A stretch of DNA of 63,525 bases, filler included, from Kipferlia bialata (taxonomy: Eukaryota), in assembly GCA_003568945.1 (NCBI GenBank). It is 4 parts of 4 records of this genome, joined end to end, with 100 filler letters (N's around TTAATTAATTAA, not from the genome) between each part and the next. Parts side by side here need not be neighbours in the genome. Positions count along the whole stretch, not along the records: positions 24,585 to 49,051 come from BDIP01000227.1; positions 49,152 to 61,410 come from BDIP01000248.1; 2 more parts are not named here. One strand, 5' to 3'. The notes below the pieces were generated by a model that was not told where the DNA came from, made no database searches, and saw only the letters and a program-made list of their open reading frames with translations. Of this stretch, positions 1-63,525 are shown piece after piece (within the stretch, counting starts at the first letter, position 1; every line of letters begins with the position of its first letter). The position numbers and the translations under genes are program-made.

Positions 1-47
<47 letters not shown>

Positions 48-98
48 CCCCCCCTGTTTCCCTTCTCGTGTCCTCCTCTCACTATACTCACAACTCAG

Positions 99-3000
99 GT
101 TGACCTGTGCTCTGAGGAACCCAGCCGATACCACAAGAGAGAAGGATACGCACAGAAGCCTCCCTTGCCTGTGACCACCCCTGGCTTCATGGACAGGTGC
201 CTCTTGACACATATATTTATACTATATTCACTTTAGCACACATACACAATATGTACCATTGAAGAGTAGAGCAGGATGGGTGTCGATTGATGCAAGTGTA
301 TTCACCAGTCATGACTATATTATACTCAAATCCAGGTACGCAGCACGCCTCCCTCCGGAGTGTGAGAAACCTGCCCCATGCCGCATAGACGTCCCAGGTG
401 ACTGATTGTGAATTACTGTATGTCAATCTTCATTCCAACTATATTGTTGCTATCCTCCGCGACTCCTTTCTTACTTGCAGAAGCCCTGCGCCGGCCTGTG
501 TCAGGTCTCGGTCGTCTACCATCTGCCCAGGTATGTGAAAGTACATATATACATATGCAGTATATAGTATAATTATAGCATACATGTATGTATATATATA
601 GATATATATAGTATGGATGTGGGTAAGGAGCCATGTGAAATATATGGGCCATGTATCGAGGTTCTTGGTACCACTGACCCCAGAGTCTAAGAGGGGACTC
701 CATGGCAGTCATGCGTAGCCGTCTGGACGCACAACGGAGAGAGAGAGAGGCGCAGAGGGGTACTCAGTCTCGACCTGTGACCACGGATGCTCGGTGCAAT
801 CCCCGCCGGGCCCCCCGTCTTACTAGGTCTTTCAGTAGCCTTGGGGACCTGTCTCCCTTCCACAGGGCCGGGTCTCTGTTTGCCCATGGTGACTACTCTC
901 CCTATAGGTCTAAGGACAGAGACGTAAAGGGGGTAGATGGAGGTGGCAGGGATGGAGAGGGAAAGAAGGAGAGGAAGGAGAGGAAGAAGAGGCCTCAGAG
1001 AGAAAGTATGTCTAAAGTGCGGGTACGCTCTCAGTCTGCCATGGGAGGGCGTAGAATGCCAGTGCAGACACCTCGCTATCCACGGCTGAGGTGCAGTAGC
1101 AGCATAGGCAGAACCCGGCGTCCAGGCCCCCCCTCTACCTATACCTCAGGACTCAGTCCCAGGGATGCTATAACACTGTCTCGCGCTGCCAGTGCAGGTG
1201 CTGAACGTGTCAGGCCGTTCCGCTGCAGAGTAGACCAGCGCAGACCTACAATGTCTAGGCACAACACGGAAGTGGAGTCACCCCCTTGTGCCAGTGGAGA
1301 TGATGTGGTGATACCCTCCCCTGTGTCAGACACTGAGCACTCTACGGCTGTTCCAGAGGGTGGGAGTGTGGAGGTCGTTCTTGGAGACGGCATCGTAGAT
1401 GTGTCTAAGCCGGTGTCTCTCCCAAGGTTTGTGATCCAGGCGAAGAGGGTGAAGTGGGGACAGAGGGCCAGACCAACATCAAAGGTGAGAGACATGGGTG
1501 TACTACTAGGCCTAATAGTTTTACTAATATCAACCACTACTCTTGTTTCTTTGCGCTATTCCAGAATACCACTGGGATCTGTTCTCTCATATCCAGACAC
1601 GAGTGCACTCTAAGGTGGGAGACCAGGTTCCACTGAGAGGCGTGCAGCAGGTCATACCCACCCTCTCTGATACAGTAAGTAGCGTGGAGACTACTGTAGA
1701 TAGGGGTAGTGCGGGGCGCCAGAGATACAGACATGGCCAGCGGTGCAAGACCGCTAATGCTTGCCCTCGACAGCGCTCGCTGTCCGCTGGTGCTGCTCGG
1801 TCTAGGTATGATTGCAAGGAATTAGTGGGCATTCAGGTCTCGAATACTGTCACTGCTATATGCTGACTGCAGTACGAGTAGGCCCCTGCGCACACGACGT
1901 CCCAGCTCGAAGGGACGAGAGGGTCGGAAGGTAGGGACAAGACCAGATGATCCGTCTCACTGCTCCACCCTTATGGGAGTGCCTATGGGTATATCTCTAC
2001 CAGACACAGTACCAGTAGTAGACGCACTGTCTGGGGAGGTAATACCTCCCGAGGGAGTGGCTCTTAGACCCCTTGACAGCCACACCGACCAGCTACCTGG
2101 GGCCACTGGTGTATTGCTAGCTGAGGTGTCCCATAGCCACCGAGAGGCTCTACCTCCCGTCAGCCCATCTGCCTCTGAGTCTCCTCTCGACGCAGGGTCC
2201 CCCCTAGCTACTTGTCTCCTTGAGGCAGTGCCAGCCTCAGATCCCACGACTCCAGACGTTACACCACTATCTGTGGAGCAGAAGGACCCAGGAGAGAAGC
2301 GGAGACCATCTCCAGTTGTGTCTAACGTGAGACTGGCCATCAAGAGTGTGGGCCTTGGGATGTCCTTTCTCGAGAAGCTGCGCCAGAAGAGGTCTGGCAT
2401 GATGGGGCGTCTCTCTCTCACTACCACTGCTACACTCAAGAGAGTGGCCACGGGGGATGGGATAGATGACGTCAGTAGTGACAGTGAAAGTGAGAGCGAG
2501 AGTGAGAGTGACAGACTGTCAACCTGCGCTGAGGCCCTGGTGGTACCCTGTGCACACATTGACTCAGCCATGTCTCAGATCAGCATCATGACTGATGCCA
2601 ATGGAGACTCCGTAGGAGACATACTGCCAAATGGCATGCGTATTCACGGTTATGCTAGGTGAGGGACTATTGCTATTTCACATGCGTCAAGACAATTGTG
2701 AGGCGTCGGTGCTATTTCAACTGTTGCGTGGTTTGCACTGATACCCATTGAGAACTGTGTCCTTACCCACCAGGCTCCCTGACTTCACTGATGAGACGGA
2801 GTGGGTGTCAGTAACTGTCTTGAAGCTCGACAGGGTGACGGGTGAGAAACGACTCTGCGAATGGCCTACGGCTGGTGTGTTGATGTAGTGCATCGCAATC
2901 TTCTCACTTCAGGCATGCTGGTAGTGAGACCTGACTACCCCGACGAGACACAGGCCAGAGCACCTGCGGAGGTGATAGGCGCCCTCTGTCCTCCAATGGT

Positions 3001-6000
3001 GAATGAGTATGGGAGTGCAAGCCCCTCATTCACAGGCCTTAGAAGCATCCATGTGTCTCAGTTTGTGAGACAGGACGCAACTCTACGATCCTCCAGAGGC
3101 ATCACTCTAGAGCAGGTATCCGTCACAAACTACCTTATAGTGTTAGTCCCGTCTCACACAGGTGCTAGCCCTGGATGGTGTTCCCCAGGCACCACTGGAT
3201 GGTCCTTGTGGAAAGAGAGGTGCTGTGGGTGCGTTTAGATTAATATAGTGTATAGTTTCGCCTACAACCTTCACATCCTATCTCAGGCATCAACCACACA
3301 ATATCAGCCCTAGATGGTAGAGACTTGGTGCAGGAGGAGGTTGTTAAAGGGGTGTACCAGAATGACAAGCTAGGAAGGAGCCTCTTGGGTGACCAGGACC
3401 CACACTCTGCTGCTAGAGCATCCCTGGTGGAGGAGAGTAGGCTGCATGCAGACGCATCATGGCTACTGAGCCGCCAAAAGGGGATTGTGAGGTGGGTTAC
3501 AGTCTGAATCTTACAGAAGTGAATACTCTTGGTGTCACTCTTTCACCACAGGCGGGTGACTGCTTCACTGTCCCCAGAGCTACTCCAAGAGGTCGAGTCC
3601 CTCACGAGCTCTCTCTTCCAGAGTGTGGGAACAGGAACTGTCCAGCGCCAGATACCTCTGTCCAAGACTGTGTGGCACTGTTCAGATGCATGCCAGGAGA
3701 GGATAGGGGAGTCTGTGTTTCAAAGGAGAGGCAGGCTCCTTGAGGAGGGGCTGCTGTTCCTTGATCAATCGACATGGCCTCATATGCACAGATTCAAGGT
3801 AAGAAGACTGGGATCTCTCTTTGTTCCATATACCGATATGATATACTAGTTCCTTGTCTCTAATGTCCCCAGGCTATGATGGAGCAGCTGCGACAGCTCG
3901 TTATACTCATGACACCTGCCTCTGTCATGATGAACCCCGAGGCCATTCGAGGTGTACTAGTGTGCTTCTTGAAGTATCTGGACATGCTGTATGTTGTATC
4001 ACTGTTGTATTACTGTTGTTTTAGGTACTGATCACCTCTTTTGCGTCATTCTTACCTAACGGCAGAGATCATATCGGATGCCCGTAGCCACTACTTGGGA
4101 GTAGATGGAGACTACGCAGACTTCAAGGGAATCCCCGAGTACTTACCAGCAGCCAGGTGATGATGCTTACTATATTTATGTATCTGATAAGCGGAAGCCT
4201 ATTCTTATGTATCTGTCAATTCTGACCAATAGGCCTCATTGCTCGATAGGAGAGTTTGCAGAACACAACAGGAGTATTGCACTGGCATTTGCTACTCTGC
4301 TTGAGGATGTCGTCAGGTGCTTAGCTATATTGAATGAAGCGCATGGATAGACTACGCACCGTGCCGGTACAAGATTCAATTGGCTGACTCAGAAACAAGA
4401 TCCATTGGTCAGCTGGAGATGCATCTTGGGCCGACCTAGACAGCACACTGGATGTACAGATTGAGCAGTTCAAGAGAAGGCAGATGATTGCAATGGTTGG
4501 TGTCTCCCAAAGAGCTCCAGGAGAAGTACTCACTTTGCAGGTAGAATACATTGTCTATAGTGATTCTATACTGGGTATTGAGTTGAGTTCTCCTACATCA
4601 GGTAGATGTCGACAAGTTGAAGGAGAAGGCCTTCATCTACATGAAGGAGAGGAGAGAGCGCCTTTTCAACATGCTGGACTTCATGGTGCTCTCAATGCTG
4701 CACTCTGCTGCCGAAGGTATGTGGGTATCATAGCTGGTATGTGACTAGTATAGTAGTATGTCTGGGTGTATCTGACCTTAGGGTTTGCTGCTGCTTGGCA
4801 TAATGACCAGGCCTCCCTAGAGTCCCAGTACCTAACTAAGCCTATATGGAGGGCAGGGCTGAGGCACAGCCTAATGGACGTCACTCAGCCCTGTGAGGAG
4901 TGGGATAGCAGAAGAGAAGGCGAGATGCTGTTCTGGCCACACTTGCCTGGGTCTAGAATTGTTGAAGGGTCCGAGTATCCTAGAGGGTCAATTATGTCCC
5001 TCCCTCTCATGGTGCGTGACAGTCTATGGTTCACAAATGTCTTTGGTTCAACTAACTCACCAGGTGATTCCGAAGGACAGTGGGTCGGGCTTTACAATGG
5101 GGAAGGTCCCAGGGTTCCCAGATCCCGACTCTAGGTATTGAAATAGCGGGATTGGGGTTGTCACACGACTCATATACCTCGCAAATCTAACTGCAGCAAT
5201 TTCTCAATGTATGAACATGTGCTATCCCAGTGGAAGCGAACCCGCAGCGTCACATCCCTGTCTCCAAGAGCGTCATCAGTTATGCGGAATGGGTTCTCTC
5301 TGACAGGTATGGGGTGTTCCCGTATGTTGGCACAGACCAAAGATTGTGTCGGATGTGGGATGTTGCTGTTTGATCACTGCACGCTGGTTATTCATTTCTA
5401 GAGTCACCCTGACTTCTTACCATTACCACTCTTATCCAGATGTAGTCGATCCCATGGAGTACCAAGCCACACGTGATCTGTCCATCAGGCACCAGATGGG
5501 TCTATCCAAGTGAGTGTTCTTCTCTGAAGTAGACATTTCCCTCTCATCTGACCCAGTGGTATGTCTCGTCGCCTAGCCCAACGACTGGCAGTGAGTGACG
5601 AGGAGTTGTTTGGCCTGACTGGATACCCAACCTTTGAGGCATTGATCGCTGGGATATCAGTGGACAGTGTGGAAGACTCTGAGGTGTACTCCCCCCCTAA
5701 GGGCCTGGGTGCGCTCTGTGGAATAGACACATTCATGGCATCTACACCCACAGGAGGGGACATCCAGGGTGACCCAGAGCTGTCTCCCCTGAACAGCACC
5801 CTTGTTGATAAGGACTGGGATGTGATAGGTATGAATCTACTAACCACCACATTCGAAATATATAACTTACTCCAGCTGAATTCTCAGAGTTTGTGGCCAA
5901 GATCCCCCTCAGGGTGTTCTACCTGAATTCAGTCACTGAGTCATCAACTGGCATAGCAGCTCTCAAGGTGTGTAGAACCTCCCGTTCAAACGCTTTAAGA

Positions 6001-9000
6001 GCCATACTTCCATATGCTATTTGTATGAACCTGACTCTCTAATTCACAGAGCCATCTTGAGCAGTCCAGGGCAGCCTTACGAGACAGACACTCTCAGATT
6101 CTCAGGTGAGGTTGCATCTATATTTCCAAACTATTCCCCCCTCACAGAGAGGCAGTTATTCATTGTGCTTTACATACTGACACCAGGACTGCCCTTGACG
6201 CCACCCTGCACTGCATGAGACAGATCTGGTTTCAGACCCGACAAGGTTGGTGCCTTCTAGTCTATCATAGTACATCACTGAATGCTGACGAATAGCTGTT
6301 GTCCTTCCTGAGCACTACCACGCTAAAGAGGATCTGGTCCAGAAGGTCCAGGACGCAGCGCCAAGGTGACTGATATGCCTTGCATATCACTAGCCTACCT
6401 TATCACATATGACTGATGTCCAGATGGGTAGCAGCGAGTGAGAGCTTAGAAGACTTTGCCGATACCATGCTCTCCCATGGCACATACATCAGTGTGGAGT
6501 CTCACATTGCACTCATTAGGTATGGATATACTACAATTGTTTATCTGGGAGGCTCACTTTACTTCAGGATCGCCCGATTTGCCTCATCAGTCGTGAGCAT
6601 GACCAATAGAGTCTCCTTTGTGAACAAGAAGTGAGTTGGTATTCTCCACTGGTAGCGCAAACTTACGAAAGACACTTGGTCAATGACTGATTCTAGGAAC
6701 CATGCCTCTCAGCTGCGACAGCTGCTAGCCCTGGCATCCTGGCAGAATGACATATCACAGACTGTCAGCGACACGTGCAAGAGGGTGTTGCAGTTGTCAG
6801 CTGGTATTCAGGTGTTTAATCATGGTAGTGATCCTCCGTCCTGCGCTTATACTAATTGCAGGATCAGCTCTGTGATGCCAAGGAGATTGAGCGCTTCAGC
6901 TTTCTCTCTACACCCTTTGAGTATCCATCTACCCACATCTTCCAAGACATGGTGATGGGGTATGAGTCTTGCTTCTCACTGCCCCTCGAAGAGTGTCGCA
7001 CCGACTTCTCCCTGACCAATGACAAGGGCGAACCTGTCTGGGAGGAGTCCGATGTCAATGCATTCCTTGCCAGCACAGGACTCATCATCGCATACACTAG
7101 GTCAGTATGCATGACCACATCTATCCCATCTCATTCTTGAGTGTATTTACTCACCGAGAAAAGTATTCAATCTTAACACCAGTGTCACTGGGTTACCTGC
7201 TCTTCCGAAACTGGACCAATACTCTAGTGTTACTCAACTTGTCACAAGAGTGGCCGAAGAGACGGGTAGCCAGGTGAGAAGAGGAGAGTATTGATTGTAG
7301 CGTGATAGCCACTCTCACATGAAGGAGCCAGTGTCCCTGTACCACCGTCCATCCAGTCTAGGGGACACCAATCTGGAGAGAGTCTTGGAGGAAACCATCC
7401 ATCTGATAGAGCGCAGCAGAACAGGTATCTTGAACAGTGTGATATTAGGTCACTATGGTATAGCAATGAGTGCCTCATTCGCAGGCATTCGGCAGATCAA
7501 ACTGTGGTCCGATCTGTGCCAGGTGCAGGGCATTGTCCTGAGCCCTAGCATGACGAACCTAGAGGGGGACATCTTCCTACTACACAAGTATGTGATAGGA
7601 CATGGGGTAGTCTCACAGTACATCACAAGGTACTCACACTCAGGTGCATGCGTCTGATCCGGCGTGCCCTTACAGGGGAGCAGATGCTGCAGTCTAGTCC
7701 TGTTGACGATCTAGACATGGACAGTATCAGTGCCCTTATGGTAGACATCGATCGGTGTCTGCAGTTCATGCATATATCCTTCGACAACAAGGTGCAGTAT
7801 CTATCTTTTCATTGGCCTGTGGCTGTGTGTTTGTGGTCTAGTCTCACTGCAGGACGGTGTGCACAATATGACCTTTGCAACTGAGCTAGAGGCTGTAAGG
7901 GATAGGATGCAGCCTGGGGTGGAGCTGATGCGGCTTGTGACAGTACCCTCCCTCATGCACAGACACCTCGACATCCTCGAGTCCTCATCCTCCCTACCAG
8001 TGCTGCAGATGGCTAGGTAGGGGAAATCTAGACGTGTCGTATCTACCATGGCCTAGGTCCCGATTACCTATGCAGCTCACAGCAGTGTTTCCATCTACGA
8101 TCTTCTTGAGGCCGGAGCTCTTGACAAGCTAGATGTCATTCAGGAGGTGGTAGACCTAGCTGAGGAGGAGGCGAGAGTAGAGAGTAACCTGGACGCCATA
8201 TCTAAGGTGGGCCCTTTGTTGAGAGTGTTGGGTGAGAATACCCTTGCAATATAGTGCCAACTGATGTCATGAACACGCTGTCAGATATGCTTATCCTACA
8301 GGTTATGGAATCTTGGAAGGTGCAGGTCGATGTGACTCCTGGCATCAATGGAGGGTTCACTCTTCCACCCCACTTCGAGACCAGCATCCGATCAATGACG
8401 CTCTACGTTCAGAGGTACTGAATCCGGTAATCATAGATGAGTTCATCTGTGAGTTCTCATTTGCCAGGGACGTTGCTGCGAAGTACTGCACTCCTATCAC
8501 TGCGAGGGCCAGGCAGCTTGAAGGCAATATCCTGTGGGCAAAGCTACACGCTTCCCTCCTGGAGTATACTCAGGTGTGTTGGATGTTACCATCAACAATA
8601 TGTATAACATACTCAGAGTATACCAACACTAGGACTACCTCGCCATTGGAGAGAAGCTCATGATACGTCACAAGAAGTACTCTCATCTCTATGCACATGC
8701 ATGTGCCAAGTGGTGGCAGCTCAGGAGGAGTGTGGCTAATGTGGCCAGGACCAGACTACTGTCCGTGCTTCTGGATACAAGTGAGTACTGTTTTGGTACC
8801 AGAATGAAATCAGCAACATTCTCGTATTGTTGCTTTAGGTACTGAACTCTTTAACGCCAGGCCTTGGCGACATCCTCAGTTCTATCCTCGTCAACCTGGT
8901 CCCATATGTCACCTCACTTCTGAAGAGGAAGATGTGCCACATACTGCACTCCACAAACCACATGGTAAGAGTATGGTTATTGACACAAACTATTGGATCT

Positions 9001-12000
9001 CCTCTTCCTAGTGGCCGCACTGTTTACTTACAGGTCCAGTCGACTCCTGGCATTAGTAATGGCATCCTAAAACACATCCACAGTATGCCAGACCTGCTGG
9101 GATATGCATTTGAGCCCAAGGTCCTGCCCATCAGTCACCCGGTCGTCAAGGTATGAAGCTATGATCCTCTGTCCTCTATCTGCCTCTCAACACTCCCATC
9201 AGGTCTCTAGTCTCCAAGGGGAGCGAATGGTCCTGGGACCCCACATGCTCTACGGCATTGACGCCTTCCTCGTCAGACCTCTTGGCGGGGTTGAGGGCGA
9301 GACATCCACAGAGAGTGTGTGCACAGGCCACGTAGAAGACAGTTCTGGCGACAACTCCAGTTCTTCCTCTGAGCGGCCACCCCTCCCACCTGGCAATGCT
9401 CCTGGAAAGACATCCTCTCCCAAGTGTAGTTCACACTCGAACTGGGAGATCACTGCCGTGGTCTCGGGTATCCTGTACCAGGGACCCATGGCAGAGAGGA
9501 CCGAAGTGCTCAGACTCTCCCATTCCGTTCCGCTCTCCCGAATGGTGGGTGTCATAGCCTATGACGTGAGACCTCACATCCAGAAGGCGGTTGAGAGAGA
9601 CATGGAGAGAGGGGTGGCTCTTCTGTCGAAGCAGGAACTCACAGAGTTCTCTGGTCTCTGTTTCCAGGTTTGTTGCTACTAGACTCGCATATCTCTTCCA
9701 ATTACTCCAGGTTCGATACATGTCTCTGAACTACTGGGTGCACTTCAGACTGAGACGGGGTCTGATGCGACATGACTCTGTTCTTGGGCTGACTACTGCA
9801 GTGACAGACCTTCAGGAGCTGGCCAGACTGCTCCTATCCACGGTCAGTGAACCCAGTCCAGCTGATGTCCACCTCCAGACCCTAGTCCTCAAGTGGATAG
9901 ATGATACTGTGCCCCAGACCCAGGACACAGTCACATCCAACATCAACCTGCCAGTACTCTCTGCTCCCTGTATCACAAGGTGAGAAGGGTACAGTGTATT
10001 TCGATGTATATTATGATTACTCACCTTCAGGCATCAGTTTGCTGTTGAGGGTCAGTTCACTGTGTCTGCGACTGGTGTAGAGCTCAAGCACCACTCACTA
10101 GACTGGCTCGGTGGGCCTACTGCATATGAGATACCAGAGCCAGGGAGTGATGAAGGGTCAACCTGCTCCTTCAGTCTCAAGACCATTGTCACACTCCTGG
10201 CTAGAGGTGTCACATGTGCACTGTGCACTCGTGTGGAGGCTGATGTCCATTCAGTAATGGGGCCCATCCTAGAAGTTGGTAGGTAAGTGCTACTTTTGCA
10301 TCAATGATACTGATTATGTGACTGACTCCTCTAAGCCACAGGATAATGGGTCAGACAATCAAGACACTAGCAGCCACTAGCTACCGGAGCGTAGCGGCAT
10401 TGGCACACCAGGTAACAAGATATCATTGGAAGATACCTCGTACATTGTCCGGTTGGCTTGTGTGTCAGGATTTCCTTATCCTAGGTCTCCAATCTTCTAC
10501 TGGATGGCTTCATAGTGGTGCTCACGGGCCTGGAGAATACGAGTCCTGAACATCTAAGAGTCGTTCACACTATTGCAAGCACCTTGTACAACGGAGGGGA
10601 GTTCCCATTCGCATCACCAGCTCAACCAGACGGGAGCATCGCCCCCTATGTGTGCTGCAAGAATAACGACTTCGGATGCACCCGTACTCCTCTAGGTAGG
10701 AAATGTGTGTGCAATATCTGTATATATATTCTCTACCATCCAGGCAAAGACCAGCAGCACCCAGACGAGCATGCACTCGGAAGCTTAGTGTTGCATCTAG
10801 CTGTACTGGGTCCGGGGCAGTTCAGTATAGACTCCAAGAAGTACCCAGGCGACCCAATCCGATACACTGATGCTCGGCCACCACCCCAGGTTAGTTGTGA
10901 ACTGAAGAGTTCTCTTGTTGCGCCTCCCTCGTTTCTTGGTTCTCATCCTAGGCCTTCCTGTACCACCCGTCTTCGGTTGCTAGACCATGTGTATCCCTCA
11001 TGGCAATGTTGCGTAAACTCAGGTGACTGCATGAGCATCTCGTGTTTGCGTGTAAGTGTGGACCGAGTAGAAACTACAATGCTCGTGTGACACCCGATGA
11101 TGTATCCTGAACTGGCCAGGAGTTCCTTGGCTTACAACTCTCATATTCTCACTCCAGGCTTTCAATACTACCTGCTGATGTCGACATGGCTCTTCGTCTC
11201 TGTCAGAGTGGAGACCCGAATTCAGTTGCACTCTATAAGTACCTCTCCGTTCAGTGCCAGGCTAATCAGGTTAGTTGATGTTACTATAGGAATCTTGGAG
11301 TGTACCATATACCTCCATTTATCCTAACTGACACTAGCTAGACGGTTTGAGTGGAATGATAGAGAGTGCCTTCGTTGTTCAAGACCTGCCTGAGGTGAAG
11401 TGGGGTGCCTCTCACCAGTGTCTGACTGGAGAGGTATGGGTTGGTATGCAGTTGGCCATGGGGAGTTTTTTTCTCTCTCTAACCCATTGACCTCCCAGGG
11501 AGTCTATGCGATGGATTGGTTGATGGCCATGGGAGAGAGACACAATACTCTAACTGTTGTGACTAGGTAAGAGGTTTCATGTATACGATGGTGCTGTTCC
11601 TTGGTCTAGTAGTCACAGAGTTGTTTCTGGTTCATTCTCTACCTCTCACCCAGACACCCATTGTCTTTGGTCCACTCTTTCCGAGAGTCTGTATCCTCCA
11701 AGGACGCTACCGTTGTCTACCTGTCCCATCCAATGCTGCTCAACGAGAACCAGGTAGCTAGAACGTTCAGTCCTTTTATCTACACAGTGCATGTATAGTA
11801 TAGTTGTGTACTGACCCATTCTAACCACAGTGCCTATCTGGCGATGTCTCTGTGATTCAGAACACATCAGGGTATCTGGATCTTATCAGTGAGGGAGGGC
11901 AGGCTGTGGAGAGAGATAACGGGTCTGTGGCCATGGACGATGACGACACCGAAGGGTTTGGGCCCCGTAAGAGGTTAGTATACCTGCATCTACCTGCCAG

Positions 12001-15000
12001 TGAGCTGTCGTGTGTATACTCGTAACCGATTTGGGGTACCATATTCAACACTTCTCTCATTTAGGACCGGCGAGACCACACCTTCTTGCCCTGTCGGAGT
12101 GACGTATGTCCTGGTCAACATGGCCTTTGACCCAGACGGTACGGATAGACAGGAAAGTATTCATTATGAAGCTGTCTCTCACACCAGGTAGTGCCACAGG
12201 AGCTGTTCACCTGCAGCAAAGGGTGGCTGGCCTACTCAACAAGGATGGTGGTCGGGTCGTCACAGTCTTGCTTGCCACTCAGAGGATCACCCACAGCGCA
12301 CTGCAGGGGCCTAGTATTCAATTCAGAAAGGATATGATCAGGCAGAGCCAGTGGGTACGATATGATACATGCAGCCAGATTGTATACTAACTTCTATCAC
12401 CAGGTGTCTGGTTCTTGTCTCATCACCAGTACCCAAAGACCATTGAGACCATCACTGGAGTCTGTCCCAATACGACAGGTTGGTTAATGTACATGACATA
12501 TACACATGTTGCCAATTCAATGTATCTTAGAATATCTGATTCTAGCAACCGACCCCACTGTATTCTTTGTTGGAGCAGTGTCGAGGTTCTGCCAGGTGGG
12601 TCACCATTTATCACTTGGTATTTATACATTCCCGAAAAGAGCACATACTGGCTCATTAGTGTCACGTCTCATCCTATACAGCTTGCACCTCATATGGAAT
12701 ATAGTTCATCTGGATTGCCTCACCGATAGATGTTCATACACTTAACAGACCGCAACTACCTAGAGAGTGAGGGATCAGCTGTAACAGCACTTCTCTTTTG
12801 GCTCATGAGTGAGAGTGGCTTCGCAGAGATACTCCCGGTGGATGGAGAGGTGGACTGCAGCCCTGATTCTGATGGATACCAGAGATTCAGCGTAGGTATG
12901 ACTCTCGCCCCCGACCCCTCTCGATATGTACCAATTATGTATTTCCCCTTTTTCCCGCATATATTACAGGTCATTCACACACAGCGTCACCGAAGGCACT
13001 GGATCCATCAGTCTTTGGACTCCCCAACGTTGGTAGTGGGGTGAGAATTCAGTTGAAGTCAGAGTATCTGGCTGCCTGTGGGGGTGCTGAAGTCGACCGG
13101 CTAGTCAACCTGTTTGTTTGTGCCTTTTGTGTCACTTACAACGCCTTTAGTATCGTTAGTACCGTTCAGGTAAGAGATAATAGTAGCTATTCTTCATTGA
13201 CCATCGATTCCACAAGTAACTCTTCTGACCTGTTCAGGATGAGTTCAGCAGTGATATGTTTGACGAAGCTGTTGAAATGACCACTGTCGACTCAGCACTA
13301 GAGCAACTAAAGGTACGTCGGAGTGCATTTGTATATATATATGTATATATGAATATACCCAGAGAGATCACGCAGTCAATGTATACTGTCCATTCCTAAA
13401 CATACGTTCGGACCGTCAATAATTATCAGGCCGTGCACCCCGAGTTCAAGGGACTGCCAGAAGGCTACCTAGCGGACATTCTCACCAGTGTGGCCCCTGA
13501 GGTTAGTGGCATTGTAATGAGTGAACTGTTAGCAGCGTAAAACCCGCTAACTCTTAGCGCTTTGAGACCATTCGGTTTGACTCGGATGCTTTGGAGCTGA
13601 TCATAGAGCCATTGAGAGAGCCCATAGATACCAATGACTGGTGAGACTATGTTAGAGTGGCAGTAATTCTCTTCATGTCAAGTGACTACCTTCTCACTGA
13701 ACAGGTACTCCACCCACCCCAGATGGATGTTGACACCTCAACTGACCAACTGCAATGTGAGTCGGACTCTCTCTCTTGTCTAGTGGTAAGCGAAATAGTG
13801 TCGACTGCAGTTGAAGTGAGACTGTGATCTTTCTCTGACTTCCTAGGTGTGTTGCTGTCACTTAGTGGCTGCTGCATTTACATTCGGAGTACACATGATA
13901 GTCAACTCCCACATGGCGTCTGGGAAGACATGGCTGTTGTCATGTGCTCAGTTCCTGCTACCTAGCTTTTTGTCGTACATCAGAGAGGAGGTATGTCCAG
14001 TCATACTGGACCACATATGCCTAAACCTTGTATGTATGTTTTCTGATCAACAGGGAATAGGAAGACCGGGTGTTCCAGAGGAGTATGTGGCCACACTCAA
14101 CTGTGTGACCCTGTCTCCGGATGGGAACCTCATACCTCTCTTTGACCACGTATTGGGTAGACTATTTACACCGACCAACTCATTCTGATTCCATTGCTGG
14201 TCTGATACTATCGATATTGACTTGTCTGACCGTCAGCCCTATGCGTGGACATTCACTCGTCTGATCCTGGTGACCTAGCGTCGCACCCTCTGTACACCAG
14301 CATTGTAAGAGACAGATTGCTTGTATCCAGCTATTCTCTAAACCCCAGATTACTCACTGACGTCTAGGTATCAGGTGTGGTGGCAGTACCAGGAAAGGGG
14401 AAGGCCATTCCACTGAGAGCCCGCCCTGTAGGCAAGCAGGTGTCTCAATACCACGTAGCTTCCCATTCTTTACCCAAGGTGTATCTGCTGTGCCCCACCT
14501 AGCTGTGGAGCAGGGAGACGAGTTATGTCTGACAGCGGAGGCAAGGCTAAACGTCCATTACCATGGGCAGAGTATTTTTTACATAGAGCTTCAGTTTCAG
14601 CCCTGTCAGTATAGCGGTTATGTCTTCTCATTCCAGTTTGCAAAGAGCACCAACATATCTCTGATATGTGAGACACACTTTCCCTCAGACCAACTTGAGG
14701 CTTACGCCCCATTTGCTTTCGTTCTGAATGCAGGTTAAGTACAGTGTTCGATCCACCCTATGTGTTATGTATCAAGTATCGTCTCACGCAGGTGTGCTGG
14801 TCGACGACGAGCTCATCTCCTACTGCTGTGAGTGTCTGCCAATGGCTAAGGTATGTGTTTTGGTTGGTAACTGTTTATGCTCGTGTTGTTATAGAAATAA
14901 GGTATAGTAGTATCCGATATACCTTCGATGCCGTCTTTACACCAGACTATGAAGAGTCTCTTCCAGCCATATCTGCTGCCGTGGTTGAAGTACCAGTGTC

Positions 15001-18000
15001 AGATTGCCAATGTGTCCCCTTTGCATCTCCTACAGTGCATGCTGAGACAGGGACTGGTATCAACCAAGGAGGTACGAACACGGAGGATTTTTCACTCCCA
15101 TGGTCTTCTTCTGCACACTTTATGACACTTCGCGTATATCCTCACTTTCAGGACACCAGGATGTACCATACCAATCCTGTCAACATACTCACAGCTGTTG
15201 GAAGACTTACTGGACGGATAGCCACGTACGTAGATGGAGTATACAGATGCATTTTACGTAGTATCGTGATGTAGTGTTGCGGCTGATGTCTCATTCCAGG
15301 AGTGCCATGACCAACGAGATAGAGGAGAGGTTTCCAGAGATGCTGACTGATTTGTCGGTAGGAGTCTGAGTAGTTCCAACCATCTCCAACCCATTCAATG
15401 TCCACCCAGTATCATTTGGCATAGAGGCCACAAATATCATAACTCCCAGGATGCACTGCCCCTCTCTGACAGGGTCCTGGTGGACTATAATACAGCACCA
15501 AACAGCCCAGATAGGTAATGATATGGAGTCTGGAGACCACCACAACATATCGGTTCCAACCACAGCTGGTCTAACGTGCTGATCGGACTGTCTGGCGGGA
15601 CAGCTGCGTCACCGGCCCGGTCTTTCTACACAGGATGTGACTCTTTCAGCCCCGTACCAAACAAGGTAGCACAGTTGTAGACTTGTCGTGGGCGTTGAAC
15701 AGATACATTCGTCCTCTTAGTATTGTTGAAATGGTGCCCCCGACACCAGGAGTATCCCATGCAGGGTATATTGAGGGGCCTGGCTGGGATGTCTCCAGTT
15801 GCAGTACCGTCCCTGTTACAGGTGGGTGAGGCACCATCGAGGATGACTGAGATAGTATATATATGCTCTTTTGCGCTTCCAACATTTATGTGAGGTCACC
15901 AATCCCAGGTCTGTATGGAGGTAGAGTGCTGGCATGCTGTGAACAACACTGCAGCTCTATTAGAAGAGTCAGACGGGGACTACAACCTCTCAGACTGTCT
16001 CAAGTGCCTTCGTGTACCTGTTAGCTATCTCTGTATGTCAGGCCAGGACACCACTGATATGCAAACATTGAGGCATATGCTCTTCAGGACCCTACATTGC
16101 ACCGTAAACCTTCCGGCACTCGCTTCGGTCGGATACACCAAAGTGGTAAGTGTTCCCTGCTACGATTGTTACCACACAATAGTTGTGTGCCGTCTTATGT
16201 TTCCTTAGTGTTACTAACCCCTAGTGGTCCCGACAGCGTCAGAAGGCACGTCGGAAGTGGTCACGTCTGGATGGGGACGGTATCAGTACGGCCAAGGACG
16301 AGACTGAGTCCTGTGTCTCATCTAGGTCTAGGTATGTGACTTGTAGTTATGGTGACAACCAGGTTCCCACTCCCAATATGTTTGACACCACAGGCAGACA
16401 GCTGTGTCTCTGGCGAGGAGTGGCCGCAGTGGGGTCAGTAGCGCCAAGACTGGAACTGAGGCTGTTTTAGATGGTGCTACTGGGGTCACATTCTTTGGAG
16501 ATGCATTCGAGAAGTACCTTCCCAGGTACCACAGAGTGTTTGAGTTCTCGATCACTCTATCACGGTTTGTTAATGTCAGGCTTGTCATTGACATGAGTGT
16601 ACTGATCGATGGCCTTGGTGTTTCTGAGTCTCATGAGTCTCCTATCCAAATGGCAATCACTAGCATCATGAAGATGAGCACCTTTGAGACAAGGGTAGGG
16701 CTCATCACAGCGGGAATTCAACATTTTGAAAATGTCATTTTCCAATGTTAGATCAGCTCACCACAGTGTATAGCTCTTGTCAGGTTGGCAGTGGTGCTGT
16801 CCTGTGGGCTACCGCCCCAACTGGTTCTGCCTAGAGACTTGGAGACCACACATACAGGTAGGTCTTAGGAGCACGTGTCGCATATTGGTTAGTCAACAAT
16901 CTTCTAGTGCACCGCATAAGTCACAGCAGGTTGCACTATTCCGGCGTTGGCTGCTCCATACAAGGTATGGACAGTATTCTAATTATTGCGACTTCAACAA
17001 CAAGTGAGTATACATGGCCATCAGTCCTCTGATGAATATAGGTGTTCTCTGGGGGAGACGTGACTACTAGTATATCAACAAGGTTCACACCTTCCAAGAC
17101 CCTGTTCTCTAAGGTGCTGCTGCACATTCCTCAGCCGTTCTTGGACAGATGCCCGGCTCTCGAGGTACACTCTCTCTGACTATCTGACCCATACTGGTAC
17201 TATATCCCCAACTCATTTCAGCGTGTCGTCCATGCTCTCAATGTAGGGGCTTTCCCCCCTGTCTTCAGTTCAAGAGAGTCCGGTCAGGTGTGTTGTTCTA
17301 CGACATACGGGTAATGATGACCTGAGTGTTTTCAAATCAGTCAATGATTCAATTCGAAACTCTCAAACGAGTGTGGATGGACTAGCTTATCTCACCACAG
17401 ATTATCATGGTCCTTGGCGAGAAGTACAGTCTTCCCCAGCCAGATGCCAGTGTACTGACTATGAAGCTGGCCCAGCACCTGATTGTGGTGGTGACAGGGG
17501 ATACGCTGGAAAGAAAGTACTCAGGTGCGGTGTCCAACTGCTAAATGATACATTCGTGGTGAGGACTTACGTTAGGTATTACAAGTGGTGTCACTCCCTC
17601 ACCTGTCCAATGGCTGGCTGCCCATGTCCCATCAACCACTCAGTTCTTGGACCAGAGGTGAGTATATCATAAATTTGTAACTGTTGTATGGAGAGATACA
17701 ATATCTGCTATGTTGATAGGTGTACAATGTTTCACTCCAGATATGGTCAGAGCTCAGCCAGTGACATACCAGCTGGCCTCTTTAAGGTACGGATTATTAT
17801 TAACAGGAGGATTACACTCATTCTGTCGCCTACACTCGAGTCTATGTATGGGAGTGCCACAGACTGTAACTCCCAGGCTACTGTCTCTATGGCTATTCAG
17901 CTACACGATGTGGCTATTGAGCTCTATCCGGCAAGGACATACATGTTTGCTCAGGTCGGTTGTGTGTGTCTAATAATGATAAGACAAGTCCATACGGTCA

Positions 18001-21000
18001 TGCTACCCCTCATTCCCACCCCTCACTTTTAGTTGATGGAGTTCAGTGTAAAGGCTAGTGACTTTGTGTGGAGGCGCACCTTAGACGAGAGGGGCAAGTT
18101 ACTGGAAGTTCTCAAGGTATGTAATTATCTCTGCATTATCCACTGGATATCATTCATGTACATCAGACGTCCTAAGCATCAGTCTCTCTCTCGGTATGAG
18201 AGGCACCTTGCAACAGTCTCTGAGGGTTCAGTGATTGAGGCATCCTTGGCAGCTCGAATAGAGGAGATTCGGAAAGGTAACTATGCAGATATTGTCTGCC
18301 AATATGAAGTGTATATTGACATCAGCCATCGGACAGTTCCAGCTCCCAGACCCCAACAACCCTGAGGAGGCCAAGACCCTGGCCTTAAGGGGACCATCCA
18401 TTGCTGGCCTCCAGTTACTCACAGAGGTACCTTTGTGGACCTATATTCGCACCCTCCGCTCCGAAATTATTGATGAAATACCCCTAACCACTCAGGAGAT
18501 GTACGACCACCCAGAGATTGGAGTGTTTGGCTACGTGATATCAAGGGTGCAGGCTGTGAGTGGTCTTGACAGTCAGGACAAGTCTCACTCCCTCAACTCA
18601 TTCCTTGCGTCCCAGGCCTCCACCCCATACTACTTCATATACCCCCAGAAGGTACTTCATGTTTCCTGTTTTGCAAGATTCACAATGATTCCTATTTAGC
18701 TACTAAGAATCCCTAATTTTCCCAACCTAAGGTCCGGCGGTTCCTCTACATGTACCTGGGTCTCCTACCTAGTTGTGACACGGCAATGATGACATTCACT
18801 AGGGTATGTTTGTGTGCCCTTGTTCTAAATGCCATTCAGGATCAGAAGACACATCTTGGAGCCTACATTATGCTGACCCAAGGGCGTGTTTGTCATCTCC
18901 TGCTACCCGCACTCTGTCCTGATGGTCAACCATGAGAAGGCTGTCGACATTGTTCTGTGTCTAGAGATGTGGAGGGCAGGGCTGCTCAGCTCCCTGTCCA
19001 TCAACAGGACCAGTGAACACAACGCAGAGACTATCAAGATGGTATGTCCCAATGAGCGGTTTCCGATGCGTTTCACATGTTACTAACACTTAGGCCAAGT
19101 CCAGAGTCAGCTACCACTTGGTAGATGTATCCTCTCCCACAAGTGTGTTTGTGGTATCTCTGTCCAAGGCTCTGGGGGGCACGGGAGCGGTCATATTCCA
19201 CGGACCAGATGGTGAGTGTTCATTTGTCACCCTGTTGACACCTACTGATACTGATACTGATACATATACTGATTTCTCACTCCAAGGTGTCTGGAATGAG
19301 ACTGCTCTAGAGTATGTGCACCAGATCCTAGACCAGAGTGCCACAAAGGTCACCCGCGCAGGGCAGACCATGATATTTAAGGTTGGTGGAGCACTCATTA
19401 TATTCCATGTTTCAATCATGGTCTTAGCGGTCTGTGACACCCAGGACTCACACTGTCGTCTGAAGGCCCCTCTGCATAGTAGGAAGATATACCTATGTGG
19501 CCATAGAGACTTCATGACAGTTGAGGAGTCACCTGCCTTTGTGGTCAGGTATGTGCCATGTGGTTTGTACTGTAATTGATTGTTATACTTCCAACTGCAG
19601 GTGCTCCCCATTCAGGCCCACCGCTACACTGCACTTGATGAAGGTACTCGATGATGCCATGGAGGCCAATGGGGATGTGGGACCTCTCCGACAGGCAGCC
19701 GAGTATGAGGAGGACTCGCAACAGGTATACAAGTAACACGCTTACCACCAATGAGACATCTTACGAAAGGGTCGCATTGAGTTCTGGGCTGCTCTGGCAC
19801 GGCTGAGTGAGCTGTTCTCTTTGAAGCACAGAGGGGACACAGACTACATCAACCACGGGCTGAGACAGGAGGTGACTATACATGTGTAGTGGACAGTGTT
19901 TCTGACTATATGTTGAACTCTAACCCCAGAACAAGTTCCCTACTTACCACGGCAGATTCATGGGGTCATATGAGAAGCTCTGTATGCTGTGGACGGTGAC
20001 CGAGGTAACAATGAGTATCATAATATTTACTATAGTGTACTATATAGTATTGACTGCAGCATCTCATGGACAGGTTACCAATCGTCTCACTGCCCTCTAT
20101 AGAATGGTGCATCAGATGCTGTCCACATTCCCATCCCCACAGGTATCGATATTTGTGGTACATCAGCTGAAATGGGATTTCATTGTATAGTCGTACATGG
20201 CCTAGTCCGGAGTCTTTATCTAAAATCCAGATCCGCCAGTACCGTACCCTAGACGTTCAGCTCAAGTACCTGACCGGGGCTCTGAGCGACATCAGGAAGG
20301 AGAGAGACGTTCTAGAGATAGATACTGCAGTGGTGACAAGGGCGTTCCGCAATGCCACTGGGAGGATGCTGGCCGAGGCCTCTCAGTCTGCATACTCTGC
20401 GGCTGAGGCCATCATGGTGTGCATGGCATACCTCAACCTGGCCCTGGTTGCAGATGGTGCGTCATGGATACTGTATCATACTGCAGTTTCTTATCACAAA
20501 TTCCACTGTCGAAATTTTCAGGATACAAATCTCACTACAGAGTCTCTGAGTCCCCAGCAATTCATGATCTACAAGCACGTGTACGGACAAGACTGGGAGT
20601 CTCTGAGGGGCTGCTGCAACACAGAGCGGCTGCAGACGTTGCAGGTTGGTTGGCACAGGCATATGTTTACCTCTGTTCCAGACCAATTAGACTCACATCA
20701 GGAAGAGTACAGTGTGCTGGTGTCCAAGCTGAATGGCCACCCGAAGCTTCAGGGAGCAGTGGACAGACTGTTCCTGCTAGAGGCAGCAGGGCCTCTACTC
20801 GATGGGTTGTGTGCCTCTGTGCTAGGGAGTGAGTCCAACCTGGCAGCAGCTGCAGAGATCATCCTCACATGTGACGGGGCAATGCACGCCCTGGCAGGTG
20901 AGACTGGATATAATTTGGTATATACCAAGTGCCGCTGTTATCTCCTCTTCTATCCCTCTAACTCAGGTCTCGTTGGCAACACACCACGGCGGTCATTTGT

Positions 21001-24000
21001 GTTCGGACACACTTCAGTGTCCCACAACATATACATTGCCCCAGATCTCATCGGTATGATGTCTTCCTTTATTCTTCGGTAACAAGGAGTATTATCATAC
21101 TATCGATATCTCACACAGGGAGGACCCTCACTGATCTGAGTCTGTACCGGCTGATGCTGGTGCTCTCAGCACTCAACCCAGTTGGCTTCCTGTCAATAGC
21201 ATCAGCATCCACAAGGCATGACACTTGACTGAAATAAGTATTCAAATCCTTACTGACTAATCCTTAGAGCATCGAGTATGGGAACCCACGTTGAAGCCGT
21301 TGATAAGCATCCTCTGCATCCCCCAGTAGATGCTGTGTACTCTAAGGTATCAGCTCATATGGACATGATGAATGGGCGATTATTCTGTTGTCTTACTCAC
21401 ACTCCAGAGTATCTCCCAGAAGATTCCATTCTGGAGTGTGCTTCTGAGTCCTCATGTCAACACTCTTGTTGCCAGTGATGTCCCCTGTAGCTTCGTGGTC
21501 CTGTCATTCACCTCACAGACATACGCGGTATGTAAGTATTTGATACATGGAACTGTCTATAAGATGTAGGGCTGTCAGTCTCCAATGTCTTTGTGTGATG
21601 TCAGGAGGCTCTGGTCACTCGAGTGCTGTCTAGTATGGACATCATCCCCCTCTTCTCCCTGTATCCTGGGATGCCCCCATCTAGAGTGGCAGTCGTGCCA
21701 TTCCACTCCATAGCGGTACGGTATATACAGTGAGTGAAATAGCGGGAGCATCCTCAATATCATATACTCACCTTCAGCACCTGTCACCAGATGACCCAAC
21801 ACTGTTCCAACCGTGTAAGGTCATCCTTCTTGTGAATGAGAGCACTCCCTCGCACCAGTGGCCCCTTCTAGACTCGATTGTTAGACGCAGTCTCGGAGGG
21901 AGGTGCTTTGGGCTTCTGACACGACGGAGACCTGTGATGCTCAGTGCCAGCAGGGTGCCTCATGTTACTCTAGGTACTGTGCGAGAACGTTGATTTCATG
22001 TATATGCTGTATGTACGGTACATCGTGGCTTCTATCTCTCCTGACCCATAGCATCCCTCTCTCCGAGTCCCCACACATTATCAGCCTCTCCAGGCTGTGC
22101 CCCTTTTGTGTCCCCAGTCTTCAGCAACAACATGAGAAGGTACACACTTGACACACGTGTTTTGTCAAGTAACATTATTACTTGTGATACTGTAAGTTAC
22201 CGTGGTGATGGAGTCCTATGTAGCATCACGTATTGCAGCTGACGCTAGGTCTATATTAGGCTACATTCTGACTGTTGGTCTTCGGGAGAGTTACCCTGTG
22301 GCCGGACCGTCTGCAGGTGGACTATATGGATCATTTGTGTATGTGTATTAGTGGTAGTCCATCACTTCTTCTACAATTGTGTGTTGTCCATATCCTACCT
22401 GTCAGGTTTTGAGACAGACATCATACTGGAGCTGATTGTACGCCAGATCACCTCCTTGGCGTGTCTAGTTGCTCCGGAGGCGTCACAATTACTCGAAATG
22501 TGAGTGAGTATTGTACGCATTCAGAGATACAGAGTATCTGGGAGTTATCAAAGTACTACGAGAGTGTGTCTTTCTAATGGATATACTCACTTCTGACAAC
22601 CATTGGAGTACTCCAAAACACATCTGTATTTACCCCAGGTACTCCCGCCCCCTTCTGACCAGATCTTCCCTAGTACCATTCCCCAAGTATGTCCCCAAGG
22701 GGTCGTACAGGCTCACAAACGACTGGCACTACACGAGAGAGGCCAAGCAGGTGGGACAGGATGACGTCTGGTCCCCCATCTCAATTATGCACTTTACCCT
22801 CAGGCTTCCCTTCACAACACACTGAGTGACGTGTATGCAACTGTATGGTGGACAAGACAGGTATTCTTACACAACAGGTTACCTTGCGGAGTTCAGAAGA
22901 GATCGGTTTTTGTATGACTGAGTCAGTTATGATTGTTGCTGGCATTGTGTACGACTCATATTCTACATATATACATTGTTTAACTGACTTCCAGTTCCAC
23001 AGTCTGGACCAGAGACTGTTCTTTGGGAGACGTATTCAGCGGATGCTAAGAGGATACGGAGGTACCCTGATAAGTGAATGTACAATACCCTATTCAGGTG
23101 ATTTGTCACACAGTGTGTTACTGACTTCAGATATTGTGTGTTTCCAAGGGGCAACGTCCCTCCTCTATCCGCTGACCTGCACAATTCCTGGGGATTGCAA
23201 GGTAGTTGTTGGCTCCAAAAGGACGTGTTTGTGAACTCAATCTTGTTACTGCCTTTCGGCATATAATGCCCCCATGCTCCTTAACCCAGGAACTGTCCAT
23301 ATATGACAACCGCAACAGAGGGTCAGACCTGACCAGACAAGACTCTTTCCGGTCTCGGGCCCCATCCATGTCAAGGTATGATCGGTGATATTATCTACAT
23401 ATAGTGCTGTCCCATGTTGGTGCATCGATGTAAGAGTGCCCTCACGTAACACCCACTATAGGACCTCCATGTCCCACCGGTCCAACCATTCCTTTGCAGC
23501 GTCTCTGAATAGACCTCTTGGTAGACGCACAGTGTCCAAGCACAAGGCCCTCCCATCCATATGCAGTGGCAAGCAGAGCGTGTCTGGCAGCCAGGTATGG
23601 AGTATACGACTCTTTGTACCACTTGAAATGTGGGAAGTATGCTCAATAGTGACGACTTCCGCTGACCTCTAGTACACACACATCACTGCACGTAGCAGAC
23701 AGAGCACTACCAATAGTGCCAAGTCCTCAGCTGGGAGGGAGAAGAGGCTGCTGGCCATGCTGGAACAGACACTAGAGAGGGTGAGTCTCGTGAAATAGAA
23801 TGGCCCCTACATTATAGTGTACTCTGCTTACCCCAGGCCTCTGCCAGTGAGGACAAGGACGCCGTGCTGACTCCTTCAGAGGACACCTTTGTGAAGTCTC
23901 TCATCCCTGAAACCTGTCCTCTTGACCTGATGGCATTCTGCCAGGTATATCGTCAGAATGCTAGGCATCTGCTCTAGTTCATGTCTCTCTCATCACAGGA

Positions 24001-24484
24001 CATGGAGACCTTCCATGCCTCCACCGACCCCATGGATCTTGTCTCTGCTGCAGACTACTTCTCTCCCCTGGCCATGGCGCCAGTGTATAACAGGGCCAAG
24101 GAGCTGCACTCTCTCAGGTATGGGTATATTTCATACACACACTGCCATATCGGACTTAGTAACACTCACCCCCAGGGCCATGATGAGAGGTGCAGACATG
24201 GGGGCCAAGGTGGCACAGGACGAGGAGGGCAGGGTCGCAGCACAGGAGGTGCGTCTGGTTTTCTGGTACTTCAAGTCAAATATCATCATTGCCTTGTTCT
24301 TACCCTAGGATCTCTGTGACCTCTCTTTTGAGGCACTGGATATGATACAGACCACGGAGACAGAGGATGTTGTACAGTACGTGGTGCACATAGAAATATT
24401 TCGTGTCTCCTATCAATTGTCTCACCCGCCAGCTCCTTGGAGACCCTGCTCTCTATGCATCCCATCAGTTCGTGGCATGACCAG
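99..24484 (+). CDS. Highly divergent axonemal dynein heavy chain-like protein (DNAH1/DNHD1-like); partial at both ends, many short introns
   Basis: Exons join in frame wherever I checked (99-196, 335-398 region, 481-530, 684-1497, 1565-1805, 1873-2658 and onward). Dynein-like motifs occur in the expected order. Tail: IGEFAEHNRSIALAFATLLEDVVRNKIHW...RERLFNMLDFMV (~4245-4690). DHC_N2 linker: ELEAVRDRMQPGVELMRLVTVPSLMHRHLDIL and SIYDLLEAGALDKLDVIQEVVDLAEEEARVESNLDAISKVMESW (7883-8320; cf. LPLIQALRNPGMRDRHW...EVAGKEYAIEQALDKMEKEW). AAA2 P-loop remnant MIVNSHMASGKT (13895-13930). AAA3-like VLIDGLGVSESHESPIQM (~16600). Post-AAA5-like LEQTLERASASEDKDAVL...MAPVYNRAKELHSL (23750-24120). Not every junction was traced. 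Confidence 0.72.
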
Positions 24485-24584
24485 NNNNNNNNNNNNNNNN
24501 NNNNNNNNNNNNNNNNNNNNNNNNNNNNTTAATTAATTAANNNNNNNNNNNNNNNNNNNNNNNNNNNNNNNNNNNNNNNNNNNN
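24485..24584. other. Artificial contig-join spacer (N44-TTAATTAATTAA-N44)
   Basis: Exactly 100 nt with a six-frame stop linker; identical spacers at 49052 and 61411. Genes are cut at both sides. Confidence 0.97.
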
Positions 24585-24589
24585 TCTCT

Positions 24590-24643
<54 letters not shown>

Positions 24644-24703
24644 CTCTCCCTTCCTCTCTCTCCCCCCCCTCTCTTACCTTCCAGAGGGTTCCTTTGACAT
24701 CTG

Positions 24704-24747
<44 letters not shown>

Positions 24748-24755
24748 CCTTCCAG

Positions 24756-26411
24756 AGGGTTCCTTCGACATATCCCGGTGCCCACTGGTCAAGGGGGCCA
24801 TAGAAGTGCAGCTGATGAACGGTATGTGCATATATGTATATATATATATATGGTAAACATATTGAGAGAAGACATAGAGTATAGTAAATATAGTATGTAT
24901 GTCGGTGCCCACTGGTCAAGGGGGCCATAGAAGTGCAGCTGATGAACGGTGAGTGGATGTGAGTATATGTATGTATATGTTGTATGGTACAGTGTATAGT
25001 ATACTTAGTCCTCTAACCCCCAGGTGTGGACTACCAGCCCACCCACATCATCCATATATATCTCTCTCTCTCTCTCTCCCCTCTGTGATATATGTATATA
25101 CATATATATGCTCTTACACTCAGGTGTGGACTACCAGCCCACCCACATCATCCAGCTCTCTCTCTCTCTCCCCCCCTATGATATATGTATGTACATATAC
25201 TATGTATGCTCTTACACTCAGGTGTGGACTACCAGCCCACCCACATCATCCAGGTGGAGGCAGAGGACGAGGCAGAGAAGGTATGGATAGATGTGTATAT
25301 TGTGGTATCTATGTACTCCTCTCTATTGAGTAGGTGTCGATCTACAGTAACATATGTCACTATCAAGACGCTAAGACCCCTGCCGTTGTGAGGGTATTCA
25401 CCCTACATATACTGTACATGGAAGTATATATTTATATATACTCTCTGACCCCCAGGAGGCCGAGGCCCCTGCTGCCACTGGGGCCATGTATGAGGTATGA
25501 TGCATGTGCATATATATAGATAGACAGATAGATATCTACGGGTGTATATATCATAGTAAAGAGAGGGAGAGAGATGCTGCCACTGGGGCCATGTATGAGG
25601 TATGGATGTGTATATGTATATACATACAGAGAGAGAGAGAGAGTGTGTGTGTGTGTGTGTATTCTATGTTTAAAGAGACGGACCACCCTAACCCCTAGAT
25701 ATCCTTTATATATGTAATCCTCTATATATATATATATTTGTATACACTCACACTAGATCTCCCCTGTCAAGGCCCTGTCCGGTTCCTCCCACGAGAGTGA
25801 GGGTGAGAGAGACATCCCAGTGTACCCAGGCGCATCCAGGTATCATGCACCTCTCTCCCTCTATATATATATATATGCTTAGACTACATCCAGGAATATA
25901 TTACTCTAGTGGTATGTATATTTGTTTTGTATCATGTCAAGTGTACCCAGGCGCATCAAGGTATCAGACACAGCTCTCTCCCTCTGTCTGTACAATCATA
26001 TTTGTGTACATGTATATATATATATATACAGTAAATCATCCTATACTGGTATCCGCATAAATGTTGTGACACTCCTAACCCCAGCACCCCCTCTGTGAGC
26101 AGGGACAGGAAGAGAGAGACCGAGAGGGAGAGAGAGAGAGAGTCCAACTCCGAGGCACTCCTAGGCCTACTGGCACAGCTGGATGAGACACAGCCTGACA
26201 CGGTGGAGGAGGTATGGATATAGTCTCTACACCTCTCTCTCTCCCCCCCATGAAATACATATATATGTGGGTATAAACCCTCTATAACGCCAGGCTGAGG
26301 TTGTTGTGGCTCTCTACACCTATTTCTCTCTCTCCCTTCCTACATAGTGATTGTATACATATATGTAACCTCAGGCCGAAGTGGTTGAGGTACCTCCGAG
26401 CTGTCCAAGTG

Positions 26412-26457
<46 letters not shown>

Positions 26458-26828
26458 CCCAAGGCCGAAGTTGTTGAGGCTCTCTACACCTCTCTCTCTC
26501 TCCCTTGCTATATGTGTGTGTGTTTAACACCGGGCCGAAGTAATAGAGATCCTCTACACCTCCGAGCTGTCTAAGGGTATCTCTCTCTCTCTCTCTCTCT
26601 CTCTTATCCCTAGGCTGAGGTTGTCGAGGCCCTCTACACCTCCGAGCTGTCCAAACGTATCTCTCTCTCTCTCTCTCTCTCTCTTACCCCTAGGCCGAAG
26701 TGGTAGAGATCCTCTACACCTCCGAGCTGTCCAAGTGTGGTCTGGACCCTGAGGCAGTCACACCCAAGGACGGGTTCAGACAGTGGCTGCTGGAGGACTT
26801 TAGGTCATGTATATATAGAGAGTGTATG

Positions 26829-26865
<37 letters not shown>

Positions 26866-27130
26866 CGAGAGGTCTGGACCCAGAGGCAGTCACACCCAAG
26901 GACGGGTTCAGACAGTGGCTGCTCGAGGACTTCAGGTGTATATATGGAGTATATATGTGTATATACATATCTCCGTCTCTCAGTCTCTATATGTACCCCC
27001 CTAATCCCTAGGACCCGTGCCCAGTCCATCACATCCTCTCTCTCTCCCTATATCTCTCTCTCCCTCTTTATATATCTACATATATGAACATAATTCTTAC
27101 CCCTAGGACCCGTGCCCAGTCCATCACTTG

Positions 27131-27172
<42 letters not shown>

Positions 27173-28226
27173 CCTCTATACGTGTCTAACCCCTAGGACC
27201 CGAGCCCAGTCCATCACTTCTCTCTCTCTGTATATATATATATATGTGTGTGTGTGTGTATGTATTAGTCTCTCTAACCCCTAGGACCCGTGCCCAGTCC
27301 ATCACTGGTGAGCCCATGGCAGGGGAGGGCACACTGCTGGGGAGGGTGGGGTCCCTACTGAAGGCTAGGCATACTAGGTATGGAGAGAATACACTTGGGT
27401 ATAAATATATATGATTAATATGAGAGGGGAGGGGAGGGGGGGCCTACTGAAGGCCAGGCATACTAGGTAGGGTGTACTATTATGTATATGGTCATATAGT
27501 GGGCCTAATCCCCAGCGCCCGTTCTTAGTATGTGACATGTCTCCCTCCCTCTCTCTCTCTAGCAGTCTCTCTCCCTAATTCCACCTCACCCCCAGTGCCT
27601 GTTCTGAGATTGTCAGGCGCAGGATGAGGGCTCTGGCCATGTCTCAGGCCGCTAGCAAGGTGTGTATGTATATACAACGTCTGGATATATATGTGTGTTT
27701 AGCTACGGTCACTAACAACCCAGGCCCCCGAGAGAGAGACCCCCTCTCGTGACAGACAGGCCATGGAGCACGCAGCGGCATGGGAGAGGGGCAGGAGGTA
27801 TGGATTGAAATAATACATACACACCTAGTGTATATATGTATGTGCGTATATGTCTGTACATCTGACCCCCTAGGGCCCCTGACACTGTGAAGCGTGAGAG
27901 GACTGTGTCTCTGCCCAGACGCGCCCCCAAGACATCATCTGCATCGGCCAGCAGTGCCAGTGACTACATGGCAAGAATTAATGGTGAGTATACAATATAC
28001 ATTACATATATATGTATATATGTGGGTAAGGTGTATCTATATATGCCTGCACCCTCTGCCAGCAGTGCCAGTGACTACATGGCCAGGGTCAACGGTACGA
28101 AGCAATGGTATTGAGTATTATGTATCTGAGTTCAATTATGTAGCGTGTCTCTCAATACATCCCTCACCCCCAGCCCTGCAGGACCAGTTCAGGGCAGGGA
28201 AGCAGGGAGTGACCAACGGGAAGTAG
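24756..28226 (+). CDS. Hypothetical protein, 3' part of a multi-exon gene (gene B)
   Basis: GT-AG exons join in frame: EGSFDISRCPLVKGAIEVQLMN / GVDYQPTHIIQVEAEDEAEK / ... / AEVVEILYTSELSKCGLDPEAVTPKDGFRQWLLEDF / RTRAQSITGEPMAGE... / ALQDQFRAGKQGVTNGK* (TAG 28224-28226). No family recognised. Confidence 0.75.
26294..27310 (+). repeat. Exon-echo arrays around two exons of gene B
   Basis: Five partial copies of acceptor+GCCGAAGTGGTAGAG... precede exon 26694-26803, and one 65-nt 3'-half+donor copy follows it (26871-26935). Three CCCTAG|GACCCGTGCCCAGTCCATCAC copies precede exon 27285. Confidence 0.95.
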
Positions 28227-28231
28227 GGAGA

Positions 28232-28280
<49 letters not shown>

Positions 28281-41307: not shown

Positions 41308-41884
41308 TTAGTTGCTGGATATACACTCACTTCTCTCAGCCCGAGGCACACTCTCCAGAGGTTGACTCTCCAGAACCTCTCTCACAATGTTCTCTCTCTC
41401 TCTCGCATCAGCCTCTAAATTGTCTAGTCTCTCCTTTGCAAGGAGAGGGGGTAGGGGGGCATACACCTGGAAGTGAGTGCCTAAGACTGTAAAAGTATCA
41501 TTGAACCTTACTTCCCTACCACGTCTCTTCGATGATAACACATTTGTGACAATGTATTTATGCATTAACCCTTCCCTCTAATGTGTAATACATGCTTATC
41601 TTTCTCATTGAACACCACTAACCTTCCACATAATCAGAAGAGGGGTATAGAATACTGATACTGATACTGAACCTCGCTTACCTTCCACAGCATCAGAAGA
41701 AGGGACGTGACTGCCGCCCCACAGTCACCAACAGTGCCAGCATAGAAGAGACTCGATATGTCGCTGGGGTAACGGTGGGTAGATGGGTGTGTGTGTGAGA
41801 GAGAGGGGGGGGGAGAGAGAGAGGTAGTGGGTGCCAGCATAGAAGAGGCTCGATATGTCGCTAGGGTGAGAGAAAGAGAGAAAT

Positions 41885-41922
<38 letters not shown>

Positions 41923-43763
41923 TGAGTGAGGTGATTGGGAGGTATCCTAGCAGCAGAACAGTGATAGAACATTGACTCGAAGAGGATACAGACTGGCTAA
42001 GAGGGGGAAGGAGAGAGAGAGACATTGAGCTTGGGTACCCACCCTGTAACAGCTAGTGTATATATATATACCCACCCTGCAAGAGTTGAAGAGAGAAAGA
42101 GAGAGAGAGAGAGAGAGAGCTGTACCCACCCTGTGACAGCTGGTAGTAGGAACATGGCTGGATATATATGTAGTCAATGTGTATATATATAGTATATATA
42201 CTTATATATAGTATATACCCACCCTGTGAGAGCTGGTAGGAGGAACATGGCTGGAAATATATGTAGTCAATATATACATATATATAGATAGTATATATAG
42301 ATAGTATATATATATATAGTATATATACATATACCCACCCTGTCACAGCCGGTAGGAACATGGCTGGATATATATGAAGTCAATACATATATACATATAG
42401 AGTATATAGATAGTGTATATATATGGTATATATTTATATATATATATAGTGTATACCCACCCTGCCACAGCCGGTAGTAGGAACATGGCTGGAAATATAT
42501 GTAGTCAATATATATAAATATATAGTATATATATTCATATATAGTATATACCCACCCTGTAACAGCTGGTAGGAGGAACATGGCTGGAAATATTTGTAGT
42601 CAATATGTATATATATATAGAGAGTATATAGATAGTGTATATATATAGTATATAGATAGTGTATATATATAGTATATATATATATATATATAGTATATAC
42701 CCACCCTGACAGAGCTGGTAGAAGGAACATGGCTGGCATGATGATAAGGTTCTGGAGGGTCAGAGAGAGAGAGAGAGAGAGAGAGAGACGGCATGATGAT
42801 GAGGTTCTGGAGGGTCAGATAGATAGCACCAGAGACCCATGTACACATTGCACTCTAGAAGTGATCCCACCTGTCTGCAAATGGCGACAGCTGTGGCCAA
42901 AAGGGCCTGAGACTGCGCCTGGTGTCAGTATCATATATATATCATATCAGTTCGATACATAGTACAGTGCATAATATAACGTCGCGTGCAATACCTGGAA
43001 AGTGGCAGCAGCTATGTAGGGAAGGCAGACAAGCACGAAGCCAAAGCACCAGTGCCTGGGGTCAGATGAAGGGATCTATTCAGTATCAGACTGATACTAT
43101 CAGTATCAATATCAGGAAGAAATCAATTGCTCCTCCTGGACACTTAATCTCTACCTGGGGTCAGATGAGGGGGGCGCAGTGTTGGGTAGAGATATAGAAC
43201 AAGACTATGACAAATCGTGTAGAAGACAAATCGTGTAATGTGTCCAAACCTGAGTACCGGCACTCCGATCTCTGTCAGAGCTGGGTCGTCTCCGCCTAGG
43301 ATACGCACAATAGCCTCTGGTGCTAGGAGGGTGCCTGGAGTGAGACGAAAGGTACCGGTACATATATATATATTCATTCTTCTTCTTTTCATAAGCACTA
43401 TACACTTATTAGTATACGGACAATGGTATCCGGTGCTAGGAGGGTGCCTGGAGGGAGACCAAGAATGCCTGTATATATATATATGTATACTTATATGTAC
43501 TATTATACTAGTATACGGACAATGGCCTCAGGTGCTAGGATGAGACCAAGACTGCCAGTACATAATAATTCTCATCTCTTAATATGATATTTAGTCACTA
43601 TCTACTAGTGGTACCATCCATCGAGATTGTATGGTGTGATACCTCTCTACACATGAATAATCCCTCCATATATACACAATTGTTTATACATATATATATA
43701 TGTATATGTTGTATGTATCCACTTACCTAGCTAGCCCAGCCCCGCTATGTTCATATATTCAAT

Positions 43764-43798
<35 letters not shown>

Positions 43799-45110
43799 TC
43801 ATACCCAGCCAGCCCAGCCCCGCTATGGCACAGCAGAAGAGGAGGCCATACATGACAAGAATCAAAATGTGTGGTCAATATATACAAAGGTATGTATATG
43901 TATATATATATACTAACCTAGCCATCCCAGCCCCGCTATGGCACAGCAGAAGAGGAGGCCATACATGACGACTGCACTGTATCTGTGGTACTTGGCAGCA
44001 CCTGCCGGTTAGCGCTAGAAGTAGCTAGTAGCGTATTTATAGTCTATGTATATATACGACTCGTCGCCTCGTACACCATATTATCATGTATGTACTTAGC
44101 AGCGCCTGCCAGTTAGCTCTAGTTGCTATAGCAGCTGAAAGGAGGCGTGGTCGACAGTGTCACAAAGAGTCAGAAAAGGTCAGAATACGTGTGCGTACCG
44201 AGGTTGTAACTAGCCACGGGTAGGTACCCAGCTGTGAGACCCATAATCGGGAGCACAAGGAGAGCTAGATACCTGTATGTGAGATATATATATACATATA
44301 TGGATAGTACCTATACACTTTTACTATATATACATCCACTGTGAGACCCATAATCGGGAGCACAAGCAGGGCAAGGTATCTATATGTAAGAGCGATATAC
44401 GGAGTGACAAACAGAATAGAACTGGTAGGGGCAGGAGCACTGGAGTGAGACCCATGATGGGGAGGACTAGCAGGGCTAGATACCTGGTGGGTCAGTACAT
44501 ATGTATATATATATATATATACAAATGTTAGGGGCAGGTAGCACTAAAGATATAGGAGTGAGAGAGCTCCTCACATACATATATAGATACATGCCTCTGG
44601 AGGATGCCTGAGAACACCACAATGAGGGTGTCCACCTCATCCTCGGGGGCATAGTACTTGATCAGCGCGTTGCCTGGGTAAGTATACATCGTGAATAGAT
44701 GTACAGAGTAAGTGTATAGTATCAATTAGGAGACGTATTATGATGCAGAAACTATACAGGTACTTGATCAGGGCATTCTACTGCGTAAGTGGACAATACA
44801 GTATAGTAAACACAGTGTAGTATAGATGTTATATAGCAATGATCTACGCAGTACTTGTATATATATATATACTGATACACACTATTATAGGTAGAGAGAG
44901 AGAGAGAGTACCTATCACCACTGGCAGCATCTGGGAGGACTGCTGGCCAAACTGGGGGAACCCTGGGGGGTTAGTGAATACGCAGATATGTATATTATGT
45001 AATATAATATATATTGTATATTAGATTCCTAATTGAAACCAAATCGAGGCAAACCCACTTGATGATCCTTACCTAGCCCCAGGAACCGTCCCATGACTCT
45101 GATGTCCAAA

Positions 45111-45144
<34 letters not shown>

Positions 45145-45366
45145 CATAACATATATATAAGAATATATATCATATATATACTGGTTCCTACCTAGCCCCT
45201 GGAACCGTCCCATGACTCTGATGTCCAAAACACACATATGTGTATATATATATATATGTATATCATAACATATATATAAGAATATATATCATATATATAC
45301 TGGTGTGTACCTAGCCCCAGGAACCGGCCCATGACTCTGATGTCCATCTTTCTATCGAACCTGGGA

Positions 45367-45413
<47 letters not shown>

Positions 45414-48400
45414 CTCAAGTCCTCATGGCAGAATAGGACAAACAGGTTACAAATATACAAATATACACCCCACTTTGGTCTTATCGAGAGAGTCATATTG
45501 TACCTGACTCTCAGAGGTTACTTAATATAATACATGTAATTACTATATATTGAATATACTGATTATCGATAATATATGAAATATATGTAATTACCTGACT
45601 CTCACAGGTTCCGTCTCTCTGTGGAGGTACCACACTGCCCAGATGGCTGGGGGTAAGAGTTACACAGTATATACAATTACTAAACAATTACTAAACAATC
45701 TAAACAATGTTTACAATCTAAACAATTACTCGATGTATACCTGGAGCCCCCTGTGCAATGACTGTGCTGATTGCTGCCCCCCTAATTAAAGAATCTAAAC
45801 ACCCCTAATGCCCATATCAACGCCAAAGATGAGGATGGGGTCGATGACCATGTTGAGACAGGCAGAGGCTGGGGTCAGCGGGCATCATTCATATATATAT
45901 ATATATATATATGAATGGTATGGTATACACTACATATGATATTACATAGTAGTATTATGAATAGTATGGAATCATGAGGGGGCATCAGGGGAGATATGAA
46001 CAAAGACCCGAAATATATATAATAACTACATTATATATTTATACATTGTCATATTACTACACATTTGATTATGGACGAGAGAGATACATAATGTGTCATA
46101 GATTGGTAGCCCTACCTACCACCATCCGCATTGACAGTCTCTCGTGACCAAGAGCCCGCAGGACATGGGGCATGGACTGGCCGAATAGATAGCTTGGGGT
46201 GGGTGTATTCGTACATACTCATATATATACATATAGATATCGGATGGAGAGGGACTGCCCAAAGAGAGATCTTGAGGGTGAGAGACGACATAGGTACATG
46301 TCTATGGGGCATGCTGGCTCGCTAAGTTTATCTAAACACCTGCAGACAAACACTGTGAGTATCTGGCCATATGGCAAATATGTTCAGAGGCACACAATGT
46401 ACACACAATATATATGTATATATATCAATACCTGCACACAAACACTGTGAGTATCTGGCCATACTCCACAGCACCAGGCAGGATGGCATCGGTGGCACCT
46501 GGGGTGAGCTACATACATGTACTAAATTATACAATACAATACACTATATATATATATATACATACATATGCACCAGGCAGGATGGCATCGGTGGCACCTG
46601 GGGTGAGACATAATTACATGTATAATAGCATAATAATAGAATAATAGAATAATGTATATATGTGTGTGTATGCATGTACCAGGCAGGATGGCATCGGTGG
46701 CACCTGGCAGAGTGAGTGTACTTAATACTAAGTAAGTATTAATATACATAAATATATATATATATCACATTCATATGCTATGAGAGGGAGAAACATATCG
46801 GATGGCACCTGGGGAGTGAGGTGGAGAGAGAGAGAGGAAAGATGGAATAAAGGGAGAGGGACAGAAGATGATGCTATCAGAGGCAACACCAGAAAGGAGA
46901 GTGGGTGAGAGACAGACAGAGACGGAGGCCCAATACCGAACAGTATCAATATATACTATAAATATGTGTATATATATTGTATACCGACTCATTGTATAGT
47001 ACATACCGAACAGTCTGAGGAATGTGCTGAACCACCGCATCAACAATTATATACTATATATTTATACTCTGCATACTATATATATACTATACACTGTATA
47101 TACTGTATATATACTAATTTTGTACAGACTATACTTACCGAACAGTCTGAGGAATGTGCTGAACCAGGGCATCAACAACTATATACTATATATAATAGTA
47201 TACACTAATATATACTCTGTATACTATATATATACATTATACTGGATATACTGGATTTGTACTACTGAATATATACTACACATACCGAACAGTCTGAGGA
47301 ACGTGCTGAACCACAGCATCAACAAATATATACTATATATATATACTCTGCATACTATATATATACTATACACTGTATATACTGTATATATACTTATTTT
47401 GTATAGACTATACTTACCGAACAGTCTGAGGAATGTGCTGAACCAGGGCATCAGCACCACTGGGACTATGACAGACACAGCGCCACAGGCCACGAGGAGG
47501 TTTAGCAAGACATACTGGAGTTATTACCAACACATGTTTAATACATATATATATATAATACTATATCTATGACAGAGACAGCGCCACAGGCCACGAGGAG
47601 GTTTAGCAAGACATACTGGGGTCAATATATAACTGTGTTTAATATATAAATGTATGTATAGAATATATATGTGCTCAATAAATAATTGGGTCACTCTCAC
47701 TATACATAGAGATATACACAAGAACATACTGGGGACAGTTGTGTTCCTCTCAATTCTACACTATCACATCAACACAATAGTGGGTGGGACTGTTATGCGA
47801 CTCTTTTTCTGTCTCTCTCTCTCTCTCAGGATACCTCAGCTCTCTTGACATCATTTGCCCCCAGTGCCCTGGCCATCATGGCAGCAGCCCCACTGCCAAA
47901 CACATTGCCTGATGATAAGGGTGTNNNNNNNNNNNNNNNCAGCCCCACTGCCAAACACATTGCCTGATGATAAGGGTGTAGAGGGAGAGAGAGAGGGAAT
48001 CTATGTTTTTGGCGGCTATCAAGGCTAGCCCCATAATTGTAATATATGAGTAATATATGAGTAAGGACGAGACACTGTGGTGGGGGAAAGAGATAGAGAG
48101 AGAGAGAGAAGGAGAAGCAGGAACTCAAACATGACTGTACACACGTCTATGCTACTGTTACAAGATACCCACGTATGGCTGCGTAGAGAGATTGAAACAT
48201 GACTGTATACGATTATCTATACGATTACAATATATATATACATATACCCACCTATTGCTGCGTAGAGAGTCACCTCAACAGGGAGGAACACAGCTGGAGT
48301 GAGAGGAAGAGAGAGAGAGAATGAGAGAGAGAGAGAGAGGGAGAGAGAGAGAGAGTCACCTCTACAGGGAGGAACACAGCTGGGGGTGAGAATAAATGGT

Positions 48401-48781
48401 GTATTCAATGAAATCTATATATGTCTGTACATATATAACCTGGTAGGAACACAGCTGGAGTGTGAGGGAGAGAGAAAGAGAAAGAGAAAGGCAGGGGAGA
48501 ACTGGGTAAATGGGACCCAGCTCAGGAGGAGAGAGGAAGAGAGAGAGAGAGAGAGAGAGAGTCGAAGACCAAATTGGGGCAGAGTGGAAAGGAGGAGACA
48601 TAATATGAAGAGAGACACACATACTTATTCGCTATATATAATATGAATTAAAATACAAATAGATATACCTAGACAGAAAGCAAAAGAGAGAGAGTAGAAA
48701 TATCGTTATACCTAGAGCCCCGACCCCATATGTCCCGACCCCCTGTGCTACATAGATGGAGTCAACCAGGTTGTACAGGGC
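41308..48781 (-). CDS. MATE family multidrug efflux transporter (MepA-like); 5' end missing; possible frame-disrupting insertion at 45787-45809
   Basis: Spliced peptides ALYNLVDSIYVAQGVGTYGVGAL, GNVFGSGAAAMMARALGA, GATDAILPGAVEYGQIL, VLRALGHERLSMRMVVG, SACLNMVIDPILIFGVDMGIR[GAAISTVIAQ], GYLPVASYNLGAAKYHR and LFYAGTVGDCGAAV match MATE transmembrane motifs. Stop at 41308-41310. Confidence 0.85.
42036..42740 (-). repeat. Array of about 7 exon 3'-end+donor echoes (PAMFLLPA[LV][ST]GW|GT) in a MATE intron
   Basis: ACCCACCCTG...GGAACATGGCTGG (plus strand) recurs about every 110-120 nt from 42124 to 42735, with degenerate copies at 42037 and 42070. Confidence 0.92.
47002..47455 (-). repeat. Higher-order (about 279-nt, ABAB) duplication of exon-end echoes in a MATE intron
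   Basis: CATACCGAACAGTCTGAGG at 47002 and 47281 and CTTACCGAACAGTCTGAGG at ~47133 and ~47413, with near-identical TA-rich spacers. Confidence 0.9.
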
Positions 48782-48996
48782 CTGTGGTAAAAGGGTGTAG
48801 AGGGAGACAGAGAGATACATAGATGGAGTCAACGAGGTTGTACAAGGCCTGTGGTTATAAGGTGTTGAGGGAGAGAGAGATAGAGGACATGAAAGTGCGC
48901 ATTACAACCAGGGGTGGGAGGGAGAGAGGTTAGTCCAGATACACAGATAAGGAGTGGCGATGAGGAGAGGGGGGAGGGTGAGAGAGAGACTGAGAC

Positions 48997-49051
<55 letters not shown>

Positions 49052-49151
49052 NNNNNNNNNNNNNNNNNNNNNNNNNNNNNNNNNNNNNNNNNNNNTTAAT
49101 TAATTAANNNNNNNNNNNNNNNNNNNNNNNNNNNNNNNNNNNNNNNNNNNN
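49052..49151. other. Artificial contig-join spacer
   Basis: N44-TTAATTAATTAA-N44. Confidence 0.97.
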
Positions 49152-49326
49152 GGGGGGGGTGATTATGGTGGGAGAAACCCCCCCCCCCCCCCCCCCCCAG
49201 TCTCCCACTGAGGTAATACCTCTCTCCCTGCTCATTTACTTAGGGGGTGATCGTCTAAGTACATATATGTGCATATCTTAGGACACTTATATTATACCCA
49301 GGGTCGATAGAGGTACAGGATGGTGA

Positions 49327-49363
<37 letters not shown>

Positions 49364-49465
49364 TCCCTCTCCCCTCTCTCTTATACTCTAGGGCTGACCT
49401 AGATGTGACTGGGGTGCAGGAGGGTGTCCTCTCTCTCTCTCTCTCCCCCCCCCTCTTACACCCAG

Positions 49466-52400
49466 GGCTGACCTAGATGTGACTGGGGTGCAGGAGGGTG
49501 TCTGGCTGGCAGGGCAGGTGCCCAAGCTCACAGAGCAGGCAGCGCCCACGGACACAGAGGTATGAATATCACTGTGTACATATTCCCATCTTCCCTATGT
49601 CCAACCCCCCCCCCCCCCCCCTTAGTGTCAGTATACCAATGAATCTCCACATATACCACCCCCAGGACCGGTATACCAAGGACAGACTCTCTTACGCTAT
49701 ATCACATTAGTATATCAATGTCTATCAGTATACACCAACCCCCAGGACCGGTATGCCCAGGACAGACTCCCTTACCCTATATATCATATCAATATACCAA
49801 TATCATAATATAGTATATCAATGTCTATCAGTATATACCAACCCCAGGACCGCTATGCCAAGGACAGACTCCCTTACCCCCCTCCCCAGTATCAATATCA
49901 ATATACCGATATCATATTAGTGTATCAATGTCTATCAGTATCCATACCACCCCCAGGACCGGTATGCCCAGGACAGGGCCGCCGTGCTGTCTGCCACATC
50001 CAAGGGGGGCAAGGCACTCGTGGAGAGAGAGCTCTTCCTGCGTAACAGGGGGACAGGCAGCAGGGTGGTGCAGGTATGTGATATACACGTGTCACTCCCT
50101 CTAGGACTACATATATATCTATTTGGGTGATACAGGTGGCATGCCCGTGTCTCTCTCTCTGTCTTGCTTCTTATATATATACCCTTCCATGCCTCACTCC
50201 AGAACCGGCCGAAGCCTGTGTACAACGGCCACATCCCCCTCCTCCCCGATGATGTCAGTGACCTCTCCAGTGACAGTGAGGAGGAACCCACCCCAGGGTC
50301 ACTCAGGACCCAGACTAGGTGGCATATGTGTGCACTGATCTCTACTAATATTCACTGATGTGCCGTGTGTATGTATACTCTCTTTGTGTTGCACCCCCCT
50401 GTCTGACCCCTCAGGTACAGAATGTCAGAGAGAAAGAGACAGAGGAACGTGGCCTTCATGAGGGGGGTCAGTCGGAAGAGACGAACGGTCACTCAGGTAC
50501 GTATACTGTCTTCCTCTATCTCTCTATCTGTATCCATCCCCCTCACCCCCTCCCTTATTCTTAGGAAACCGCCACAATTGTCGAGCCCAAGTTTGCCTCC
50601 ACCCTCCCCCGCTCTCCTGCCTTCTCCATAGGCCTGAGACGCACCCTAGACACCAGTCCCCATGGGAGTAGGGCAGGGTCTAGGCCTGGGTCTAGGTCTA
50701 GGTCCAGAGGGGGGGGATCCCCTACCAGGCGCCGCCCCTCCACTGCGGGTGCAAGAGGGAAGAGAGGGGGGAGGGAGAGTGGGTCTGAGATGACAAGGGG
50801 AGATACCCCGGATATCCCCAGCAGACCAGAGACAGCCCCTGCCAATGAGGGTAGAGACACTGGTGATGCAGATACAGTGACTGATGCTGACCACGCTCTG
50901 TCTAGGGCAGCCCAGCTAGTCGGGTCAGGGTCCCTTACCCCCCCGGAGGATATGGCGGGAGGGGCAGTGTCCATGGGTGGAGGGAGGGAGAGGCAGCGGC
51001 CTAGGACGGGCACCCCTGCCTCCAGGGCCAGGCCTGCCTCTGCGGCCGCTGCCCCCACCAAGACACCCCGGCCTGAGTCAGCGGCAGAGAGAAGGGCCAG
51101 GCTAAGACCACCCTCCAACAGAGATGCCTCCCGGTTTGGTATTAGCACGTCCTTTGGCAGAGACTCGCCCAAGGGTAAGAAGCCTAAGCAGGGGGCGAAG
51201 AGGCCCCAGTCAAGTCTTGCTGTCATGAGTGGGATAGGTGTGAGTGGCAGACTGAGTGGTGGTGGGGGTGGGATGACCCAGAGACCTGCCTCCTCTATGT
51301 CGAAGCAGAGAGAGAGAGGGAGAGAGAGGGAGGGGCAGAAGGAAGGGGGTAGAGGGTCGGCATTGGGTACTGACCTCGGTGCATACCTGCAGGGATACCG
51401 CCAGAGGTCTGCCTCTGCGTGTAGGGCGTCTAGGGAGGCAGAGGCAGAGAGGAAGGAGAGGCAGAATGTGTTCCCCACCCGCCCCTCCTCTGGGTATGGG
51501 ATGGCCCGCATCCTAGCAGCTGTACACTCTGCCAGGACTGGGGGGGACAGGCCGAAGAACAGACAGCCCCTGGGGGTGAGGCCTGCTACGGCAGAGGGGG
51601 TGAGGGAGGTAGAGAGAGAGAGGGAGAGAGAGACAAAGGCTAGACCTAGCACAGCGAGCCAGAGGGGGAGGCAGAGGAAGACGCTCACATACACCCAGGT
51701 AGGGAGTTATATATTTGTATAGTATGTAGCTCTTTCCGTCTTTCAATGATATATCATATGTATAGTTAACGCTAGGACGGCCGGCTGGTTGACAACCGCC
51801 CTGGGACAGCTGCACCTATCCTCAGAGGAGGAGAGAGAAAGGGACCCTCCACCTCCACCTCTGTACATAGTGCCAAGGGTAGGAGGGGGGTGGCCCTGGC
51901 TAGGGAGAGGGTGGGGAGTGCTGCTGCCAGGAGGCGCCCCCTCTCCACGCCCAGAACCTCTGGCGCTGCTACTACTGCTATGGACACTAAGACTAGTTGT
52001 ACTAAGGGCAGTAGAGGTGCAGTGAGTGCCAGCAGGGGTGGGTCACTGGCGAGGGGGGAGAATGCCCGGCCTGCCACTGCTGCCTCAACCAAGAGGCCGC
52101 CCCTCCCAGGCATCAAGGGTACTAAGGGTAGTAAGGCTGCTAAGGCTGCTAAGGGAGAGGACACTGGGAAGAGACGAGCACCCCCTGCAGATGGGTGGGC
52201 AGTGAGGGAGGCACTAGTACAGGAGTTCCTGTCAGACCAGTCCATGCCCCCAGCGGAGGTGGGTCCATGTACATATTTATTTTTCTCTTTTTATATATAC
52301 TTTGCATATGTATACTGTACTACCCCCAGGTGCGCCACTTCCCAGACTATGTTCCATATGTATATACTGTATACTATATACGTATAATACACCATGTATG

Positions 52401-53368
52401 ATACACTCACTACAGGTGCGCCACTTCACCCAGACCATGTTCCATATATATACTGTATATATATCTATATTACTATATACTATATATTCTCATCCCAGGT
52501 CCGCCACTTCACCCAGACCATGTTCCAGATGGCAGGGACTGTCAGACTGGCACCCAGGCCCAAGAGCAAGAAGCCGCAGGTATGGGGAGTGGTAGACGTG
52601 TTTACGATGTGTCAGTGTCGTATATATATATATATATATATATCACAAGAGCAAGAAGGTGACGGTGGGGAGTGTGTAGAGTACATGTCTATAATGTTTC
52701 GCGAGGCCTATGTATGTCTGGTGTCTCTATGCATGTCCCACCCCTCACCCCCAGGGCATGGCCTCTCAGACAGCCAGGGAGGCCATGGTGTACGACAGGA
52801 ATGGGGGCATACCCTCTTCCTTCGTGGTCCCCCCTGCCTCTAGGGGTGGTGTTAGGGATGACCCCTCTGCCGACAGAGACAAGGGCAAGACTGAGCTGAT
52901 GGCATGGGACAAGACACACGTCTCTACACGATACGCAGGTACACGAGTTGTCACACTGTCTCCTCTTCGTATCTTCCCCCTCACCCCCCAGGCACCTTCC
53001 GCGTATCCTCTGCCACTGCGTCTAGACTGGATATGGAGGACCTCAGAGGCACCGACGTCGGACCCAAGGACACGAGGAGTGCAGAGGACTACCTTGGGAA
53101 GAACGTGGCTGTGCCATCCCTGGGGCCACCCTCGGGCTACAAGGTATAGTGTGTGTATACAACACTATACGTGTAAATATGTATACTGTTGTGGGAGTAC
53201 ACGCTACTAGAACCATCCCTCTCCTCACCCTAGGGCCGGAACACGAGTGTGCGAGGGGTCAATGCCAGTAGACAGGGGGGCAGGGCCACCCCGAGCATCA
53301 TAGACGCCTCTGTCGTGCCCAGTATCACGAGGAGGCCAGCCATCTACCTGCAGCAGGTGTACCAGTAG
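49466..53368 (+). CDS. Hypothetical basic low-complexity protein with many RP[AS][ST]A motifs, 3' part (gene F)
   Basis: In-frame exons ADLDVTGVQEGVWLAGQVPK... / DRYAQDRAAVLS... / large exons ~50565-51698 and ~51776-52258 / ...RRPAIYLQQVYQ* (TAG 53366-53368). Confidence 0.75.
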
Positions 53369-53790
53369 GGGGGCCGAAGCGCAGTAGCATGCAACGGTAG
53401 TCTACGTGTATAATGACACTCTACCCTGTATGCCCCCCGTCCCCCTTATCCTATGGGGCATGTGACCAGCCACCCCCTGTGTCTGTGTCTCCTGCCCCTC
53501 CATGTATGTACGCATGTGTGTGTGTGTATGTATGTATGCACACATATAGTGCTCCCGGTGCATTAGAGTGCACCCTATCATATCCTATTTTCTTGGCGTA
53601 GTTTTCTCACGTCTCTATTCAAAGTGTCTTTGTCGTCTACAGCTATTGCTGTGTTGTATCGATGAAGGATTGTTGTAATATACGCTGTATGCTTGTTTGG
53701 GTGTTCTCTGTGAGAGTGGTTCCCATATTCAGACACTATGAAACTCACTAATGAGACATAAGCTAAACCAAACCGACCTTGCCAACGACC

Positions 53791-56195
53791 CTACCCCTTC
53801 AGGACCCTGCTGAGAGTGTCATATGCACTCTGGACCAGTGCACTGTCTGTATTGGCATCCAAGGCAGCTTTGGCAGCTCTCAGTGCCTGCTCACGCTCAG
53901 TCTTCCCAAGCGACACTTGGGGTGAGAATTTCAGAATGTATGAACTGCCTAAACCAAACTTCTATAATGTGACCCTACCTCTTGATGCCATTGCCGTCAT
54001 AGCGTAGAGTAGTGCTTCCAGGGTGGGGTGTCTTGTCTCTGGCGCTCTGCTGTTGAAACCTGTGTTGTCCTTGAGTATAGTCAGACAGTGACTCAGCGCA
54101 GGGATGCCGCCTCCGTCGTGTACATCCTGTGCGACAGAACCATCTGGGGTTGTCAGCGCAGAGGTTGGATATAGGGTAGTCACACACGGTACGAGTGGAT
54201 TAATGTGAGTACAATGAATGCGTACCATATTCACACAGACTGGTCACAACCACCGCCACATGGCGGACGTAGTCGCACTCAAGACTCTCACTCAGAGGCC
54301 CCGCTGTTCCATCCTCCGTGACACACTGCCTGACAAGCCCTGTCAGGAGGTCAATGCAAAGCGAGTGGCATTGTAACTCCACTAGTGTGGCTCTTAGCAG
54401 GTCGGCTTGGAGTGAGCAGATTTGAAGTTGCTTTACTATATGTATATGAGATGCTCCATCCTATATAAGAGTGACATCTCTCGTTGGGACGTTACTTACC
54501 TTCCTTGCAATTACGTGCCCACTCACTTAGGGTTATCAGGACCCTCTGGGGGACCCTGTCTATAGCAACGGAACCCCAATCAACGAAAGGGGGGTCGCTT
54601 GGTGACTCGGAGAGGTCATGTCTTGGCTCCGGAGACCCCATTGGCAGTAGCATAACAGACACCACTGATGTGGCGAGCGTCTGAAGGGCTGTGTCACTTA
54701 CTAGGGTTAACCGTCGATATACAGTATATACGAATATACATATAAGGACCAAAGCAGTCCACAGAGACGAGTACATGCGATGTGCTGAAGAACGAACACA
54801 TAACCGCAGTACCTACACCCCGAACACGCTCCAGGAATCCCCAAAGAGGCCTGAATACACCAAACCATGTCCTGCTAGGGTGCCAGATGAAGTGACGGAT
54901 GCATTCAATGTCTTCATCGGTGATGATGTTAGGAGCTACTAAGGTGAGAACAGGGTTGAGAGTCGATGAATACACACTCTTCCAAGAGCGTCTTGATATT
55001 TGATACTGATATCTGAAGAGCTACTAAGCTTCTTACCCTGCATGAGGTTGGTGACTGTTTCTAGGGTTTCCACCACATATCTCTCTGAAGAGGACCAGCC
55101 CAGCCCTCGGAGACACAACGACCCGCATCCAAGCTCTACAAGACGTGGACGGAGGCTTACTGGTATGAGGCCGTATTCCAAACAGTCAGTCGTATACTAG
55201 CAGGTCATTTCCCCCATTACCTACTTCCGATGCGTCGTGTAGTAACTCGATGAGGTAGTGTGGCTCAGCTACTGCTCGTATGGTCTTAGCTATCAGACCC
55301 TCTATGACTCCCTCTTCCACCATACATGTCAGCAGATGAGGGTCTTGGTCAGTGGTCTGTATAGGCTATACAGACTGTACAGCTGTTAATGTAGGTCTAC
55401 ATACGTGGTACGATTGTGTCATTGGTTATATGCATGGTAAGAATTGTTTCATTCATGGATCTCAAGTCCAGGTGGGGGTATAGTAAGACGCCTGTAAATC
55501 GTTCCTTGCTCCTATCCCTGTGCCCTTACCTTTGTGCCCCACCTCCCTAACTATCTGGGCACACATGTTCATGATATCTGAATCCTGTGACACCTGCATC
55601 ACCTGCAGAGCGTACTTATGGAACCTGAGGTGGTATAGATGCCTTCCAGGGGCATGCCTGCCTCGTTGTTAGAGGGTGCCACATACAAACAGCCACTTAG
55701 TAACCAGATGTGTCTAATGAACCAGCAGAGGAGTGAGAAGTGAATGGTTCTTCAATTGGATATATAGTACTTGTGTGATTAGCAGAAGTATGAACACGTG
55801 AACCACTCTGACTCACACTGGTATCCCATGTGGTTCATCGCATTGAGTGTCTGCATGAGTAGGTGTCTGTCGGCCGAGGTGGGGTCAGGGTACGGGAGGG
55901 CCTGGGTGTTACTGTACAGCAACTTTCCACTCGGAAAATTCCCCTCTGCCTTCCTCTGTCTTTTCATATATCCGCGGTACTAGACTCATACTATGTCTAG
56001 GTGAGTGTGAGACTTGAAGTGGCCCAGATGCTAGTCCATTGGCTTTGGGCACGCATATCTACAGTGTATGTTTGCTAATATATCACATACACTCACCGCC
56101 AGTGGCTGGTATCCGACGTGGTCAGTCTGGATCTCCCTCTCTCTACACCCCTCATGTGAAGTGGGGTCTCTCCAGGAGGAGGTATCCTCACTCAT
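53791..56195 (-). CDS. Armadillo/HEAT-like helical repeat protein (gene G)
   Basis: GCCACCATG start (MSEDTSSWRDP...). Exons encode HLYHLRFHKYALQVMQVSQDSDIMNMCAQIV, CMVEEGVIEGLI, LRPRLVELGCGSLCL and DVHDGGGIPALSHCL, ending AYDTLSRVLKG*. Some junctions are uncertain. Confidence 0.6.
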
Positions 56196-56389
56196 GGTGG
56201 CCAAGATAACTGGAGTTGGAGACACACGTTTACTGGGCAGCAGATTCGTCGCCACTACAGGATCTGACAGTCGACATGATACCCTCTCGGACGACGGGGA
56301 AGGAGAGAGATGTCTTCATGTTACCAAGTCATAGTGTGTTGAACATATCCTCCTCCCTCTATAGAACCTGCTGCATCGTACTGTGTGGT

Positions 56390-58588
56390 ATGCCGTTGAC
56401 TCCACGAATGACCAGAGACTCTGCAACAATGACAGAGGTAATCAACGTGTCTTCCTATTTGGTCAAGACTCTTCACTCAAGTGAGACTAGACCATGCCAT
56501 CTTCTCCATATCACTTCCATCGTTAAGCATCACCCTCTTCTCATCCAGCCTCTGGTTGATGTTGACCCAAGAGAGGAGGAGCTGGTAGGGACATTGGGCA
56601 TTATGGCCGAAATCATGACTCAAGGTTATGTATACCGGTTATACAGTATAACCTACACTGTATATAATCTTAGTAGTCTATGTTGAGCACTCAGGTTGCG
56701 GTCATAAACATAAGCACATATAGATAGTCAATTCCCATTCTTGTAGCCAGCGTGGACCCTATTTTGACCCCTACATATATGTAGTACCTATATGCCTGAT
56801 GCCTCACCCAGACAATGACACCCCCAAACACGGCATCTTCCTCAACCTGGCCCCATACGCTAGAGACGCCCTGTCGGCCTACCCCCACTCTGATAGGGTT
56901 GTCAGAGAGGCAACACGTCTGCTAATAGGACTTACACCCTTTTACAGTACGTAGCGGAATTCATCAATACAGGCTATTTCGTTTGCGGTTCTGATCATTT
57001 GCCACCCTGATTGTGATAGAGTGTCTTACGATGTATTCTATGACTCTGTCGTGTTCTGACCCACAGGCAATTACACCCACCTCGTCATTGAGTCAGGGAT
57101 CTATGGGGCTCTCATTAACACCTACCTCATGGGCGCGTGTGATTCTCTGCCTCTGACTGTGTTGGTTCTAAGGGCGTTGGCGCTGGGCATGCGTGGGGGA
57201 GGTATATGAATGCATGTACACATGCATGTAATGACATGGCCAGTGTTGTGTACCTTACATCTTCTCTGTGTCTCATAGAACCAAGGCCGGTTGCCATTGT
57301 GCTTGGTGCTACCATAATTTATGTAGTCTCCCTCATCTACTATCCCCAGAAGACATTGACCCCGACCACCACTTTACCCGTACAGTCATGGACCGTCTGC
57401 TACCTGAGGCGATATACACACACAACGGAGACGCTGAGGTAATGGGGCGCCAGTTGATGTGACGTACACATGTATAGACGATACCTTATACTCATATACT
57501 GACACACATATTCACTAATACCCTCACACACAGGTAGTAAAGGAAGCGCGGGCTGTTTTCAGACAACTTCCATACACAGGTACTGTCAGAGTGACATATC
57601 ACAAGTAGTTTCCCACCCATCTCACAATGAGGGACACCAACACAGTCCAGCAAGGTAGAGGTTGCTATCGGCTCCATAGCACTGTTTCCGGAGTCTGCTG
57701 CTGTTGTCGGATGGGCGCTGGAAGAGCTAGCGAAGGGATACGGGTTTGGTATGGACATAACAACGTATCCCATACAGTGCTCCTTCACTGCAAATACTCA
57801 CACGCACCCAAGGAAACACCATACCCTACCACACCATGAGCTTACTCCAGATGGAGTTGACTTCGGAGAGGCCCTGGGTGCAGACATCATTGGCAGGGTA
57901 TTGGTATCATGGAGGGACAGAGACTGCAGGATAATCGGTCTGGCTCTCGACTATCTGTACCTGCTGGCCCGTGAAGGTACTCTAGGGGTGTCATTATGTT
58001 GCTCGATCTATCTTTACTCAGTCGACATCTATTACTGTCATAAGTGACCATACTGATTCAGATAAGCCACACATCAGCTCCTGGTTGGATGAAGACCTGG
58101 CAGAAATCCTGGTTTCATATGTACACACCCCTGTTTCAGACACGTTGTTGAGTGAGAAGGCACTCCGTGTGATTGCAAAACTGTCAGAAAGTACGTACAT
58201 GGATACACACTCTATTCGAATTCATTCTGTAAGTGTATCTGGCTGAGATGAAGAACAGTGCGTGAAGTGAGCATACAGACGATACTAAGCAACCACGTAA
58301 GAAAATTCTGCTTTGAGAGTCAGAGTTAGCAAGCTGTCGCCCTTGTCACCTCTCTTTTGCCATTCTCACCCAGGTAAGGCAGGGGTTTCTGTTCTATGCA
58401 GCCTAAACATGTCAACGGAGCTGCTGAGTACCATTGGTCCCTCAGAGCCAGTGGCCCCTCCGGCTAAGAGAGACACTGGGTATGGAGTAAGAGCAGACAG
58501 AGTCTCTCTGGCCGGAAGAGTGACAGATACGGTGAAGTCAATAGCTCTGAGGCTGCGCACACAGAGGTATGGCAGCGAGAAGATATAA
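56390..58588 (+). CDS. Armadillo/HEAT-like helical repeat protein (gene H), probable paralogue of gene G; ends approximate
   Basis: Exons encode IQPLVDVDPREEELVGTLGIMAEIMTQ / DNDTPKHGIFLNLAPYARDALSAYPHSDRVVREATRLL / HLVIESGIYGALI / ... / SDTLLSEKALRVIAKLSE. Confidence 0.6.
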
Positions 58589-59207
58589 ACATTGGTTAAA
58601 TGTCTCCATACATCGAGTCTAAAGAGTATTCCAACTCCAAGGCAAGCGCAGAGGCATGTCTGCTCAGGAGCGGAAGGCTCACAAGATAGTGGTAATGCTG
58701 AGCACAAGGACTAAGTGATCATTGTGTTAACAGTATCGTTAAATGTACGGGAGGTGCACGACACTCAACGGGAGGTCGGTTCTGTATGAATATAGAGAAT
58801 ATGTTCTCTGCATCGCCTATGACGACTTATCCCCGAAGAGTTCTCACTGATTACTGCTCAACAAACCCTCCACACTTGGACTCTCTCCGTCAATCGCAGT
58901 CGGTTACGTTTGGTACCTAAACCGATTAGAGCAGCACGAGGACACAGATATATAGATATGCAAGTGCTATCATGTATGGGTGCGTACTTAAGGACACACT
59001 GAATATCCATCATGAGTGGATCTACTTGGATTGGAGCCGTCATTGTGTGATATGTCTACAGTGGCATTGCAGAGCTATATACTCTCAGTTGAATCCTGCA
59101 GACTTCAGACTTAATTCAAAACAGGGTCCCTTCACTTTCTTTACCTCACCCCGACAAAACCTTACCGCAATAGTGGTGGTGCAGTCTGAAGCTGTCTACG
59201 CCCAACG

Positions 59208-60788
59208 ATGCCCACGGACAGTGACACACCCCCTGCTCTGACGGTCAGGGCCAGGTGGCTGTTTGGATCACAGTATACCAACTGTAGAGTGAGCAAGGCT
59301 GTACCATGCACTGGGGACGTGTTCCTGATACAAGTAGACGGGGTGAAGGTAAGAGAATGTGTGTGATATACCAGTAGCTCTGTCGAACAAACTACACCTA
59401 ATCTAGCGAACCGTCAGAACAAGATGCACTTTCCGTGAAATCTTCCTCGTTCACGGTTGTGACCTCCGCCACCCAACACTGCTGTGCGAGTACCCTAGCT
59501 ATGCATGCAGGCTAGCGTGTGTGGTGGGTGGGGTATGCTGTTTCATTGACACCGAGACACAGCGCATCCATCTTGTGGACATATCCACCTCAGAGACAGA
59601 GGAACACACAATTGGACCCTTCACTCGGTGTATGTACAGAGAGGGTGTGTTCCAGAGCCTGCCCTCTGGTCTCCACCTGGGCCTTCTGCACCGCATTAGA
59701 GATACATACCCCCTGCGGCTGGTGACAGTGGTGTTAGATGGACAGGCAGTCCTTTTAGACACTGGAAACAGGAGGCTGTGTCTGTACGATATGGAGTCAC
59801 ACACATGGACACAAGACACCAGGGAGTGTCCGTTCTTGCCCAAGAGTGAGACCTGGACGGGTAACCACGGTAGCGTGCATTTCCATGTTACTATAGTTGG
59901 CACACGTCAACTATTTATGTATCTCAACCCCGTGGGTCACACCAATTCTTACCAACTGGTTGTCTCTCCTTCTATTCTCCCTTTCTTCCACCAGTGGTAG
60001 CTGTGGTACATGAGGTGCTACATGTATTCGGATGTGAGGATAGATGCCAATGGGTGTACTCCACAAGGGAAGGCTGGAGGAGGGAGGGAAGAGTGCCAGT
60101 ATATGTGTGCGATGTAACTCAATGTCAGGTAGGACAACAATCTTAAACAATCTTTTTGGAGTACGTGCAGTACGTAACGTACCTCACCCATTTTCAGCAA
60201 CCACTCAATGAGTAGCTCTCACAGATGCGTACATAACGTACTACATTATTTCTGTACATCGACAACAATTCTAAACTGAGTGTCGTATGACAGGTAGAGT
60301 GGTAAGAGGTATAGACACATGATTGATGATCTAACCTTGAGGTGTTTGGGCGATTGATTGCCCTTTTTGGCAGGGATGGATCATGTCTCTATGACACCAT
60401 AAGTGGCGAGTGGTCACAAGTGAGTCAAAGAGCCATGGTGTTTGACAGAGATCGTTACTGGTACGAGTTAAGAGATGCCAGGTCAACGGGGGTCAAGGCA
60501 ATGACAGTGCCTGTAGGTGACAGTGCGGCACTTGTGCTAGATCACCATAGGGCAGGGGTCAGATCCAGGTGCCTATCACTCCTAATCACTCTCGATGAGT
60601 CCCTGCTCTACCCCCACTGGGGTATGGGGTGGGCTCAGATGGACAAGTGGAGGTGTAGAGAGGACTATGATGAGGCGTCTGAGCAGGACAAGGAGGCTGT
60701 GGAGCTAGGAGAGGCGGAGACAGGGTACCCTGAGAACAGCGAGGAGAGAGAGCAGAGGAAGGAGAGGACCACTGGGTTTTGGGACTGA
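59208..60788 (+). CDS. Divergent Kelch-like beta-propeller protein (gene I), 4 exons
   Basis: MPTDSDTPPAL...DGVK / RTVRTRC...RLCLYDMESHTWTQ...TWT / VVAVVHEVLHVFG...EGWRREG / VFGRLIALFG...LYDTISGEWSQ...GFWD*. The last acceptor is CTAACCTTGAG. Confidence 0.7.
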
Positions 60789-61359
60789 GAGATATGTCAC
60801 ACATCACAAATAGTAGTAGTACTTGTCACCCACTACACCCTTTTCGCAAAGAGAGAGATTGATAAGTAGAAACGCCAATGGCCTCCCTCTTCCTCTTGAA
60901 CCAGGGCCATGCCTGCTCCCAGAGCCTTAGGGACATGGCTGCTATGCGTCCTGTGCCTCTGCGTGTGTGTGCGTGCAGGTGTGTTTGAGGTTGAGGACGA
61001 GGAGGACCTGTGGTTTGTGGCAGACCCTCTGACAAGGTGGGTGTCATGTCAGTCTCACATGGTCCATCGATACTATGAGTGATGCTACCCTGTACAATGC
61101 TGTATTGCATTATATATATGTGTGTATAGGGTGGATAGTGTCTTTGCCGTACGTTGTCCAGTGCATATAGACGGCAACGATCACTGACTTCACATGAATC
61201 TACCCAGGATGCGTCTCTCTCTCTCTCTCTCTCTCTTGGTTCAGCCTAATTGATAGCTGTGAGGCACCAAGCATTTTGGTAAATGGGCGCCATTCTTCCT
61301 CCCTCTACTGAGTATCTGTCTATTATTGGTCTCTACCATGTGCATATCGGTGCAGTGTC

Positions 61360-61410
<51 letters not shown>

Positions 61411-61510
61411 NNNNNNNNNNNNNNNNNNNNNNNNNNNNNNNNNNNNNNNNNNNNTTAATTAATTAANNNNNNNNNNNNNNNNNNNNNNNNNNNNNNNNNN
61501 NNNNNNNNNN
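61411..61510. other. Artificial contig-join spacer
   Basis: N44-TTAATTAATTAA-N44, flanked by poly-C. Confidence 0.97.
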
Positions 61511-61585
61511 CCCCCTGTCCCCCCTTGCCCTCCTCCCCCCCCCCCCCCCCTCTCTCTCTCTATATGTCTATATATCTACCCCCAG

Positions 61586-62466
61586 GCCTGATCCTTGACA
61601 TTGTCGCTGACATCCGTGCCATGAACGGCCAGGCTGTGTACTCCCGCAAGAACGGAATCGTGATCCTCGGTGCGTCTCTATCCTATATACGTATCAATCC
61701 ATGGCAGGGTTGTACCCTCTCTCTCCTGGTACCTATTGTATTAGCACTACTCCCTTACGCTCAGGAGGTGGCCTTGTCAAGCACCACATCTGCAACGCCA
61801 ACCTCTTCTCTGCCACCGGAGCCAACTTTGCAGTCTACGTCAACACTGGTGCGTCTGTCTCTCTCTCTCTCTCTCTACATATATGTCTCTCTCTATCTTA
61901 GTGTCTCTCTCACACTAGGTATGGAGTTCGACGGCAGTGATGCCGGTGCCTCTCCCGAGGAGGCCAAGTCCTGGGGCAAGATTGCAGGTACCCCTATGCC
62001 ACACACACACACACTATATGAGTAAGCTATACCCCCCCTTCCCCTCTCTCTCTCTCACCCCCTCAGTTGATGCCAATGCCGTCAAGGTGTCTGCCGATGC
62101 CACCCTCGTGTTCCCCCTCATTGTCCATGCCACATTCAGGCAGTACTACAAGGTGCATAGTGTTCATATCTTTGGATAGTATAGCCACTTCAGAGTACAC
62201 ACCTTCTTCTACACCTTCTACTACACCTTCTTCTGTGTTGATTATGGTCCATTGATCCTAACCCCCAGGCCGACCCCCAGTACTGGGACAACAAGACCTA
62301 CGAGGACACACACATCAAGTGAGTATAGATGTCCCTATTGTAGCACCATGTGTTCCTATGCAATATCCATGCCCGGTACATTTTCTCCTCTCACCCCAGG
62401 TACGTCAACGCCATGCAGTCTGCCGATGACGCCCAGGCCGAGATGGGACACACCCTCATCAACTAG
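61586..62466 (+). CDS. DHPS: Deoxyhypusine synthase, 3' part
   Basis: Spliced GLILDIVADIRAMN...GIVIL/GGGLVKHHICNANLF...AVYVNT/GMEFDGSDAGASPEEAKSWGKI...KVSADATLVFPLIV; catalytic SWGK lysine present. Stop 62464-62466. Confidence 0.95.
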
Positions 62467-62792
62467 ACAGAGAGAGTGCTATGATAGGGAGAGTGATGCT
62501 TTGAGTAGTGCAAGAGAATGACTATGAACCTGAGAGGGTTGTGCGATTTTCCGCGACAAACATTTATTGATTTTTATTTGTGTTTAGTGTTTGCTGTAAA
62601 TAGATTCGTTTTCATCAAGGCGCCTGTGTTGCATTCACAGTAACATTGTGTACTAGTGCGGCAAATAGAAGGCATAAGCGTCTGCTGAGCGACGTCTGCT
62701 CCTGGAAGTGAGTCCAAAAAAGACATAAGGGTGTAGCACATGACTGTAGCGACAGCTGTCATCCCTCACTCTCTCTACCCTCAGAGTGTGAT

Positions 62793-63388
62793 ATGGAGTC
62801 TGAGAGCGCATACTCCTTCTCTCTGACCACATTCAGCCCATCAGGTACGGACTATTCCTTAGTGGGTCTATTCAGAGTGTATGAACCTGTATACTATTGC
62901 GTATATGGGAATGAAGAATGTGTGGCACTGACGGGCACGGTGCTATATTCATTCAAGGGACACGTGGTTTATATCCTGACCTACTCCCGGCATATGCCAT
63001 TGCCTAACATATGTTTGGCTGGTGCATACCTCGTACACACATTGAAACCAATGATCAATTGATTATGCTTTCACACATACACCCGCACTATACCCGCATA
63101 TGTATGTACCTCTCACTCCAGGGAAGCTTGGTCAGCTAGGACACGCCCAGAGAGCTGTGAACAATGGAAGGTGTGTTGTTGTCTGTTGATGTGTCACTCC
63201 ACACTGTACAGTACCTAGTATCACACCACTATCAATCCACGTACTCCACATACACACACACCTCACACGACACACACCCTCACCGCAGGATCAGCATTGG
63301 AGTGAAGGCCACCGACGGGTGCGTGCTGTGTGCTGACAAGAAGGTCGGCACAGAGCTCATTGACATCACATCGGTCAACGTGGTGGAG
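62793..63388 (+). CDS. PSMA2: 20S proteasome subunit alpha type-2, 5' part
   Basis: Exons 62793-62844, 63122-63170 and 63289-63388 give MESESAYSFSLTTFSPSGKLGQLGHAQRAVNNGRISIGVKATDGCVLCADKK. The YSFSLTTFSPSGKL signature identifies alpha-2. Confidence 0.93.
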
Positions 63389-63471
63389 GTGAGGGGTCTG
63401 GTGTGTCTATGTCTCTCTGTCTGATATGGCGGGGGTGAAGGTGTCCTCCTGCACAGAGCTGCTTTCTCTGG

Positions 63472-63525
<54 letters not shown>

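What the first reader, a model, noticed from the sequence alone, without database searches (positions are those of the whole stretch)
24685..52660. Pervasive 'exon echoes': splice-site-spanning partial exon copies that diverge almost only at synonymous sites
Seen: in genes B, C, D, E (MATE) and F most exons are flanked by 1-6 direct partial copies with strict polarity. Branch point+AG+exon 5' part lies upstream; exon 3' part+GT lies downstream. Substitutions between echo and intact exon are strongly synonymous: 26871-26935 vs 26739-26803, 3 of 3; 32897-32928 vs 32775-32806, 5 of 5; 24685 vs 24756, 2 of 2; 30516 vs 30631, ATT/ATC, GCA/GCG, CCG/CCA; 31869 vs 32018, GTG/GTA, CAT/CAC. Inference: a dead intronic copy should mutate at all codon positions, giving roughly 40% synonymous differences. 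So these copies spent much of their history under coding constraint. Candidate mechanisms: (a) unequal crossover between highly divergent alleles stacking an allelic series in tandem; (b) frequent repeat contraction or gene conversion cycling echoes back into the functional exon, a cassette reservoir; (c) use of echoes in mRNA. I do not know of a description of this system.
Basis: partly seen in the sequence, partly recalled or inferred. Interest (0 to 1): 0.92.

Follow-up and report, generated by a model that had tools for sequence, protein, structure and literature searches.

The report
Stacked exon-edge copies archiving alleles
In five neighbouring genes of the free-living protist Kipferlia bialata, about two thirds of the exons are flanked by stacked partial copies of their own edges; these are skipped in the two introns where RNA could be checked and differ from the real exon mostly at silent positions, likely because they are pieces of other working alleles left behind by misaligned recombination.

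Summary
The echoes are real. 42 of 65 exons in five Kipferlia bialata genes carry tandem partial copies that span a splice site (87 scored). They differ from the exon at 25% of 4-fold but 3.3% of 0-fold sites, where a dead copy should show about 13%. Gene D is an exception (1 silent, 11 replacement changes).

On the one stretch laid, echoes sit in DNA contigs at ordinary depth, and RNA contigs splice past them.

The structure is known: amphioxus 'mirages', human CBS 844ins68. The scan had noted single cases in sea urchin and annelid. What I did not find in print is the density and the silent-site bias.

Most likely mechanism: a short tandem duplication fixes a junction. Unequal exchange with a divergent homolog, resolved inside the exon stub, then swaps in another allele's splice site and exon edge. 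Divergence peaking at the splice-site end fits this.

Weak points: it needs allelic 4-fold distances of 0.24-0.30, above published records; no second allele was seen in this strain; no other strain was available.

The parts
24756..28226 (+). Gene B, 11 exons, 5' end beyond the piece; 16 scored echoes (21 silent, 8 replacement)
24685..24700 (+). Upstream echo of B exon 1 (branch motif, AG, 16 nt of exon)
26375..26654 (+). Array of 4 scored upstream echoes of B exon 6 (26694-26803); one has a 7-nt deletion, one has lost its AG
26871..26935 (+). Downstream echo of B exon 6, 65 nt, 3 of 3 differences silent
27012..27218 (+). Three upstream echoes of B exon 7 with a shared junction
30098..37166 (-). 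Gene C (= P0003, KIPB_001560, hypothetical protein), 20 exons; 32 scored echoes (76 silent, 11 replacement)
30291..30554 (-). Three downstream echoes of C exon 19; 17 silent, 1 replacement; three tri-allelic sites
31489..31535 (-). Upstream echo of C exon 16: six consecutive codons changed silently, including a Ser AGC/TCC switch, then nearly identical toward the junction
32898..32928 (-). Upstream echo of C exon 13, 4 of 4 silent
35975..36107 (-). Two downstream echoes of C exon 3; one carries an in-frame 15-nt insertion
36658..37041 (-). Four downstream echoes of C exon 1; 18 silent, 2 replacement, one 3-nt deletion; 3 site pairs fail the four-gamete test
37905..40702 (+). Gene D (= P0001, KIPB_001561, kelch repeats), 5 exons; its 5 scored echoes show no silent bias (1 silent, 11 replacement)
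41311..48781 (-). Gene E, MATE-like transporter (motifs recalled; Pfam MatE only E=0.18 on one exon), 19 exons, 5' end beyond the piece; 28 scored echoes (46 silent, 23 replacement)
41467..41681 (-). Last MATE intron with a downstream echo; spliced out at the predicted sites in an RNA contig
   Evidence: table 5
41831..41860 (-). Upstream echo of MATE exon 41763-41682; the RNA contig carries the exon's letter, not the echo's
42130..42587 (-). Five downstream echoes of MATE exon 42751-42705, all starting at exon base 16; each a different variant, one with a 3-nt deletion
44339..44483 (-). Two upstream echoes of MATE exon 44272-44199; 11 of 11 differences silent
47007..47321 (-). Three downstream echoes of MATE exon 47514-47418
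49466..53368 (+). Gene F, 10 exons on a separate piece; 6 scored echoes at exons 1, 2 and 7
49666..49867 (+). Three upstream echoes of F exon 2 with a shared junction
52330..52444 (+). Two upstream echoes of F exon 7, one with a 2-nt deletion

Best explanation
The echoes are tandem copies of exon-intron boundaries ('mirages') that are spliced out where tested, and their exon-derived parts are most likely fragments of other functional alleles captured by unequal recombination between highly divergent homologs. Step 1 (inferred): slippage or break repair at intronic microsatellites makes a 50-150 bp tandem duplication with one end in an exon and one in an intron. Duplications are harmless because a whole exon remains; the matching deletions are lethal. 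Step 2 (inferred): the stub misaligns with the functional exon of a divergent homolog. Exchange resolves inside the exon stub, the only well-conserved stretch. One product gains an echo whose splice site and exon edge come from the other allele while the junction end stays resident-like. The reciprocal product puts an echo's edge back into service, where selection tests it. Step 3 (inferred): arrays turn over fast relative to allele age, so echoes show allelic, mostly silent divergence plus a little later decay. Shown: layout, coding constraint, shared junctions, the divergence gradient, normal depth and skipping on one stretch. Not shown: the donor alleles, sex, or copy-number change.
For: Constraint: 107/421 4-fold vs 47/1406 0-fold sites differ; the dead-copy expectation of 12.7% at 0-fold sites is rejected, nominal p 1e-34. 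Distinct variants fall on codon positions 3/1/2 as 118/30/13. By array, 33 have silent>replacement, 8 the reverse, 15 tie, of 56. Echo-vs-echo: 74 silent and 36 replacement codons of 461. Replacements are conservative (mean BLOSUM62 +0.28 vs -0.51 expected). AG/GT are kept in 79 of 85 anchored echoes vs 76% expected. Echoes of one array mostly share their junction within a few bases. Third-position divergence falls from the splice site inward, 27%, 18%, 11%, 11%; within-echo permutation p 0.0006-0.03. Silent divergence is overdispersed: 20 of 87 echoes are identical to the exon, while the 21 most diverged average pS 0.44 at pN 0.027. Solving for two unknowns puts 89-99% of the 4-fold distance under constraint. 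One DNA contig at depth 430 spans 39790-41772 with no difference; echo-bearing contigs have depth 342 and 381; unrelated contigs 462-484. Context: crossovers in hyperdiverse Schizophyllum fall preferentially in exons (PMC4209137, abstract). Fornicates lack Rad51A and have two Dmc1 paralogs; metamonads lack Ku (PMC8516963, passages). That Dmc1 tolerates mismatches is recalled. In the amphioxus BflGb6 alignment, read by eye, haplotype-1 units D3-D5 differ from their exon at six silent sites and carry the haplotype-2 letter at 3 of the 5 sites where the two alleles differ.
Against: The model needs allelic 4-fold distances of 0.24-0.30, above the 0.20 reported for the most diverse species (PMC4576712, abstract). 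No other letters and no second-allele contig appeared on 39790-42173 at 85% likeness; contigs drop variants, but a strongly divergent homolog might have shown. Sex has not been observed in Metamonada (PMC8516963). The gradient is solid for downstream echoes (mean position 0.35-0.39) but weak for upstream ones (0.40-0.54), and falls to p 0.05-0.06 with one echo per array and 10 junction bases excluded. Replacements are no nearer the junction than silent changes, and divergence does not rise with distance from the exon. Only 1 of 20 arrays fails the four-gamete test. Gene D shows no bias. The amphioxus pattern could also be retained ancestral states. Nominal p values treat related copies as independent.
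Confidence: 0.6

Rival explanations
1. The donors were long-separated homeologs or old asexual homologs (hybrid or Meselson-type divergence). Pieces were captured during mitotic break repair and then made homozygous by loss of heterozygosity, with no sexual allele pool.
For: This explains distances above any measured within-species diversity and the lack of a second allele on the stretch laid. The species paper reports two k-mer peaks, suggesting a diploid (PMC5874029).
Against: Up to six distinct versions of one exon edge, with tri-allelic sites, need serial captures over a long time. Old captures should then have decayed at 0-fold sites, yet pN stays 0.02-0.04 across divergence classes.
Confidence: 0.17
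2. Cassette cycling within one haplotype: contraction or conversion returns echoes to the functional exon so often that replacement changes in them are purged.
For: The reciprocal product of unequal exchange does this. CBS 844ins68 is proposed to template changes in its exon by conversion (PMC2630376, passages). 20 of 87 echoes are identical to their exon.
Against: Exchange fast enough to purge replacements would also erase silent differences. Exchange slow enough to leave 25% at 4-fold sites leaves a ratio near 0.5 (my argument; dead-copy row), against 0.11-0.13 observed.
Confidence: 0.1
3. Assembly artefact: alleles or strains in the culture were stacked in tandem by the assembler.
For: Silent bias is what stacked alleles would show. 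One echo-like duplicate is a plain scaffold overlap across a 15-N gap. A 56-nt exact duplicate at 30888-30998 may be another. The reads come from one sample, possibly the source of the window, and only 2.4 kb was laid.
Against: A separately assembled contig runs through echo junctions at depth 430, and echo contigs have depth 342-381, not a fraction of it. The run holds 92% of sampled 31-mers of 41300-47900. Six versions exceed two haplotypes. Stub-to-microsatellite junctions do not exist in an ordinary allele.
Confidence: 0.07
4. Echoes are used in mRNA as alternative exon parts, so selection acts on them directly.
For: Splice signals are retained (79 of 85 dinucleotides; branch motif in 36 of 46). 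One low-depth RNA contig (3.5) runs from inside D exon 3 into an echo region. 8 of 87 echoes have AG and GT in register for re-splicing.
Against: Only 2 of 48 upstream stubs end at GT/GC and 1 of 39 downstream stubs begins after AG; 8 of 87 is about chance by my estimate. 0 of 41 upstream and 4 of 38 downstream echoes give an open frame. The MATE RNA contig (depth 77) and the D contig use the true sites and the exon letters. Some echoes carry a stop or a frameshift.
Confidence: 0.06

Closest known systems
Amphioxus 'mirages' (Adh3, globins BflGb6/BflGb9, PGBD5; PMC3087553 passages and supplement 4, PMC3902484 passages; the original Adh paper could not be read)
   Same: Minisatellite-like tandem duplications of either exon-intron boundary; units of tens to about 160 bp; most keep AG/GT; splicing undisturbed; unequal crossing-over proposed.
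   Different: Reported at a few animal loci, against 42 of 65 exons here in a metamonad. The globin and PGBD5 main texts have no occurrence of 'synonymous' or 'silent'. Units here differ strongly from one another.
Human CBS c.844_845ins68 (PMC2630376, passages)
   Same: A 68-bp duplication of an intron/exon junction; the splice site next to the whole exon is used and the upstream stub is removed; conversion between stub and exon is proposed.
   Different: One copy at one locus, and the stub carries a harmful replacement rather than silent allelic differences.
Human F7 IVS7 37-bp VNTR (PMC1557585, abstract)
   Same: Array of repeated donors downstream of the true donor that stay silent; the first donor is chosen.
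   Different: The abstract describes the cryptic sites as identical in sequence; no coding-constraint signal is described.
[quoted passage not shown]
   Same: Short intragenic tandem duplications that include splice signals.
   Different: There the duplicate becomes a new intron/exon structure; here nearly all stubs lack the second splice site.
Tandem duplicated, mutually exclusive exons (recalled)
   Same: Tandem exon-derived copies with a silent-site bias.
   Different: Those are whole exons with both splice sites and are translated; these are one-ended stubs.

Membership tests
Mirage (tandem exon-intron boundary repeat) | Direct tandem units that span a splice site, at 5' or 3' boundaries | tested here: met
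   48 upstream and 39 downstream echoes
Mirage (tandem exon-intron boundary repeat) | Unit length of tens to about 160 bp | tested here: met
   Tandem periods of 55-147 bp at these arrays
Mirage (tandem exon-intron boundary repeat) | Many but not all units keep AG/GT | tested here: met
   79 of 85 anchored echoes
Mirage (tandem exon-intron boundary repeat) | Regular splicing is not disturbed | tested here: met
   Two introns only: MATE joint 41464-41680 and D exon 4 to 40041, from RNA contigs; one odd low-depth contig
Mirage (tandem exon-intron boundary repeat) | Copy number differs between haplotypes or cells | not testable with these tools
   One sample only; no relatives found
Mirage (tandem exon-intron boundary repeat) | Concerted evolution within a cluster | tested here: inconclusive
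   Junctions are shared and some arrays are uniform, but 110 of 461 echo-echo codon pairs differ
Mutually exclusive tandem exons | Each copy has both an acceptor and a donor and an open frame | tested here: not met
   2 of 48 and 1 of 39 have the second site; 0 of 41 and 4 of 38 open in frame
Mutually exclusive tandem exons | Copies appear in mRNA | tested here: not met
   Not seen in the two introns covered; contigs drop rare forms
Rogers-type intron gain | AG and GT in register so that the span between copies splices out | tested here: not met
   8 of 87, about what chance gives by my estimate

The most novel reading that the evidence does not exclude
Kipferlia introns hold an archive of functional alleles: each array records several divergent haplotypes that once met in one nucleus. 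A single genome would then reveal outcrossing and record-level diversity (4-fold distance 0.24-0.30) in a metamonad, a group where sex has not been seen, with Dmc1-only recombination acting on 20-50 bp exon stubs.
Probability: 0.4. Interest if true: 0.85.

Novelty: new variant of a known kind. Interest (0 to 1): 0.62.

Why it matters
If echoes are captured alleles, one assembly yields population data: allele ages, diversity and evidence of inter-homolog exchange in fornicates, where sex is inferred only from gene lists. The same test (0-fold vs 4-fold divergence, gradient from the splice site) can be run on amphioxus and sea-urchin mirages and might explain their origin. The arrays also show that a reduced spliceosome (87 of 174 proteins, PMC6679479) passes over intact-looking decoy sites where tested, which makes these genes natural reporters for splice-site choice. 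For annotation, such stubs can mislead gene models and variant calls.

Tried and rejected
No whole genome was held, so there is no genome-wide count. Two metagenome scans, with gene D's last exon and gene F exon 6, found no relative. A search with the MATE C-terminal exon found no protein, and Pfam on 16 single exons gave only a weak MatE hit; the MATE label and the frames of B, E and F therefore rest on open frames, recalled motifs and one RNA joint. No holder is on record as RNA; run X2 is treated as RNA because it shows a spliced joint. Reads were laid on 39790-42173 only; the arrays richest in silent changes have no direct read test.

Ideas tested and dropped:
- Replacements pile up near the junction: no difference from silent changes.
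- Echoes farther from the exon are older: no trend.
- Flank divergence tracks silent divergence: none on 20-nt ungapped flanks; gapped spacer divergence is 0.17 with about 3 gaps per pair.
- (GA)n/(CT)n pairing loops echoes out: GA tracts lie near only 6 of 61 true donors.
- In-frame indels as evidence: 6 of 10 are multiples of three, but at least two of these are doubtful alignments, so I do not lean on them.
- Polarity as evidence of design: it follows from geometry.

The original mirage paper (Canestro 2002) could not be read and may discuss silent differences; of the globin paper's supplements only file 4 was read.
Full report
Setting. The window is four pieces joined by 100-nt linkers (24485-24584, 49052-49151, 61411-61510), with one 15-N gap at 47925-47939. 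Proteins encoded in piece 24585-49051 are labelled Kipferlia bialata by their sources (P0001; P0003) and lie on a 24,467-nt contig, the length of that piece. The pieces are therefore likely separate scaffolds, and gene F need not neighbour gene E. The species is a free-living fornicate with 124,912 GT-AG introns and two k-mer peaks suggesting diploidy (PMC5874029, parts 1-3 of 6 read); those parts do not mention such repeats.

Gene models. I set exons by hand for B, C, D, E and F. Frames are open over 292, 567, 358 and 859 codons for B, C, D and F. For E they are open only if exon 7 is read across a 23-nt interruption. Gene C equals P0003 at 565 of 565 residues from the first Met, and all 240 residues of P0001 match D. 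Two joints are confirmed by RNA contigs.

The observation. Each exon was aligned to its two flanking introns. 91 hits reached score 26, which 0.4% of 3,700 non-cognate pairs reach. Four were dropped and 87 kept; junction ends were trimmed to five matches and splice ends extended to the boundary. 42 of 65 exons have an echo. Introns with echoes have median length 303 nt (n=38) against 95 (n=18) without. The feature is regional: 43 of 129 candidate acceptors in piece 2 have an upstream copy, against 1 of 173 in piece 1. Microsatellites cover 11.2% and 0.5% of these pieces; piece 4 has 6.5% but 0 of 12. Junctions usually abut a simple repeat: CT after 27 of 48 upstream stubs, AT or GA before 25 of 39 downstream stubs.

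Coding constraint. Over 2,765 aligned sites there are 148 silent and 56 replacement differences, pN/pS 0.13-0.16. Distinct variants number 115 and 46, on codon positions 3, 1, 2 as 118, 30, 13. A third-position change counted as silent if silent alone; by whole codons the count is 127 silent and 46 replacement of 857. With six junction bases excluded, 107 of 421 4-fold sites and 47 of 1,406 0-fold sites differ; a dead copy predicts half the 4-fold rate, 12.7%. Variants private to one echo are 29 silent and 18 replacement. At array level, 33 of 56 have more silent than replacement changes, 8 the reverse, 15 tie. Replacements are conservative, and splice dinucleotides survive in 79 of 85. Some decay exists: one stop, and indels of 7, 1, 2 and 4 nt. 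Gene D, 1 silent and 11 replacement, shows that the pipeline does not create the bias, and is an exception to the claim.

Is the layout real? Two runs of one sample hold the DNA; X1 holds 92% of sampled words of 41300-47900. On 39790-42173, one X1 contig of 2,420 nt at depth 430 covers 39790-41772 without a difference, through the echoes of D's last exon and the downstream echo of MATE exon 41763-41682. The upstream echo of that exon appears as its own contig at depth 342 (my reading of record 7, which has two differences from the exon). 41932-42083, with two short remnants of the next array, has depth 381; unrelated contigs have 462-484. This argues against stacked haplotypes, but it is one sample, contigs rather than reads, and it does not cover the arrays with most silent changes. 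No other letters were listed, so this strain shows no divergent homolog here.

Is it used? An X2 contig of 1,866 nt (depth 77) skips the last MATE intron at the predicted sites and carries the exon's letters. D exon 4 joins the true acceptor at depth 5.65. One contig at depth 3.5 joins the inside of D exon 3 to 39840, a few bases before an echo's AG, without canonical ends. Use of an echo acceptor would give an open frame in 0 of 41 cases, of an echo donor in 4 of 38. Stubs almost never have the second splice site.

Mechanism. Echoes of one side mostly share their junction, so they descend from one duplication, yet they differ silently from one another (74 silent, 36 replacement of 461 codons). 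Their coding parts must have been refreshed from translated sequence. Misaligned exchange between a stub and a homolog's whole exon does this. It replaces the splice-site end of the stub with the other allele and leaves the junction end, which predicts more divergence at the splice-site end. Third positions differ at 27%, 18%, 11% and 11% in bins from the splice site. Within echoes the mean position of differences is 0.39-0.43 against 0.5 (p 0.0006-0.03); the effect is clear downstream, weak upstream, and marginal under the strictest setting. Corrected distances of 0.31 and 0.034 imply donor distances of 0.24-0.30 and later decay of 0.003-0.034 per site. This exceeds the 0.20 of Schizophyllum commune (PMC4576712, abstract), so crossing between divergent lineages or locally high mutation would be needed; this is the main weakness. 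In S. commune crossovers favour exons (PMC4209137, abstract). Fornicates lack Rad51A and keep two Dmc1 paralogs, metamonads lack Ku, and meiotic genes are conserved though sex has not been observed (PMC8516963, passages).

What is known. I checked this in PMC3087553 (passages; supplement 4) and PMC3902484 (passages): same anatomy, splicing undisturbed, 6 versus 3 units between haplotypes. Neither main text contains 'synonymous' or 'silent'. By eye, BflGb6 units D3-D5 of haplotype 1 differ from their exon at six silent sites, three of them in the haplotype-2 state, while D1, D2 and D6 include replacements. This fits allele capture but also retained ancestral states. CBS 844ins68 and the F7 VNTR are single human cases. 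Searches for a silent-site bias in such repeats, or for them in Kipferlia, listed nothing relevant (listings and abstract starts only). The original Adh mirage paper could not be read.

Verdict. A real feature of a known structural kind, here at unusual density in a new lineage and with a quantified coding-constraint signal that I did not find described. Allele capture is the best explanation at 0.6. A second isolate would decide it. Interest 0.62.

Noticed in passing
window 45780-45802 (- strand, MATE exon 7): The exon is interrupted by 23 nt that resemble the next intron, with an 8-nt duplication. Splicing it as a 21-nt GT-AG intron would shift the frame. It could be a broken allele, a collapsed echo or an assembly error; the gene's 3' end is expressed.
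   Followed up: partly
window 35530-35562 (- strand, gene C): An upstream stub that has both AG and an in-phase GT and could be a whole 33-nt extra exon. The preceding exon (35682-35629) looks like an older copy of the same exon start. The NCBI protein does not include the stub.
   Followed up: partly
window 44594-44595 (- strand): MATE intron that needs a GC donor to keep the frame.
   Followed up: no
window 39840-39967: Low-depth RNA contig joins the inside of D exon 3 to a point a few bases before an echo's AG, with non-canonical ends; template switch or mis-splicing.
   Followed up: no
window 47885-47979: Identical 40-nt sequence on both sides of the 15-N gap: an unmerged scaffold overlap, not an echo.
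   Followed up: yes
window 30888-30998: Exact 56-nt tandem duplicate including part of a GA tract; very recent or an assembly loop.
   Followed up: no
window 1-24484: One very long, many-exon gene (dynein heavy chain-like by recalled impression, not tested) with short introns, almost no microsatellites and no echoes; a natural control.
   Followed up: partly
window 61586-62466: Deoxyhypusine synthase-like gene (recalled motifs) with microsatellite-rich introns but no echoes, so simple repeats alone do not suffice.
   Followed up: partly
window 40190-40549 (gene D last exon): The NCBI model removes 118 codons here as an intron, but the frame is open and an RNA contig covers 40139-40549 without a gap.
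   Followed up: partly
window 37280-37382: Long G runs just upstream of gene C's first modelled exon; sequence quality is doubtful.
   Followed up: no
PMC3087553 supplement 4: Amphioxus BflGb6 mirages D3-D5 seem to show the same silent bias and share letters with the other haplotype's exon; the paper's main text does not use the words synonymous or silent.
   Followed up: partly
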